Under the pieces are notes generated by a model that made no database searches, was not told where the DNA came from, and saw nothing but the letters and a program-made list of their open reading frames with translations. This document shows positions 1 to 53,852 of a stretch of 53,852 bases of DNA, one piece after another. A program made the position numbers and the translations under genes. The stretch lies in NCBI GenBank assembly GCA_003552525.1, contig PUNF01000189.1, positions 1 to 53,852 of the forward strand. Direction: 5' to 3'. The stretch is from Clostridia bacterium. Lineage in GTDB: Bacteria; Bacillota; Sulfobacillia; SLMV01. Each line of letters opens with the position of its first letter. Position 1 is the stretch's first letter.

Positions 1-810
1 CAGCCTCCGGTGGCGTGCAAAGCGCGCCTCCATTCCCTCGGCGAGGATATTCTTGAGGCTGACATTGAGCGCGGCGACCAGGTTCACTGCCGGGGTACCA
101 AAGTAGGCCGGCCCCCGACTCTCGTATGCTTCCATGATCGGCAACCACTGCTCAAAGTCCGCATAATAGCTGCCTACCGGCTCCGTTCGTGCATGGAAGA
201 CGGCCATGGCCTCGGGACTGACGGTCAGTAGGGCGAGGCCAGGGGGCACACCGATCGCCTTTTGCGACGCCGTAAGGTGCACATCCACGCCCCAATCCTC
301 CGTGAAGCATTCTGCGCCGGCCGTCCCACACACACCATCGAGAATGACCAGACAACCGGCATCCTTTGCGACACGCGCAATACCCTCCGCATCGGCGACT
401 ACGCCCGTCGATGTATCCACGTGGGTGATCGTGACGAGCTTGAACGCCCCCGCACCCAGTGCGTCGGAAACGGCTTCTGGGGTGGGAGCATCGCCCACGG
501 GTGCGGAGACATTTTCCACTTCCGCCCCGTAACGGCGCAGAATATCCCCCATGCGATCACTGAAATATCCGGAATTGACGGTGAGCGCGCGGTCCCCGAC
601 CTGGACCAGGTTGGATACCGCGGCATCCATCGCGAGGGTACCACTGCCCGCCAGAATGAAGGGCTGTGCGGATGGAGCCAGGAACACCTCCCGCATCAAC
701 TCGAGGGACTCTCCAAATATCTCGACAAAATCGGGTGCCACATGACTCGTCGTCGGTTCCGCCATCGCCGCCATCACATCCGGGCTAAATTCGATCGGCC
801 CGGGAATCAT
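1..810 (-). CDS. Class V PLP aminotransferase (alanine-glyoxylate / serine-pyruvate type); N-terminal 270 codons, 3' end runs off the window
   Basis: Absent from the supplied track because there is no stop in the window. Reverse translation from ATG 810..808 is open in frame to position 1. It reads MIPGPIEFSPDVMAAMAEPTTSHVAPDFVEIF..ILAGSGTLAMDAAVSNL..VTITHVDTSTGVV..LTASQKAIGVPPGLALL. SD GAAAGGA lies about 10 nt upstream. Confidence 0.8.
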   Translation of the reverse strand, partial: MIPGPIEFSPDVMAAMAEPTTSHVAPDFVEIFGESLELMREVFLAPSAQPFILAGSGTLAMDAAVSNLVQVGDRALTVNSGYFSDRMGDILRRYGAEVENVSAPVGDAPTPEAVSDALGAGAFKLVTITHVDTSTGVVADAEGIARVAKDAGCLVILDGVCGTAGAECFTEDWGVDVHLTASQKAIGVPPGLALLTVSPEAMAVFHARTEPVGSYYADFEQWLPIMEAYESRGPAYFGTPAVNLVAALNVSLKNILAEGMEARFARHRRL

Positions 811-885
811 CAACAGGTTTCGTCCTTTCAACTTGCCTTGCTCCTCTCCAGGATCACACCGCGGTGGGTCGTCCGCGGATATTCT

Positions 886-1548
886 TCACTCCTCGATAAC
901 CTTTCTCGCTACGTACCGGGTTCCCCTGTCACAAGGATGCAGCGTTCCGCCGGACATTTCCGCCAGCCATTCCTCAAGGTCCTCCTTTTCGTGACACGAG
1001 CTCCACACGGTTGCCCGGACATGGTCGAGATACTCGACGTCAATGGGTGCATGTCCACGCTCGTGAAGCCCGTACTCGAGGGTACCCCAAAGGGCATACG
1101 GCACGCGAAGTACCAGATCGTGCCCGCGCACGTATCTTGCGACCTTCGCCGCTCGAATGGCGCGTCGGCCGGCTTCCGAGTATGCACGGACCAGCCCGCC
1201 CTTGCCCAGCAGGGTGCCACCGAATATGCGGGTAACGATCACCAGTGTGTCCACGAGCCCCCGGCCACTCAAAAGGCTTAGTAGAGGCATACCCGCGGTC
1301 TTGGCGGGCTCCCCGTCATCCGAGTATCTTTCCCGGGATACTGCCTTTCCAATCCGATAGGCGTAAACATGGTGGCCCGCATCGGGATATCGCTCACCGT
1401 GTTCTCGAAGGTACCCGTCCACTTCACATTCGGCCCGCACGGGTACGGCCAATCCGAAGAACCGCGAACCACGCACCTTGATCTCGGATTCGCCGCGCCT
1501 CAAGAGTCCATTGTAGCTGTCGGGAAGGTTCTCGGATCGATCATCCAT
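886..1548 (-). CDS. yigZ: YigZ / IMPACT family protein (UPF0029)
   Basis: ORF 886..1599. Motifs KVRGSRFFG..HHVYAYRIG..YSDDGEPAKTAGMPLL and VIVTRIFGGTLLGKGGLVRAY are typical of YigZ. The likely start is ATG 1548, which forms an ATGGATGA overlap with the stop of the upstream MFS gene. Confidence 0.8.
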   Translation of the reverse strand: MDDRSENLPDSYNGLLRRGESEIKVRGSRFFGLAVPVRAECEVDGYLREHGERYPDAGHHVYAYRIGKAVSRERYSDDGEPAKTAGMPLLSLLSGRGLVDTLVIVTRIFGGTLLGKGGLVRAYSEAGRRAIRAAKVARYVRGHDLVLRVPYALWGTLEYGLHERGHAPIDVEYLDHVRATVWSSCHEKEDLEEWLAEMSGGTLHPCDRGTRYVARKVIEE

Positions 1549-2785
1549 GTGACCCCTCCTCCGTTGTTGCGCCGCCCGAGAAACGCCAGTAGAGTACACC
1601 GGCCCCCGTCACGAGCACGGCTGCTGCACCAAAAAAGCTCCACGCGAGTCCCAGGTAGCCGACCACCATACCGAGGGCGACGGGACCGACGAACTGCACG
1701 AAACGGTTCCCGGTAAGCCGAAGCCCCATCGCCAGTCCGCGATGGCGCTCATCCGCACCCTCCGCCATCATGATCATGCTGATCGGCTGCGTTAGCGCGG
1801 TCGTGGTCCCCCCGAGCCCGGCCAGGAACAACAACGGGGCCAGGGCGACGGCGAAGGGTGTGGCACCGATGGCGACGGCTCCGATCAGTAACACGCCCTG
1901 CACGGTTCGCCTCGCCCCGAGGCTCCCCACGAGATAACCGAGGGCCGGGCGAACGATCAGCGCGGACATCTGTCGAACCGATCCCAGTAGTCCAATGGCG
2001 CCATCCGAGTACCCGATTGACTGGAGGAAGACCGGGTAGAAGCTCGTGTTGATCGAGAATGCACCCAGCGCACATCCGCTGATGATAATCGACATCTGGG
2101 CGCGCGGATCGCGAAGCAGGCGTCCGGCGACCCGCAGCAGCTCCCGTGGCTTTTCCGTCGCTGCAACCGCCCCCTTTCCGCCCGATACATGTCGGGCACC
2201 GGAAGCGGGTAAACGTCGGCTGATCAGCGCGGCGGCGAGCCCCGCGATTCCCACCCCAGCGAAGGCGACAGTCCGGCCGAGGATGTCAGAGACCAAACCA
2301 CCCAGCAATGGTCCCACCAACTGCCCGGCCGCCGTCGCAAAACCAAAGACGGCGAAATCATTGGCCCGGCTGCGGTCCGTACCAATGGCCGCGACATACG
2401 ATTGACTGGCCACGACGACCAATACATTGGCGACCCCCGCGAGCATGGTAGCCACGGTTACCGCGAGTATGGTCGGGTGAAAAATGAGTAGGTAGGCAGA
2501 GAGTCCTTCGATCCCACATCCCACCAGGATCGTAACCCGGGCACCGAGACGATCGATGAAGACACCACCGGGGAGTGCGATGAAGAGCGGAAACAGCGCG
2601 TATGTCGATACCACAAGTCCGGTGATTTCCGGGGTTGCGCCGAGGTTTGAAAGATGCAGGGGGATCAGGAGCCGCGGCATCGTGGCACCGGCAAAATGCA
2701 CGGCAGCCACGATGCATATGAATAGCAATCTGCGGTCCACATCCCCGAAAAGAACTTGTGATACCCGGTGCAGCGGGCGTTTCAA
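1541..2785 (-). CDS. MFS transporter
   Basis: ORF 1541..2956 is hydrophobic and multi-TM throughout. The 5' 170 nt of that ORF overlap the HAD gene. TTG 2785 is preceded by GGGAGGG at about 9 nt and sits just before TM1 (RRLLFICIVAAVHFAG). Confidence 0.72.
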   Translation of the reverse strand: MKRPLHRVSQVLFGDVDRRLLFICIVAAVHFAGATMPRLLIPLHLSNLGATPEITGLVVSTYALFPLFIALPGGVFIDRLGARVTILVGCGIEGLSAYLLIFHPTILAVTVATMLAGVANVLVVVASQSYVAAIGTDRSRANDFAVFGFATAAGQLVGPLLGGLVSDILGRTVAFAGVGIAGLAAALISRRLPASGARHVSGGKGAVAATEKPRELLRVAGRLLRDPRAQMSIIISGCALGAFSINTSFYPVFLQSIGYSDGAIGLLGSVRQMSALIVRPALGYLVGSLGARRTVQGVLLIGAVAIGATPFAVALAPLLFLAGLGGTTTALTQPISMIMMAEGADERHRGLAMGLRLTGNRFVQFVGPVALGMVVGYLGLAWSFFGAAAVLVTGAGVLYWRFSGGATTEEGSHG

Positions 2786-2789
2786 GCGG

Positions 2790-3596
2790 TTAGCCCTCCC
2801 TACAGAAATGCTCCCGTACCACATCCAACACGCCAGCCGCATACGGCGCCTCCGTGACACGATCCGCGCGAGACCACAGGGACTCCGAAGCGTTGGCCAC
2901 GAGCACCCCGAGGCCCGCCACGTCGAGCATGTCCAGGTCACCGAATCCATCGCCAATCGCTACGAGCTCACGCAACGGGCGGCCGAGTCGGTCCGCAAGA
3001 AGGGCGAGTGCAGAGCCCTTGGAGGCATCGGGCGGAAGGATCTCGACGAGCGACGGGAGCGTGCGCAGGATGATGGCCCGGGGACCGAGGCTATCGGAAA
3101 GATACGCGTCGACGCCATCCTCATCCTCGACTGGCGTCCGAATGGCGATCGCGTGAACGCCGTCAGGATCTGGATCTTCCCAGACAACAATCGGCTCCTC
3201 GAGGATTCGCGCATATCGGGCGGTATCCGCGTGCTCCCGGGTTGCCCAGGTGCCCTCTCCTCGATACACGTACGCCCCGAGGCCACGGGTTGCCACTTCT
3301 TTCAACACCTCACGCACGACTTCTGGGTCGAGGAACAAATCCCGGATCGGTGTCCCACTTGCATCGCGGATGACTGCCCCCGAATTCGCGACGACGGGTC
3401 CCCGAATACCGAGGCGCCGGGCGAAGAGCTGGGCCGATGCATATGGCCGGCCCGTGGCTAACACGGCTACGCCCCCACAGCGCTGCACAAGTGACACCGC
3501 GGTCCGGGCCGTGCTGCCGACCTCACGCCCGGGTCCAAGCAGGGTATCATCGAGGTCCAATGCCACCCAGGAATACCTGTTCGAGGTCATCTCCAT
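2790..3596 (-). CDS. Cof-type HAD-IIB family hydrolase
   Basis: N-terminal motif WVALDLDDTLL, followed by ATGRPY and the C-terminal GDGFGDLDML HAD motifs. The start is ATG 3596, or ATG 3590 as an ATGA overlap with the upstream stop; the track ORF extends to 3716. Confidence 0.8.
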   Translation of the reverse strand: MEMTSNRYSWVALDLDDTLLGPGREVGSTARTAVSLVQRCGGVAVLATGRPYASAQLFARRLGIRGPVVANSGAVIRDASGTPIRDLFLDPEVVREVLKEVATRGLGAYVYRGEGTWATREHADTARYARILEEPIVVWEDPDPDGVHAIAIRTPVEDEDGVDAYLSDSLGPRAIILRTLPSLVEILPPDASKGSALALLADRLGRPLRELVAIGDGFGDLDMLDVAGLGVLVANASESLWSRADRVTEAPYAAGVLDVVREHFCREG

Positions 3597-4462
3597 CCCC
3601 CCAGGAGCCGCCACAAGCGTCCATCGAGCCCGGAATCCACCTCGGCATCTTCGATCCCATGCTGCACGGCAAAGGCGCGTAGGACACCCCTCAACTCCCG
3701 TGTGGAGTCCGGCCACCGGTCATCGAAGAAGCCCGCCGACGTGAGCATCCTCAGTACCAATGCCTCGCGTTCTTCATTCCAAGGAATGTGATCGACGCGG
3801 GTGGTCTTGTGAAAGGTCCGTTTGAACAGTTCCCAGACCCTGTTCAACTCCCCGAGCGGCTCCGGGTGATCATCGACACGGAGATCGCTGAACCGATCAT
3901 CGAGCCCTCCGTATCCGCCTCCTACCTCGACGACCAAAAGTGCCGCGGATTGCCGCCCTCGCCGATCACCACCGGCATGTTCAGCGGCGTGTAAACCGGC
4001 CAGCATTCGGTCGGCCAGTTGCCCCTTGGCATCCCGATAGGCGGCCATCATCTCGTCGAGCACCTCGGACCGGGCCAGGATATTTCCCTGGCAACTCACC
4101 CCATCATCCACGAGGTGGCCGGCCCATGGTTGGCATTCTCCACCGGTGTGTGCCGCGGGCACACCGGTGGCATCGACAAGCGCGACCTGCCGGCCCGCGG
4201 GGTGGTCGTCGGCATCCAGAAGTTGACGCAATACGTTCGCTGCCTGGCACCCTTCGGCGAGATGCTCGAGAGCCCTCGGGCCGAAGGCGGGGTTGGCGCG
4301 CGCCTGTGTGGCCACCGCACCCACGCCTGCGCGTGCCCAGGGAACAATCCAACCGGAGGCGAGAAAGCGAGAGGCGACCCCGACGCCCCACTGCCCGTCA
4401 TCCGGGTCATGTGCCACGATAGAATAGGTCCCAATGTTTTCACGGGTACTGTCACTGTACAC
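3587..4462 (-). CDS. DUF1028 family protein (Ntn-hydrolase-like) with a C-terminal peptidoglycan-binding-like tail
   Basis: GTYSIVAHD..GVGVASRF..GVGAVATQA..QGN..AGGDRRGRQSAALLV matches the DUF1028 pattern. GTG start at 4462 with GGGAAAGG upstream. Confidence 0.7.
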   Translation of the reverse strand: MYSDSTRENIGTYSIVAHDPDDGQWGVGVASRFLASGWIVPWARAGVGAVATQARANPAFGPRALEHLAEGCQAANVLRQLLDADDHPAGRQVALVDATGVPAAHTGGECQPWAGHLVDDGVSCQGNILARSEVLDEMMAAYRDAKGQLADRMLAGLHAAEHAGGDRRGRQSAALLVVEVGGGYGGLDDRFSDLRVDDHPEPLGELNRVWELFKRTFHKTTRVDHIPWNEEREALVLRMLTSAGFFDDRWPDSTRELRGVLRAFAVQHGIEDAEVDSGLDGRLWRLLGGWR

Positions 4463-4487
4463 GACAACACTGCCTTTCCCGATACAC

Positions 4488-5669
4488 TCAGTCTTCTGCC
4501 ATCTGCGTCGCTGGATGCATCGCGGGCTTATGGGCCGGCATGAAACGGGTATAGACCACGACGATGAGCGTGAGAGCGGCCCCCATGATGAACGTCGCCC
4601 GGTAGTTCACGACATCCCACAGGATGCCGCCCACGATCGGAACGATCAACCCGAGAATATGGTTTATGGTGCTGCCCAGGGCGAGGCTGGACGCCATGTC
4701 GGGGGGCCGCGCAATGTCGTCGAGGTGTACGCTGATGGCCACCTCCATGGATGCGACCAGGGCATCGATGCAATACGCGATGTAGAGGATCCCAAGCACG
4801 GGTACGAACGCGTACACCAACGCGGTACCGGTAGCCACCGCATAGCCCCATCGAATGGTCACGGCGGTGCCGAAACGATCGACGACGCGCCCGATGGCCG
4901 GGCGCACGTACATGCCCAGGGCATGACTGACGCCCATGAGGATGGCAGTCGTCTGCACGTTCATCCCATATTCTCGAACCATGAGAAAGACCGCGAAGGT
5001 GAAGAAGATGTGTCTTTGTGATGCCGTGAGCAGGCGAAGCACATAGTATGACATGTATTCTCGCCGATAGACGAAGCGATCGACGCGCGGCCTATTCTTC
5101 TCCGCGGTGCCGGCGCGCATGAGCATCAGGACGCCACCCGCCAGCGCGAGGATTGCCGCACCCCAGAAGATGGTGCGGTAGTAAGCGACATCGGCCGTGA
5201 GTTCGGCGATGCCGAACACCAATCCGACTGCCAGCAGGGAAGCCGCCGCCTGGGCACCGGAGAACTGTCCCATGCGCCGGCCCTTCTCCCCCGCTTTTGA
5301 CAGGGATAGCACCATGGCTGCCTGCACCGGACCGAGCACGTGAAAACCGATGGAAAGGATCACGACGGCCAAGAGGAGCCCGGACAGATCACCGACGATT
5401 CCAAAGAGGAATAACCCGACTGCAACCACCAGCCCGCTCAACCCGACGACCACGGATTGGCGCAAGAAGGCGATGGATGCGATCAAGATCACCGTGAACA
5501 ACCCGGGAACTTCACGGATCGATCCGGCCAGCCCGACCTCCGAGGGCAAAAGGCCGAGGATATCGTGGGCGAAGTTATTGAAGGTCGTCCGCTGCAGACC
5601 CAAGGCGAGCTGAATGAGAAATACCGCAAGGAAGAGGACGAGGAGATCGCTACGCATCTCCCCCATCAT
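4488..5669 (-). CDS. MFS transporter
   Basis: The lower 394 codons of track ORF 4488..6350 are hydrophobic (about 12 TM segments, loop GEKGRRMGQFSGAQ). The upper part of that ORF overlaps queT in another frame and is Arg/Pro-rich junk. Candidate starts are ATG ATG at 5669/5666. Confidence 0.72.
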   Translation of the reverse strand: MMGEMRSDLLVLFLAVFLIQLALGLQRTTFNNFAHDILGLLPSEVGLAGSIREVPGLFTVILIASIAFLRQSVVVGLSGLVVAVGLFLFGIVGDLSGLLLAVVILSIGFHVLGPVQAAMVLSLSKAGEKGRRMGQFSGAQAAASLLAVGLVFGIAELTADVAYYRTIFWGAAILALAGGVLMLMRAGTAEKNRPRVDRFVYRREYMSYYVLRLLTASQRHIFFTFAVFLMVREYGMNVQTTAILMGVSHALGMYVRPAIGRVVDRFGTAVTIRWGYAVATGTALVYAFVPVLGILYIAYCIDALVASMEVAISVHLDDIARPPDMASSLALGSTINHILGLIVPIVGGILWDVVNYRATFIMGAALTLIVVVYTRFMPAHKPAMHPATQMAED

Positions 5670-5752
5670 CCGGGCGAACCAGCGACCGCTTTTCGACGAC
5701 ACCCGTTTCCATCTCCCATCGACGCACCATACATGCGTGCGCGAAATCTGTG

Positions 5753-6235
5753 TCAATAACGCCGCTGAAGCCCCAGCCGGGGCCCGAGACGAGTCAGCAA
5801 CAGGTGGAGCATTCCCCCAAGGCCTGCCACGGAGATGGTCTGCCCGAAAAGAATCTGTCCCACAAATACAAGGTAGGGAATGCCAAACAAAAAGGATAGG
5901 TATGCGCTCACGCCAAATGCATTCAACAGGATCGGTGGCATGACCCCGGGCAAGAATCGACCCAGCCGGTGCGTCAACCATGCGGCGACGAGGGTGATGA
6001 AGCTGCCCCCGAATACGTCCCACGGTCCGAGTCCCCCGAGCAGGTTGGCGAAGAAGCATCCCAGGAAGAGCCCCGGGACCGCGGCCGCTTCGAACAAGGG
6101 TAGAATGGCCAGCGCTTCCGCCACGCGGACCTGGCCCGGGCCGAAGGAAATCGGGCGGAAGACATATACCAGTACGACGTAAAGTGCCGCGATCAGGGAG
6201 GCCCGGACCAAGTAGCGCGTTCCCGCGTTTCTCAA
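5753..6235 (-). CDS. queT: Queuosine-precursor transporter QueT (ECF-type S component family)
   Basis: SLIAALYVVLVYVFRPISFGPGQVRVAEALAILP..FFANLLGGLGPWDVFGG closely follows my recollection of the QueT family pattern (AALYV..isFGpiQ.R.sE). TTG start at 6235 overlaps the ftsK TGA (TTGA). A GAGGAGGAGGAG run lies upstream. Confidence 0.75.
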   Translation of the reverse strand: MRNAGTRYLVRASLIAALYVVLVYVFRPISFGPGQVRVAEALAILPLFEAAAVPGLFLGCFFANLLGGLGPWDVFGGSFITLVAAWLTHRLGRFLPGVMPPILLNAFGVSAYLSFLFGIPYLVFVGQILFGQTISVAGLGGMLHLLLTRLGPRLGLQRRY

Positions 6236-8583
6236 GACTCCTCCTCCTCGCCTGCTGCGGCATCCTTGGTGTCATCACGTTCGGCACGATACTGCGAACG
6301 GGTGAGGAGCACCTCGCGGGGTTTGGATCCCTGGTACGGACCCACAACACCCATGTTCTCCATGGTATCCATCAATCGTCCGGCACGCGTGTAGCCGACG
6401 CGAAGCCGGCGTTGCAGCATCGAGACGGACGCCTCACCCGCCTCGAGCACGACCTCGACCGCCTCATCGAGCTTGGGATCGCTCGCATCACCGGAGTCGG
6501 CCGACCCGCCCTCCGAATCGGCCGCTTCCGCGGCTTCGATCACCTCGCTTCGATACTCGGGATCCTCCTGTTGACGTGCATAGTCGAGCAGGCGTTCGAG
6601 GTCATCATCCGACAGGAAGCTGCCCTGGGCCCGGATGGCCCGATCTCGTCCCACCGGGGAGAACAACATGTCTCCGTGTCCCAGCAGTTTCTCGGCACCA
6701 CCGGCATCGAGGATGGTACGCGAGTCGGCGGAGGAGGATACGGCGAAAGCAACCCGCGACGGGATATTGGCCTTTATGACACCGGTGATCACGTCTACCG
6801 ACGGACGCTGCGTGGCGACCACGAGGTGAATACCGGCGGCTCGCGCCATCTGGGCGAGCCGTTGTATGGCATCCTCGACGTCCACCCGGGCCACCATCAT
6901 CAGGTCCGCGAGCTCGTCGATGATGATCACGATGCGGGGAATGGTAGGTTCGCCGCGATCGCGCGCGCGACGATTGTACGCGGGAAGATCGCGCACACCC
7001 CGCTCGGCGAAGTGTCGATAGCGTCGCTCCATCTCCTTGACCGCCCAGGTCAAACAACCCGCAGCCTTCTTGGCGTCGGTGACCACCGGCGCCAAAAGAT
7101 GTGGCAATCCGTCGTAGGTCATGAACTCGACCACCTTGGGATCGATCAACAAAAGCTTTACCTGGTCGGGTCTTGCGCGCATGAGGATGCTGGCGATGAC
7201 ACAGCGAATGGATATGCTCTTACCAGAACCGGTTGCGCCGGCGATGAGCACATGCAACAGGTCCTCGAGGCTTACCACGAGTGGCCGTCCGGTGATGTCA
7301 GCCCCGAGGGCGACACTGAGAAGGCTTTCGTGTTCCAAAAACTCGCGACTTTCCACGATCTCGCGGAGCGTAACCGAGGCCACCTCGCTGTTGGGGACCT
7401 CGATACCGACCGCGGACTTGCCCGGGACCGGCGCCACCACGCGCACCCCGGTGGTCGCCATACTGAGGGCGATATCGTCGGCAAGGGATACGATCTGGGA
7501 AACCTTTACGCCCGGCCCAGGATGAATGTCAAACCGCGTAACGGTAGGCCCGTGGCTGATCTCGAGGACGCGGGCTCGGATCCCGAAGTCCTTCAACGTG
7601 GATTCGAGCAACCTCGCCTTGCGGTTCAATTCACTACGCGTATTGTCACCCAATTCCCGTCCCCCGCTTCCGCGGCTGATTAGGGTGGCCGGGGGTAGTC
7701 GATATTTCGTGGAAGAAGGCGTCTCGCGGGCTTCCGCACCGACGGGCAGCGTGTCCTCGCTTTTGGTCGCGGTACCCGCCGACGGCGCGGGCTTTGCAGT
7801 ACCGGTGCGGCCCGCCTTATCGCCGTTGGTTTTCGCGGTCGTCGATGGACGGGACGCCTCATCATCTCGCCCCGGTTCCTCTTCACCCCGGGTTGTATCC
7901 CCGGGGTACGTACGGATGGCCACCTCGCGCGTAGCGTCGGAGGCGTCCCGGCCTCCTCGCTTGCGGGACACACCCGTTGTTGCAGCTTGACTCTCTCCCC
8001 GCCTGGAATCGCCCACTCCGCCCGTGACGCGCGCGAGCAAGCCTTTCGCGGTCTCCAGGGTGGCGGCGCCGATGCGCATCCCGGGTACATTGACGAGAAG
8101 GAGCGCGGCCACCAGCGCACCCGAGAATAGGATAACCGACCGCCCCACGGGCCCAAAAGCCGCCGTCAGGGCCCATGCCAGGCCGGCACCCACGTAGCCA
8201 CCCCCATCCCGCACGAGATCGAGGGTGAAAGGGGGCTGGCTGCTCCGGGCCACCTGGTAGAAAACGGCGGCCACCAACCCACCCAGCGCCAACCCCCCGA
8301 CGCGCGGTAGTAGCCGATCCGCCGCGACGTTCATGACCCACGCGAGGCCCGTCACCGTCACCAGTACCGGCAAGACCCAGGCCGCACGCCCCAGGGCGGT
8401 GGTCATGAGCAAGCGCAGTGCTTCTCCGATGAATCCCGGCGCGGGATGATATAGGGCCAGGAACAACAGCGCGCTCAACGCCAGGGTAATCAGTCCCTGG
8501 ATCTCCGTCCGCACACCCCGATCTACGTTCCAGTTGTCGGATCCTTTGGCCTTTTGCCCCTTGCCCTTTTTCCGGGCTGCCAT
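6232..8583 (-). CDS. ftsK: DNA translocase FtsK/SpoIIIE
   Basis: N-terminal TM segments, a Pro/Thr/Ala-rich linker, Walker A GATGSGKS, IIIDELADLMM, and a C-terminal winged-helix gamma domain (SVSMLQRRLRVGYTRAGRLMDTME). Confidence 0.95.
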   Translation of the reverse strand: MAARKKGKGQKAKGSDNWNVDRGVRTEIQGLITLALSALLFLALYHPAPGFIGEALRLLMTTALGRAAWVLPVLVTVTGLAWVMNVAADRLLPRVGGLALGGLVAAVFYQVARSSQPPFTLDLVRDGGGYVGAGLAWALTAAFGPVGRSVILFSGALVAALLLVNVPGMRIGAATLETAKGLLARVTGGVGDSRRGESQAATTGVSRKRGGRDASDATREVAIRTYPGDTTRGEEEPGRDDEASRPSTTAKTNGDKAGRTGTAKPAPSAGTATKSEDTLPVGAEARETPSSTKYRLPPATLISRGSGGRELGDNTRSELNRKARLLESTLKDFGIRARVLEISHGPTVTRFDIHPGPGVKVSQIVSLADDIALSMATTGVRVVAPVPGKSAVGIEVPNSEVASVTLREIVESREFLEHESLLSVALGADITGRPLVVSLEDLLHVLIAGATGSGKSISIRCVIASILMRARPDQVKLLLIDPKVVEFMTYDGLPHLLAPVVTDAKKAAGCLTWAVKEMERRYRHFAERGVRDLPAYNRRARDRGEPTIPRIVIIIDELADLMMVARVDVEDAIQRLAQMARAAGIHLVVATQRPSVDVITGVIKANIPSRVAFAVSSSADSRTILDAGGAEKLLGHGDMLFSPVGRDRAIRAQGSFLSDDDLERLLDYARQQEDPEYRSEVIEAAEAADSEGGSADSGDASDPKLDEAVEVVLEAGEASVSMLQRRLRVGYTRAGRLMDTMENMGVVGPYQGSKPREVLLTRSQYRAERDDTKDAAAGEEEES

Positions 8584-8638
8584 GCAATCCCTCCACGCTT
8601 CGGCACTCTTTCGTCAGCTGATCGGTTTCGTATCCTCG

Positions 8639-10027
8639 CTATTGCCTGGACTTTTTGAACAACAGGAAGTCCTCGGGATCGACGACGCGAACGTTCAGGC
8701 CGGTCTCCCGCGCAGCCGGCTCACCCTTGGCCGTGGTGATGATGGTACCACCATCCCCGTACACGATTCCATGCGCCATCACGATGCGTCCACCCACGAT
8801 CGTCATCACGGGCACGCCCAGGTCCTCGTCGACCACGGTGATGTCGGCGTCCGCGCCCTCACCGAGATGACCCTTGGTCGCCAGCCCTAGCATGCGCGCA
8901 CCAGCTGTCGACGTCTTGAGAACGAATTCATCCAGGCTGAGGGCACCATAGCGCACGAGGGCCAGTCCATGTTCAACGGCCACGTTACGCGGGATCCCGC
9001 CACCATCGGTCGAGATGGCATCAACGACGAATTCTCCCGATGCGTCCTTTCGGGTGGCACACAGGAAGCTGGCCTCCGGCTTGTTCACCGGGAAACTCAT
9101 CGAGACATCGGTATCCCGATCCTCCCATACGGACACGCCACGGCTTCCAGTCACCAGGACGGTATAACCACCCTCCTCGATCTGGACCTGTCCGTATCCA
9201 TCGGCAATCGCCGCGCGCAGACCCGCGCGATCCGGTGCGTAGCCGGCCATCTTGAGGCAATTACGGGTGACATGGCTCGTGGGAGCACCGTCGTCACCAA
9301 TCTTACCCCCGGTCCCATTAATGATGGAGAGATAAGACTCCGAGACCAGGTTCCTCTTTCCTTCGAGTGCACCCAGTCCCTCCAAGGCCTCCCGGACGGG
9401 ATCATCGGTAATTCCCCTGAGGTAACTGTTCACGTGCGCAACGTGTAGACAATTCGAACCCGCGAGGGCGACGGCTTCCAGTAACCCGCGCAGGTGACTG
9501 CCCGTTTCCGTGCTCCCGACGTGGAAGGCAACGTATGCGTGAACTTCATTGGCCAGGGCGATGAATTTCTCCGTCGCGGCGGGGCTGGATGGATTGTGGC
9601 CACCGATCAACTTGATACCTATCGATCCCTCGGTTAACGCCTTTTCGATCAGGCGCAATCCCTCTTCCCGGCCTGGTGGTGCATCGGGATATGCCGGCAT
9701 AGTTCTGAGGGCGGCGATATTGAGTCCCGCACCACTTGAGGGCATGGCGGTCAGCACGTCCCCGCCATCGGCCATATCCAGTGCCGTACATATCCCGGCG
9801 CGGGCCATCATGCGATGGGCTGGACCCCGGATATGTACGTGGGTATCAATGACTCCGGGAAGGGCCGTCAATCCCTCGAGATCTACAACCTGGGCGGCCT
9901 CTGCGGCGGGGAGGTCTTCCCCGATTTCAACCACTTTTCCGCCGGAGACACCGATGTCGACGATATCATCCCTGGCGTGCGTGGGGTCGACGATGCGGCC
10001 CCAACGAAAAAGGACGTCATATTTCAC
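8639..10027 (-). CDS. Amidohydrolase-superfamily metallohydrolase (specific substrate not assignable)
   Basis: N-terminus KYDVLFRWGRIVDP..GKVVEIGEDL..LPGVIDTHVHI carries the HxH metal motif. GTG 10027 is preceded by GGGGGAAGGAAG; the alternative ATG 10075 would place a 17-bp palindrome inside the coding sequence. Confidence 0.68.
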   Translation of the reverse strand: MKYDVLFRWGRIVDPTHARDDIVDIGVSGGKVVEIGEDLPAAEAAQVVDLEGLTALPGVIDTHVHIRGPAHRMMARAGICTALDMADGGDVLTAMPSSGAGLNIAALRTMPAYPDAPPGREEGLRLIEKALTEGSIGIKLIGGHNPSSPAATEKFIALANEVHAYVAFHVGSTETGSHLRGLLEAVALAGSNCLHVAHVNSYLRGITDDPVREALEGLGALEGKRNLVSESYLSIINGTGGKIGDDGAPTSHVTRNCLKMAGYAPDRAGLRAAIADGYGQVQIEEGGYTVLVTGSRGVSVWEDRDTDVSMSFPVNKPEASFLCATRKDASGEFVVDAISTDGGGIPRNVAVEHGLALVRYGALSLDEFVLKTSTAGARMLGLATKGHLGEGADADITVVDEDLGVPVMTIVGGRIVMAHGIVYGDGGTIITTAKGEPAARETGLNVRVVDPEDFLLFKKSRQ

Positions 10028-10117
10028 TTCGCCACTTCCTTCCCCCTGCCGGCCACAGTGGCCGGACATCGGCATTCTCCTTCTCTTCCCCGTATCGCCG
10101 CGCTTTCCTGCACTTTC

Positions 10118-10948
10118 TTATCCCGCGAGGCTGCGGAAAATGTACACGATCATCCCGATTCCCCACAGGTATACCCCAAAGTGAAAAAGCGATCCCAGCC
10201 GCACCTTGGCTTGCACCCAACCGATGGCGGCATATCCCAGTAACGCCGCCACCATGATGCCGGCGACGATGGCCGTGGCTTGGGGGCCGCCGCGGAATAC
10301 CGAGGCGGCGTAAATCCCGCTCGAAACGCAGTCTACGAATATCATCGGCAAAAGCAGGATGAAAGCATAACGGACCGCCTCCGCGTGGGTGAGGCCCACG
10401 AACATGCCGACCACGAGCAGGAGACCCACCCGAGAGAGCCCCGGGATCGTGCCGAGCCCCCCCAGCAGCCCGAGCAAGATGGCGGCACCAATCGAGATGA
10501 AGCGGCGTCCGGGGCGAGGCCAGCGCGACGCCCATAACACTCCCCCCATCGCAACCAGGGTCCAAGATAACGTGTCGGGCCGACCATCAAACATCGGTGT
10601 TCGGGTCGCAACCAGCTGCGCGGCACCCAGGCCCACAAACGCTGCGATCACGAGCGTGAGGGCGCGGTGGAACGGGGGGTAGATCATGAGGCGTTTGCGC
10701 GCGTGGTCGCCGCGGACGATGACCCACAACCCCCGAAGTAGTGCCTCGAGGGATCGCCATATCTCCCGTCCGAAGCGCGCGATAATGGCCAGCATGATCC
10801 CGGCGGACGCGGCCGCCTGCAAATACCCCGGGCCCAATGCCGGTTCGACGGCGCGTCCGATCACGGCCATGTGGCCACCCCCGCTCACGGGAAGCAAGGT
10901 GGCGATACTCCAAAGAGCGGCAAGCAACACCAGTTGCAAGACCTCCAC
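10118..10948 (-). CDS. uppP: Undecaprenyl-diphosphatase (UppP/BacA)-like membrane protein, divergent motifs
   Basis: An 8-TM-like protein with LLPVSGGGHM (canonical E.LPvSSSGH) and TIPGLSRVG (canonical PGxSRSG). Length 276 aa is typical for UppP. Confidence 0.62.
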   Translation of the reverse strand: MEVLQLVLLAALWSIATLLPVSGGGHMAVIGRAVEPALGPGYLQAAASAGIMLAIIARFGREIWRSLEALLRGLWVIVRGDHARKRLMIYPPFHRALTLVIAAFVGLGAAQLVATRTPMFDGRPDTLSWTLVAMGGVLWASRWPRPGRRFISIGAAILLGLLGGLGTIPGLSRVGLLLVVGMFVGLTHAEAVRYAFILLLPMIFVDCVSSGIYAASVFRGGPQATAIVAGIMVAALLGYAAIGWVQAKVRLGSLFHFGVYLWGIGMIVYIFRSLAG

Positions 10949-11012
10949 GCGCTCTCACCCCGGTGCGACCGCAACACGGGTGCCGTCTTTCGACCCGGTC
11001 ACGAAATCGCGT

Positions 11013-12728
11013 CTAGTGTTTGCCGCCCTCGCCATCGTCATCGGGCACCTCGAGGATGACGGGTACGATGATCGGGCGGCGGTGCAACCGTTCGTAGATG
11101 AAACTCGAGAGACTGTTTCGCAGATTGCGCTTGGCCTGCTTCACATCCTTGATGAGACCGTCGTTTCGCCGGAGCCAATTACAGACCGCCCCGCGCACCT
11201 CGTCGAGTAGTTCCTCGGATTCCTTGACATAGACGAATCCCCGGGTAATGACCTCCGGTCCGGAGATCACCTTGCGCGTATCGCGGTCCACCACGCAGAC
11301 GACGGAAACCACGCCGTGCTGGGACAATTGCTCCCGATCGCGCAGTACCATGCGGCCGACATCCCCAACACCAAGTCCATCCACCAGCATCTCCTTAGAC
11401 CCCACCGGGCCGGAGATGTTCACCCCACCGGGCGAGAACTCGACCATGTCGCCGTTTTCCACCATGAGGATCTTGTCGTCTTCGTAGTGCAACGCGCGAG
11501 CCAGTTCCGCGTATGCCATCATGTGGCGATACTCCCCGTGCACGGGTATCGTGTATTCCGGCCGGGTCAGGTTAAGCATCATCTTGATTTCTTCGCGGCT
11601 GGCGTGCCCGGAGACGTGTACCCCGGACTGTGCGCCGTAGATGACCTTGGCGCCGAGTCGAGATAGGTTGTCTACGGTGCGAAACACGAGCTTCTCATTT
11701 CCGGGAACGGGATTCGCCGCGATGACGACCGTATCCCCGTGGCGGATCTTGATCCTGCGATCATCCCCCCGTGACATCCTTGTAAGCGCGCTCATGGGCT
11801 CACCCTGCGTCCCGGTCGTGATGATGGCAATGTCCTCGTCCGGAATGCTCCGTGTCGCCTCGACATCGACCAGGACGCCCTCGGGGGCCGACAGATAACC
11901 CATGTCGAGCGCCACCTCGACGCTGTTCTCCATGCTACGGCCCATCACGGCCACGCGCCGCCCGAAGCGCTGGGCGACCTCGATTACCTGCTGCAACCGC
12001 GGGATATTTGATGCGAAGGTGGCAACCATGATTCGGCCCTGTGCATCGCGAAAGATTTCCTCGAGGCGCTGTCCCACGAGGCGTTCGCTCCCGGTGAAAC
12101 CCTCCACCTCTGCATTTGTACTATCACAGATGAGGCATCGCACGCCGCGATCTCCGACGGAGGCCAGGGTGAAGTAGTCGGTGACCTCTCCATCGGCGGG
12201 CGTTTGGTCGAACTTGAAGTCACCGGAGTGGACCATGAGCCCCGCCGGCGTTTCGATCGCGAGTCCCATGGCATCGGCAATACTGTGACTGACGCGGAAG
12301 AACTCCACGGTGAAATCCTCGGTTTCGATGCGGTCACGCGGTACCACCTTCCGCGACCCCGCGGGGAGACGTAAACCGGCTTCCTCCAGCTTGCGCCGTA
12401 CCAGTCCCAAGGCCAGCCCAGGACCGTATACGGGCACCGTGATTTCCTTGAGCAAAAAGGGCAGTGAGCCGATATGGTCCTCGTGTCCATGCGTGAGGAA
12501 GATACCAGTAACCTTCTCGCGAATCTCCAGCAGGTAGGTGAAATCGGGAATGACGATATCGACGCCCAGCATCTCCTCCTCGGGAAACGCGAGGCCAACA
12601 TCGACGACGATCGCCTCATTTTCGGATTCCCACACCAACAGTGTCTTGCCGATTTCCGCCATCCCCCCCAGGGGAATCAGACGGACATGCCCATCCGCAT
12701 TATTTGCACTCCTATTCACAAGATCCAC
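11013..12728 (-). CDS. rnj: Ribonuclease J
   Basis: IPLGGMAEIGK, the metallo-beta-lactamase motif HGHEDHIG, a beta-CASP region and VSGHASREE; 571 aa. GTG start at 12728; GTG 12719 is also possible. Confidence 0.93.
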   Translation of the reverse strand: MDLVNRSANNADGHVRLIPLGGMAEIGKTLLVWESENEAIVVDVGLAFPEEEMLGVDIVIPDFTYLLEIREKVTGIFLTHGHEDHIGSLPFLLKEITVPVYGPGLALGLVRRKLEEAGLRLPAGSRKVVPRDRIETEDFTVEFFRVSHSIADAMGLAIETPAGLMVHSGDFKFDQTPADGEVTDYFTLASVGDRGVRCLICDSTNAEVEGFTGSERLVGQRLEEIFRDAQGRIMVATFASNIPRLQQVIEVAQRFGRRVAVMGRSMENSVEVALDMGYLSAPEGVLVDVEATRSIPDEDIAIITTGTQGEPMSALTRMSRGDDRRIKIRHGDTVVIAANPVPGNEKLVFRTVDNLSRLGAKVIYGAQSGVHVSGHASREEIKMMLNLTRPEYTIPVHGEYRHMMAYAELARALHYEDDKILMVENGDMVEFSPGGVNISGPVGSKEMLVDGLGVGDVGRMVLRDREQLSQHGVVSVVCVVDRDTRKVISGPEVITRGFVYVKESEELLDEVRGAVCNWLRRNDGLIKDVKQAKRNLRNSLSSFIYERLHRRPIIVPVILEVPDDDGEGGKH

Positions 12729-12873
12729 CTCTCACGACGGCTTTACGCCGTCATATATAGAATTCGCTCTCAACCCGGGAGAGCGTTACGTTCATCACAA
12801 AAACCACGCCACTCGGACACGTTTCTGCTCCTGCGTTGCAACGGCCGCAAAGGCTCGGCCACGATTAAGTACC

Positions 12874-12902
12874 ATTATAATCCGAGCGGGATGGACCGGG
12901 AA
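12874..12902 (-). promoter_or_regulatory. Putative sigma-70-type promoter for rnj
   Basis: On the minus strand: TTCCCG (12902..12897), 17 nt, TATAAT (12879..12874). This would give an rnj leader of about 140 nt containing several hairpins. Confidence 0.4.
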
Positions 12903-13017
12903 AGTTCCATGACCAGCAACCGCAATCGGACCACGTCCGAGCGCGCTCGCAGGATGCAACGTACCACATCAACCCCGGGATTCCCATGGGGTCGGGCACG
13001 CTCCATCGCATTACCCC

Positions 13018-13046
13018 AAGAAAAACCCGCCGACGGTGCGGCGGGT
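13018..13046 (-). terminator. Rho-independent terminator after pnp
   Basis: Minus strand: ACCCGCCG-caccgt-CGGCGGGT followed by TTTTTCTT, about 85 nt downstream of the pnp stop. Confidence 0.65.
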
Positions 13047-13132
13047 TACTTTCGGTAGGCGACCCCGGCAGATGCCGAATCTTCTGGCCGGACCCTGCAC
13101 GGGTTCGCTATCTCGCCCCGATTCGCATCAAA

Positions 13133-15355
13133 TCAGCGGCGACGACGATCGTTGCGTCCCCTACCTCGTGACTCTTCGCGACGCTTCGCACGTTCCTGCT
13201 TCTGCTCGGGCGTCAACTCCGTCCTGGGCTGGCGATTCTCCTTCTCCTCGACGGCTTCTCGGCCCATTTCCTTGATGCAGGCTTCGCGGGAAAGATTGAG
13301 GCGATCCATTTTGTCGACCTCAACCAACTTGACCATAATTTCGTCACCGACGGTCACGACATCCTCGGGAGCATCCACGTATTCGGTGTCCAACTTGGAG
13401 ACGTGGACCAGTCCATCCTGGTTGGGCAGGATCTCGACGAAAGCCCCCAGGTTCTCCACGATGCGCTTGACCGTACCCCGGTAGACCTTCCCGACTTCCA
13501 CATCTTCGGTAAGCCCGCGGATCTTCTCGAGGGCACCCTCGATGCCCTCGGCATCGTCCGAGGCCACGTACACCGTACCGTCGTCCTCGATGTCGACCTG
13601 CACGCCGAAATCTTCGACGATGCTGTTGATCATCTTCCCGCCGGGACCAATCACGTAACGGATCTTCTCCGGGTTGATCTTCAAGGTCACGATGCGTGGT
13701 GCGTAGCGCGACATCTCCCGTCGCGGCTCGGCGATGACCTCTATCATCTTGTCGAGGATATGCAATCGCCCGGTCTTCGCCTGCGCCAGGGCTTCCTCGA
13801 GAATGGACCGATCGACCCCGCGGATTTTTATGTCCATCTGCAGGGCGGTAATCCCATGTCGGGTACCGGCAACCTTGAAGTCCATGTCCCCGAGGTGGTC
13901 CTCGATGCCCTGGATATCGGACAGTACCGCGTACTTCTCACCCTCCTTGATAAGTCCCATCGCGATGCCCGCCACGGGCGAGCGAATGTCTACTCCCGCA
14001 TCCATGAGAGCCAGGGTGCTCGCACAAACACTCGCCATGGAGGTCGACCCATTCGATGCGAGGGCCTCCGAGACGAGGCGTAGCGTATAGGGGAATGCGT
14101 CCTCGGGCGGGATGACGGGTCGAAGTGCGCGCTCGGCGAGCGCGCCGTGCCCGATCTCTCGCCGGCTCGGCATCCGCATGAAGCGCGACTCCCCGGTGCT
14201 ATACGGCGGGAAATTGTAGTGGTGTAGATAACGCTTATGCTCCTCGGTATGACCGATACTATCGATCATCTGGCGGTCGCCCACAGTGCCGAGGGCGAGT
14301 ACCGTCAGGACCTGCGTCTCACCACGGTTGAACAGCCCACTTCCGTGCACACGCGGCAGGAAGCCGACCTCGCAGCTTATGTCGCGAATCTCGTCGGGCC
14401 TACGGCCGTCGGGACGCTGCCCGCGATCGACAACGGCACGACGCATCTCCTCTTTCTCGATCTGGCGCAGCACCTGGTCGATGGCCCATACCTCGTCCGC
14501 GAACTCCTCGTCGAGATCCTCGTGTACCTCGGAGAAGATATCGGCGCGCAATGACTCGCGGTCCTCCTTGTCCTCGGCGAAGAGGAAGTCGCGAACCCGG
14601 GAGCCCACGGTGCGGCGAACCGAGGCTTCAACCTCAGCGGAAATCGACTTAAGGAAGGGGTCTCCCGCATCCTCTGCGAGATCCTGGACGATCTCATTTT
14701 GCAGTGCATTGATCCGTTGAATCTCCCGGTGGGCCATCTCGATACCCTCGATAACGTCCGACTCGTCGACCTCGTCCGCACCGGCTTCTACCATGACGAC
14801 GGCATCCTCGGTCCCCGCCACGACCAGGTCGAGCTTGCTGTTTTCGAACTGCTCACGGTTGGGGTTGAGTACCAGTTCGCCATCTGTCAGGCCGATCCGC
14901 ACGGCAGCCACCGGGTCGTTAAGCGGTATCCAGGACGTATTCAGTGCCATCGAGGCCGCGGTAATACCCAGGACCTCGGGGGGACAATCGGGATCGTACG
15001 ACAACACGGTGATGACGACCTGGACATCGTTGCGATATCCATCGGGAAACAGTGGTCGGAATGGGCGATCGATAAGGCGACAGGCCAGGGTTGCCTGATC
15101 CGTTGGCTTCCCCTCGCGCCGGAAGAAGCTACCGGGAATGCGGCCTACCGCATATTGGCGCTCTTCGTAGTCTACGCGGAAGGGAAGAAAGTCGAGGTCC
15201 TCGCGGGGCTGATCAGTGGCGGCGGCCGTGGCGAGAATTACCGTATCCCCCCACTGGGCGCAGACCGAGCCCGCGGCTAGCTGGGCCAACCGACCAAACT
15301 CAAAGTGCATGGACTTCCCTTCGGTCTCAAGGGTGTAGGTTTTTCGTTCGTGCAA
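13133..15355 (-). CDS. pnp: Polyribonucleotide nucleotidyltransferase (PNPase)
   Basis: 740 aa with two RNase PH domains, KH and S1 (GKVYRGTVKRIVENLGAFVEI), and a basic tail. TTG start at 15355 with GGAGGA 6 nt upstream. Confidence 0.97.
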   Translation of the reverse strand: MHERKTYTLETEGKSMHFEFGRLAQLAAGSVCAQWGDTVILATAAATDQPREDLDFLPFRVDYEERQYAVGRIPGSFFRREGKPTDQATLACRLIDRPFRPLFPDGYRNDVQVVITVLSYDPDCPPEVLGITAASMALNTSWIPLNDPVAAVRIGLTDGELVLNPNREQFENSKLDLVVAGTEDAVVMVEAGADEVDESDVIEGIEMAHREIQRINALQNEIVQDLAEDAGDPFLKSISAEVEASVRRTVGSRVRDFLFAEDKEDRESLRADIFSEVHEDLDEEFADEVWAIDQVLRQIEKEEMRRAVVDRGQRPDGRRPDEIRDISCEVGFLPRVHGSGLFNRGETQVLTVLALGTVGDRQMIDSIGHTEEHKRYLHHYNFPPYSTGESRFMRMPSRREIGHGALAERALRPVIPPEDAFPYTLRLVSEALASNGSTSMASVCASTLALMDAGVDIRSPVAGIAMGLIKEGEKYAVLSDIQGIEDHLGDMDFKVAGTRHGITALQMDIKIRGVDRSILEEALAQAKTGRLHILDKMIEVIAEPRREMSRYAPRIVTLKINPEKIRYVIGPGGKMINSIVEDFGVQVDIEDDGTVYVASDDAEGIEGALEKIRGLTEDVEVGKVYRGTVKRIVENLGAFVEILPNQDGLVHVSKLDTEYVDAPEDVVTVGDEIMVKLVEVDKMDRLNLSREACIKEMGREAVEEKENRQPRTELTPEQKQERAKRREESRGRGRNDRRRR

Positions 15356-15400
15356 GGTGAATCCTCCAATTCGAAATCTATACGTGGCCGGCGACTGCGA

Positions 15401-15670
15401 TTATCGGCGCAGTCCGAGTCGACCGATGACATCGTAATACCTGGATGCGTCCTTTTTGCGCAGGTAGTCCAGCAGACTCCGCCTCTGGCCGACCATCTTC
15501 AATAGGCCACGGCGGGAATGGTGGTCCTTGGGATGCGCACGTAGGTGTTCGGTGAGTTGCTTGATTCGCATGGTGAGGATGGCGACTTGGACCTCCGGAG
15601 AGCCGGTGTCTCCCTCGTGCTGCTTGAACGCTTCGATGACCTGCTGCTTGGTATCCATCTCTTGAGACAT
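15401..15670 (-). CDS. rpsO: 30S ribosomal protein S15
   Basis: 89 aa: [59 protein letters not shown] upstream. Confidence 0.97.
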
Positions 15671-15782
15671 GCTCTTACAACCTCCTGTGTTTGATTGATC
15701 CCCGACAACCGAGTCTACCGCTGGAGGGAACGCGCATAGCCCGGTCGCGGTTCTTCCCGAGTACCTTCTCTATCAGCAAATT

Positions 15783-16766
15783 TTAGCACAAGCGTGAACG
15801 AGAGCGCAAATTACCGGGATGCGTGGTGTTTCCCCGCGCGAGGGCACGCTCAATGTCCCCCTCGATCGCCCTTACGAGTTGATCGGGGTTTTCGAAACGT
15901 GTTAGATCGCGAATCCTCTCGCGCAGGCCCACGGCGAGTTGCTGGCCGTAGAGGTCGGCTGAGTGACTCGGAACGTGGACCTCCACAGCCCGGGCACCTC
16001 CTTCACCAGGGCCAAATGTTGGGCTGCTCCCAATGCTCGCGACCCCCCGGAGCACCCCGCTCAGCCCCTCCCCGGCAACATCGACGGCGTAAACGCCCGA
16101 TGGCGGGTGTAATAAGTGCGGGTGCGTACGTACGTTGGCGGTGGGGATCCCGATTTCGGTACCACGTCCATCACCGGGGATGACCACTCCATCGAGCACA
16201 TGGGGACGCCCGAGCATTCGTTCGGCACCCGGGAGGTCACCCTTGCCGATACGCTCGCGAATGTTGGTACTCGACACCATGGCACCATCAAAATGAACGG
16301 GCGGCAGCACGTGGACGGAAAATCCCGCCCTGCTCCCCATCCCTTCCAAGGTGCGGGGATTGCCGCCTCCCCGGTGCCCGTAGGTAAAATTGTAACCGAT
16401 GCATATCTCCGTGACGGCCATCCCTTCAACCAGGATATCCCGCACGAACTGCTCGGGTGACATTTTTGCGAGTGTGCCGCCAAAATGGAGGGTTACCAGG
16501 TGGTCAACTCCAGCCTCTGCGAGATGCAGTGCCCTGCGTGCGGGCGTGGTAAGCATGGAGGATTCGTGTCGAAGACCGAGCGTGACCCCGGGCAGGGGCC
16601 AGAACGTCAACCCGACGACGTCCGCGCCGAGGAGGTCGGCCCGTTCGCGGGCAAGGTCAACCAATCGCCTGTGGGCGACGTGGACACCATCGAATCCCCC
16701 CAGCGCGACGACAATGGGACGATCCCGGCGTCTTCGCGCATACTGCGGATAGCCGAATATCCTCAA
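15783..16766 (-). CDS. ribF: Bifunctional riboflavin kinase / FMN adenylyltransferase
   Basis: VALGGFDGVHVAHRRL (FAD synthetase N-domain) and a C-terminal riboflavin kinase domain (GRGTEIGIPTAN..PTFG). TTG start overlaps the truB TGA (TTGA). Confidence 0.93.
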   Translation of the reverse strand: MRIFGYPQYARRRRDRPIVVALGGFDGVHVAHRRLVDLARERADLLGADVVGLTFWPLPGVTLGLRHESSMLTTPARRALHLAEAGVDHLVTLHFGGTLAKMSPEQFVRDILVEGMAVTEICIGYNFTYGHRGGGNPRTLEGMGSRAGFSVHVLPPVHFDGAMVSSTNIRERIGKGDLPGAERMLGRPHVLDGVVIPGDGRGTEIGIPTANVRTHPHLLHPPSGVYAVDVAGEGLSGVLRGVASIGSSPTFGPGEGGARAVEVHVPSHSADLYGQQLAVGLRERIRDLTRFENPDQLVRAIEGDIERALARGNTTHPGNLRSRSRLC

Positions 16767-17665
16767 GGCGCGTCACTCCCCGGGTCCCCAGGGCGCATCA
16801 GCACGCGCAAAAGCCTCGGGCGCGCGGTAAGCGATCCTTCGGCGACGGCGACAAGCTGCCCCGAGGGATCAAGCAAGCGAACCCGGCCACCAGAGGGAAT
16901 CTCGATGGTATCGGGTAGGCCACCGTGCACCACGTTGCGCACATCAGCGGGTTGCAAACGTACCGCCGGGAGAAAGGCCAATGCTTCCGACGGCGGCAAA
17001 AGGCGCGGTGGGTTTTCGTCATTGATCAGCTGCGCATCGGAGGCACAGAAGGGCCCCACGGAGGAGCGGACGAGAAACGACATGTGTCCCCTACTCCCGA
17101 GGGATCGGGCAATATCGGTAACGAGGGTACGGATGTAAGTGCCCGAGGAACACCGGATGCGAAGCAGTGCCCGCGGAAGTGGATCGGGGCGCCAATCCAA
17201 CAACTCCAAACGATACACCGACACCGTGCGCGAGCGGCGGGATACCTCTTCACCACGTCGCGCCAGCCGGTGCAATGGCTGTCCCCGGTGCTTGATGGCG
17301 GACGTCATAGGCGGGACCTGTTCGATTTCCCCTTCGAACCGCGGCAGCACCCTGGTAAGCGAGCGCACACCACTCGGAAGTCGATCCGTGGCCTCGACTA
17401 CGCGCCCGAAGGCATCGCCAGAATCCGTTTCGACGCCGAAGGCGAGTTCTGCCACGTACACTTTATCGAGTGCCATCAGGAAATCCTGTAGCCGCGTGCA
17501 ACGACCCATCAAAACCAGCAGCACCCCACCGGCGGCTGGATCCAGGGTGCCGGCATGTCCCGCCTTTTTCTCCCTGGCCGCGCGGCGCACTGCCTCTGCT
17601 GTCTCGCGGGAGCTCGGGCCCGGTAACTTGAAGGCGTTGACCAGGCCGCCCACTGAATCCTTCAC
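16763..17665 (-). CDS. truB: tRNA pseudouridine(55) synthase TruB
   Basis: KLPGPSSRE..GHAGTLDPAAGGVLLVLMG contains the catalytic Asp motif. GTG 17665 forms a GTGA overlap with the nrnA stop; the track ORF extends to 17743. Confidence 0.92.
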   Translation of the reverse strand: MKDSVGGLVNAFKLPGPSSRETAEAVRRAAREKKAGHAGTLDPAAGGVLLVLMGRCTRLQDFLMALDKVYVAELAFGVETDSGDAFGRVVEATDRLPSGVRSLTRVLPRFEGEIEQVPPMTSAIKHRGQPLHRLARRGEEVSRRSRTVSVYRLELLDWRPDPLPRALLRIRCSSGTYIRTLVTDIARSLGSRGHMSFLVRSSVGPFCASDAQLINDENPPRLLPPSEALAFLPAVRLQPADVRNVVHGGLPDTIEIPSGGRVRLLDPSGQLVAVAEGSLTARPRLLRVLMRPGDPGSDAP

Positions 17666-18645
17666 GCGCGATCCCCCAGCAAGCTTCGGATACGTGCCAA
17701 TAGGATCGTCCGGGCCCGTTCCGCCGGCATATCCAGCGTACATCCCGATGCACGATCATGGCCGCCGCCGCCGAACTCGGCGGCCAGGGCACCCACGTCG
17801 ATCCGCCCGCGCGAGCGAAAGCTGACCCGCGCGGGGCCGGCACCGATGCATGTGATCACCATGGCTACTTCTACACCGTCGAGGGCGCGAAGGTGGTTGA
17901 TAATCCCCTCGGTCTCTTCCTGGCTCGCGCCAGCCCGTCGAAATGCCTCGTCATCCAAGATCACCCAGGTGACCCTTCCGTCTTCATCCACCCTCATCGC
18001 GGTCAGGGCGACACCCAAGAGCCGAAGCTCCCCCTCGGTCCGATGTTCATTTACGCGGGCGTGAATCCAATCGGGTGACGCACCGCACTCCACCATGCGG
18101 CCGGCGACGTAGAGGGCACAAGAAGTAGTGTTGGCGTAGGCGAAGAAGCCCGTATCGGTGGCGAGACCCGTATACAGGCACGAGGCGATGAACGGAGTCG
18201 GGACCAGCGAAAGTTCATCGAACCAGCGCATGAGCATCTGGGCTGTCGCCGCTGCGCCGGGGTCGGACCAGAGCCAATCGGCGCGACTATCGGCGTTGCG
18301 GTGGTGATCGATCGCGTAGATGCGCGTGTGTGCATCGATCAGGTCGGCGGAGCGGCCGACCCGATCCGTACTGCTTCCATCTACGAGCAGGAGCAGATCG
18401 AAATCGACCTCCACCTCTCCCGGATCGAGGATGGCCCGGTCCCCTTCGGAGAGGAAGTGATACTTGCGCGGAATCGGGTCAGCCGTCGTCACATAGGCGC
18501 TGGCGCCAAGGGCTTCGACCGCCCATGCAGCCGCCAGGGCCGAGCCCACGCTATCACCATCGGGCGAAAGGTGCAGCGGGACCAGTACCCGACGGGCATC
18601 ACGAATCGCTTGCGAAAGCGCAGGCTCGGGTCCGCTCACGGGCAT
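17662..18645 (-). CDS. nrnA: DHH-family phosphoesterase (NrnA-type oligoribonuclease / pAp phosphatase)
   Basis: HLSPDGDSVGSALA, LLVDGSS, AIDHH and a DHHA1 tail GGGHDRASG. GTG 18639 is an alternative start. Confidence 0.85.
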   Translation of the reverse strand: MPVSGPEPALSQAIRDARRVLVPLHLSPDGDSVGSALAAAWAVEALGASAYVTTADPIPRKYHFLSEGDRAILDPGEVEVDFDLLLLVDGSSTDRVGRSADLIDAHTRIYAIDHHRNADSRADWLWSDPGAAATAQMLMRWFDELSLVPTPFIASCLYTGLATDTGFFAYANTTSCALYVAGRMVECGASPDWIHARVNEHRTEGELRLLGVALTAMRVDEDGRVTWVILDDEAFRRAGASQEETEGIINHLRALDGVEVAMVITCIGAGPARVSFRSRGRIDVGALAAEFGGGGHDRASGCTLDMPAERARTILLARIRSLLGDRA

Positions 18646-19022
18646 TCCTCCCGGGGATCCTCCACGTCATGCTCCTCCTCGTGGATGTTTCGCAGTAGTT
18701 CTTCGATGCGCTCGGCCTTCTCGGTCGTGCGGTCCAGTTCGAATACGATCTCGGGGACGTACTTAAACCGCGTCCGTTTACCGAGCTCCCGCTTGATGTG
18801 CCCGGTCGCGTGCTGCAGTGCCTCCATCGCCTCCCACCGCTGCGATTCGTCTCCCAGGACCCGCACGAACACCTTGGCGTGGCCAAGATCCGGCGACAGG
18901 TCCACCGCCACGACGCACGCCATACCCACGCGGGGATCCTTGAGCTCACCGGCGACGATGCGACCGACGACGCGCTTGATTTCCTCCGACATCTTCCGTA
19001 CGAAGTCTTGTCCGGCCATCAT
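18636..19022 (-). CDS. rbfA: Ribosome-binding factor A
   Basis: RKMSEEIKRVVGRIVAGELKDPRVG..VDLSPDLGHAKVFV..KYVPEIVFELD. ATG ATG at 19022 lies just below the infB stop; the upstream part of the track ORF overlaps infB. Confidence 0.9.
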   Translation of the reverse strand: MMAGQDFVRKMSEEIKRVVGRIVAGELKDPRVGMACVVAVDLSPDLGHAKVFVRVLGDESQRWEAMEALQHATGHIKRELGKRTRFKYVPEIVFELDRTTEKAERIEELLRNIHEEEHDVEDPREECP

Positions 19023-19056
19023 TATCACCCGTCCAGACCGATACCGCCGGCATACG

Positions 19057-21222
19057 CTAGACGCGCGGTACCTCTTCGATCGTGTAGGCCTCGATTTCGT
19101 CTCCCACGTGAATGTCGTTGTAATTCTCGATCCCCAGGCCGCATTCGTAACCGGACGCGACTTCCCGGGCATCATCTTTAAAACGCTTCAGCGACGCGAC
19201 CTCGCCATCGTGGATTACCCGTCCTTCGCGGAGCAGGCGTACCCGCGCATTGCGGCGCATCACGCCGTCGGTCACGTATAGGCCGGCAACGTTCCCCGCA
19301 CTCGGGACGCGGAACACCTCGCGCACCTCCGCGCGGCCCAGGACGACTTCCCGTTGCTCGGGATCGAGCAGGCCCTTGGCGGCCTTGTCGACATCGTCAA
19401 GCATCTCGTAGATGACGCGGTACGTCCGGACGTCCACGCCGATCTTATCGGCCGATCGTTGTGCCCCACCGGTCGGTCGCACGTTGAAGCCGAGGACAAC
19501 GGCATCGGATGCAGACGCGAGCATGATGTCCGACTCGTTGATGGCCCCTACGCCACCGTGAATCACGCTGACGTTCACCTCATCATCGCTCAGCTGTTGT
19601 AGCGCGGTGGAGGCGGCGTCGAGCGATCCGTGTACATCGGCCTTGAGAATGAGGCGAAGTTCGCGGTACTCGTCCTCGCTACGGTAGAAATCTTCGAGCG
19701 ACTTCGGCGTTGCTTGTAGTTCCGTCTGGCGTTCCATGTTTTGCAGTTCCCCGGCCAGGCTCTTCGCCTCCGAGTCATCCGCAAGGGACACGAACACGTC
19801 ACCGGAATCGGGTACTCCACTCAAGCCAAGGACCTCGACCGGAGTGGACGGACCGGCTTCTTCCAGGGCCGCGCCACGATCATCGAACATCGCCCGCACC
19901 CGTCCCGCGTGCACTCCGGCCACGAACGCATCACCCCGGTGCAGCGTACCACCCTGAACCAGAAGGGTCGCGACGGATCCGCGAGCCTTGTCGAGTTCCG
20001 ATTCGATCACCAGTCCGTGGGCCCGCTTGTCGGGATCTGCCGTGAGTTCTTCAATTTCGGCGAGTAGGTTAATCATCTCCAGGAGTTCGTCCACGTTCTC
20101 GCCCTCGAGGGCAGAAATATCCACGTAGATCGTCTCGCCACCCCAGTCCTCGGGCACGAGCTCGTGGGCCATCAATTCCTGGCGAATCCGGTCCGGCTGT
20201 GCCCGGGGAAGGTCGACCTTGTTCACGGCAACCACGATGGGAACACCAGCCGCCTGGGCGTGATCGATGGCCTCCCGCGTTTGCGGCATCACGCCGTCAT
20301 CCGCGGCCACGACCAGGACCACGATATCCGTCGCGCGCGCACCCCGGGCCCGCATTGTGGTGAAGGCTTCGTGCCCCGGCGTGTCGAGAAATACGATCCT
20401 CTTGCCTTCGAACTCGATAGTGGAGGCCCCGATGTGCTGTGTGATGCCCCCGGACTCCTGTTCCGTCACCCGTGTCTTGCGAATGGTGTCGAGCAGTGTC
20501 GTCTTGCCATGGTCGACGTGGCCCATGACGGTGACCACCGGTGCACGGGGCAGTAGGTTATCGGGATTATCGTCTTCGATCCGTTCCGCCAACACACGGC
20601 GATGGGGATACCGTGCATCCTCGGCGTCCTCATCGGACTGCACTTCAAAATCGGCCCCGAGCTCCCGGGCGATGAGTGCCTGGCTTTCTAGGTCCAGCTC
20701 CTGGTTGATGTTGGCCATGATACCCATCCCGACGAGATGCTGCATGAGCTCGAGAGGACCCACGTTCAACTTCTCCGCCAACTGCGATACGCTGAGCGGG
20801 CCTGAGAGCACGACTTTCTCCACGCGTGCCCGGAAGGACCTGTCCTTGCGGCGATCCCGGCGACCCCGAGAACGCCGCTTCTCGGCGGCTTCGGTACCGG
20901 ACGGCTTGCGTTTGCGAGTCGTCTTGGGAGTGGCTTCTTCCTCTTCCTCCGCCTCCGGCTCCGCCTCTGCTTCGGCGGTTTCGACGGCAGCCGGAGCCCC
21001 AGATTCTTCTTCCGCAGGCGTCGCATCCGGGACCTGCGTGTCAACGGCGTCTTCGGATTCTTCCGTGACCAAATTCCTGATGCGCTCCGCCACCTGCGGG
21101 TTAATGGTCGACATGTGATTGCTGACATCCAGACCCAGCTCATCCTGTAGCAGGGTCAGGACCTCCTTGCTCTGAATATCGAGTTCCCGCGCCAACTCAT
21201 ACACGCGAATATTTCGCGCCAA
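19057..21222 (-). CDS. infB: Translation initiation factor IF-2
   Basis: Charged N-terminal region, G-domain [14 protein letters not shown] / DTPGHEAF / NKVD, and a C-terminal beta-barrel. TTG start with GGAGGTGA upstream. Confidence 0.97.
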
Positions 21223-21228
21223 GATCCC

Positions 21229-21546
21229 TCACCTCCGGACTTCCCCTGTATCGTTATCGATTGAATCCTCGATCCTCTCGCGTAACTCATCACGGGCTTG
21301 GGGACTGAGCACATCCATGCGCAGCGCATGCGCGATCTTGTTTCGCGAAAGGCCCGCGGTGATACACGACTCGGTGGGACATACGTAGCAGCCCCGGCCG
21401 GCCATTTTCCCGCGCGCATCGATCTCGAGGTTTCCCTCTTCAGCGGTCCGCACAATCCGTACCATGTCCCGTTTTGCCTTTCGCTCACCGCAACCCACAC
21501 AGCGTCGCAACGGTACCTTCTTCGCCACCATGCTCATACACCCCAT
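21229..21546 (-). CDS. ylxR: YlxR/RnpM family (DUF448) RNA-binding protein
   Basis: PLRRCVGCGERKAKRDMVRIV..GRGCYVC motif, positioned between nusA and infB. Confidence 0.85.
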   Translation of the reverse strand: MGCMSMVAKKVPLRRCVGCGERKAKRDMVRIVRTAEEGNLEIDARGKMAGRGCYVCPTESCITAGLSRNKIAHALRMDVLSPQARDELRERIEDSIDNDTGEVRR

Positions 21547-21564
21547 TCCCGCGGGATATGCCCG

Positions 21565-22920
21565 TCACTCCTTGTCCTTGTCTTCGTTTTCGCGCTCCCC
21601 TTCGTCATCGGGGCTGGCGTCTTGTCCCCCGGTCTCCTCGGGCTCATCGCCTGGATCCTCTTCGCCCTGGTCATCGGTGGTCTCATCGGAATCACGCCGG
21701 CCGCCGGAAAAGAGGCGGCGCACCTCGGACTCCTCATCCTCCTCCTGGTGATTCTCTCCAGACAGGCGATCGATGAGCGTGCTGGGCCGATCGTCTTCCG
21801 CATCTTCACGTCGCAGGAAGAACTCCGGTACGCGGACTTCTCCGCGATCGGTCTGCACCTTGACCCCTTCTTCCTCCTCGCCCCGTTCACGGGCTTCCGA
21901 AACGCTCTCGATGTCGATCTTCCAACCCGTGAGTCGGGCGGCAAGCCGGGCGTTTTGCCCCGCCTTGCCGATGGCGAGGGAGAGTTGGTCATCGGGAACC
22001 GTTACGCGCGCCACGCGCGTGTCCTCGTCGAGGTGAACGCGGGCAACCTTCGCCGGGCTGAGCGAATTGGCCACGTATTCTTCCTCCAGCGGCGACCAGC
22101 GCACGATGTCGACCTTCTCCCCGCGAATCTCGCGGACGACGTTTTGAATGCGGATGCCTCGTTGGCCGACGCATGCGCCGACCGGATCGATATTTGGGTC
22201 CCCCGAGCGGACCGCCACCTTGGAGCGGGCCCCCGCTTCGCGCACGATGTCCACGATTTCGACGTCGCCCTCGTGGACTTCGGGGACCTCCAGCTCCATG
22301 AGGCGCTTGACCAGCTGAGGATGCGAGCGTGACAGCACGATCTGGGGTCCCTTGGTGGTCTTGCTGACCTCGGCGATGTACAGCTTGATGCGGTCGCCTT
22401 CGCGCACGCGCTCGCCCGGGATCTGCTCCGAGGGTTCCAGGATGGCCTCCGTGGTGCCCAGATCGATGAAGACCGAACCCTGGTGAACGCGTTGCACGAG
22501 CCCGGTGATCATGTCGCCTTCCTTCTCGATGAAACTGTCGTAGACGCGATCTCGCTCGGCCTCGCGCACGCGTTGCGTGATGACCTGCTTGGCCGTTTGC
22601 GCTGCGATCCGGGCGAACCTTTCCGGCGCGATCTCGAATTCGACGCGGTCGCCGACCTCGTAGCCCGGATCCATCTGCCGCGCCTCCCCGAGCGAGATCT
22701 CGGTATCGTCGTCGGTTACCTCTTCCACGACGTGCTTGAAAGCGCTGATCCGGATCCCACCGGAATCACGATCGAGACGAACCTCGACATCCTGATCGGA
22801 GCCGTAATTCCTACGATAAGCGGACTTGACCGCCGACTCGATCGCTTCTAAGAGGGTGTCCCTATCTACCCCATACTGCTTGTTGAGCTCGTCCAGAGCA
22901 CTCATAAACTCAAAACTCAT
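21565..22920 (-). CDS. nusA: Transcription termination/antitermination factor NusA with a long acidic C-terminal tail
   Basis: N-terminal domain, S1 ([21 protein letters not shown]), KH1/KH2 ([12 protein letters not shown]; [22 protein letters not shown]), then about 100 residues of Asp/Glu-rich low complexity. Confidence 0.96.
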
Positions 22921-23000
22921 CCTGTGCCCCTTCCCACGCGGGTCATTTCACGAAATCTATCCTGGCGGCTCCATCCGCGATCCCTTGATCCAACGCTGCC

Positions 23001-23474
23001 CTAGGCCTCATACACCAACTTGGTGCGGGAGATGCTGTCGCGCGGGATCCGCCGCGTCTGGTCTTCTTCCTCTAGCAGCAGATGGTCCCCTTCGATGCCC
23101 CTCAGTGTACCGTAGAACTCCTTTGTACCATCGATCGGGGCATAGGTACGAACCTGCACCTGCCGTCCACGGAATGCAGCGAATTCCCTCGGCTTCTTCA
23201 ATACGCGTTCCAGTCCGGGCGAGGAAACCTCGAGGTAGAATCCGCCCGGTAGAAAGTCTTCTTCAAAATCAAGGCGGGCACCGAGTAGGTCGCTGAACGC
23301 CTGGCATTCGCCAACAGTCGGGCCCGGGCCATCCGGATCGAATAATGCGATCTGAATTCGCGGCTTATCCTTTTTGCCGATCATCTCGATATCGATGACC
23401 TGGAGTCCCTCGGCCTCGGCGATGGGGTCTGCCATCTCGTACAATGCCTCGAGCAACTGGCGCTTACCCTTCAC
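23001..23474 (-). CDS. rimP: Ribosome maturation factor RimP
   Basis: LEVSSPGLERVLKKPREF motif. GTG 23474 is preceded by GGAAGGGAGAGG; the track ORF extends to 23513. Confidence 0.9.
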   Translation of the reverse strand: MKGKRQLLEALYEMADPIAEAEGLQVIDIEMIGKKDKPRIQIALFDPDGPGPTVGECQAFSDLLGARLDFEEDFLPGGFYLEVSSPGLERVLKKPREFAAFRGRQVQVRTYAPIDGTKEFYGTLRGIEGDHLLLEEEDQTRRIPRDSISRTKLVYEA

Positions 23475-23526
23475 GGCCCTCTCCCTTCCGCTTCTCTTCC
23501 TGATCGTCGACACCGTCCGTTAACAT

Positions 23527-23553
23527 GGAAAAGAGTGGGCGGGCACCCACTCT
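23527..23553 (-). terminator. Leader hairpin with a short U-run upstream of rimP-nusA (candidate attenuator)
   Basis: Minus strand: AGAGTGGG-tgcccg-CCCACTCT followed by TTTCC. It lies between the putative promoter (23596-23624) and the rimP start. Confidence 0.45.
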
Positions 23554-23595
23554 CGCGGCGACAATCCCAGGATTTCGCACAACGATGCTGACCTG

Positions 23596-23624
23596 AGTAT
23601 AGCATACGACAGGGGTCGGGACAA
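23596..23624 (-). promoter_or_regulatory. Putative promoter of the rimP-nusA-infB operon
   Basis: Minus strand: TTGTCC (23624..23619), 17 nt, TATACT (23601..23596). Confidence 0.45.
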
Positions 23625-23705
23625 CTCATACTGCGCCGACTGCGGACTCGCATTCGCGCGCATATCGGAGGAGGTGCAACGCGAGGTTTCGGGGGCGGTG
23701 CTGGC

Positions 23706-24590
23706 TTAGTCGCGCGGTGCCCTCGACGTCTTTGTAGATCCCGACTCACGCAATGAACGAACCAGGCGCGCCTGCTCGCCATACTCGGAGGGATGATCCA
23801 CGGGGACCTCGAGGATGAATGGAAGTGCACGAAGGGTGGGGTGGTTGACGATCCGCTCGATTCCCTCGAGACCGATTTCCCCCTCTCCCACCAGGGCGTG
23901 CCGATCCCTCCGACTGTTCAGCGGCTGTTTCGAATCGTTAAGGTGTACGACGTGTATCCGATCCACCCCGATCGTGTCCTCGATCGATTCGAGATATGCA
24001 TCCAGGCCATCGGCAGTGTGTAGTGGGTACCCCCGCGCAAAGCTGTGGCACGTATCGATACACAACCCCACGCCCGGATGCCATCCCAATCCATCCAGGA
24101 TGGTGGCCAGCTCCTTGGGCGTGCTCCCATATTCGTTGCCCTGTCCCGCCATCATCTCCAATAGCAACATCGAGCCCCGCCGGGAGGGCTCGATCGCCTC
24201 CATCACCTCATGAAGGCCCTCGATAATGCGTTTTGCTGCGCGTTCGGGGCCTTGTCCCCCGTGTGAGCCGGGGTGTAGTACCAGGTAAGGGGCAGCCAGT
24301 GCGACACACAGGGATAGGTCCTCAGCGACGCAACGACGCGCGAACTGTACCACGCGCGGTTTCGTCGACGCCAGGTTGACCGTATACGGAGTATGCATCA
24401 CGACCGGATCAAGATCCATTTCCTCCCGTGCCGCCCGATGCCGGTGCGGCTCTTCGTCCCGCAATTCCCGCTGGCGGCCGCCGCGCGGGTTACGCGTGAA
24501 ATGCTGTACACAGTTTAGGCTAAGTGCTGCTGCATTCTTCGCTGCGGCGACAAAATCACCCGAAGAAGACAGGTGGGCTCCGATGCGCAC
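23706..24590 (-). CDS. nfo: Deoxyribonuclease IV (endonuclease IV)
   Basis: VRIGAHLSSSG.., LHPGSH, LLEMMAGQGNEYG, IDTCHSFARGY and HLNDSK match the Nfo metal-site motifs. GTG 24590 is preceded by GAAGGGGGTGA; the track ORF extends to 24695. Confidence 0.9.
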   Translation of the reverse strand: MRIGAHLSSSGDFVAAAKNAAALSLNCVQHFTRNPRGGRQRELRDEEPHRHRAAREEMDLDPVVMHTPYTVNLASTKPRVVQFARRCVAEDLSLCVALAAPYLVLHPGSHGGQGPERAAKRIIEGLHEVMEAIEPSRRGSMLLLEMMAGQGNEYGSTPKELATILDGLGWHPGVGLCIDTCHSFARGYPLHTADGLDAYLESIEDTIGVDRIHVVHLNDSKQPLNSRRDRHALVGEGEIGLEGIERIVNHPTLRALPFILEVPVDHPSEYGEQARLVRSLRESGSTKTSRAPRD

Positions 24591-24757
24591 AATGTCACCC
24601 CCTTCGCCCACCATATCCCAACATGGGGAACGCGAAAAGGTTTCTGCAGGGATTGGGGCGCCGGTGGGGAATTGCACCGACGCGGTCGGTGACAAAATAC
24701 GGTTACAGTCTTACGCGCTTGCCGGTACACCGGACTCGCGAGGAAAGGATGAACCAC

Positions 24758-25702
24758 ATGGATTCCGTGCGCATTGTAGTAACGGACCCGCGACAAATCG
24801 CCCAGGTCGAAAAGCTGGCGGAGCGGGCTCCATGGGCAGATTTCGTCCCGGTCGAGGAGGAGCGGTTGCCCGATGTCATCCGCGACGCGGACATATTACT
24901 CGGGCGGATCACCCGGGAAACGCTGCGGTCGGCGGAGCAGCTACGCTGGGTCCACGTCAATTCCGCCGGAGTGAATTACTTACCGCTCGACACACTGCAG
25001 GCCAGGGGAATCTTGCTGACAAATGGGCGCGGGCTGCACGGGAATACGATCGGAGATCACGTGATGGCCCTCGTGCTCGCCCACAGCCGGGAGCTGATGC
25101 GTTTTGAGCAACGGCGGCGCGCCCGCGATTGGGATCGCGAATGCAACGTGAGAGAACTCGCCGGCGCGACCATGGGTATCGTCGGACTGGGCGGGATTGG
25201 AAGGGCAGTCGCTGCCCGTGCCCGCGCCTTCGAAATGCGCGTGGTCGGGGCGAATCGATCGGGAGCAGCGGTGGCCGGGGTCGACACAGTATATCCGATC
25301 AACCGACTCAACGAGATGCTGGCTGCAACGGACTACCTCGTGCTGGCGTGCCCCCTCACGGACGAATCCCGCAAACTCATCGGATCCGAGCAACTGCGTG
25401 CCCTTCCACGGGGAAGTCATGTCGTAAACATCGCGCGGGGCGAGGTGATCGATGAGGCGGCACTGGTCGAAGCCCTCCGCGACGGCCACATCGCCGGCGC
25501 CGGACTGGACGTTTTCGAGGAGGAACCCCTTCCTCAGGACTCACCACTGTGGGATCTGCCGGGCGTTATCCTGACACCGCACGTCGCCGGCAGACAGAGT
25601 CGCGCCGGCGCGCTGGGTGCGGAACGTTTCCTGCACAACCTGGATCGATATCGAAAGGGATGCACGCTGGACTTCCTGGTGGACTACGACAAGGGGTACT
25701 AA
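24758..25702 (+). CDS. D-isomer-specific 2-hydroxyacid dehydrogenase family, NAD(P)-binding
   Basis: GIVGLGGIGRAVAARA (Rossmann fold), NIARGEVIDEAAL and TPHVAG catalytic motifs. ATG 24758 lies 9 nt after GAGGAAAGG. Confidence 0.85.
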   Translation: MDSVRIVVTDPRQIAQVEKLAERAPWADFVPVEEERLPDVIRDADILLGRITRETLRSAEQLRWVHVNSAGVNYLPLDTLQARGILLTNGRGLHGNTIGDHVMALVLAHSRELMRFEQRRRARDWDRECNVRELAGATMGIVGLGGIGRAVAARARAFEMRVVGANRSGAAVAGVDTVYPINRLNEMLAATDYLVLACPLTDESRKLIGSEQLRALPRGSHVVNIARGEVIDEAALVEALRDGHIAGAGLDVFEEEPLPQDSPLWDLPGVILTPHVAGRQSRAGALGAERFLHNLDRYRKGCTLDFLVDYDKGY

Positions 25703-25728
25703 GGCTTGGCAGGGGAAGCCGAAGGTCT

Positions 25729-25752
25729 CCGGCGAGGTTTACACCTCGCCGG
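25729..25752 (+). terminator. Convergent-gene hairpin (terminator-like) whose loop contains the ylbF-like stop codon
   Basis: CCGGCGAGGT-ttac-ACCTCGCCGG followed by CTTCTTC. It sits between the dehydrogenase stop (25702) and the convergent gene's end. Confidence 0.4.
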
Positions 25753-26107
25753 CTTCTTCGTCGGTCAGGTCGAGGCTTATGGCCTCGGATAGTATGCCCT
25801 GCACATCGGTGATCATGCGAACCAAGCGCACTTCGGCATCGAGGTACTCGCGGACTTCTGGACGCAACTCCAGTACTTCGCGCAGTTTCCCAAGCGATTC
25901 GCGGTCTTCATCGGTCAGGTCTTCGCCGCCGAGCTGGCGCGCATGCAGCTCCAGTTGCTTCTGCCGGTAGTCATTTACCATCTCGAGCGCCTTCTCGTCG
26001 GCCATCACCCTGTCCCGGGCGGCCAGGTAGCGTTGGTTCTCTTCCGATTCGGCAAGGGCACGGGCCAGTTGATGGGCCTGATCATATACGTTTACGTTCG
26101 TCAACAC
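25739..26107 (-). CDS. YlbF/YmcA (UPF0342) family regulatory protein
   Basis: About 120 aa, helical and acidic: VYDQAHQLARALAESEENQRYLAARDRVMADEKALEMVNDYRQKQ, the pattern of the YlbF/YheA family. GTG 26107 / TTG 26104 follow GGGGGTG; the rest of the track ORF is Arg/Pro-rich. Confidence 0.62.
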   Translation of the reverse strand: MLTNVNVYDQAHQLARALAESEENQRYLAARDRVMADEKALEMVNDYRQKQLELHARQLGGEDLTDEDRESLGKLREVLELRPEVREYLDAEVRLVRMITDVQGILSEAISLDLTDEEAGEV

Positions 26108-26168
26108 GTACACCCCCACTAATTCGTTGCATGGGATCCCTATGCGTCCGCCGGGGCATTTCGGGCTC

Positions 26169-26627
26169 CTAACGCGCTGGCGGGGCCAGGTATGCCCCCT
26201 CGGCCTCGGCGAGGTACAAATCTTCCGGCGCCCCTTCGGGCAAGAGGAAGGCCCGCGTCCGGTGCAGCCGGCCGCGATGCGTGACCAATTCGGCACGTGT
26301 CACCAGCGGTTCCCCCACCGGTACGGGGTTGTGGTATCGCACCTTCATTTCGGCCGTCATCGTGGCACAGCCGCGCGTACGATACACGGCCCACCACATG
26401 GCGTCATCCAATATTGCTGCGACGGTTCCACCGTGGGCGATCCCGTCGAACCCCTGAAAGTGCGCCGGCACCGTCACCGTTGCACGCACCCCACCCTCGG
26501 TGTTTTCGAAGCGCATCCCCAACCCCCTCGGGTTGTCCTGCCCACAGATCACACAACCCGAGGACATCACTTCACCGGTCGCATCGACCAGTCGGGGGCG
26601 TCGCGCGCCACGGGAGCACTCAGTCAT
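26169..26627 (-). CDS. PaaI-family hotdog-fold thioesterase
   Basis: CVICGQDNPRGLGMRF.. and GIAHGGTVAAILDDAM motifs. The start overlaps the mtaD stop by 8 nt. Confidence 0.75.
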   Translation of the reverse strand: MTECSRGARRPRLVDATGEVMSSGCVICGQDNPRGLGMRFENTEGGVRATVTVPAHFQGFDGIAHGGTVAAILDDAMWWAVYRTRGCATMTAEMKVRYHNPVPVGEPLVTRAELVTHRGRLHRTRAFLLPEGAPEDLYLAEAEGAYLAPPAR

Positions 26628-27936
26628 CGGTTCCCACCCTCTCCGCCATGTCCGCCGCGGCGCTGCGGGCGAGCCGAGTGATATCTCGTTCGTCGGCGCT
26701 CAGCAGACGGCCATCCTTTACCACCGGGTTTCCATCGACAAATACCCGCTGCACATCGGCGGTACCGGCGCAGTACGCGAGCAGTGACAGCGGATCATGT
26801 TCGGGCACCATGGCGGTCCGATCACGGGAAACGACGATGATGTCCGCCCGGAAACCCGGCGACAGCTCCCCCACGTCTTCGAGACCCAAGGCCCGCGCGC
26901 CTCCCCGGGTTGCCATAAACAGCAGGCGTTCGGCCGGAAGTGCGGTGGCATCATCGTGCTTGACCTTCTGCAGGTACCCGGCAAACCGCATCTCCTCCCA
27001 CATATCCAGCGTTGCCGCGCTGGCTGCACCGTCTGTACCGAGTCCCACCGTCACGCCCGCGTCCAACATCTCCACGACCGGGGCAATGCCGCAGGCCAGG
27101 CGAAGATTGCTGCGGGGGCAATGCACGACCGAAGCTTCGCATCGCCGGAGGATCTCCATGCTCTGCGCGTCAAGGTGCACTCCGTGCGCGGCCGTGACGG
27201 GGACGTCGAGGATTCCCGCCTCCCGTAAGTAGTTCGTGGGATCCTTGCCGTAATCGCGCCGCATATCCCGTACCTCACCCGATGTCTCCGCGAGATGGGT
27301 GTGAATCCCGACCCCGAGCTCACGGGCGAGGTCCGCGACCGCTCGAAGATGGTGCGGTGGACATGTATAGGGGGCGTGCGGTCCAAGCTGGGTACGTATC
27401 CGGCCATCGGCGGCACCATGCCAGGTGCGGACAAAATCCCGGGAGACCCGCAAGTCCCGCTCGAGCTGGTCTTTCATACCTATCAGGCCCTGGGATAGCA
27501 CTGCGCGGATCCCAAGCTGTCGGCACACCTCCGCCACGGTAGGCATGGGGAAATACATGTCCGCCATGCACGTGGTCCCACCCCCGAGCATTTCGGCGAC
27601 CGCCAGGGCAGTCCCCGCGGCGATATCCTCGGGAGTCATGACCGCCTCTATGGGCCAGATGCGCTGTTGGAGCCACGGCATTAGCGGCATGTCGTCCGCG
27701 TATCCGCGCAACAGCGACATCGCTGCGTGCCCGTGGGCATTCACGAGACCCGGCATCACGTATTGACCCGATACGTCAATGACATCGGGATCGAAGTCTT
27801 CGGGAAGAACGCCTCCATCGCCTGCGGCCAGGATAATCCCCGATCGCATGGCGAGATCGCCCGGCTCTGCACGAACGGTACCCGGTGTTTCACCCGGGAG
27901 TATAAGCGTGCCACCCTTCAGAATCGTCTCCGACAT
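26620..27936 (-). CDS. mtaD: 5-methylthioadenosine / S-adenosylhomocysteine deaminase
   Basis: MPGLVNAHGHAAMSLLRGYADD, HTHLAETSGEV and GLGTDGAASA motifs of the MtaD/SsnA amidohydrolase subgroup; 438 aa. Confidence 0.85.
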   Translation of the reverse strand: MSETILKGGTLILPGETPGTVRAEPGDLAMRSGIILAAGDGGVLPEDFDPDVIDVSGQYVMPGLVNAHGHAAMSLLRGYADDMPLMPWLQQRIWPIEAVMTPEDIAAGTALAVAEMLGGGTTCMADMYFPMPTVAEVCRQLGIRAVLSQGLIGMKDQLERDLRVSRDFVRTWHGAADGRIRTQLGPHAPYTCPPHHLRAVADLARELGVGIHTHLAETSGEVRDMRRDYGKDPTNYLREAGILDVPVTAAHGVHLDAQSMEILRRCEASVVHCPRSNLRLACGIAPVVEMLDAGVTVGLGTDGAASAATLDMWEEMRFAGYLQKVKHDDATALPAERLLFMATRGGARALGLEDVGELSPGFRADIIVVSRDRTAMVPEHDPLSLLAYCAGTADVQRVFVDGNPVVKDGRLLSADERDITRLARSAAADMAERVGTDD

Positions 27937-27948
27937 GGTACCGGCCTC

Positions 27949-28782
27949 CTAGACCGAGATCACAACACTGCCTCGTCCCGCGTGGGTGGCGATCACCGCA
28001 CCCATCGGGAGGACCATGACATCGCGGGGGGAGAGCGCCGCCGCGCGCTCTGCGAGCCATTCCGCCCACTCGTGGTTGTCCGCATGGCTGATGATGATGA
28101 GGCGATCCTCGATGTTCACAGCCTGCTCTTGCATCAGCTGCACGATGCGAGCGAAGAGCTGCTCGGTGCCCCTCACCTTCTCCAGCACTTCTATGGCACC
28201 GTCCACGTTGTGACAGAGCACGCGTATATTCATAAAATCCGCGATTCGACCCTGTAAACGCGACAGGCGTCCACCCTTGACCAGGTTCGTCAGGTCGAGG
28301 AAGCCCTGGAATATCCGGATGTGCTCGCGATACTCGCGCAGATAGTCCATGACCTCTTCGAGATCCTTGCCCTCACGCAACAGTTGTGCTGCCCGGAGCA
28401 CCTGGGCGCCCTCGGCAGACGTTGCCGCCTTGGTGTCGAACACCTCGATTTGGGCATCAGGAAGCATTTCCGCCGCCATTCGGGCGGATTGGGCCGTGCC
28501 ACTAAGCTTTTCGGATATGGTCATGCAAAGGATCGGTCCCTTGGGGGCCAAACGCTCAAACACCTCGTAAAACGCTCCCGGGGAGGGTTGGGATGTGGTC
28601 GGCAGATCCCGAGACTGTGACATGCGATCCAGGAAGGTTTCGATGGGGATGCTGCCGTCTTCGAAGGTGTCTTCGCCCTGCGTGACCGTCAATGGTACGC
28701 AGGTAATGCCATACTCGTTCAGCAGTTCCTCGGGCAGGTCGGCGGCACTGTCGGTTACCAGCTGTACACCGGATGCGTGCAA
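27949..28782 (-). CDS. DegV family fatty-acid-binding protein
   Basis: VQLVTDSAADLPEELLNEYGITCVPL.., TTSQPSPG and HAGRGSVVISV. TTG 28782 is preceded by GAAAGGGGTG; the track start 28830 would overlap ahcY. Confidence 0.85.
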   Translation of the reverse strand: MHASGVQLVTDSAADLPEELLNEYGITCVPLTVTQGEDTFEDGSIPIETFLDRMSQSRDLPTTSQPSPGAFYEVFERLAPKGPILCMTISEKLSGTAQSARMAAEMLPDAQIEVFDTKAATSAEGAQVLRAAQLLREGKDLEEVMDYLREYREHIRIFQGFLDLTNLVKGGRLSRLQGRIADFMNIRVLCHNVDGAIEVLEKVRGTEQLFARIVQLMQEQAVNIEDRLIIISHADNHEWAEWLAERAAALSPRDVMVLPMGAVIATHAGRGSVVISV

Positions 28783-28817
28783 TTTGGCACCCCTTTCGCG
28801 AAATGATGCTCCGGTTC

Positions 28818-30038
28818 CTATGTTTTCCAACTATTGAGATATTGGCGCTGTTGCTCGGTGAGCATATCCATCGTCACACCCAGCGCCTCCAGCCGAAGTG
28901 CAGCGACGCGCCGATCGATGTCGTCACCAACGGGATAGACCGCGGGTGGAAGACCGGGGTTTTCCGCCACGTACTTCAGGGCCAGAAGCTGCAGCGCAAA
29001 GCTCATGTCCATGATCTCCGCGGGATGGCCATCGGCACACGCCAGGTTAACCAGGCGTCCTTCTCCGAGCAGGTATAGTCGGGCTCCGTCCGGGCGCGTA
29101 TAGCGGCGGATCCCTTCACGGACGATCGTGTATGCACCACATAGGTCGGCCAGATCCCCTACGGCTACCTCTACGTCGAAGTGGCCCGCGTTGGCGAGAA
29201 TGGCCCCATCCTTCATCCGTTCGAAGTGTCGACGGGCGATCACGTCACGGCACCCGGTGACGGTAATGAAGATATCTCCCTCAGGCGCGGCCCGTTCCAT
29301 GGTGGTGACTTGGCACCCGTCCATCAGCGCCTCGTTGGCGGCCACCGGATCCACCTCGGTCACGGTAACACGGGCGCCGAGGCCCATGGCGCGCAGGGCA
29401 ACGCCCTTGCCGCACCAGCCGTAGCCGGCCACGACCACGTGTTTTCCTGCGACGACCAGGTTGGTAGCCCGAACGATCCCGTCCCACACCGACTGGCCCG
29501 TTCCATACCGGTTATCGAAGAGGTACTTGCTGAGTGCGTCATTTACCGCCAACACGGGAAAAGCCAGGCGGCCTTCCGCCCCGAGAGCCCGGAGCCTTAA
29601 TAAGCCCGTCGTCGTTTCCTCGGCGCCCCCGAGAACCTCCTCGGCCAAATCGGGGCGACCATCGTGCAGCAGGCCGATGAGATCCCCACCGTCATCGATG
29701 ATCAGGTGCGGACGCGTCCCTGCCACGGCCTCCACGAAGGCGTCGTATTCCTCGGCGGAGCACCCATGTCGGGCGTGTACCGAAACGCCCTCCGCCGCCA
29801 GGGCAGCGGCGACATCGTCCTGGGTGCTCAGCGGGTTCGACCCGGCAATGGCGACGTCGGCCCCGAGGTCGGACAGCAGCATGGCCAGGTACGCGGTCTT
29901 CGCCTCCAGGTGAAGACAAATCGCCACCCGGTATCCAGAGAAGGGTTGCTCTTGCATCAATTCCTCGCGGAGCCGCTGCAGCACGGGCATGTGTGCGCGT
30001 GCCCATTCAATCTTCCTTTGGCCTTGATCAATATCCAT
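28818..30038 (-). CDS. ahcY: Adenosylhomocysteinase (short form)
   Basis: HLEAKTAYL, IIDDGGDL, EETTTG, GYGWCGKG (NAD site) and GHFDVE motifs; 406 aa. Confidence 0.93.
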   Translation of the reverse strand: MDIDQGQRKIEWARAHMPVLQRLREELMQEQPFSGYRVAICLHLEAKTAYLAMLLSDLGADVAIAGSNPLSTQDDVAAALAAEGVSVHARHGCSAEEYDAFVEAVAGTRPHLIIDDGGDLIGLLHDGRPDLAEEVLGGAEETTTGLLRLRALGAEGRLAFPVLAVNDALSKYLFDNRYGTGQSVWDGIVRATNLVVAGKHVVVAGYGWCGKGVALRAMGLGARVTVTEVDPVAANEALMDGCQVTTMERAAPEGDIFITVTGCRDVIARRHFERMKDGAILANAGHFDVEVAVGDLADLCGAYTIVREGIRRYTRPDGARLYLLGEGRLVNLACADGHPAEIMDMSFALQLLALKYVAENPGLPPAVYPVGDDIDRRVAALRLEALGVTMDMLTEQQRQYLNSWKT

Positions 30039-30053
30039 CTTCTCGCCTCACCT

Positions 30054-30827
30054 CTACTCTTTGTGTGCTCGGGCAAATCCGCAAAAGAGCGCCGCCAGGA
30101 GATCCGCCAGTTGTTTCGCATTCTCCTCCATGGCTTCCACGACCTCTTCGTGGGTCAAGGGCGACGGTGAGAGGCCGGCTCCCAGGTTGGTTATCAGGGC
30201 AACCGCGGCGTACGATAGGCCCGCCTCCCGGGCCAGCACCACCTCTGGAACGTTGGTCATCCCCACGACATCCCCACCGAGGCCCGCGAACATCGCAACC
30301 TCGGCTGTGGTTTCGAATCGTGGACCCTCTGTGCACACGTACGTGCCCCGCGACTCCAGCTCAATCCCCGCCCGCTGGGCGGCCTGTATGAGCAGCTTCC
30401 GTACGGTGGCGTCGTAAGGTTGTGTCATGTCCGTGTGTTCCACACGTCCATCTCCGTCGAAAAACGTCGACGGCCGACAACGGGTGAAGTCGAGGAATTG
30501 ATCGAGGAGGACGAGGCGACCCGGAGGCAAGTCCCGTCGCAGCGACCCCACTGCGGCCGTTGCCACGACCGCGCCGACCCCGAGGTCCTGCAGTGCCGCG
30601 ATATTTGCGCGGTAGTTGACCCGGTGCGGGGGGATCGTGTGCTCCGTTCCGTGGCGCGCGAGAAACACGACTTCCGCCGATGACCCTGAGTCATCAGCGA
30701 ACCTGCCAAACCGGAGCAATGCCTGCCCATAGGCAGTATCATGGACATGGGCATCGCCCAGGCGAAGGCCCGGCACATCATATACCCCGGTGCCGCCGAT
30801 AATGGCTACATCCGGGCTACGACTCAT
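30054..30827 (-). CDS. mtnP: S-methyl-5'-thioadenosine phosphorylase
   Basis: VAIIGGTGVYD, FLARHG..HTIPPHRVNYRANI, TEGPRFET and VGMT motifs. Confidence 0.9.
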   Translation of the reverse strand: MSRSPDVAIIGGTGVYDVPGLRLGDAHVHDTAYGQALLRFGRFADDSGSSAEVVFLARHGTEHTIPPHRVNYRANIAALQDLGVGAVVATAAVGSLRRDLPPGRLVLLDQFLDFTRCRPSTFFDGDGRVEHTDMTQPYDATVRKLLIQAAQRAGIELESRGTYVCTEGPRFETTAEVAMFAGLGGDVVGMTNVPEVVLAREAGLSYAAVALITNLGAGLSPSPLTHEEVVEAMEENAKQLADLLAALFCGFARAHKE

Positions 30828-31338
30828 CGTCCGACCGATCCTCGCGGGTGTCGTCCGTTAACCGTGCGTCATCCTCTGCGTACGAGGCATCCCGGGCAAC
30901 CATCATCTCGTGCATGCCGGCGAGGGAGTCCCGGATCGTACGGCGTTCGCCATCGCTCAGGTGCCCGAGGACATCGGACAGGTAACGGATACGGGCCGCC
31001 ATGACTTCTTTGAGGAGCGCGTGTCCCCTGGGCCGCGGGCGTAGCCGTATCACCCGCTTGTCCTTTTCGTCGCGAATCCGCTCCACGAGATCGGCCTTTT
31101 CCATGCGATTAATGAGGTCGGTTACGGTACTCGACGCCAGGTAGAGGTGGCGGCACAAACAACCCATGGTCAGGTCATCGTGGTGGATAATGGTCACCAG
31201 TGCGGTAAATTGCGGCGGCGTGATGTCAAAAGATGACAGGATGCTACGTCCTCGATAGCGCACGATGTGGCTGGTGCGACGAAGGAGATAGTCGATCTCC
31301 TCCACCAGGCACTCGAATGTTCGTTCCTCAGACATCAT
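30817..31338 (-). CDS. MarR family transcriptional regulator
   Basis: TPPQFTALVTIIHHDDLTMGCLCRHLYLASSTVTDLINRMEKADLVERIRDEKDKRV is a winged-HTH MarR signature. The stop overlaps the mtnP start by 11 nt. Confidence 0.85.
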   Translation of the reverse strand: MMSEERTFECLVEEIDYLLRRTSHIVRYRGRSILSSFDITPPQFTALVTIIHHDDLTMGCLCRHLYLASSTVTDLINRMEKADLVERIRDEKDKRVIRLRPRPRGHALLKEVMAARIRYLSDVLGHLSDGERRTIRDSLAGMHEMMVARDASYAEDDARLTDDTREDRSDDES

Positions 31339-31386
31339 CTTTCCTCCCTACGACGGGTGATAGATCAGGACAAGACCGTAAGTCCG

Positions 31387-31803
31387 CTACAGGCTTTCGT
31401 CGGGGAAGAAGAGGGTAATCTCCCTGGTCGCGGTATCGGGGCCGTCGGATCCGTGGACCAGGTTGTGGTCGATGTGCACACCGAAGTCACCCCGGATTGT
31501 GCCCGGAGCCGCTTCTGCGGGGTCGGTGGCACCCATGGTCGCCCGTACAGCGTTAATGGCGTTGGGACCCTCGAAGACCGATGCCACTACCGGTCCCGAT
31601 GTAATGTATTCGATCAACGTATCGTAAAAAGGCTTATCCCGGTGTACCCCGTAGTGTTCTTCGGCCAGTTCCCGCGAAACGCGCATGAACTTCAGGGCGC
31701 ACATCTTCAGGCCCCTTTTTTCGAAGCGCCCGAGGATCTCCCCCACCAAGCCTCGCTCGACACCGTCGGGTTTCACCATCGCAAAGGTCTTTTCTACTTC
31801 CAT
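31387..31803 (-). CDS. ndk: Nucleoside-diphosphate kinase
   Basis: EKTFAMVKPDGVERGLVGEI.., NLVHGSD (active-site His). ATG 31803; the track ORF extends to 31881. Confidence 0.95.
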   Translation of the reverse strand: MEVEKTFAMVKPDGVERGLVGEILGRFEKRGLKMCALKFMRVSRELAEEHYGVHRDKPFYDTLIEYITSGPVVASVFEGPNAINAVRATMGATDPAEAAPGTIRGDFGVHIDHNLVHGSDGPDTATREITLFFPDESL

Positions 31804-32131
31804 GCGTGTCGGGTCATCCTTCCCCCTTTCCTCAAGGGGTATACGACGCCCAAGCCTCACCTTCCTTTCCGTACGATCCATTCAACCACGTTAGCCCCAT
31901 TCCACCACAATACCTATGTCGACGGCAAGATGAACCCGGCCGCGCAAGGGTGTCGAGCCGTTCTGGGGGGATAACGACACACCCCGCGTGCAATATTTCG
32001 CTTCGGTTGATGTCGGCTGGCTGATGCCCGAATCAGTTTCGATAGTCCTCCAGTTGGCTTGGTTCCCAGATTCATGTGATGGGTGTGGCGTGCTTGGCAT
32101 CCCAGGCTCCTTTAGGGCAGTTCGTTTGGGT

Positions 32132-32590
32132 CTACCGCCCCCTGCGGCGATGTCCTCGGGCAAATTCATGTCGCGGGTACGATGCACCCACCCGTAGGGT
32201 GTAATCCGCGATATTCCCCTCAAGGTATTTCTCAATAGCCCGCAGTATCCCCATCAATGCCTGCACACTCCAACTCTGACCGCGTTTGCGGGTGCGGTTG
32301 AAGAAACGATTCACCCCCGATTCCGCCGCCTCCAAAGCTCGCATCCCCGCAGTGTCTATGCCCCAGCTCGGCAAACGTTGGGGGTAATCCAGGCAACGCT
32401 CCGAGTGCTGGGCAATATCGAAAAGTAGATCCTCCAACTTGTTACGCAAATCCCCCGCGGGTCACACCTGCAGCGCCTCGGAGAGCATATGCTGCAATCG
32501 AACAGTCTCCCCGGACGCCTGCGCCGATAATGCCTCCCCATATATTTGTGCCTCCAGCACCCCGCATAGGCTTTACTCATACAATCGGAA
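32132..32590 (-). pseudogene. Decayed transposase fragment (C-terminal part, broken by stops/frameshift)
   Basis: Two adjoining frames read ..EAQIYGEALSAQASGETVRLQHMLSEALQV* and then LRNKLEDLLFDIAQHSERCLDYP..GMRALEAAESGVNRFFNRTRKRGQSWSVQALMGILRAIEKYL. The RxRKRGxSWS tail recalls ISLre2/UPF0236-type DDE transposases (recalled, unverified). GC is locally lower and there is no intact catalytic region. Confidence 0.4.
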
Positions 32591-32663
32591 TTCCCGGTCC
32601 GTTCCTGGGGGGGGGAATCAATCCATATTCTGTGACCGCAGTGGCGCAGACTGGGCTTGGGGG

Positions 32664-34421
32664 TTACAGTCCCAGGGGCCATATCCAAAGCAGTGCCGGC
32701 ACACCCACGAGCACGACAATGATCTCCAGGGGAAGCCCCATTCGCCAGTAATCCCCGAACTGATAGCCTCCCGGGCCCATTACCAGGGTGTTGGATTGGT
32801 GTCCGATCGGGGTGAGGAATGCGCATGAGGCGCCTATCGCCACGGCCATGAGCAGGGGATCCGGGGAGGCCCCCATACCGATTGCGACCCTCAGTGCAAT
32901 CGGTGCGACCAAGACCGTGGCGGCTGCGTTATTGACCAGATCCGACAGAAACATGGTGCCCACCAGCACGATCGTCACTGTCATCCAGGGCGGTGTCCTC
33001 GATGACAGTGCCAATAGACCGTCGGCGATGAACTGCGCGCCCCCGGTGGTCTCGAGGGCGGCGCTGACCGGAATCATCGCCCCAAGGAGGACGATGATCG
33101 ACCAATCGATGCTGTCGTAGATCTCCCTCGGGGCAATCAGCCCAATCAATACCATGGCCAGGGCCGCCGTCACCAGGGACACCTGGGCCGGAACCAGGCC
33201 TACGGCCGCCGCCAGAAGGGCCAGCGCAAATACTCCGCCCGAGGCCATGAGCCTCCGCGGCATGCCGAGTTTCAGTCCGCGCTCCGCCAGCGGCAAGAAA
33301 CCCATTTCCGGGAGTATATCGGCCACCGGTTCCTCACCGACCTGAAGTAACAGGACATCTCCCGCCCTCAGGCGGACATTTCCGAGCCTCCCGCGCAGGC
33401 TGCTGCCCTGGCGAGAGACACCCAGGAGGTTCACCCCGTACCGTCGGCGCAGGTTTAGGTTCACGGCGGTTCTGCCTTCCGCGCGCGAGCCGGGGGCTAC
33501 AACCACCTCCGCCAACACTAGGTCTTCGGGCCTCACTGTCCCCTCCGCGGGATCCGAGTCTTCCGCCATTTCCATCCCGAGGTCATCGGTGAGGTACTTG
33601 AGATTGTCCGTGTCGGCCCGGACTATCAAGACGTCGTCGCGCCGCAGTATGCGCGTGCGAGAGGGTGCCGGCAATCGCCGTTCACCCCTGGCAATCGCCA
33701 CGACCGAGATCTCGTGATCGCCCTCATCGATGGCACTCAGTGGCTTACCCTCAGCGCTCGAGCCTTCCGGAATCCTTAGTTCGGTTAGGTACGTACCGAT
33801 GTCGAACCGGTCCTCCGGCGAGGTGGCACCCTTTCGCCGGGGGACCAGCCGCCAGCCGACCAGGACGATGAAGACCACTCCCGATATCGCGATGAGACCC
33901 CCGACGGGGGCGAACTCGAACATGCGGAAGGCTTCGAGCCCGGCTTCCGCCCGAAAAGTGGCGATGATGATATTTGGCGGTGTTCCGATTAGGGTCGTCA
34001 GTCCACCGAGCAACGAGCCGAAGGCCATGGGCATGAGCAGGCCTGAGGCAGGATTGCCCGAACGGGAGGCGATCTTGAGGGCCACCGGCATGAACAGGGC
34101 CAAGGCGCCGACGTTGTTGATAAACGCGGAGCAGACAGCGACCAAGGAGGTAAGTACCGCGATCTGTATGATCAGGTTGTCGCCCACCCGAGAGACCAGG
34201 CCTACCAGGGCGTCGACCAGCCCCGAGTTAAGAAGTCCCCGGCTGATTATCAACACCGCCGCCACGGTGATGACAGCCGGGTGACCGAACCCCAGGAAGG
34301 CCTCTTCTGCGGGTATCGCGCCCATCAGGGTCACGGTTATCAATCCCATGAGGGCGACGAGATCATATCGGACTTTCGAAGTGGCGAATAATACCAGCAT
34401 CACCGCGAGGATTGCCATCAC
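32664..34421 (-). CDS. SLC13/DASS-family permease with two central TrkA-C (RCK_C) domains
   Basis: N- and C-terminal multi-TM halves (FINNVGALALFMP..; SDLVNNAAATVLVAPIA) flank a soluble duplicated region (LTELRIPEGSSAEGKPL.. / LAEVVVAPGSRAEGRT..). 585 aa. Confidence 0.85.
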   Translation of the reverse strand: MMAILAVMLVLFATSKVRYDLVALMGLITVTLMGAIPAEEAFLGFGHPAVITVAAVLIISRGLLNSGLVDALVGLVSRVGDNLIIQIAVLTSLVAVCSAFINNVGALALFMPVALKIASRSGNPASGLLMPMAFGSLLGGLTTLIGTPPNIIIATFRAEAGLEAFRMFEFAPVGGLIAISGVVFIVLVGWRLVPRRKGATSPEDRFDIGTYLTELRIPEGSSAEGKPLSAIDEGDHEISVVAIARGERRLPAPSRTRILRRDDVLIVRADTDNLKYLTDDLGMEMAEDSDPAEGTVRPEDLVLAEVVVAPGSRAEGRTAVNLNLRRRYGVNLLGVSRQGSSLRGRLGNVRLRAGDVLLLQVGEEPVADILPEMGFLPLAERGLKLGMPRRLMASGGVFALALLAAAVGLVPAQVSLVTAALAMVLIGLIAPREIYDSIDWSIIVLLGAMIPVSAALETTGGAQFIADGLLALSSRTPPWMTVTIVLVGTMFLSDLVNNAAATVLVAPIALRVAIGMGASPDPLLMAVAIGASCAFLTPIGHQSNTLVMGPGGYQFGDYWRMGLPLEIIVVLVGVPALLWIWPLGL

Positions 34422-34566
34422 GGAGAATTGGGCGATGGAATCGGGGATGGCCGATCACCTCTCTTTGGCAAGTCCATGGCTCAAGTTCCCGGGTCGGTGC
34501 GCAGAATATCACTGCCGGCCTCCGGGGAACTTCTCCGCGTTGCCTCGATATCCTACCCCGGGTGCG

Positions 34567-34595
34567 TTGTTCCCACCCAAACCGTTTGCTACACT
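34567..34595 (+). promoter_or_regulatory. Putative promoter of the riboswitch-ECF operon
   Basis: TTGTTC (34567-34572), 17 nt, TACACT (34590-34595). This would place the transcription start about 20 nt upstream of the riboswitch P1. Confidence 0.4.
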
Positions 34596-34625
34596 ATTGG
34601 CATTGACGGTATCGATCCCAGGGAT

Positions 34626-34728
34626 AAATTCTCCGAGTCCGGCTACCTAAGGCGACGGCTAGGGTGGACGGGCCGGCAGGGTTCGCGCGGGAAACCCGGG
34701 AGCCTCCCGTAATTGGAAAGGGGAATTT
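34626..34728 (+). promoter_or_regulatory. Moco (molybdenum/tungsten cofactor) riboswitch candidate, translational type
   Basis: The 3' segment AGCCTCCCGTAATTGGAAAGGGG (34701-34723) is nearly the same as the E. coli moaA leader CGCCUCCCGUAUCUGGAAAGGUG as I recall it. The 5' side carries the conserved-looking CTCCGAG (34631-34637). AAATTCTCC (34626-34634) can pair with GGGGAATTT (34720-34728), occluding the SD. Internal CCGGC/GCCGG and CGGG-AAA-CCCG helices are present. ATG follows at 34733. Confidence 0.65.
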
Positions 34729-34732
34729 GCAC

Positions 34733-35002
34733 ATGCCGCCAGTACAGGCCATTCGCGCCTCGCATCGAGCGCTTGATCACGGTCGCGGTTCGCAACCACT
34801 CTCCCTGGCTTTCACGCACCCGGGATCTGTTCTTTCCCCCCCGCCACCCGATGGGAACGCATGGCGCAGCCCAAGTCCCATGTCATCTCGAGCGTTCTTC
34901 CACCGGAGGGGACGGGATGTGCCCGCGATCGGTGGAAGTGTCAGCACCACTTGTAACGCGGGGCGCGTCACGTTGTCGGTTGGGGATGCGTTGCGATCAT
35001 GA
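34733..35002 (+). CDS. 89-codon riboswitch-gated upstream ORF (hypothetical protein or leader)
   Basis: The ATG is 10 nt after the riboswitch GGAAAGGGG SD. The ORF ends in an ATGA overlap with the S-component start. The product is Arg/Ser/Pro-rich with no recognisable family, so it may serve only for translational coupling. Confidence 0.3.
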   Translation: MPPVQAIRASHRALDHGRGSQPLSLAFTHPGSVLSPPPPDGNAWRSPSPMSSRAFFHRRGRDVPAIGGSVSTTCNAGRVTLSVGDALRS

Positions 35003-35610
35003 CGGAAGGACGTCGCGGATTCTCGCTTCAACACTTCACCATATTCGACCTCATCGTAATCGCCCTGATGGCCGGGCTGGGTATCGCCACGAAACCGATC
35101 GTGGTTCCCCTGGCACACATTATTACCGGGCCACTATTCATCCCCGGGGGCGTACTCGCCGGCGGCTTTTATATGATGTGGATCGTCTTGGCTGCCGCGC
35201 TCGTGGGAAAGCCGGGTACCGCGACACTCGCCGCGGTTGTCCAGGCCATCGTTGTGATGGCGCTGGGCATCTACGGCACACACGGGATCGCCAGCCTCGT
35301 GACCTACGTCCTGCCCGGTGTCGCGGTGGATTTGGTTATGCTGCTGGCCGGGACACGCGCACGATCGCTCCTACCATGCTTTTTGGCCGGCATCGCCGCC
35401 AACATGACCGGTACCTTCCTGGTGAACCTCGCGTTCTTCCGACTCCCCGCGGTCCCCTTGCTGTTGAGCATTTTCACGGCTGCCCTGTCGGGCGGATTGG
35501 GTGGATGGATCGCCTACAGCGTGGCGCAACAATTCTCCCTGGGTACGGGCATGCTGGCCCGATCCGGTGCGAACACGACGCATGATGCAAATGTCCCGAG
35601 GAGGAAATAG
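34999..35610 (+). CDS. ECF transporter substrate-specific (S) component, YkoE-like (COG4721-type)
   Basis: 203 aa with about 6 TM segments. GPLFIPGGVLAGGFYMMWIVLAAALVGKPGTATLAAVVQAIV parallels the B. subtilis YkoE segment ..PIYGIWFIVSVIAAYMIRKPGAALVSEII.. (recalled). Confidence 0.72.
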   Translation: MTEGRRGFSLQHFTIFDLIVIALMAGLGIATKPIVVPLAHIITGPLFIPGGVLAGGFYMMWIVLAAALVGKPGTATLAAVVQAIVVMALGIYGTHGIASLVTYVLPGVAVDLVMLLAGTRARSLLPCFLAGIAANMTGTFLVNLAFFRLPAVPLLLSIFTAALSGGLGGWIAYSVAQQFSLGTGMLARSGANTTHDANVPRRK

Positions 35611-35611
35611 T

Positions 35612-35905
35612 ATGAGCAGGGGGTTCTGGATCTCCGTATTGGTCATAGCCGGAATCGTGGCTATACTGGCCTTCCTGTTTGCGGATGCACCTCCGCCAAA
35701 CCATCAATCCCGTATGCCGCGGGATGACGAGGCCATGCCAAGGGTGGCAACCGGGGTCCATACCCCGGCGACCCCACCCCGCTTCGGGGAACGGGCCCCG
35801 GAATCACCCGACGGTGCCCTCGGTGAAACCGGCGTTACGGGCGCAGCGGATCACCACTTTCTCGTACAGGACGCGATGCGTTCTACGGCAGGCAGTGGTG
35901 CATGA
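35612..35905 (+). CDS. Small single-pass membrane protein (97 aa), hypothetical
   Basis: GGAGGA lies 7 nt upstream. N-terminal TM segment FWISVLVIAGIVAILAFLF is followed by a Pro-rich tail. The start is 1 nt after the S-component stop and the end overlaps the ecfA1 ATG (ATGA). Confidence 0.5.
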   Translation: MSRGFWISVLVIAGIVAILAFLFADAPPPNHQSRMPRDDEAMPRVATGVHTPATPPRFGERAPESPDGALGETGVTGAADHHFLVQDAMRSTAGSGA

Positions 35906-36624
35906 TGGAAACGCTACTTTGTGCCAGCGGCCTCGGGTTCCGCTTTCGTCCCGGCGCACCCCCGCTATTTGACGAGGTGGATCTGGCGCTGCAGCCGGGC
36001 CAGGTCACCGCCATCATCGGACCGAGCGGTAGCGGGAAGACGACGCTCTGCCACTGCCTCAGCGGCATCATTCCGTTGCTCCGAGGTGGCGAGACCTGGG
36101 GATCGGTCACGATCAAGGGAAAACCCGTGGATCAGATGCGCATCCCGGAGATCGCGCGCAACCTGGGCATGGTGTCCCAGGACCCCGAAGCCGGCCTATT
36201 CTTCCCCGTGGTTGAAGATGAAGTTGCGTTCGGCCCCGAGAACCTTTGCCTAGAACCTCCCGTCATTCGAGCGCGCATCGATGAGGCTCTAGGGAACGTG
36301 GGAATCACCGATTTGCGCCTGCGAAATCCCCACCGGCTGTCTGGCGGAGAGAAGCAACTCGTGGCAACGGCTTCCGTGTTGAGCTTACACCCGGAAATCC
36401 TCATCCTCGACGAGGCGCTATCGCAGCTCGACGGACGTGGCCGCTGGATGATGGAACGCTTGATTCTTCGGCTGCGCGCAACGGGCAAGGCGATTCTCAT
36501 GGTGACGCATGATCCGAACCACCTCGATGTGGCCGACCACACCTTCATTCTTTCAAACGGACGGCTCTCCCCTTTCCACGGTGACTGGGCTGCATTTCCC
36601 GCGGGACCGGAAGGAGCATGCTGA
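35902..36624 (+). CDS. ECF transporter ATPase component (EcfA1-like)
   Basis: Walker A GPSGSGKTT, signature LSGGEKQ, Walker B ILILDEALSQLD, H-loop THD. Confidence 0.9.
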   Translation: MMETLLCASGLGFRFRPGAPPLFDEVDLALQPGQVTAIIGPSGSGKTTLCHCLSGIIPLLRGGETWGSVTIKGKPVDQMRIPEIARNLGMVSQDPEAGLFFPVVEDEVAFGPENLCLEPPVIRARIDEALGNVGITDLRLRNPHRLSGGEKQLVATASVLSLHPEILILDEALSQLDGRGRWMMERLILRLRATGKAILMVTHDPNHLDVADHTFILSNGRLSPFHGDWAAFPAGPEGAC

Positions 36625-36625
36625 G

Positions 36626-37282
36626 GTGATCAAGGCAGATCGGGTCAGCTATCGCTATGCGGACGGGACAGCCGTGCTACACGATATCGACCTGCAACTG
36701 TCCGCCGGAGAAGTCGTGGGGCTTTTGGGACCAAACGGTTGTGGGAAGACGACGCTCGGGAAAGTGCTCGCCGGTATTCTCAAGCCCACCAGCGGTCAAG
36801 TGATCATCGACGGTCTCCACAGCAGCGACCTCTCGCTAGGGGTAATCGGACAACGTATCGGGTACCTCTTCCAGGAGCCGGACCGGCAACTGTTCACCGG
36901 ATCGGTGATCGAAGAGCTTTACTTCGCCCCGAGGTTGCGTGGGACACCGGAAGAGGCGCTCATCGAGCGCGCGGCCGAAGTACTGTCTCGTTTTCGACTC
37001 GAGCACTTGCATGAAGCGTTCCCGTATACCCTGAGCAGGGGGGAAAAACAGAGGCTGGCGCTCGCCGCTCTCATGATGAACCGGCCGTCATATTTTGTGC
37101 TGGACGAGCCGACCACCGCGTTGGACATCCGCCGCAAGGAGGAACTGTCGCGACTGATCGAGGAGCTGAAAGGCGAGGGCGTGGGAATGCTCCTGATCAG
37201 CCACGATCGGCGCTTTGTGAGACGGCACGCCCACCGTGTCATTGGATTGAGAGAGGGTCGGATACGTCTTGATTCCCAATGA
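36626..37282 (+). CDS. ECF transporter ATPase component (EcfA2-like)
   Basis: GTG 36626 lies 9 nt after GGAAGGAG and 1 nt after the ecfA1 stop. Walker A GPNGCGKTT, signature LSRGEKQ, Walker B FVLDEPTTALD, H-loop SHD. Confidence 0.9.
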   Translation: MIKADRVSYRYADGTAVLHDIDLQLSAGEVVGLLGPNGCGKTTLGKVLAGILKPTSGQVIIDGLHSSDLSLGVIGQRIGYLFQEPDRQLFTGSVIEELYFAPRLRGTPEEALIERAAEVLSRFRLEHLHEAFPYTLSRGEKQRLALAALMMNRPSYFVLDEPTTALDIRRKEELSRLIEELKGEGVGMLLISHDRRFVRRHAHRVIGLREGRIRLDSQ

Positions 37283-38039
37283 TTCTGCCACCCTCCAACA
37301 CTTCGATCCCCGGGCGAAACTCATCCTGGTCCTGAGCATTTCTTCGCTCGCGGTAGCCTTCAACCATCCGATTGTTCTCCTTCCCCTGTCGGCGGTCACA
37401 TTCCTGGCGGCTCGTTTCTTCGGGGTACAAATCCTACGGGCAATGTCCAGCATTCGACGCCTACTGTGGGTGTTCGTTGCAATGGGAATGATCCAGAGTG
37501 TCTTCACGCCCGGCGGTGAAGCAGTGCTCGCGGTGGGAGGCATATCACTCGTGTCGACCGTCGGCCTGGTGCGCGGTGTATCGATCATCCTGCGCATAGT
37601 CGTCATCGTAGTATCCGCCGCGATCATGACCACCGCCAATCCCCGTGACATCGTACAGGGGCTATCGCAATGGCGCATCCCATACGAGATCACCTTCATG
37701 GTGGCCGTGGTCCTTCGATTTTTGCCGCTGATGCGAGAGGAAGCCGAGGATACGCTCACGGCACTGCAACTGCGCGGCGTTCGCCTGGAAACCCTGCCCC
37801 TGCGCACCAAGATACGGATCTATCGGCACCTGTTGTACCCACTCATCGCCAACGTATTGAGCCGTGCGGAAAAGATGTCGATATCCGTGGAGATGCGGGG
37901 ATTTCGCGCATACCCACAGCGAACCAGTCATCGCAACCTCGTTTTTTCACCTCGGGATTACGGGGTCATCGCGACATCGATCCTGATCGTCATGGGAGTC
38001 CTGCTCCCGTACTACTGGAATTGGCTACCAACGTCCTGA
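37269..38039 (+). CDS. ECF transporter transmembrane (T) component, CbiQ/EcfT family
   Basis: N-terminal FDPRAKLILVL, a multi-TM body and ALQLRG-type coupling-helix motifs (TALQLRGVRLE; SVEMRGF). TTG start overlaps the ecfA2 end by 14 nt. Confidence 0.88.
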   Translation: MIPNDSATLQHFDPRAKLILVLSISSLAVAFNHPIVLLPLSAVTFLAARFFGVQILRAMSSIRRLLWVFVAMGMIQSVFTPGGEAVLAVGGISLVSTVGLVRGVSIILRIVVIVVSAAIMTTANPRDIVQGLSQWRIPYEITFMVAVVLRFLPLMREEAEDTLTALQLRGVRLETLPLRTKIRIYRHLLYPLIANVLSRAEKMSISVEMRGFRAYPQRTSHRNLVFSPRDYGVIATSILIVMGVLLPYYWNWLPTS

Positions 38040-38054
38040 ATGGGGAGATGATCC

Positions 38055-38837
38055 ATGTCCACGCGCGTACTCGCCGTCACCGGCATCTCCGGCAGCGGCA
38101 AGACCACCACCGTCGAAGCGATCATTCGTGAACTCCGTAAGCGGCGGTACTCGGTGGGATCGGTCAAGGATATCCACTTCGAAGATTTCGCGATGGATAC
38201 CGTGGGCACCAACACCCACCGGCACTACCAGGCGGGGGCCGAGATCGTGACCGCCGCCGGCATGTACGAAACCGATGTCTTGTACAAGCGCAAACTGCCC
38301 ATCCGAGAGATCCTCTCGCATTACTCACAGGATTTCGTCATCCTCGAGGGAGTCATGGACCCCACCATCCCCCGGATCATTACCGCACACCCCGATTGCG
38401 AAATCGACGAGTTGATCGATGGTCCGGTCTTCGCGATCGCGGGACGAGTGGCCTCGTCCATCTGCGATCACGAGGAGCTTCCGGTCTTCGATGCCCGCCG
38501 GCAGGCCGAGGACCTGGTCGACCTCATCGAGTCCGTCATAGGGCCGCCCCTCCCAGGCGTTCCCGCCGAATGCTGTAGTGCGTGTGGATATTCGTGTGCC
38601 GAGTTGACCAAACGGATCCTACGCGGACAATCTACACACGCCGATTGCCCCGTCGTCACGGCCCCCCGTGTGCGATTGAGGATCGGAGACGAACAGATAC
38701 CGATGGTGCCATTCGTGCAGGCCATCCTAGAAAACGCCGTACGGGGTGTTGCGCGGGAACTCGACGGGTATCGCGAAGGTGCATCGCTCTCGGTCAAAAT
38801 CGATGGGCGCGGTTGTTTCGAGGTCGATGGGGCCTGA
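38055..38837 (+). CDS. mobB: MobB-like P-loop protein fused to a Cys-rich Fe-S-type domain and a C-terminal extension
   Basis: N-terminal half VLAVTGISGSGKTTT..GSVKDIHFEDFAMDTVGTNTHRHYQAGAEIV follows the MobB pattern (G.SGSGKTT..IKH.hH.f..D..GkDs.r...AGA). Residues about 165-200, LPGVPAECCSACGYSCAELTKRILRGQSTHADCPV, resemble the CxxCGYxxC..CP putative Fe-S domain of RnfB-type proteins (PF04060, recalled). Confidence 0.72.
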   Translation: MSTRVLAVTGISGSGKTTTVEAIIRELRKRRYSVGSVKDIHFEDFAMDTVGTNTHRHYQAGAEIVTAAGMYETDVLYKRKLPIREILSHYSQDFVILEGVMDPTIPRIITAHPDCEIDELIDGPVFAIAGRVASSICDHEELPVFDARRQAEDLVDLIESVIGPPLPGVPAECCSACGYSCAELTKRILRGQSTHADCPVVTAPRVRLRIGDEQIPMVPFVQAILENAVRGVARELDGYREGASLSVKIDGRGCFEVDGA

Positions 38838-38924
38838 CGACGAGCGGGGTCTTCCGCTATATTGGGGATGTCGCCGGTGGTATATCGAAGTCGCGGCGCG
38901 TTGTCGCGAAGACGGGGGATGATT

Positions 38925-39689
38925 ATGCGTTTACTCTGCTGGAATGTCAACGGACTCCGCGCGGCCGTTCGCAAGGGTTTTCTCGAATGGCTGGTTGAAG
39001 AGCAACCGGATATCATGTGTGTGCAGGAAACCAAAGCACAGGAGGCGCAGCTGTCGGACGCCATCCGTAACGTCGAAGGATACCATTCGTACTTCGCCTC
39101 GGCCGAAAGAAAGGGGTACAGCGGGGTCGCCGTCTACAGCCGCGAAAACCCCCTCGAGGTCGATGATGCCGTCGGTGACCCGATCCTCGACGCCGAGGGC
39201 CGCCTACTGAGGATCCGGTACCCGGCATTCACCCTGTACAATATCTATTTCCCAAATGGTAAGGCATCGCAGGAACGACTCGACTACAAGATGGATTTCT
39301 ACGAGCGATTCCTCGCTTACATCCAACGGGAAGTGGACGCCGGTGAGGAGATCATCGTTTGTGGTGACGTCAACACCGCGCATAGGGAAATCGACCTCGC
39401 GCGCCCCAAGGAGAACGAGACCATATCGGGCTTCCTACCCGAGGAACGCGCGTGGATCGATCGTTTTCTCGCGCTGGGTTTTTCCGATAGCTTCCGCGTT
39501 TTCACGCCGGAAGCCGGGCATTACACCTGGTGGGATCTGAGAACCCGTGCGCGCGAACGCAACGTGGGCTGGAGAATCGATTACGTATTTGTAACCGACG
39601 GCCTCAGGACCCGCTTGGAGGACGCCTTCATCCTCCCCGAGGTCGAGGGTTCCGACCATTGCCCAATCGGTATATCGCTCGGGACGTAG
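38925..39689 (+). CDS. xth: Exodeoxyribonuclease III
   Basis: MRLLCWNVNGLRA.., CVQETK, GDVNTAHREIDL, WWDLR and GSDHCPI. ATG 38925 lies 5 nt after GGGGGA. Confidence 0.92.
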   Translation: MRLLCWNVNGLRAAVRKGFLEWLVEEQPDIMCVQETKAQEAQLSDAIRNVEGYHSYFASAERKGYSGVAVYSRENPLEVDDAVGDPILDAEGRLLRIRYPAFTLYNIYFPNGKASQERLDYKMDFYERFLAYIQREVDAGEEIIVCGDVNTAHREIDLARPKENETISGFLPEERAWIDRFLALGFSDSFRVFTPEAGHYTWWDLRTRARERNVGWRIDYVFVTDGLRTRLEDAFILPEVEGSDHCPIGISLGT

Positions 39690-39725
39690 CCACGCAGCGC
39701 ACCGGTCCGAAATCCGATGCGGCGC

Positions 39726-40961
39726 TCACGGTTGCCGAAGCGTACCCGAAGCGTCGAACTGCACCGCAATGGGGTCATCGGCGATGGATACGTCGCCAAA
39801 CAATGCGCCGCGGAGTCCCTGGCTGATCCATAGGCGCTCGAGGTCGCGCGTGTTGTCGATCAGCGCCAACTTGGGATCCCGTGTCGGGGGGATCGCCGCG
39901 CTCGCAAGGGATGCTCCTATGGCATCGGCATCGTTGCGCATGATGATGGGGATCATCGCTCGCATCGTCAGCGTGCTAGCCAGTACGTTGGTGTAAGTGG
40001 GCTCGGGATCGATCTCGCGCGCGAGTCGATAGGTGATCAGGTCCACGAGGCCCACCCCCGTCGCGTTCCCGTGGGACGCCCGGGAGAGGTCCAGGGCGCA
40101 GATCCGCGCGATACGAGGATCCTGATCATCCGCGGCACCCTCGACCCGATAGCGACCGATCACCCCGGTATCCACCCCGGTACCCGAGAAGTTCTTCCCC
40201 ATTTCGCGTATGACCAGCACATCGGCCTCATCGAAGGGAAGGCGAGGGGCCAAATCCTTCGACAACGCGAGCAAGCGGCGTTCGCGCGCAAAGAGTTCTG
40301 CGGGGGGAACGCCCTCGATGGTATGAAGGGATCCCACGGCATTCTCCACCAGTCCGATACCCCCGACCAAGCGAACACGCCCGAGGACAATTCTCGCCAT
40401 CGCCTCCAGCTCATCCGACATCGCCGCGGGACCACACTGGTGAAAGGACTCTGCCCCAGCCTGGTGACCCAGGCCCACCACGAGTTTTTTTACCAACCCA
40501 CTCTCGATGTCTCCCCTGGCCGTCGTGTGGCTCTTGATCCGATTAACCAAGACGATACCGTCGGCTTCCATGGCCCGGGGATCGCAATAGACCGACAGAC
40601 CCCGGTCGGTCTGCCCCAGCCTTTGGACGTCGCATGAGGTGATCACCGGCACACCCACGGCAGAGGGCGTAATCCCGAGCGATTCCAACACGGCACGTTG
40701 CCCGGACTCGGTGCCACCACCGTGTGACCCCATCGCCCCCAGGATGGACACGCGAAAGCCCCGGGCCGTCAACTTCCCGCAGACCTCCCGAAGCACCGTG
40801 GGAATGTCGGCAATCCCTCGGCTACCCGCGGTCACCAGGATCTTCGACCCGGCAGGGAGGTCATCGAGGGCCCGAAGTCGCTCCAACGCTCCCTCGACAC
40901 TCCCGGCTATGTCATCTAGAGGCTCCCCACAAAAACGCTGACGGACCTCCCAGAGGTTCAT
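39726..40961 (-). CDS. LarA-N-terminal-like (DUF2088-type) domain protein, function unknown
   Basis: About 410 aa. KILVTAGSRGIADIP..ILGAMGSHGGGTESGQRAVLESLGIT.. and NRIKSHTTARGDIESGL resemble the lactate-racemase-like domain family. The assignment is tentative. The track ORF extends to 41069. Confidence 0.45.
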   Translation of the reverse strand: MNLWEVRQRFCGEPLDDIAGSVEGALERLRALDDLPAGSKILVTAGSRGIADIPTVLREVCGKLTARGFRVSILGAMGSHGGGTESGQRAVLESLGITPSAVGVPVITSCDVQRLGQTDRGLSVYCDPRAMEADGIVLVNRIKSHTTARGDIESGLVKKLVVGLGHQAGAESFHQCGPAAMSDELEAMARIVLGRVRLVGGIGLVENAVGSLHTIEGVPPAELFARERRLLALSKDLAPRLPFDEADVLVIREMGKNFSGTGVDTGVIGRYRVEGAADDQDPRIARICALDLSRASHGNATGVGLVDLITYRLAREIDPEPTYTNVLASTLTMRAMIPIIMRNDADAIGASLASAAIPPTRDPKLALIDNTRDLERLWISQGLRGALFGDVSIADDPIAVQFDASGTLRQP

Positions 40962-41216
40962 CAACCGACGTAGGTCACCCCCGGGGTGGCCATGACCCCG
41001 AAACGATTCTGAAAACAACAATTCGCACCCCTCATTTCCCCGGATCCAGCCGACCGTTCTATTGCACACGATTCACCGATCGAGACCGGGCGATTACTTC
41101 GCCGAACGAGGCATTCTTCGCCGGTTAGCGGCCGGAACCTTGCAAGGAACTTGCAGGTTCACCGCGGCCGATCTTGAATAATGGGCTTAGAGATGAAGCA
41201 ATGGGGGGGAATTCTG

Positions 41217-41735
41217 ATGGATCTTGCCGGAAAGAAAGTGGCAGTACTCGCAGAAGACAACTATCAGGAACTGGAATTGTGGTATCCCTATTACCGGTTA
41301 CAGGAAGCGGGAGCCGAGGTCGTCCTGTTGGGCTCGGGGGCGAAGGACCAGTTTCACAGCAAAAACGGCTATCCCGTGCGTGTAGACATGGACGCTGCTG
41401 ACGCACGCGCCGCCGACTTCGATGCCGTAGTCGTCCCGGGTGGCTTTGCTCCGGATAAGATGCGAACGGTACCGGGCATGATCAACCTGGTAAAGGAAAT
41501 GAACGACCAGGAAAAGGTCGTCGCGGCAATCTGTCACGCGGCCTGGGTGCTGGTATCGGCAGACGTCCTGAAGGGCAAGCGGGCGACTTGTTTCAAGAAC
41601 ATCAAGGATGATCTGGTCAATGCGGGAGCAGAGTACGTTGACGAGGAAGTCGTGATCGACGGGAATATCATTACCAGTCGCACCCCACCCGATCTGCCGG
41701 CCTTTTGTCGCGCGATCGTAGAAGCCCTCGCCTGA
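41217..41735 (+). CDS. DJ-1/PfpI family protein (PfpI-type intracellular protease/glyoxalase)
   Basis: KKVAVLAEDNYQELELWYP.., VVVPGGFAPD, the nucleophile elbow AAICHAAWVL, and IDGNIITSRTPPDLPAF. ATG 41217 lies 6 nt after GGGGGGA. Confidence 0.88.
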   Translation: MDLAGKKVAVLAEDNYQELELWYPYYRLQEAGAEVVLLGSGAKDQFHSKNGYPVRVDMDAADARAADFDAVVVPGGFAPDKMRTVPGMINLVKEMNDQEKVVAAICHAAWVLVSADVLKGKRATCFKNIKDDLVNAGAEYVDEEVVIDGNIITSRTPPDLPAFCRAIVEALA

Positions 41736-41753
41736 CAGAACCTCAAACCGATC

Positions 41754-41787
41754 GCGGCCTGCACGCGTTCCCTTGCGTGCAGGCCGC
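41754..41787. terminator. 13-bp GC-rich hairpin between convergent genes (bidirectional terminator candidate)
   Basis: GCGGCCTGCACGC-gttccctt-GCGTGCAGGCCGC, located between the pfpI stop (41735) and the stop of the 63-aa ORF (41840). Confidence 0.5.
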
Positions 41788-41839
41788 GTATCATGAATCC
41801 GCGTTCAATAGGGGTAGATACCACAAGATCACCGGCGCA

Positions 41840-42031
41840 CTAAAGCCGGGTATTGATCTGGGCATCTGCCTCCCGAATGGCCTCGACGAATCGCTTCCAC
41901 TCCTCCGGCAAAAACGCACAGCTGGCCGATACATCCTCGGAGGCCAGGAATATTCCTACTTCGTCGCCCTCCGCCTGCACGCCCAGCGTCAACTTTTCTC
42001 CGAGCTTTCTCTCGTCAATGATTACGCGCAT
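41840..42031 (-). CDS. Hypothetical small acidic protein (63 aa)
   Basis: ATG 42031 has a near-perfect SD GAAGGAGG 7 nt upstream, and that SD contains the stop of the preceding 48-aa ORF. I recognised no family. Confidence 0.5.
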   Translation of the reverse strand: MRVIIDERKLGEKLTLGVQAEGDEVGIFLASEDVSASCAFLPEEWKRFVEAIREADAQINTRL

Positions 42032-42043
42032 AGGAAACCTCCT

Positions 42044-42190
42044 TCACCGCAGGATATTTCGCATCAGCTTGCGGCCGACTACCTTGTTCTTTGCACGTCG
42101 CGCTACCCGTTTCGGGTCACCACTACTAAGCGTCTCGACGTCATTCGCCGTGCGTGCCAACTTGTAAAGAAAACGAACCAACTTGGCCAT
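42044..42190 (-). CDS. Hypothetical small basic protein (48 aa), below the track's size cut-off
   Basis: Minus strand: GGGAGGTGGGTGTT-ATG. The product is MAKLVRFLYKLARTANDVETLSSGDPKRVARRAKNKVVGRKLMRNILR. The stop TGA lies inside the SD of the next ORF. Confidence 0.45.
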   Translation of the reverse strand: MAKLVRFLYKLARTANDVETLSSGDPKRVARRAKNKVVGRKLMRNILR

Positions 42191-42468
42191 AACACCCACC
42201 TCCCAAGGAAAGTCTGTGCACGCCCCAGTCGAGGGCGAATCGAGGCAGGGCCCGCAATCACGCCCTATCGCCCGCTATCGTCCACTCACGAGGGGGTTTC
42301 CGTCTCGAGCCCGATTTCCTGCCAGATCTTCGCTTTGTGTGGATGATATATGCCCGCCATGACAACGGGCTGACATCCCCCGCGCGATGACTGATGCGTG
42401 AGCGGCGTCTTGTATCACAGCGGTATGCTCCCGTTCATGATCATCGCGTCGGGGAAGCGGCAGTGGCA

Positions 42469-43575
42469 CTACCGCCCGATCAGTATAGCGATAATCGGGG
42501 GTAGAAAGATGATGATCGCTACGATTCGCACCAGGTGGAGCATGCTGACCTTGACAGCGTCGGCACGCATCTCCAGCGCGATCACTCCCATTTGTGTCAA
42601 TCCCGCGGCCGCGCACGACAGCAGGCAAGTCGTCAGATCCCAGTGAAAGAGCCGATGCAACAGGAAGCCGAGTCCAATACCACTGGCCAATAACAACATC
42701 GTCAGTAGGAGCACGGGCGCGATCATGGTGGCGAATTGGCCCGGCATCGATGGATCGAAATTCAAACCCAGGATCCCGCCCAGCCCAATCTGGGCCGCGA
42801 TAATTCCCTTCGAAGGGAGGCCCCGTAGGCGCAGTCCCGCCGTCTGTGAAGCGCCCACCGCGAGCATCGAACCCACGATGCCGCCGGCCGGCACTCCCAC
42901 CCACCACGCCAGGAACCCGGCGCTTAAGCCGATGGCGAGGGTGTATGGCAGGGGGTATGCCCGAAGCATCTTCCGAGCCCCTGTGGATCGCGATGCCGTG
43001 TCATCGGGATTCCCGCTTCTTTCGGGATCAACATCGGCGGTGGCGAAGCGCTGGGAGATCAGGGGTACCGTCGCGTAAGTGCCCAGTATGCGAATGAACT
43101 GCAGTAAGGCCACCGCCGAAACATCGGCCCCATAGTCCAGGGCGATCACACTCATCTCCGCGATTCCACCGGGAGCAGCACTGAAGATACTCGTGGCCAG
43201 GTCCAGGGTCGTGAGTCCAGAAAGGACAAAGCCCACGATGACACCGGTCGCGACCATCCACATTGCGAGGACCACCGCCGGCAGCAGGAGCGAACGGAGA
43301 ATCGTAAGGCTTTCCCGGCCGATCTTCGAGCCAATCATCACGCCGACAACGGCCTGCAGAAGCACGTTGATCCACTGCGGCACTTCTACCCAGGGAAATC
43401 CAAGGATCGCGGCCAGGGCCGTGGCGAACATCGCCCCCACCAGGCCGGCAGCAGGAAGGTCGAAGTGCTTAAACCCCCGATATCCGAGGTACCCCAGACC
43501 ATAGAGCAGGCCCAGCGTTACGGGAAGGGATTCCAGGGAACACACACCTCCTCGGGCGCGCGTGATGATGCCCAT
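42469..43575 (-). CDS. AbrB-family membrane protein (duplicated AbrB / putative ammonia-monooxygenase-like domain)
   Basis: 368 aa and very hydrophobic, with an internal duplication (..AAPGGIAEMSVIALDYGAD.. / ..AAAGLTQMGVIALEMRAD..) characteristic of this family. Confidence 0.72.
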   Translation of the reverse strand: MGIITRARGGVCSLESLPVTLGLLYGLGYLGYRGFKHFDLPAAGLVGAMFATALAAILGFPWVEVPQWINVLLQAVVGVMIGSKIGRESLTILRSLLLPAVVLAMWMVATGVIVGFVLSGLTTLDLATSIFSAAPGGIAEMSVIALDYGADVSAVALLQFIRILGTYATVPLISQRFATADVDPERSGNPDDTASRSTGARKMLRAYPLPYTLAIGLSAGFLAWWVGVPAGGIVGSMLAVGASQTAGLRLRGLPSKGIIAAQIGLGGILGLNFDPSMPGQFATMIAPVLLLTMLLLASGIGLGFLLHRLFHWDLTTCLLSCAAAGLTQMGVIALEMRADAVKVSMLHLVRIVAIIIFLPPIIAILIGR

Positions 43576-43651
43576 GCTCCAGTCTTCAGGCTAAACAGTT
43601 CGCGAATCCGCCCCGAGCAGGTGCCCGAGAAGGCCCTGCTGTCGGCATGAA

Positions 43652-43668
43652 ACGCCCCGCGGGGGCGT
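43652..43668 (-). terminator. Weak terminator-like hairpin downstream of the FAH-family gene
   Basis: Minus strand: ACGCCCC-cgc-GGGGCGT then TTC. The U-run is short. Confidence 0.35.
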
Positions 43669-43801
43669 ACCTCATTAGACGGGGAAATCGGGGCTCCGAG
43701 CCTCCGAGTGCCTGCCCGCGCCAGGAATTGCCCCCGATCGGTTGCGCTCAGCCGAGCCGTTCGAGGGATCACCGCGGGGATCATCAAGGTCGAGTTCGTC
43801 C

Positions 43802-44566
43802 CTACTCCGCCGCCTGCGCGAAGTTCTTGAGAACGCCGAAACCCTCTATCTCCACTTCGACCTGATCACCCGCCGACATGGGGCCGATGCCGGACGGCGT
43901 GCCAGTCAGGATGATATCGCCGGGGTACAGGGTCATAACCTGTGCAACGAAGTGCACCAGATACTCCACGTCGAATACCAATTCGCCAAAATTTGACCGC
44001 TGTCGGACATCCCCGTTCAACCGGGTCTCGATGTTTCGCGGACCCAGGTCGACATCCACATTGAGGTATGGCCCGACGGGGCAGAACGTATTGAAGCCTT
44101 TCCCGCGGGTCCACTGGCCATCCTTGCGCTGCAGATCACGTGCGGTGACATCATTGGCGCAGGTATATCCCAGGATCGACCTGCGGGCATCCACCGCATC
44201 CGGGCAAAACACTTCTCTTCCGATGACCACGGCCAGTTCTCCTTCGTAATCAACCCGGGTCGACTGCGGCGGCAGGCGGATCGGATCTGCCGGCCCGATG
44301 AGAGTGGTCAGGGGCTTGAGAAACATGACGGGTTCATCGGGCACCTTGGCCCCGGTCTCCTCTGCGTGGTCACGGTAGTTGATCCCAATACACACGATTT
44401 TCGATGGCACCACCGGCGGCAACAGATCCAACGTCTCGACTTCGCCCAGCAACTGTCCTGGCTTCATTTCGCCAAAGGGTGAGCCCTCCATGCTGTAAAT
44501 GCCCTCGGGCGTGACTTGCCCATAGCGGGCACCGTTGTCACTCGCAAAACGTACGAATTGTTTCAC
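43802..44566 (-). CDS. Fumarylacetoacetate hydrolase (FAH) family protein
   Basis: KIVCIGINYRDHAEE, VDYEGELAVVIG, GKGFNTF and GDIILTGTPSGIG motifs. GTG start. Confidence 0.9.
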   Translation of the reverse strand: MKQFVRFASDNGARYGQVTPEGIYSMEGSPFGEMKPGQLLGEVETLDLLPPVVPSKIVCIGINYRDHAEETGAKVPDEPVMFLKPLTTLIGPADPIRLPPQSTRVDYEGELAVVIGREVFCPDAVDARRSILGYTCANDVTARDLQRKDGQWTRGKGFNTFCPVGPYLNVDVDLGPRNIETRLNGDVRQRSNFGELVFDVEYLVHFVAQVMTLYPGDIILTGTPSGIGPMSAGDQVEVEIEGFGVLKNFAQAAE

Positions 44567-44696
44567 AACCTATCGCTCCATTCCCTGTTGTCTGGATCCA
44601 ATAATGCGCCTTTACCACTGGCATCCCCGGGTTTTTCGACGAATCCGCACGCGCCCCTGCCATCGGTCCTCCCCCGGCTCGCTATCCCTCGGTCTT

Positions 44697-45956
44697 TCAC
44701 ACCTCAGTGCGGGACATCATCGAGCGAGGGGTACGCACGAACGGACCGGAAAGGTGTGCCAACAATCCCGCCGCTGCGATCAGGACGAACCCGACGCTCC
44801 CTATCGCCGAACCAAACCCAAGGGTCGCCGCGAGCATTCCCGAGACCGATGAGCCCATTAATCGGCCGGTACCCACGAATACTTCGTTAATGGCCATCCC
44901 AACCGGGCGCCGCGCACTGCTCAGGGTTGCCGACAAGAGCGTCACATTCGAAACGGGTAGGAACCCGGGACCAGTACCCGCGAGGGAGCTGGCGAGCACC
45001 AGGATCCACGGGACATCCGTAAGCGAGATGCTGATCAAAGAAACTGCGAGAATCCCCAGTGCCATGATGGCCGTACGATGAAACCCGATCCGCTCGCCGA
45101 TATGAGCCGCCGCAAACCTACAGATAACGATTACGACACTTCGAAGGGTAAGCATCAACCCGAGCACAGAGGCGCTGTAGCCCAATGCACTGACGTGCAG
45201 CGGGAATAGGGTGTCGAGGACTGCCCAGGTTCCAAAGGAGAACCAGGTTCCTATCACCACGAAACGAAAGGTGGGGAGTCCAAACAGTGCAAGCCCGCCG
45301 TCCTGCGCGGTGAGTGTGCCGCCGGGGAGATCGTCCGCCCCCGCGGAAGGCTCCGAAGGACGAACCAGGGTACGCACTCGCTCAATTCCCAGGAGGCACA
45401 TCACGCAATACACGACAAAAATGTACCGTGGCTCCACGCCTTCCAAAAGATATCCCGCCAGGGGAGGTCCAGCCAGGTAACTCACGGCATTGAGCCCGAG
45501 CGCGAAGGATATCAGGCGTCCCCCACCCGTCTTCAGGGTGCTACCCAGTTCTCCCAGGTAGGAGGCGAGCGACGGCCAGAAGACGGCATTGGCGGCACCG
45601 AACAATAATTGCCCCGCGAAGAGCATCCGATAGTCGGGGGCGAGGTAGTAGGTACACGCGGCGGCAACGCCGAGGATGAAGGAAACGAAGAAAACACCCC
45701 GCTCGCCAATGCGACGAACGAGTAGACCACCGGGTATGCAGAGCACGACCTGAATGAACGCGGTCGCCGCCATCAGGAAACCGATCACCGTCGGTTCCGC
45801 CCCAAGCCGCTGGGCGTATAGGGGCATAAGTGGCAGCACCAAGAACCAGGTAAACCCCTGGATCACGACCAGTACCAGAAGCACGCGGTATTCCGCGGCG
45901 CGATCCCCGAGTCCAAATGCCGCCCCCATATCGGACGACCTCCCGTCCGGCCCCAT
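44697..45956 (-). CDS. MFS transporter
   Basis: 12-TM-like hydrophobic protein (LPLMPLYAQRLGAEPTVIGFLMA..). ATG 45956 overlaps the SRPBCC gene stop by 1 nt (TGATG); the track ORF extends to 46007. Confidence 0.8.
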   Translation of the reverse strand: MGPDGRSSDMGAAFGLGDRAAEYRVLLVLVVIQGFTWFLVLPLMPLYAQRLGAEPTVIGFLMAATAFIQVVLCIPGGLLVRRIGERGVFFVSFILGVAAACTYYLAPDYRMLFAGQLLFGAANAVFWPSLASYLGELGSTLKTGGGRLISFALGLNAVSYLAGPPLAGYLLEGVEPRYIFVVYCVMCLLGIERVRTLVRPSEPSAGADDLPGGTLTAQDGGLALFGLPTFRFVVIGTWFSFGTWAVLDTLFPLHVSALGYSASVLGLMLTLRSVVIVICRFAAAHIGERIGFHRTAIMALGILAVSLISISLTDVPWILVLASSLAGTGPGFLPVSNVTLLSATLSSARRPVGMAINEVFVGTGRLMGSSVSGMLAATLGFGSAIGSVGFVLIAAAGLLAHLSGPFVRTPRSMMSRTEV

Positions 45957-46396
45957 CAACTCGTGCTTTCGGCCTCGGTCTTGATGGCCTCGAGCATGGA
46001 GTTGCAATTGTCTCGTATTAGTTTCTTGATCAATGGGTCCAGGGCCGCCGCGAGCATGGGGACGCCGAGGCTCGCCTCCACCGTCAGGCGAATGCGGCAG
46101 TGCCCATTCATGGATACAAACGTCCAGTCACCCTGGAAGGTCTTGAGATCCCCCTCCAATTGGTAGTACTGGATACGAAGCGACTCGTCATCGAAATCTT
46201 CTTGCTCTACCCACCGGACAGGTTTTCCCTGAAGGCGCGCGACCCAGCGAGTGCGCGCCCAGTCTTTGCCGCGCTCCAAGACCGTGATCTCATCGACACT
46301 CGGCATGAACGCGGGGAACTTCTCCATGTCCGACGCAATCTCGTAGCAGCGCTCCGGTGGCGCTTCGACTAAAATTTCGGTCTCCACGTGGGGCAT
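45956..46396 (-). CDS. SRPBCC (START/polyketide-cyclase-like, RatA/CoQ10-type) domain protein
   Basis: About 146 aa: VEAPPERCYEIASDMEKFPAFMPSV..W..RLQGKPVRWVEQEDFD..GDWTF. ATG 46396 lies 6 nt after GGAGGA. Confidence 0.72.
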   Translation of the reverse strand: MPHVETEILVEAPPERCYEIASDMEKFPAFMPSVDEITVLERGKDWARTRWVARLQGKPVRWVEQEDFDDESLRIQYYQLEGDLKTFQGDWTFVSMNGHCRIRLTVEASLGVPMLAAALDPLIKKLIRDNCNSMLEAIKTEAESTS

Positions 46397-46407
46397 CAAT
46401 ATTCCTC

Positions 46408-47679
46408 CTAGGACAATTCCACGATGGTCGGTGCGAGCTCGGCCATGACTTCCTCGAGTATATCAAGGCCGCGGTCGAGGATATCGTCATCGATGTTCAA
46501 AGGTGGCGCAATCCGCATGACCGTCCAGTCCATCAGGCTTGGAATGACGAGCACACCACGGTCAAGCAACGTCGACAGGATCATCAAGCCACCGGACGGA
46601 TTGGTGAACGCCAAGCCGGTGAGTAACCCGCGCCCCCGAACCTCGGCGATGATCTCTGGGTACTTCTCGCCGATCTCCTCCAGGCGAGCCATTACACGCC
46701 TCCCCTTTTCCCGGGCCTGCTCGGCCAGGCGCTCTTCGACGAGGACCTCGAGCGCGGCCATGGCTGCGGCCATGGAGACGGGGTTCCCGCCGGTGGTGCT
46801 CGCGTGAATATAGGGGTTCTCGTCGAGCACCGCGAACACTTCCGGCCTCGCTACCGTCGCCGCAACGGGCAAGACACCGCCTCCGAAGCCCTTGGCGAGG
46901 GTAATAATGTCGGGTATCACGTCCCACAATTCGCAGGCGAAATTGGCTCCCGTCCTGCCCATGCCCGTTTGCACCTCGTCGAGAATCAGGAGCGCGCCGG
47001 ATCGGTCGCAGATTTCCCGCACCCCGGGCAGGTATCCGTCCGAGGGTACGCGTGCGCCCGCTTCTCCCTGGATGGGCTCCAAGACTACCGCCGCGGTATC
47101 GGGCCCGACCGCCGCATCCATGGCATCGAGATCATCGAAGGGAACGTGCGTAATGCCCTCCAGCAATGGGGCGAAAGCGTCACGATAGGTCCCCTTGGCC
47201 GTTAAGGAGAGCGCCCCCATCGTCTTACCGTGATACCCGCCCTCGGCTGCGACGAATCCCACGCGACCCGTTTTGACCCTTGCCATCTTCAGGGCGAACT
47301 CGTTGGCTTCGGCTCCCGTTGCGGAAAAGAAGCTCATCTGTAAATCACCGGGAAGAAGCGCCGCGAGTCGCTTGGCCACCTCGCCCTCCTGGGCACTCAG
47401 CAGCGTCTTCGTCGACATCCCGATCCGATCAAGGCAGGCACGCACCGCATCCACGATGCGAGGATGGCGATGTCCGGCATTCAGTACGGCATATCCCGAG
47501 CAGAAGTCGATGTAGGATTTGCCCGCACTATCGCGGACGGTGGAGCCTTCTGCGTAATACTCGACGCTATCCAAACCGAGCAACCGATAAATCCGGGCTC
47601 GACCGGGATTTACGTATTTCTCGAGATTCTCGAGGACCGCTTCTGGCGAGGCAGTGTCGTGACGTAGATCTCGCGTCAT
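46408..47679 (-). CDS. Class III PLP aminotransferase (acetylornithine/putrescine/GABA-aminotransferase family)
   Basis: LNAGHRHPRIV, SATGAEANEFALKMAR, GGYHGKT, LILDEVQTGMGRTG and ITLAKGFGGG (Schiff-base Lys) motifs. ATG 47679 follows GGGAAGGTGG; the track ORF extends to 47751. Confidence 0.88.
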   Translation of the reverse strand: MTRDLRHDTASPEAVLENLEKYVNPGRARIYRLLGLDSVEYYAEGSTVRDSAGKSYIDFCSGYAVLNAGHRHPRIVDAVRACLDRIGMSTKTLLSAQEGEVAKRLAALLPGDLQMSFFSATGAEANEFALKMARVKTGRVGFVAAEGGYHGKTMGALSLTAKGTYRDAFAPLLEGITHVPFDDLDAMDAAVGPDTAAVVLEPIQGEAGARVPSDGYLPGVREICDRSGALLILDEVQTGMGRTGANFACELWDVIPDIITLAKGFGGGVLPVAATVARPEVFAVLDENPYIHASTTGGNPVSMAAAMAALEVLVEERLAEQAREKGRRVMARLEEIGEKYPEIIAEVRGRGLLTGLAFTNPSGGLMILSTLLDRGVLVIPSLMDWTVMRIAPPLNIDDDILDRGLDILEEVMAELAPTIVELS

Positions 47680-47762
47680 ATGTGGTGTAACCACCTTCCC
47701 ATCATGCACTCGACAATCATTGTACTCTTCAACGGCGAAAACCTCTAGCACCCAAGCGGAGC

Positions 47763-47790
47763 TTCAAGCCAGCAACGGAAGTGATACAAT
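47763..47790 (+). promoter_or_regulatory. Putative extended -10 promoter for iorAB
   Basis: TTCAAG (47763-47768), 16 nt, TGaTACAAT (47782-47790), about 50 nt upstream of the iorA GTG. Confidence 0.42.
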
Positions 47791-47839
47791 GGGTCCGATT
47801 ATCCCGGTTCCATCCGGGCAACGGGAAAGGAGCCATCAC

Positions 47840-49618
47840 GTGTCCGAACATACCCTACTTTCGGGAAACGAAGCCATCGCCCTCGGCGCACACCTGTCAG
47901 GAGTTCGGGTGGCCACCGGCTATCCCGGTACCCCCAGCACCGAGATCCTCGAAGCGCTCGCCGCGGGTGATCATGATGAGACCGTCGTGCAATGGTCGGT
48001 AAACGAAAAGGTCGCCCTCGAGGTCGGTATCGGCGCTTCCCTGGCCGGGCGACGCACCCTCGTGACGATGAAGCACGTCGGGGTAAACGTGGCGGCGGAC
48101 CCCCTGATGACCTTTACGTACATGGGAGTCAATGCCGGCCTGGTCCTGGTAACCGCAGACGATCCCGGGATGCACAGCTCGCAAAACGAGCAGGATAACC
48201 GAAACTATGCGCGTTTTGCCAAGATTCCCGTGCTTGAACCATCGGATAGCCAGGAAGCCTGCGACATGGTACAGGCGGCCTTCGAAATATCCGAACGTTA
48301 CGACACACCCGTACTATTGCGCTCTACCACCCGAATTTCGCATTCGAAGACCCCGGTCAACCCGGGCGATCGGACCGAAAGCCGGGTTGATCCGGGTTTC
48401 ATCAAGGACCCGAGCAGGACGGTCATGATGCCCGCCTACGCCCGTGGCCGCAGGGTCGCGGTCGAAGAGCGCAGCGAGAAATTGCGTGCCTATGTAGAAG
48501 AGGTGTCGGATGCCGCTCCATCTTCGCTGAACCGTGTCGAGATGCGAGATGCGACAGTTGGTATCATCACCGGGGGAATCGCCTATCAATACGCCCGTGA
48601 AGCCCTTCCGGACGCCAGCATATTCAAGATGGGCATCAGCTATCCCCTGCCCATCGCGGCCATTGAAGATTTTGCCGGACGTGTAGACCGGCTATATGTC
48701 GTCGAGGAGCTGGATTCTTTCTGGGAAACCGAGTTGTTGGCCGCCGGCATTGCGATTACACCTTCAAGCCTCCCCCGGGTAGGCGAACTATCGGCGGATG
48801 CCGTTCGAGCCGCGCTGTCCGCGGACACCGGTCCTCCAACGCACGACCCGGCCGCAGACATCCCCGTCCGCCCACCCGTTTTGTGTCCCGGCTGTCCACA
48901 CCGGGGCATCTTCTACACGCTTCGTCGGCGCCGGTACACGGTTAGCGGAGACATTGGTTGTTACACCCTCGGCGCACTCCCACCGCTCGAATCGATGCAC
49001 ACGTGCATTTGCATGGGTGCAAGCATTGGCGCCGCTCTGGGCATTGAAAAGGCCCTCGGCGAAGAAGCCCCACCAACGGTCGCAGTCATCGGGGATTCCA
49101 CCTTCATGCACTCAGGTATGACCGGGCTCGCCGATGTGTTCTTCAACCGCGGAAACGTGACCACGATCATCCTGGATAACCACACCACGGCGATGACCGG
49201 TCACCAGGGGAATCCGACGGCGGGATATGATGCACACTTGGCCGATGCGCCTCGACTGGATTTCGAATCGCTCGTCCGGGGCCTGGGCGTGCAACACGTC
49301 AAGCGCATTGACCCTTATGACCTCGAGCATTTCGATGCCGTCCTGACGCAATGTGCGGATCACGAAGGGCCTTCCGTAATCGTCGTCGAAGGGCCCTGTG
49401 TGCTGCTCCCGACTGCTGATCCGGGCACGATTCCCTGCGTGAGCGACCAATGCGTCGGTTGTGGGGCGTGCCTGCGGTTGGGTTGTCCCGCGCTACGCCG
49501 GCGGGGTACCGACAAACGCGCGCAGGTAAGCATTAACGCGGACCTGTGCACCGGATGTGCCCTTTGCGTCCAGGTCTGTCCATACTCGGCCATCGTCGGC
49601 GAAGGAGCTGATTCGTGA
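47840..49618 (+). CDS. iorA: Indolepyruvate:ferredoxin oxidoreductase, alpha subunit
   Basis: LLSGNEAIALGA..ATGYPGTPSTEI, a TPP region GDSTFMHSG, and a C-terminal 2x[4Fe-4S] region (CVGCGAC..CP; CTGCALCVQVCP). GTG 47840 lies 8 nt after GGAAAGGAG. Confidence 0.9.
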   Translation: MSEHTLLSGNEAIALGAHLSGVRVATGYPGTPSTEILEALAAGDHDETVVQWSVNEKVALEVGIGASLAGRRTLVTMKHVGVNVAADPLMTFTYMGVNAGLVLVTADDPGMHSSQNEQDNRNYARFAKIPVLEPSDSQEACDMVQAAFEISERYDTPVLLRSTTRISHSKTPVNPGDRTESRVDPGFIKDPSRTVMMPAYARGRRVAVEERSEKLRAYVEEVSDAAPSSLNRVEMRDATVGIITGGIAYQYAREALPDASIFKMGISYPLPIAAIEDFAGRVDRLYVVEELDSFWETELLAAGIAITPSSLPRVGELSADAVRAALSADTGPPTHDPAADIPVRPPVLCPGCPHRGIFYTLRRRRYTVSGDIGCYTLGALPPLESMHTCICMGASIGAALGIEKALGEEAPPTVAVIGDSTFMHSGMTGLADVFFNRGNVTTIILDNHTTAMTGHQGNPTAGYDAHLADAPRLDFESLVRGLGVQHVKRIDPYDLEHFDAVLTQCADHEGPSVIVVEGPCVLLPTADPGTIPCVSDQCVGCGACLRLGCPALRRRGTDKRAQVSINADLCTGCALCVQVCPYSAIVGEGADS

Positions 49619-50208
49619 TGTCCCGCATCGACGACATACTGGTAGTCGGAGTTGGCGGCCAGGGAATTATCCTCGCGACCGACGTGATCGCGGAGGTATT
49701 CCTGCGGGCAGGTCACGACGCCAAAAAATCAGAGGTGCACGGCATGGCGCAGCGGGGTGGATCCGTCGAAAGCCACGTGCGCCGGGGCGAAGAGGTTCAC
49801 TCGCCGCTGATCTCCCCGGGTGCCGTGCAGGTTCTAGTAGCTATGGAAGGTCTCGAGGCGCTGCGCTATGCGCACATGGTATCTCGGGGCGGTATCATCC
49901 TCTACGATCCCCTCGAGATTCCCCCGCTGGCCGTTGCCACCGGGCAGTCACAGTATCCCGAGGATCTCTCCGAGAGGCTGTCCCTCTACAGCGCGAAGGT
50001 ATATCCGGTTCCTGCTTTTGCCCTTGCCTCGGAACTCGGGAACACGCGGACACAGAATGCCGTACTCATCGGCGCCCTCGCCTCCCTGATGGAGATACCC
50101 GATACGCTGTGGCGCGAGGTCTTATCGCGCCGGGTTCCAGCCCGCGCGGTCGATGTCAACCAAGAAGCATTTGCGCTAGGAAGCAAGGCGATCGTGCGGG
50201 GCTCGTGA
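49615..50208 (+). CDS. iorB: Indolepyruvate:ferredoxin oxidoreductase, beta subunit
   Basis: ILVVGVGGQGIILATDVIA..SEVHGMAQRGGSV motif. GTG 49615 / ATG 49618 overlap the iorA TGA. Confidence 0.88.
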   Translation: MMSRIDDILVVGVGGQGIILATDVIAEVFLRAGHDAKKSEVHGMAQRGGSVESHVRRGEEVHSPLISPGAVQVLVAMEGLEALRYAHMVSRGGIILYDPLEIPPLAVATGQSQYPEDLSERLSLYSAKVYPVPAFALASELGNTRTQNAVLIGALASLMEIPDTLWREVLSRRVPARAVDVNQEAFALGSKAIVRGS

Positions 50209-50260
50209 AGGCGCGCAGCCCACTTCAGCCCCGGTAAGGATAGAATCGTGGAGGTGTGAT

Positions 50261-51856
50261 TTGAAGACTCATCCCCGGACGGTTTTCCAAGATGCATGGA
50301 TCGTGGACGGTTCCGGTAGTCCACCGCGCCGAGGCGATGTATCAGTCGTGGGAAAGCGAATCGAACACGTCGGATCAATCCCTGTAAATGCCGGTGACCA
50401 CCAGATCGAGGGAGCAGGACTCGTGCTCTGCCCGGGATTCATCGACCTCCACTCCCATCTCGATTTCACCTTGTCAAACAATCGGCGCTGCACAAACCTC
50501 GTCGCCCAGGGCATCACGATGGCCATCGGTGGAAACTGTGGCTTCTCTGCCGCGCCCACCGGTCCCCGGATGGCGAAACACCAGGAGGACAGGGGCAGGG
50601 AGGCCCACCGGGGCCGCCTATCCGGCTGGTTCGAGAAGATCGAAGCGCTGGGCCTGGGGCTGCACGTGGGAACCTACGTCGGCCAGGGCAACCTGCGCGC
50701 TGACGCGATGGGCACCGATGCGACCCAACCCCCTACGCGGGATCAGATGCGCGAGATGAAGCGCACCCTCCGTACCGCCCTGGACGACGGCGCCTTCGGC
50801 CTGTCCACGGGTCGAGACTACGTACCGGGATGCTATTCGACCGAAGAAGAAATCCGCGATCTCGCCGGTGCGCTATCCGGCCATACGGGTGCCTTCTACA
50901 TCAGCCACCTCCTGGACGAATCCGCTGGGCTGGTCGCGGCCACCCGGGAAGCCCTGAGCATCGGTCGATCCGCGGGGGTTCCGACGTTGCTGTCCCATCA
51001 CAAGGCCGTGGTACCCACGAATCGCGGCCTCACCCGGCAAAGCCTGGCATTGGTGGATGAAGCGCTGGACGAAGGATACGACGCCAGGCTGGATGTATAC
51101 CCCTACGACTTTTCCGCCACAATACACCTCTTCGATATGTTACCCGATCGCATTACCGCCAGGGGCCGCGACGCGGCCCTGACAACTCTGCGCGACGACG
51201 AAGCGTTTTCGCGCGTAGCGAACGAATTACACAGCGGATACCCCGGCTGGACCAGCGCTCTTGCGGATTTCGATTTCGGCTACACGGTACTGGTGAGTCC
51301 CGGGCACCCGGGCGTGAATGGGATGACCATCGCCGACATCGCCCGGGATTGGGGCCTCGATCCCGCAGAAACCGTTCGGCGACTCGTACTGGCCGATTCC
51401 GGGCAAGCGATATGTTCCCTCACGATGGACGAGGACGATGTGAGCCGGGTTATCGCGCATCCCCGGGCGGCCATATGTACAGACAGTCCCGCCCTGGATT
51501 CCCCGGAGGGAAACTTTCGAACCTCGATCCACCCGCGCAGTTATGGCACCTATCCCCGCCTGTTCGCACGCTACGTGCGCGAGAAGGGTGTGCTTAGCAT
51601 CGAGGAGGCTGTCTATCGGTGCACGGGACTCCCGGCATCCTGGCTCGGCCTATCGAATCGTGGCATCATTGCGCCGGGCGCCCATGCGGATCTCGTGCTC
51701 TTCGACCCCGAAGCGATCACCGACCACGCCACGCTCGAGAATCCGACAGAGGGTCCAGAAGGTGTGAACCGGGTGATGGTCAATGGCATCTGGGCCGTAG
51801 AGGACGGTACCCCGACGGGCAGCCTGTCCGGTCAGGTGATACGACGGGATCGCTAA
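50261..51856 (+). CDS. N-acyl-D-amino-acid deacylase (D-aminoacylase) family amidohydrolase
   Basis: FQDAWIVDGSGSPPRRGDVSV.GKRI, PGFIDLHSHLD, GITMAIGGNCG, ISHL and SHHKA. 531 aa. TTG start after GGAGGTG. Confidence 0.85.
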   Translation: MKTHPRTVFQDAWIVDGSGSPPRRGDVSVVGKRIEHVGSIPVNAGDHQIEGAGLVLCPGFIDLHSHLDFTLSNNRRCTNLVAQGITMAIGGNCGFSAAPTGPRMAKHQEDRGREAHRGRLSGWFEKIEALGLGLHVGTYVGQGNLRADAMGTDATQPPTRDQMREMKRTLRTALDDGAFGLSTGRDYVPGCYSTEEEIRDLAGALSGHTGAFYISHLLDESAGLVAATREALSIGRSAGVPTLLSHHKAVVPTNRGLTRQSLALVDEALDEGYDARLDVYPYDFSATIHLFDMLPDRITARGRDAALTTLRDDEAFSRVANELHSGYPGWTSALADFDFGYTVLVSPGHPGVNGMTIADIARDWGLDPAETVRRLVLADSGQAICSLTMDEDDVSRVIAHPRAAICTDSPALDSPEGNFRTSIHPRSYGTYPRLFARYVREKGVLSIEEAVYRCTGLPASWLGLSNRGIIAPGAHADLVLFDPEAITDHATLENPTEGPEGVNRVMVNGIWAVEDGTPTGSLSGQVIRRDR

Positions 51857-51872
51857 TTACCGCTGATTACGC

Positions 51873-51926
51873 GCGTGGCCGACGAGGCACTGTCATCATG
51901 CCCCACCGGCCACGCACCGTTTTTTG
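51873..51926 (+). terminator. Terminator candidate after the D-aminoacylase gene
   Basis: GCGTGGCCG..(25-nt loop with an internal GGCA/TGCC pairing)..CGGCCACGC, then ACCG and TTTTTT. Confidence 0.45.
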
Positions 51927-51938
51927 CGTACTCGTTCG

Positions 51939-52475
51939 CTAGAAATTCTCGAAGTTGATCTCGAAGAAGGAACGCGGATGCTTGCAGACGGGGCAGCGTT
52001 CCGGCGCCATGTTGGCCATCTGTATGCAGCCACAATTGCGGCAGTGCCAGGATGTCTTCGAATCGCGCTCGAATACCTTGCCGCTATCCACCCGCTCCTT
52101 CAGCGTCAAGAACCGGCGCTCATGCTCCGCTTCTGCCTCCCCCACGCCGCGGAAGAAGTCGGCAATCTCTTCAAAGCCCTCTTCACGAGCCACCTTTTCG
52201 AACTCCGGGTACATCTCCGTATGTTCGTAGTTTTCCCCCTGGGCAGCTGCCTCTAGATTGCTGGAGGTATCTCCGAGGGCATCGAGGAAGCGAAACGCGC
52301 GCTTGGCGTGTTGCTTTTCGTGTTCGGCTGCCTGCTCGAAGATAGCCGCAATCTGCTCATACCCATCGCGGCGCGCTCTCTCCGCGAAAAAGGTATACTT
52401 GTTTCTCGCCTGGGATTCGCCGGCGAAAGCGGCCTGAAGATTCTCTTCTGTCCGTGTTCCCTTTAGTGACTTCAT
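51939..52475 (-). CDS. rbr: Rubrerythrin
   Basis: An N-terminal ferritin-like di-iron domain (ENLQAAFAGESQARNKY..EHEKQHA..E..EAEHERRF) plus a C-terminal rubredoxin-like CRNCG..CPVC. Confidence 0.93.
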   Translation of the reverse strand: MKSLKGTRTEENLQAAFAGESQARNKYTFFAERARRDGYEQIAAIFEQAAEHEKQHAKRAFRFLDALGDTSSNLEAAAQGENYEHTEMYPEFEKVAREEGFEEIADFFRGVGEAEAEHERRFLTLKERVDSGKVFERDSKTSWHCRNCGCIQMANMAPERCPVCKHPRSFFEINFENF

Positions 52476-52500
52476 CTATGCAATTCTCCCCTTCCAACTG

Positions 52501-52539
52501 AAAGCAACCCCCGGAGCATAGGGAGAACCCGTCCGGGGG
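52501..52539 (-). terminator. Intercistronic terminator-like hairpin between rubredoxin-2 and rubrerythrin
   Basis: Minus strand: CCCCCGGA-16 nt-TCCGGGGG followed by TTGCTTT. It ends only about 10 nt before the rbr SD region, leaving no room for a separate promoter. Confidence 0.5.
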
Positions 52540-52555
52540 CAGCAAGTTTGTCGAA

Positions 52556-52729
52556 CTAGCAACAAGAATCGGTATCGGCCTCTTTGAACTTCTCTTCACC
52601 GGTCACCCCACAGTTGGGGCAGGTCATATCCTCGGGTACGCCGGCCTTACCCTTTCCCGGATCGAGGTCGCCGAGGGGATCCCCACCCTGCGGGTCAAAG
52701 CTGGTTCCGCACGCTATACATTGCCACAT
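52556..52729 (-). CDS. Rubredoxin-like protein, divergent (57 aa), not in the track
   Basis: MWQCIACGTSFDPQGGDPLGDLDPGKGKAGVPEDMTCPNCGVTGEEKFKEADTDSCC. It has the CxxCG and CPxCG pairs at rubredoxin spacing. GGAGGGAGGA lies upstream; ATG 52735 is an alternative start. Confidence 0.7.
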   Translation of the reverse strand: MWQCIACGTSFDPQGGDPLGDLDPGKGKAGVPEDMTCPNCGVTGEEKFKEADTDSCC

Positions 52730-52754
52730 GAGCATTCCTCCCTCCGCCTGAGAT

Positions 52755-52786
52755 CAGCCAAAACGGGGAGTGCCCCGATTTGGCTG
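52755..52786 (-). promoter_or_regulatory. Stable intercistronic stem-loop between the two rubredoxin genes
   Basis: 13-bp stem with one A-A mismatch: CAGCCAAA(T)CGGGG-cact-CCCCG(T)TTTGGCTG. There is no trailing U-run outside the stem. Confidence 0.45.
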
Positions 52787-52790
52787 AAAA

Positions 52791-52955
52791 TCATCCCTGC
52801 AGTTCCTCGAACTCGTCCTTGGATGCACCGCAATCGGGGCAGATCCAGTCGTCTGGCAAGTCATCAAAGGAAGTGCCGGGTTCTATCCCACCGATGGGAT
52901 CACCAGCCTCGGGGTCATAAATGTAGCCGCAAATCACGCATTCCCACCTGGACAC
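52791..52955 (-). CDS. rd: Rubredoxin (54 aa), not in the track
   Basis: GTG start: [54 protein letters not shown] is the canonical rubredoxin sequence pattern. GAGGAG lies 8 nt upstream. Confidence 0.9.
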
Positions 52956-52994
52956 GTGCCTCACTCCTCTCAGTGGATTGTCCTGACGTATCGT

Positions 52995-53387
52995 TTATTC
53001 GACCTCAAGGGTCGCCTCCCCTTGCCATAGCCCATGTATGTTGCAATAGCTCATGGCCATGAGTGTCCCGGGAGCGGCAAAGCTCGCGGTGACCGTCAAC
53101 TTAGGCTCCGCCTTGGGGAAGGCGGCCTCATCGGTCTCGGATCCATGCACGGAAAACTGGTAGTCGCCAATCTCCACCGGGAACTTGGCTTCGTCTGCCT
53201 GGAAGAACAGCTTGATCCACGCGATGAAGTGTTCGGGAACGTTCGGATGCGCGATCTCGCGCCCGACAGACACGGTGATCTCGCAGGGCTCACCCTTTTT
53301 CACCGTGGTCGGGGGCTCGATTACGGGTACGTGTTTCTCTTTCTTCCAATCCGCGTCTTGTATGCGGTCCGAAAGGGACAATTGCAT
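52995..53387 (-). CDS. sor: Superoxide reductase (neelaredoxin / 1Fe-SOR type)
   Basis: ADWKKEKHVPVIE, VGREIAHPNVPEHFIAWI and SYCNIHGLWQGEATL match my recollection of the archaeal/clostridial neelaredoxin motifs. Likely start is ATG 53387; the track ORF extends to 53450. Confidence 0.88.
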   Translation of the reverse strand: MQLSLSDRIQDADWKKEKHVPVIEPPTTVKKGEPCEITVSVGREIAHPNVPEHFIAWIKLFFQADEAKFPVEIGDYQFSVHGSETDEAAFPKAEPKLTVTASFAAPGTLMAMSYCNIHGLWQGEATLEVE

Positions 53388-53534
53388 CACTCCCAATGCG
53401 TATTTTGGTATGTCTACATAGTTACCCAATCTTCCCCGGGGTATACACATATCTGGAAATTTCCGCGGGAAGGTAAGGAAGTCCTTCTCAGGGTATAGTA
53501 GAGAACAGGTGACAATGATAGGGAGGCGATATGC

Positions 53535-53852
53535 TTGGAAAAAGTCTACGTTTTTGCCACTACAGAGCGCGAAGCGGGCGTTGCGCAGTCATTCGATGCC
53601 CTGGCACCGGCGAGTCTGGCCGGCAAGAGAACCCTGGTCAAGCCAAACTTCAACACAGCGGATCCGACCCCGGGTTCGACACATCACGATACGCTCTCGG
53701 CTATCCTAGATGGGGCTCGGCGGCGTAACCCCAAGGCGTTGGCCGTCGGCGATCGCAGCGCACCGGAAACCGCCGGCGTACTCCGCGAGAAAGGGGTTCA
53801 CGCGTTGGCGTCCGCTTACGAGGCCGAGGTGCTGGACTTCGACCTGCTACCC
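53535..53852 (+). CDS. DUF362 domain protein, N-terminal 106 codons (runs off the window)
   Basis: Not in the track because there is no stop in the window. TTG 53535 lies 8 nt after GGGAGG. The product MEKVYVFATTEREAGVAQSFDAL..GKRTLVKPNFNTADPTPGSTHHDTL.. carries the KPN..T motif typical of DUF362. It is open in frame to the window end. Confidence 0.6.
   Translation, partial: MEKVYVFATTEREAGVAQSFDALAPASLAGKRTLVKPNFNTADPTPGSTHHDTLSAILDGARRRNPKALAVGDRSAPETAGVLREKGVHALASAYEAEVLDFDLLP

Follow-up and report, generated by a model that had tools for sequence, protein, structure and literature searches.

In a 53,852-nucleotide stretch of a Clostridia bacterium genome (contig PUNF01000189.1; hereafter, the window), a riboswitch of the RF01055 family (Moco RNA motif) fronts an ECF transporter operon that closes with a MobB-like/Fe-S fusion gene. 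We propose, as a reading to which we give roughly an even chance, that this element is a dedicated (group I) ECF importer, repressed by cofactor, for a pterin-type Mo/W cofactor or its precursor. No earlier description of the module was found in the searchable literature. The operon comprises the following features:

34619..34739 (+): RF01055 aptamer (Moco RNA motif), P3-less, proposed Tuco class (Rfam match)
34733..35002 (+): leader ORF of 89 codons ("uORF"), starting 9-10 nt past an occluded Shine-Dalgarno, with an ATGA overlap with the S start
34999..35610 (+): ECF substrate-capture (S) component (PF09819, 52.3 bits)
35612..35905 (+): 97-aa ORF, anchor remnant of a PruR-like (truncated SUOX fold) accessory protein (25-residue anchor match to L002, the closest relative)
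35902..36624 (+): ECF ATPase A, EcfA-like (PF00005, 94.5 bits)
36626..37282 (+): ECF ATPase A', second EcfA-like (PF00005, 113 bits)
37269..38039 (+): EcfT coupling component (PF02361 CbiQ, 119.2 bits)
38055..38837 (+): MobB-like/Fe-S fusion, last operon gene (PF03205, 67.7 bits; TIGR00176, 84.8 bits)

A P3-less riboswitch upstream of an ECF operon

A sequence-only reading of this DNA had placed a Moco RNA motif directly upstream of the transporter, and an Rfam search of the window bore this out. RF01055 matches 34619-34739 (+) over the full model (1-135) with 70.5 bits (E 4.6e-15), about twice its gathering score of 36, and is the sole Rfam family in the whole window to exceed its own gathering threshold; none of the other riboswitch classes fits. 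The conserved cores quoted in that reading, CUCCGAG and GCCUCCCGUAAUUGGAAAGGGG, are present and agree with the family consensus. Folded alone, the aptamer forms P1/P2/P4/P5, and the P3 hairpin, whose loss had been missed earlier, is deleted in the Rfam alignment. A purpose-built model (R1) scores the window aptamer at 76.7 bits. Across 55 homologous leaders, pairing cells reach 93.6%, compared with 37-47% in slid controls, and 20 of 26 base pairs change on both sides.

By these sequence features, the window RNA belongs to the P3-less class, the proposed tungsten-cofactor (Tuco) sensor. P3-less RNAs track tungsten-cofactor genes (Regulski 2008, PMC2408646), as they do in Eubacterium limosum (PMC11725836), and the published assignment to Tuco is a proposal that rests on correlation. 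Published RF01055 regulons comprise moa/moe/mob, modABC, tupABC, W or Mo enzymes, "Fe ABC" transporters and focA, with no ECF system among them (PMC2408646, PMC3766115 supplement, PMC11725836); the window RNA differs in fronting one, a new gene set for the riboswitch class.

P1 is a 9-bp helix (34626-34634 with 34720-34728) whose 3' strand overlaps the Shine-Dalgarno-like GGAAAGGGG (34715-34723), an arrangement shared with the E. coli moaA leader. Helix and occlusion are thus as first described, but the occluded Shine-Dalgarno serves the 89-codon ORF at 34733 rather than the S gene, which begins 270 nt downstream. This leader ORF had been taken as a normal cistron, which we reject: its GC content by codon position (0.64/0.66/0.60 vs. 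about 0.63/0.45/0.72 in real genes) shows no coding periodicity, and its protein has no similarity to its counterpart in L002. Protein family profile searches gave no match, and ORFs of 83-91 codons occupy the equivalent position in L002 and L003. Translation of the leader ORF probably serves coupling or polarity rather than making a conserved protein. We looked for a terminator and for a conserved RNA structure that ties the aptamer to the ribosome-binding site of the S gene and found neither, so the step from aptamer to operon repression would rest on this ORF without a coding signature.

We infer an OFF-switch. When Mo/W-pterin cofactor is plentiful (Tuco, if the P3-less assignment is right), ligand binding would stabilize P1 and hide the Shine-Dalgarno and start codon directly 3' of the aptamer. 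In the window clade, the hidden start opens the non-conserved leader ORF; since this ORF ends in an ATGA overlap with S, blocking its translation would be expected to shut the operon, via lost translational coupling or Rho-type polarity, with the remaining genes chained by overlaps. When cofactor is scarce, the operon would be made.

Components of the transporter and the MobB/Fe-S protein

The gene order agrees with the sequence-only reading, as do the ATGA overlaps at 34999 and 35902 and the 14-nt overlap of A' and EcfT (37269-37282). The other junctions are one-base gaps at 35611 and 36625 and a 15-nt gap between EcfT and MobB, ahead of 38055.

The S component was rightly called YkoE-like: the best fold match of its AlphaFold model (pLDDT 84.9) is the YkoE S component (5EDL; TM 0.69/0.71), at 18% identity. 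Orthologues are 60-74% identical, and S belongs to a small, isolated subfamily within PF09819 (356 matching clusters among 1.84 billion representatives), the profile of which matches no solved structure by sequence. Many of them carry a CCxxCC loop motif, which is absent from the window S.

Both ECF ATPases are intact. ATPase A contains Walker A (GPSGSGKTT), signature (LSGGEKQ), Walker B (ILILDE) and H-loop (THD) motifs in its translation, and its best NCBIfam model is TIGR04520 ECF_ATPase_1, at 178 bits but under the equivalog cut-off; A' scores about 162 bits with TIGR04520/TIGR04521. A' starts at a GTG one base past the A stop codon, with the Shine-Dalgarno GGAAGGAG 9 nt upstream, and its homology to orthologues begins at the GTG-encoded residue. 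The EcfT translation has two X-Arg-Gly coupling-helix motifs, ALQLRG and VEMRGF.

The last gene encodes, as predicted, a MobB-like P-loop (GISGSGKTT) and a Cys-rich Fe-S-type domain (CCSACGYSC...C), followed by a C-terminal extension. Its N-terminal domain passes the TIGR00176 mobB cut-off of 76.2 and matches the MobB crystal structures 4NKR, 2F1R and 1NP6, while the Cys-rich domain scores 19.8 bits with PF04060, just below the cut-off of 23. It differs from MobB of E. coli and B. subtilis in this added domain and extension, and in ending a transporter operon rather than lying beside mobA. Against the four models of the uncharacterized PRK14494 "MobB/FeS domain-containing protein" group it scores 136 bits, below every cut-off.

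Riboswitch-controlled group I ECF vitamin transporters (YkoEDC with a THI-box; CbrTUV/BtuFCD for cobalamin) likewise encode S, T and a pair of ATPases in a single operon, under a riboswitch whose ligand is the finished cofactor, and YkoE has the closest S fold. Their riboswitches are THI-box or B12 rather than RF01055, their operons do not end in MobB/FeS, and ECF systems are usually described without binding proteins, whereas relatives of the module have an additional extracytoplasmic binding domain, tethered or fused. As in B12 systems, a FecCD/BtuF-type importer too lies, in some module carriers, under the riboswitch class that precedes the ECF genes. The PF09819 match, to the YkoE family model, and public annotations that name some orthologues "thiamin/hydroxymethylpyrimidine transport system permease" could indicate an ordinary YkoE-type thiamine or hydroxymethylpyrimidine transporter whose Mo/W associations are coincidental. 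We consider this extremely improbable and already contradicted by the absence of a TPP riboswitch match (Rfam scan) and, as noted previously, of CTGAGA from the leader, by the lack of thi genes in the window, by the distance of S from YkoE and the isolation of its subfamily, and by the recurrence across dozens of genera of its linkage to RF01055, PF00174-like proteins and MobB/FeS.

Conservation of the module

The S subfamily is present in 343 species genomes. We fetched 80 loci, of which 70 were informative for an upstream riboswitch and 56 had enough downstream DNA. A P3-less riboswitch precedes S in 51/70 loci; these hold 55 RF01055-type matches, some in tandem, every one upstream of S on the same strand, and S orthologues thus lie under RF01055-type riboswitches, not THI-boxes. 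The A-A'-T set follows S in 53/56 loci and MobB/FeS follows EcfT in 48/56, so the ECF-MobB linkage is conserved in related genomes. Three outcomes had been named beforehand as refuting the original interpretation: a sub-threshold RF01055 score or better-fitting riboswitch class, S orthologues under other riboswitches with no Mo/W linkage, and no conserved ECF-MobB linkage. All were tested and none occurred; overall, that interpretation is supported. Many carriers are metagenome-assembled genomes (MAGs), and their isolate names suggest sediment or digester origin.

Newly seen here are a PruR-like gene in the operons of relatives (63/69 loci) and additional components in larger operons: secreted PruR-like lipoproteins, an FMN-binding lipoprotein, an NPP-type phosphodiesterase that retains the NPP catalytic motifs, and a small kinase. 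In four proteins (P0290, P0295, P0298 and P0349), S is fused to an extra TM helix and the PruR-like domain, and in three others (P0285, P0287 and P0292) to the phosphodiesterase. These PF00174/PruR-like proteins, sometimes S-fused, strengthen the previously proposed link to Mo/W cofactors.

A PruR-like accessory protein, reduced to its anchor in the window

In relatives, the slot of the 97-aa ORF holds a membrane-anchored, cysteine-less protein of truncated sulfite-oxidase (SUOX) fold. Its profile matches PruR (7KOM, E 1e-4), and its model (pLDDT 92.6) best matches PruR (TM 0.73), followed by sulfite oxidase and YedY Moco domains. No Cys is conserved, and 19/46 sequences contain none; D-G-Y is invariant, W160 almost invariant. 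PruR, a periplasmic protein of the PruR-DcpA biofilm pathway (PDB 7KOM, 7KOS, 7KOU, 7RKB), binds pterins via a Tyr/Trp sandwich without a Mo-Cys (PMC11194511). The accessory protein resembles PruR in size, with a domain of about 135 aa, and like it has a truncated SUOX fold, is secreted or anchored, and lacks the Mo-ligating Cys. The accessory protein is only 16-20% identical to PruR, has Ser (SSG) where Trp is reported in PruR, and occurs in Bacillota with an ECF transporter as partner, whereas PruR belongs to Proteobacteria and partners a DcpA-type c-di-GMP enzyme. The modelled fold, of pterin-binder type, suggests a candidate pterin binder. Regulski et al. left "sulphite oxidase" genes of S. 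wolfei under P3-less RNAs as an unexplained exception (PMC2408646); these may be PruR-like genes of this kind.

The 97-aa protein had been described as a single-pass membrane protein. The anchor is real, and 25 of its residues are 56% identical (E 1e-5) to the anchor of the L002 PruR-like orthologue; the protein does not, however, form its own family, as the domain is gone. No remnant of it exists in any frame, the S-to-A1 gap is 292 nt vs. 613 nt in L002, and GC periodicity is not coding-like, while the ORF still couples to the next gene through ATGA and only the N-terminal transmembrane anchor is conserved. From sequence comparison, a PruR-like protein of roughly 170 aa has had its domain deleted here, and the ORF is the anchor that remains. 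With neither PruR-like domain, phosphodiesterase nor kinase, the window carries a minimal version of the module, and the argument for a pterin therefore rests on relatives; what the window holds may be a reduced or decaying copy.

Substrate and direction of transport

The sequence-only reading left metal and pterin cofactor open as cargo; its uptake module is supported, and the evidence favours pterin. YkoE-related S components of ECF systems transport organic micronutrients, and known metal ECF systems use CbiM/NikM components, unrelated to YkoE. Less likely is import of the metal itself, whether as tungstate, as molybdate, as a thio-oxyanion or in a metal-chelator complex; this would be a non-canonical Mo/W uptake route in which MobB/FeS helps pass the metal on to cofactor synthesis. 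RF01055 riboswitches classically precede modABC and tupABC (PMC2408646; PMC3766115 supplement), the CCxxCC loop could bind thiophilic species, in L001-type loci the genes for DUF364 ("heavy-metal chelation") and FmdE share a cluster with an ABC importer of siderophore type, and Mo/W speciation may be unusual in the sediment and digester habitats suggested for many MAG carriers. Against this, the nearest S fold is an organic-micronutrient carrier, the window S has no CCxxCC, the conserved outward-facing partner (S-fused in some genomes) is a pterin-binder fold and not an oxyanion-binding protein, and it is not obvious what a phosphodiesterase and a kinase would do in oxyanion uptake. In Clostridium aceticum, moreover, a TupA/TupB-like (TupABC-like) operon and a FecCD/BtuF-like importer adjoin the module, and each of them has a P3-less riboswitch of its own. 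Because the TupABC-like operon sits next door, the module does not, judging from gene content, replace tungstate uptake in this one carrier checked, and the suggestion that it stands in for modABC/tupABC/wtpABC fails there. Entirely unlike the ECF module in architecture, these binding-protein-dependent type I ABC systems serve the same cofactor pathway under the same riboswitch family, and coexist with it in C. aceticum.

Among the products of the larger operons are secreted PF00174 lipoproteins and an FMN_bind lipoprotein bearing TGATVTS, a motif of flavinylation type; L051 also has an ApbE flavin transferase. PruR acts in signalling, not transport (PMC11194511). The module could accordingly serve extracytoplasmic SUOX-like and FMN-binding proteins, through cofactor export or loading onto surface redox proteins or as an extracellular redox/sensing module, with the riboswitch tying production to cofactor supply. 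We regard this as improbable: all PF00174-like proteins here, including the large lipoproteins or secreted forms, lack the Mo-ligating Cys, so that enzymes in need of an inserted cofactor are not likely to be among them, no redox partners at all occur in the minimal operons (window, L002, L003, L037 and L038), and P1 overlapping the Shine-Dalgarno is an OFF-switch arrangement, as for acquisition genes repressed when cofactor is plentiful. Characterized ECF transporters are importers.

For pterin import, we infer that S captures the substrate and docks on EcfT-EcfA-EcfA', which would power uptake. The likeliest substrate would be a pterin-type compound, either molybdopterin or Moco/Tuco themselves or one of their precursors or breakdown products. 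Two points weigh against this reading: the great lability of Moco and molybdopterin makes a pool in the environment plausible in anoxic habitats only, and carriers such as C. aceticum encode MoeA near the module. In relatives, the membrane-tethered PruR-like domain may feed S from outside, the NPP-type phosphodiesterase may trim dinucleotide cofactor forms, and the small kinase may re-phosphorylate the imported molecule; the MobB/Fe-S protein would be the cytoplasmic receiving or processing partner, and the window a minimal version that has lost its capture domain. Recurring in hundreds of anaerobic bacteria, in most cases together with outward-facing proteins of pterin-binding type, this gene set is a strong and apparently undescribed candidate for Mo/W pterin cofactor uptake.

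A P3-less RF01055 riboswitch heads the ECF operon

An Rfam scan of all 53,852 bases of the window returned one match above its gathering score, a Moco RNA motif riboswitch, located at the head of an operon for an ECF transporter.

Features of the window operon (coordinates, strand, assignment)
34619–34739, +, RF01055 Moco RNA motif riboswitch (70.5 bits, gathering score 36; E 4.6e-15; model positions 1–135)
34999–35610, +, ECF S component (PF09819, 52 bits)
35612–35905, +, 97-aa ORF, anchor only
35902–36624, +, ECF-type ABC ATPase A (PF00005, 94.5 bits)
36626–37282, +, ECF-type ABC ATPase A′ (PF00005, 113 bits)
37269–38039, +, EcfT/CbiQ T component (PF02361, 119.2 bits)
38055–38837, +, MobB-like P-loop protein with a Cys-rich Fe-S-type domain (TIGR00176, PF03205)

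The covariance-model score bears out the sequence-only reading, which had recognized a Moco-type RNA here by eye; the CUCCGAG and 3′ cores that it quoted are present in the RNA, and the P1 helix that it drew (9 bp, 34626–34634 paired with 34720–34728) is genuine. The aptamer alone is predicted to fold as P1/P2/P4/P5. P3 (model positions about 59–74) is deleted in the Rfam alignment, with P4 beginning three bases past the closure of P2, and it is absent also from 26 of 26 aligned leaders of relatives. Because P3 is missing, the window RNA is assigned to the P3-less, proposed tungsten cofactor (Tuco) subclass and not to the Moco-sensing subclass. The P3-less class has been proposed to sense Tuco rather than Moco (Regulski et al. 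2008, PMC2408646), an assignment made again in a 2024 study of Eubacterium limosum (PMC11725836) and one that is a correlation, not a measured binding specificity. Covariation is strong and supports P1, P2, P4 and P5: across 55 homologous leaders 93.6% of cells pair, compared with 37–47% in controls with the partners slid, and 20 of the 26 helix pairs change on both sides, all in an alignment that was fitted to the covariance model and is biased toward the structure.

The genes are chained as tightly as the sequence had suggested: some junctions are ATGA overlaps and others one-base gaps, one is a 14-nt overlap, and 15 nt separate T from the MobB-like gene. Both ATPases, encoded with S and T in one operon, have intact Walker A/B, signature and H-loop motifs in translation, and their best NCBIfam models are ECF ATPases, with scores below the equivalog cut-offs. 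The translated T component carries two X-Arg-Gly coupling motifs (ALQLRG and VEMRGF). The annotated window ORFs contain no thi genes, no mobA and, outside the operon, no other Mo/W genes; ModABC/TupABC/WtpABC-type genes (an oxyanion-binding protein plus a type I ABC permease) are found neither in the operon nor among those ORFs. The rest of the window is Bacillota core chromosome (infB, nusA, rimP, pnp, RNase J, ftsK, ndk, SAH hydrolase, 2-oxoacid:ferredoxin oxidoreductase). One further gene was noted on each side of the operon.

32664–34421, −, divergent upstream gene, 585-aa CitMHS/SLC13-type permease with two TrkA-C domains; no evident link to the operon
39726–41069, −, 447-aa ORF beyond the operon, after xth; no Pfam match at E ≤ 1e-4

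An S component distant from YkoE

The S subfamily profile matched no PDB sequence at E ≤ 1, so a fold comparison was needed. The AlphaFold model (pLDDT 84.9) has seven helical segments and the six-helix S-component fold; its best match is the B. subtilis YkoE S component (5EDL, TM about 0.70, 18% identity), the further top matches (5KBW, 4TKR, 4HZU_S and 6ZG3_C) are all ECF S components, and RibU, ThiT and PanT rank after YkoE. As modelled, the protein is an ECF S component, but it sits on a remote branch and is no orthologue of YkoE. Orthologues are about 185 aa long and 60–74% identical, and when HMMER was run exhaustively against 1.84 billion cluster representatives just 356 clusters matched at E ≤ 1e-3, which marks the subfamily as small and isolated. 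An ordinary thiamine/HMP transporter would share PF09819 with YkoE, as the window protein does, yet there is no close sequence relationship between the two. Moreover, YkoE is under TPP riboswitch control and linked to thi genes, whereas for the window S the annotated window ORFs include no thi genes, and its leader lacks a THI-box core (CTGAGA), as had been noted from the sequence, and has no RF00059 (TPP riboswitch) match. We regard this explanation as essentially excluded.

Most S orthologues carry a Cys-rich loop, R-H-R-G-C-C-x-G-C-C-F. Residues 117–128 of the window S (35347–35382) have G-T-R-A-R-S-L-L-P-C-F in its place, so the family can do without this motif.

A leader ORF lies between the aptamer and S

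P1 had been read as burying the SD. Its 3′ strand does overlap an SD-like GGAAAGGGG, followed by an ATG at 34733, the translational OFF-switch arrangement of E. coli moaA; that ATG opens an 89-codon ORF and not the S gene, and the buried SD serves this leader ORF. In the window and in two relatives' loci, L002 and L003, an ORF of 83–91 codons begins just past the aptamer and ends by overlapping the S start through ATGA; by our own rough estimate, the chance of a frame staying open that long at this GC content is ~0.07. The ORF was rejected as a conserved protein, having no family match, no similarity to its L002 counterpart and no codon-position GC signal. In predicted folds of the whole leader, locking the aptamer produced no consistent change in the accessibility of the S start in the window, L002 or L003, and a simple RBS sequestor for S is thus unsupported in the window's clade. 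No intrinsic terminator beyond chance follows the aptamer within 34300–39100. Since neither a terminator nor a conserved sequestor of the S RBS was found, we infer that ribosomes translating the sequence-unconstrained leader ORF would link aptamer and operon, either by translational coupling or by Rho polarity; of the proposed mechanism, this is the weakest step.

Several other loci carry an anti-SD element, CAUCUCCUUU, after the aptamer, which is not found in the window. In L013, L034, L035, L038 and L047 it is located 20–35 nt past GGAAAGGAG and could pair with the aptamer 3′ strand or a downstream SD, giving an expression platform unlike that of the window. A conserved leader block ~100 nt past the aptamer in L002 (5850–5870, CUCCUCGAGGAG) and L003 (2835–2855, CUCCUUCGGGAG) ends in a small CUCC...GGAG hairpin that may be part of the expression platform there; it has no clear counterpart in the window. 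The promoter-like hexamers TTGACG-16-TAAATT at 34603–34630 (+) overlap the P1 5′ strand, which contains the −10 box. A transcript started from them would lack part of the aptamer, which makes them an improbable promoter; the real one probably lies further upstream, near a TGCTA...CT.TT block conserved with L002.

Riboswitch, ECF genes and MobB stay together in relatives

A scan of one genome per species found the S subfamily in 343 species, and 80 loci were fetched. Carriers are anaerobic Bacillota, including Alkaliphilus, Natronincola, Natranaerobius, Clostridium aceticum, Halanaerobiales, Pelotomaculum and Syntrophomonas, together with some Dehalococcoidia and MAGs labelled Sumerlaeota. Our own covariance model, built from the leaders of 26 relatives, with P3 in none, detected 55 riboswitches in 51 of the 80 loci (tandem in three), every one of them on the S strand and upstream of S. 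Counted over loci with sufficient flanking sequence, 51/70 have the riboswitch, 53/56 have A-A′-T after S and 48/56 have the MobB/FeS gene after T. The proposed placement of S orthologues under RF01055-type RNAs and the proposed ECF–MobB linkage are thus both conserved; of the contrary outcomes that the sequence-only reading had named (no match above the gathering score, S orthologues under other riboswitches, no conserved linkage), none was found. It is very probable that a P3-less RF01055 riboswitch controls a dedicated ECF transporter within a conserved Mo/W-cofactor-related module.

The MobB domain of the last gene product exceeds the cut-offs of TIGR00176 (84.8 vs. 76.2 bits) and PF03205 (67.7 vs. 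26.6) and aligns to the crystal structures 4NKR, 2F1R and 1NP6. For the Cys-rich domain, PF04060 scores 19.8 bits in the window and 22.4 in the Alkaliphilus peptidifermentans locus L009, against a cut-off of 23; several orthologues carry a precomputed PF04060 annotation, and the window and L009 share the conserved pattern CCxxCxxxC...C. The window protein falls below the cut-off of all PRK14494 MobB/FeS models.

PruR-like domains accompany S and are sometimes fused to it

In most relatives S and the first ATPase gene (A1) are about 2 kb apart. The full operon is found in A. peptidifermentans (L009) and C. aceticum (L081), in the following order.

5′ half: riboswitch – FMN_bind lipoprotein – one or two larger PF00174 lipoproteins – S
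Middle: membrane-anchored NPP/alkaline-phosphatase-type phosphodiesterase – small anchored PF00174 protein
3′ end: A – A′ – T – MobB/FeS – RIO/APH-like small kinase

No accessory protein of the full operon reaches the cut-off of any curated NCBIfam model. PF00174 is known from the sulfite oxidase family as its molybdopterin-binding domain. No Cys is conserved among the small anchored proteins (19 of 46 have no Cys at all), and in the larger proteins the lipobox Cys is the sole conserved one; the Mo-ligating Cys of sulfite-oxidase-family enzymes is therefore absent, and these are not ordinary molybdoenzymes. Read by eye, the sequences have Ser-Ser-Gly roughly at the expected Mo-Cys position.

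The best solved-structure match of the small-protein profile is PDB 7KOM (E 1e-4), with 7KOS and 7KOU also matched. The AlphaFold model of the L002 orthologue (pLDDT 92.6), which has an N-terminal TM helix, likewise fits 7KOM best (TM 0.73), followed by the Moco domains of chicken sulfite oxidase and YedY. All three entries are of PruR; this periplasmic protein has a truncated SUOX fold, lacks the Mo-Cys and holds pterins between a Tyr and a Trp (PMC11194511). The truncated fold, export and lack of the Mo-Cys are common to PruR and the small-protein orthologues, of which the window ORF retains just the anchor. An invariant D-G-Y of the small family aligns with N-D-Y of PruR, and a nearly invariant W160, which may correspond to the PruR Trp, lies near the C-terminus.

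Clusters from the exhaustive S search (P0283–P0298 and P0349) include independent fusions, individual cases of which may be gene-calling errors. Through one extra hydrophobic helix, S is joined to a PruR-like domain in P0290, P0295, P0298 and P0349, and to the phosphodiesterase in P0285, P0287 and P0292. The C-terminus of solved ECF S components is cytoplasmic, so the extra helix would place the fused domain outside the cell. These fusions are the strongest evidence that S may work directly with an outward-facing domain of pterin-binder type.

The closest relative of the window, L002 (S 73% identical, synteny down to xth past the operon), has in the S–A1 interval a gene for a 170-aa protein that combines an N-terminal TM anchor with a PF00174 domain. 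The 97-aa window ORF has only the anchor in common with it (25 residues, 56% identity, E 1e-5), and the S–A1 intergenic distance is 292 nt, compared with 613 nt in L002. A frameshifted PruR-like domain was sought between S and A1 by a relaxed six-frame search, which found the anchor only. The anchor-only match, the lack of a domain remnant and the shorter gap mark the ORF as the stump of an L002-type gene, which has lost the domain and retained the ATGA coupling to the next cistron. Its earlier description as a 97-aa membrane protein holds for the TM anchor and not for a whole protein, the PF00174 domain being lost relative to L002. No accessory genes were found elsewhere in the window. The five protein genes of the operon are intact and coding-like in composition, and the PruR-like domain is absent also from the Pelotomaculum, Syntrophomonas and Formimonas loci, which suggests that the window copy is probably a functional minimal form without the capture domain; its decay is conceivable.

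In a Pelotomaculum MAG (L051, 4347–10467), tandem riboswitches precede an ApbE flavin transferase gene and S, which is followed by a 1225-aa S-layer-anchored protein with PF00174-like modules, Shr-like HID domains and SLH repeats. No ECF A/A′/T genes lie near S in this locus. The layout suggests surface capture from macromolecular sources.

Neighbouring uptake systems and the proposed substrate

A TupA/TupB-like operon and a FecCD importer lie beside the ECF operon of C. aceticum, and a separate P3-less RF01055 riboswitch fronts each of the three within one 12-kb cluster.

L081 8530–8652, P3-less RF01055 riboswitch
L081 18676–18800, −, P3-less RF01055 riboswitch
L081 19017–19136, P3-less RF01055 riboswitch
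L081 959–2182, moeA, 7 kb away
L081 2743–2943, cobalamin riboswitch

The TupA model match is a single hit of 260.9 bits, below the strict equivalog cut-off, and the FecCD importer has a Peripla_BP_2 binding protein resembling heme, B12 and siderophore binders. The idea that the ECF module substitutes for ModABC/TupABC fails in C. aceticum, the one carrier checked: with a tungstate system next door, the module there looks additional, not a replacement. Cobalamin uptake likewise places an ECF and a BtuCD-like system under one cofactor riboswitch, an arrangement mirrored in C. aceticum.

In L001 (528–5949), as in L006, L010, L017 and L022, DUF364/DUF4213 ('heavy-metal chelation') and FmdE-like genes lie directly upstream of S, in a block that also encodes a small PF00174-like protein, FecCD, an ABC ATPase and Peripla_BP_2. 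No riboswitch was found within the 6 kb fetched for these loci, so the operon may start further upstream. Their FecCD system is probably that of the 'Fe ABC' transporters under Tuco riboswitches in E. limosum (PMC11725836).

We give about even chances to the ECF substrate being a pterin-type compound, i.e., molybdopterin, Moco/Tuco, a precursor or a fragment. Such a substrate is favoured because the capture domain is of pterin-binder type and fused to S in some genomes, because an NPP-type enzyme fits nucleotide removal from dinucleotide cofactors, and because an APH/RIO-like kinase would suit restoring the phosphate once the compound is inside, the task of thiamine kinase in the case of thiamine. 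The adjoining TupABC-like tungstate system also favours a pterin, and import of a metal or metal complex by the ECF system is unlikely. A non-uptake role, in which the module would serve surface redox proteins, appears less likely still.

With a pterin as substrate, tethered PruR-like domains would catch it outside the cell, the NPP-type enzyme would strip the nucleotide from dinucleotide forms, and the ECF transporter would take up the product. The kinase and the MobB/Fe-S protein would then hand the pterin back to the cofactor pool, and the riboswitch, sensing finished tungsten cofactor, would repress the whole system. We tentatively put this whole salvage pathway forward, at somewhat less than even chances, as the first dedicated prokaryotic importer for a Mo/W pterin cofactor or its metal-free pterin.

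Implications

The riboswitch family, the ECF transporter, MobB and the PruR-like fold are each of a known kind. Bacteria are thought to gain Mo/W cofactors solely through oxyanion import and their own pterin synthesis, and they are not known to possess a transporter for molybdopterin, Moco or any free pterin. In the open-access full-text literature we found no paper tying RF01055 to an ECF system and no description of a pterin-cofactor substrate for one. Transporters in published RF01055 regulons are modABC and tupABC, with 'Fe ABC' in E. limosum (PMC2408646, PMC11725836), and a 2026 review treats the passage of pterins across membranes as unexplained (PMC13259868). The 'sulphite oxidase' genes under P3-less RNAs in S. 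wolfei, an anomaly of the 2008 survey (Regulski et al. 2008, PMC2408646), may be PruR-like genes of this module's kind.

The conserved, riboswitch-controlled ECF module with its pterin-binder-type capture domains is a concrete, testable candidate. Confirmation may account for the 2008 'sulphite oxidase' genes, provided that they belong to this kind. It would also place MobB-like proteins in a functional setting and widen the range of ECF transporters to include systems whose binding domains are tethered or fused. Public annotations such as thiamine/cobalt permease, "molybdopterin-dependent oxidoreductase" and "MobB" would be put right. If the reading is true, anaerobes would salvage and cross-feed Moco/Tuco in parallel to the B12 and thiamine economies, adding one more cofactor to the shared "public goods" of anaerobic communities.
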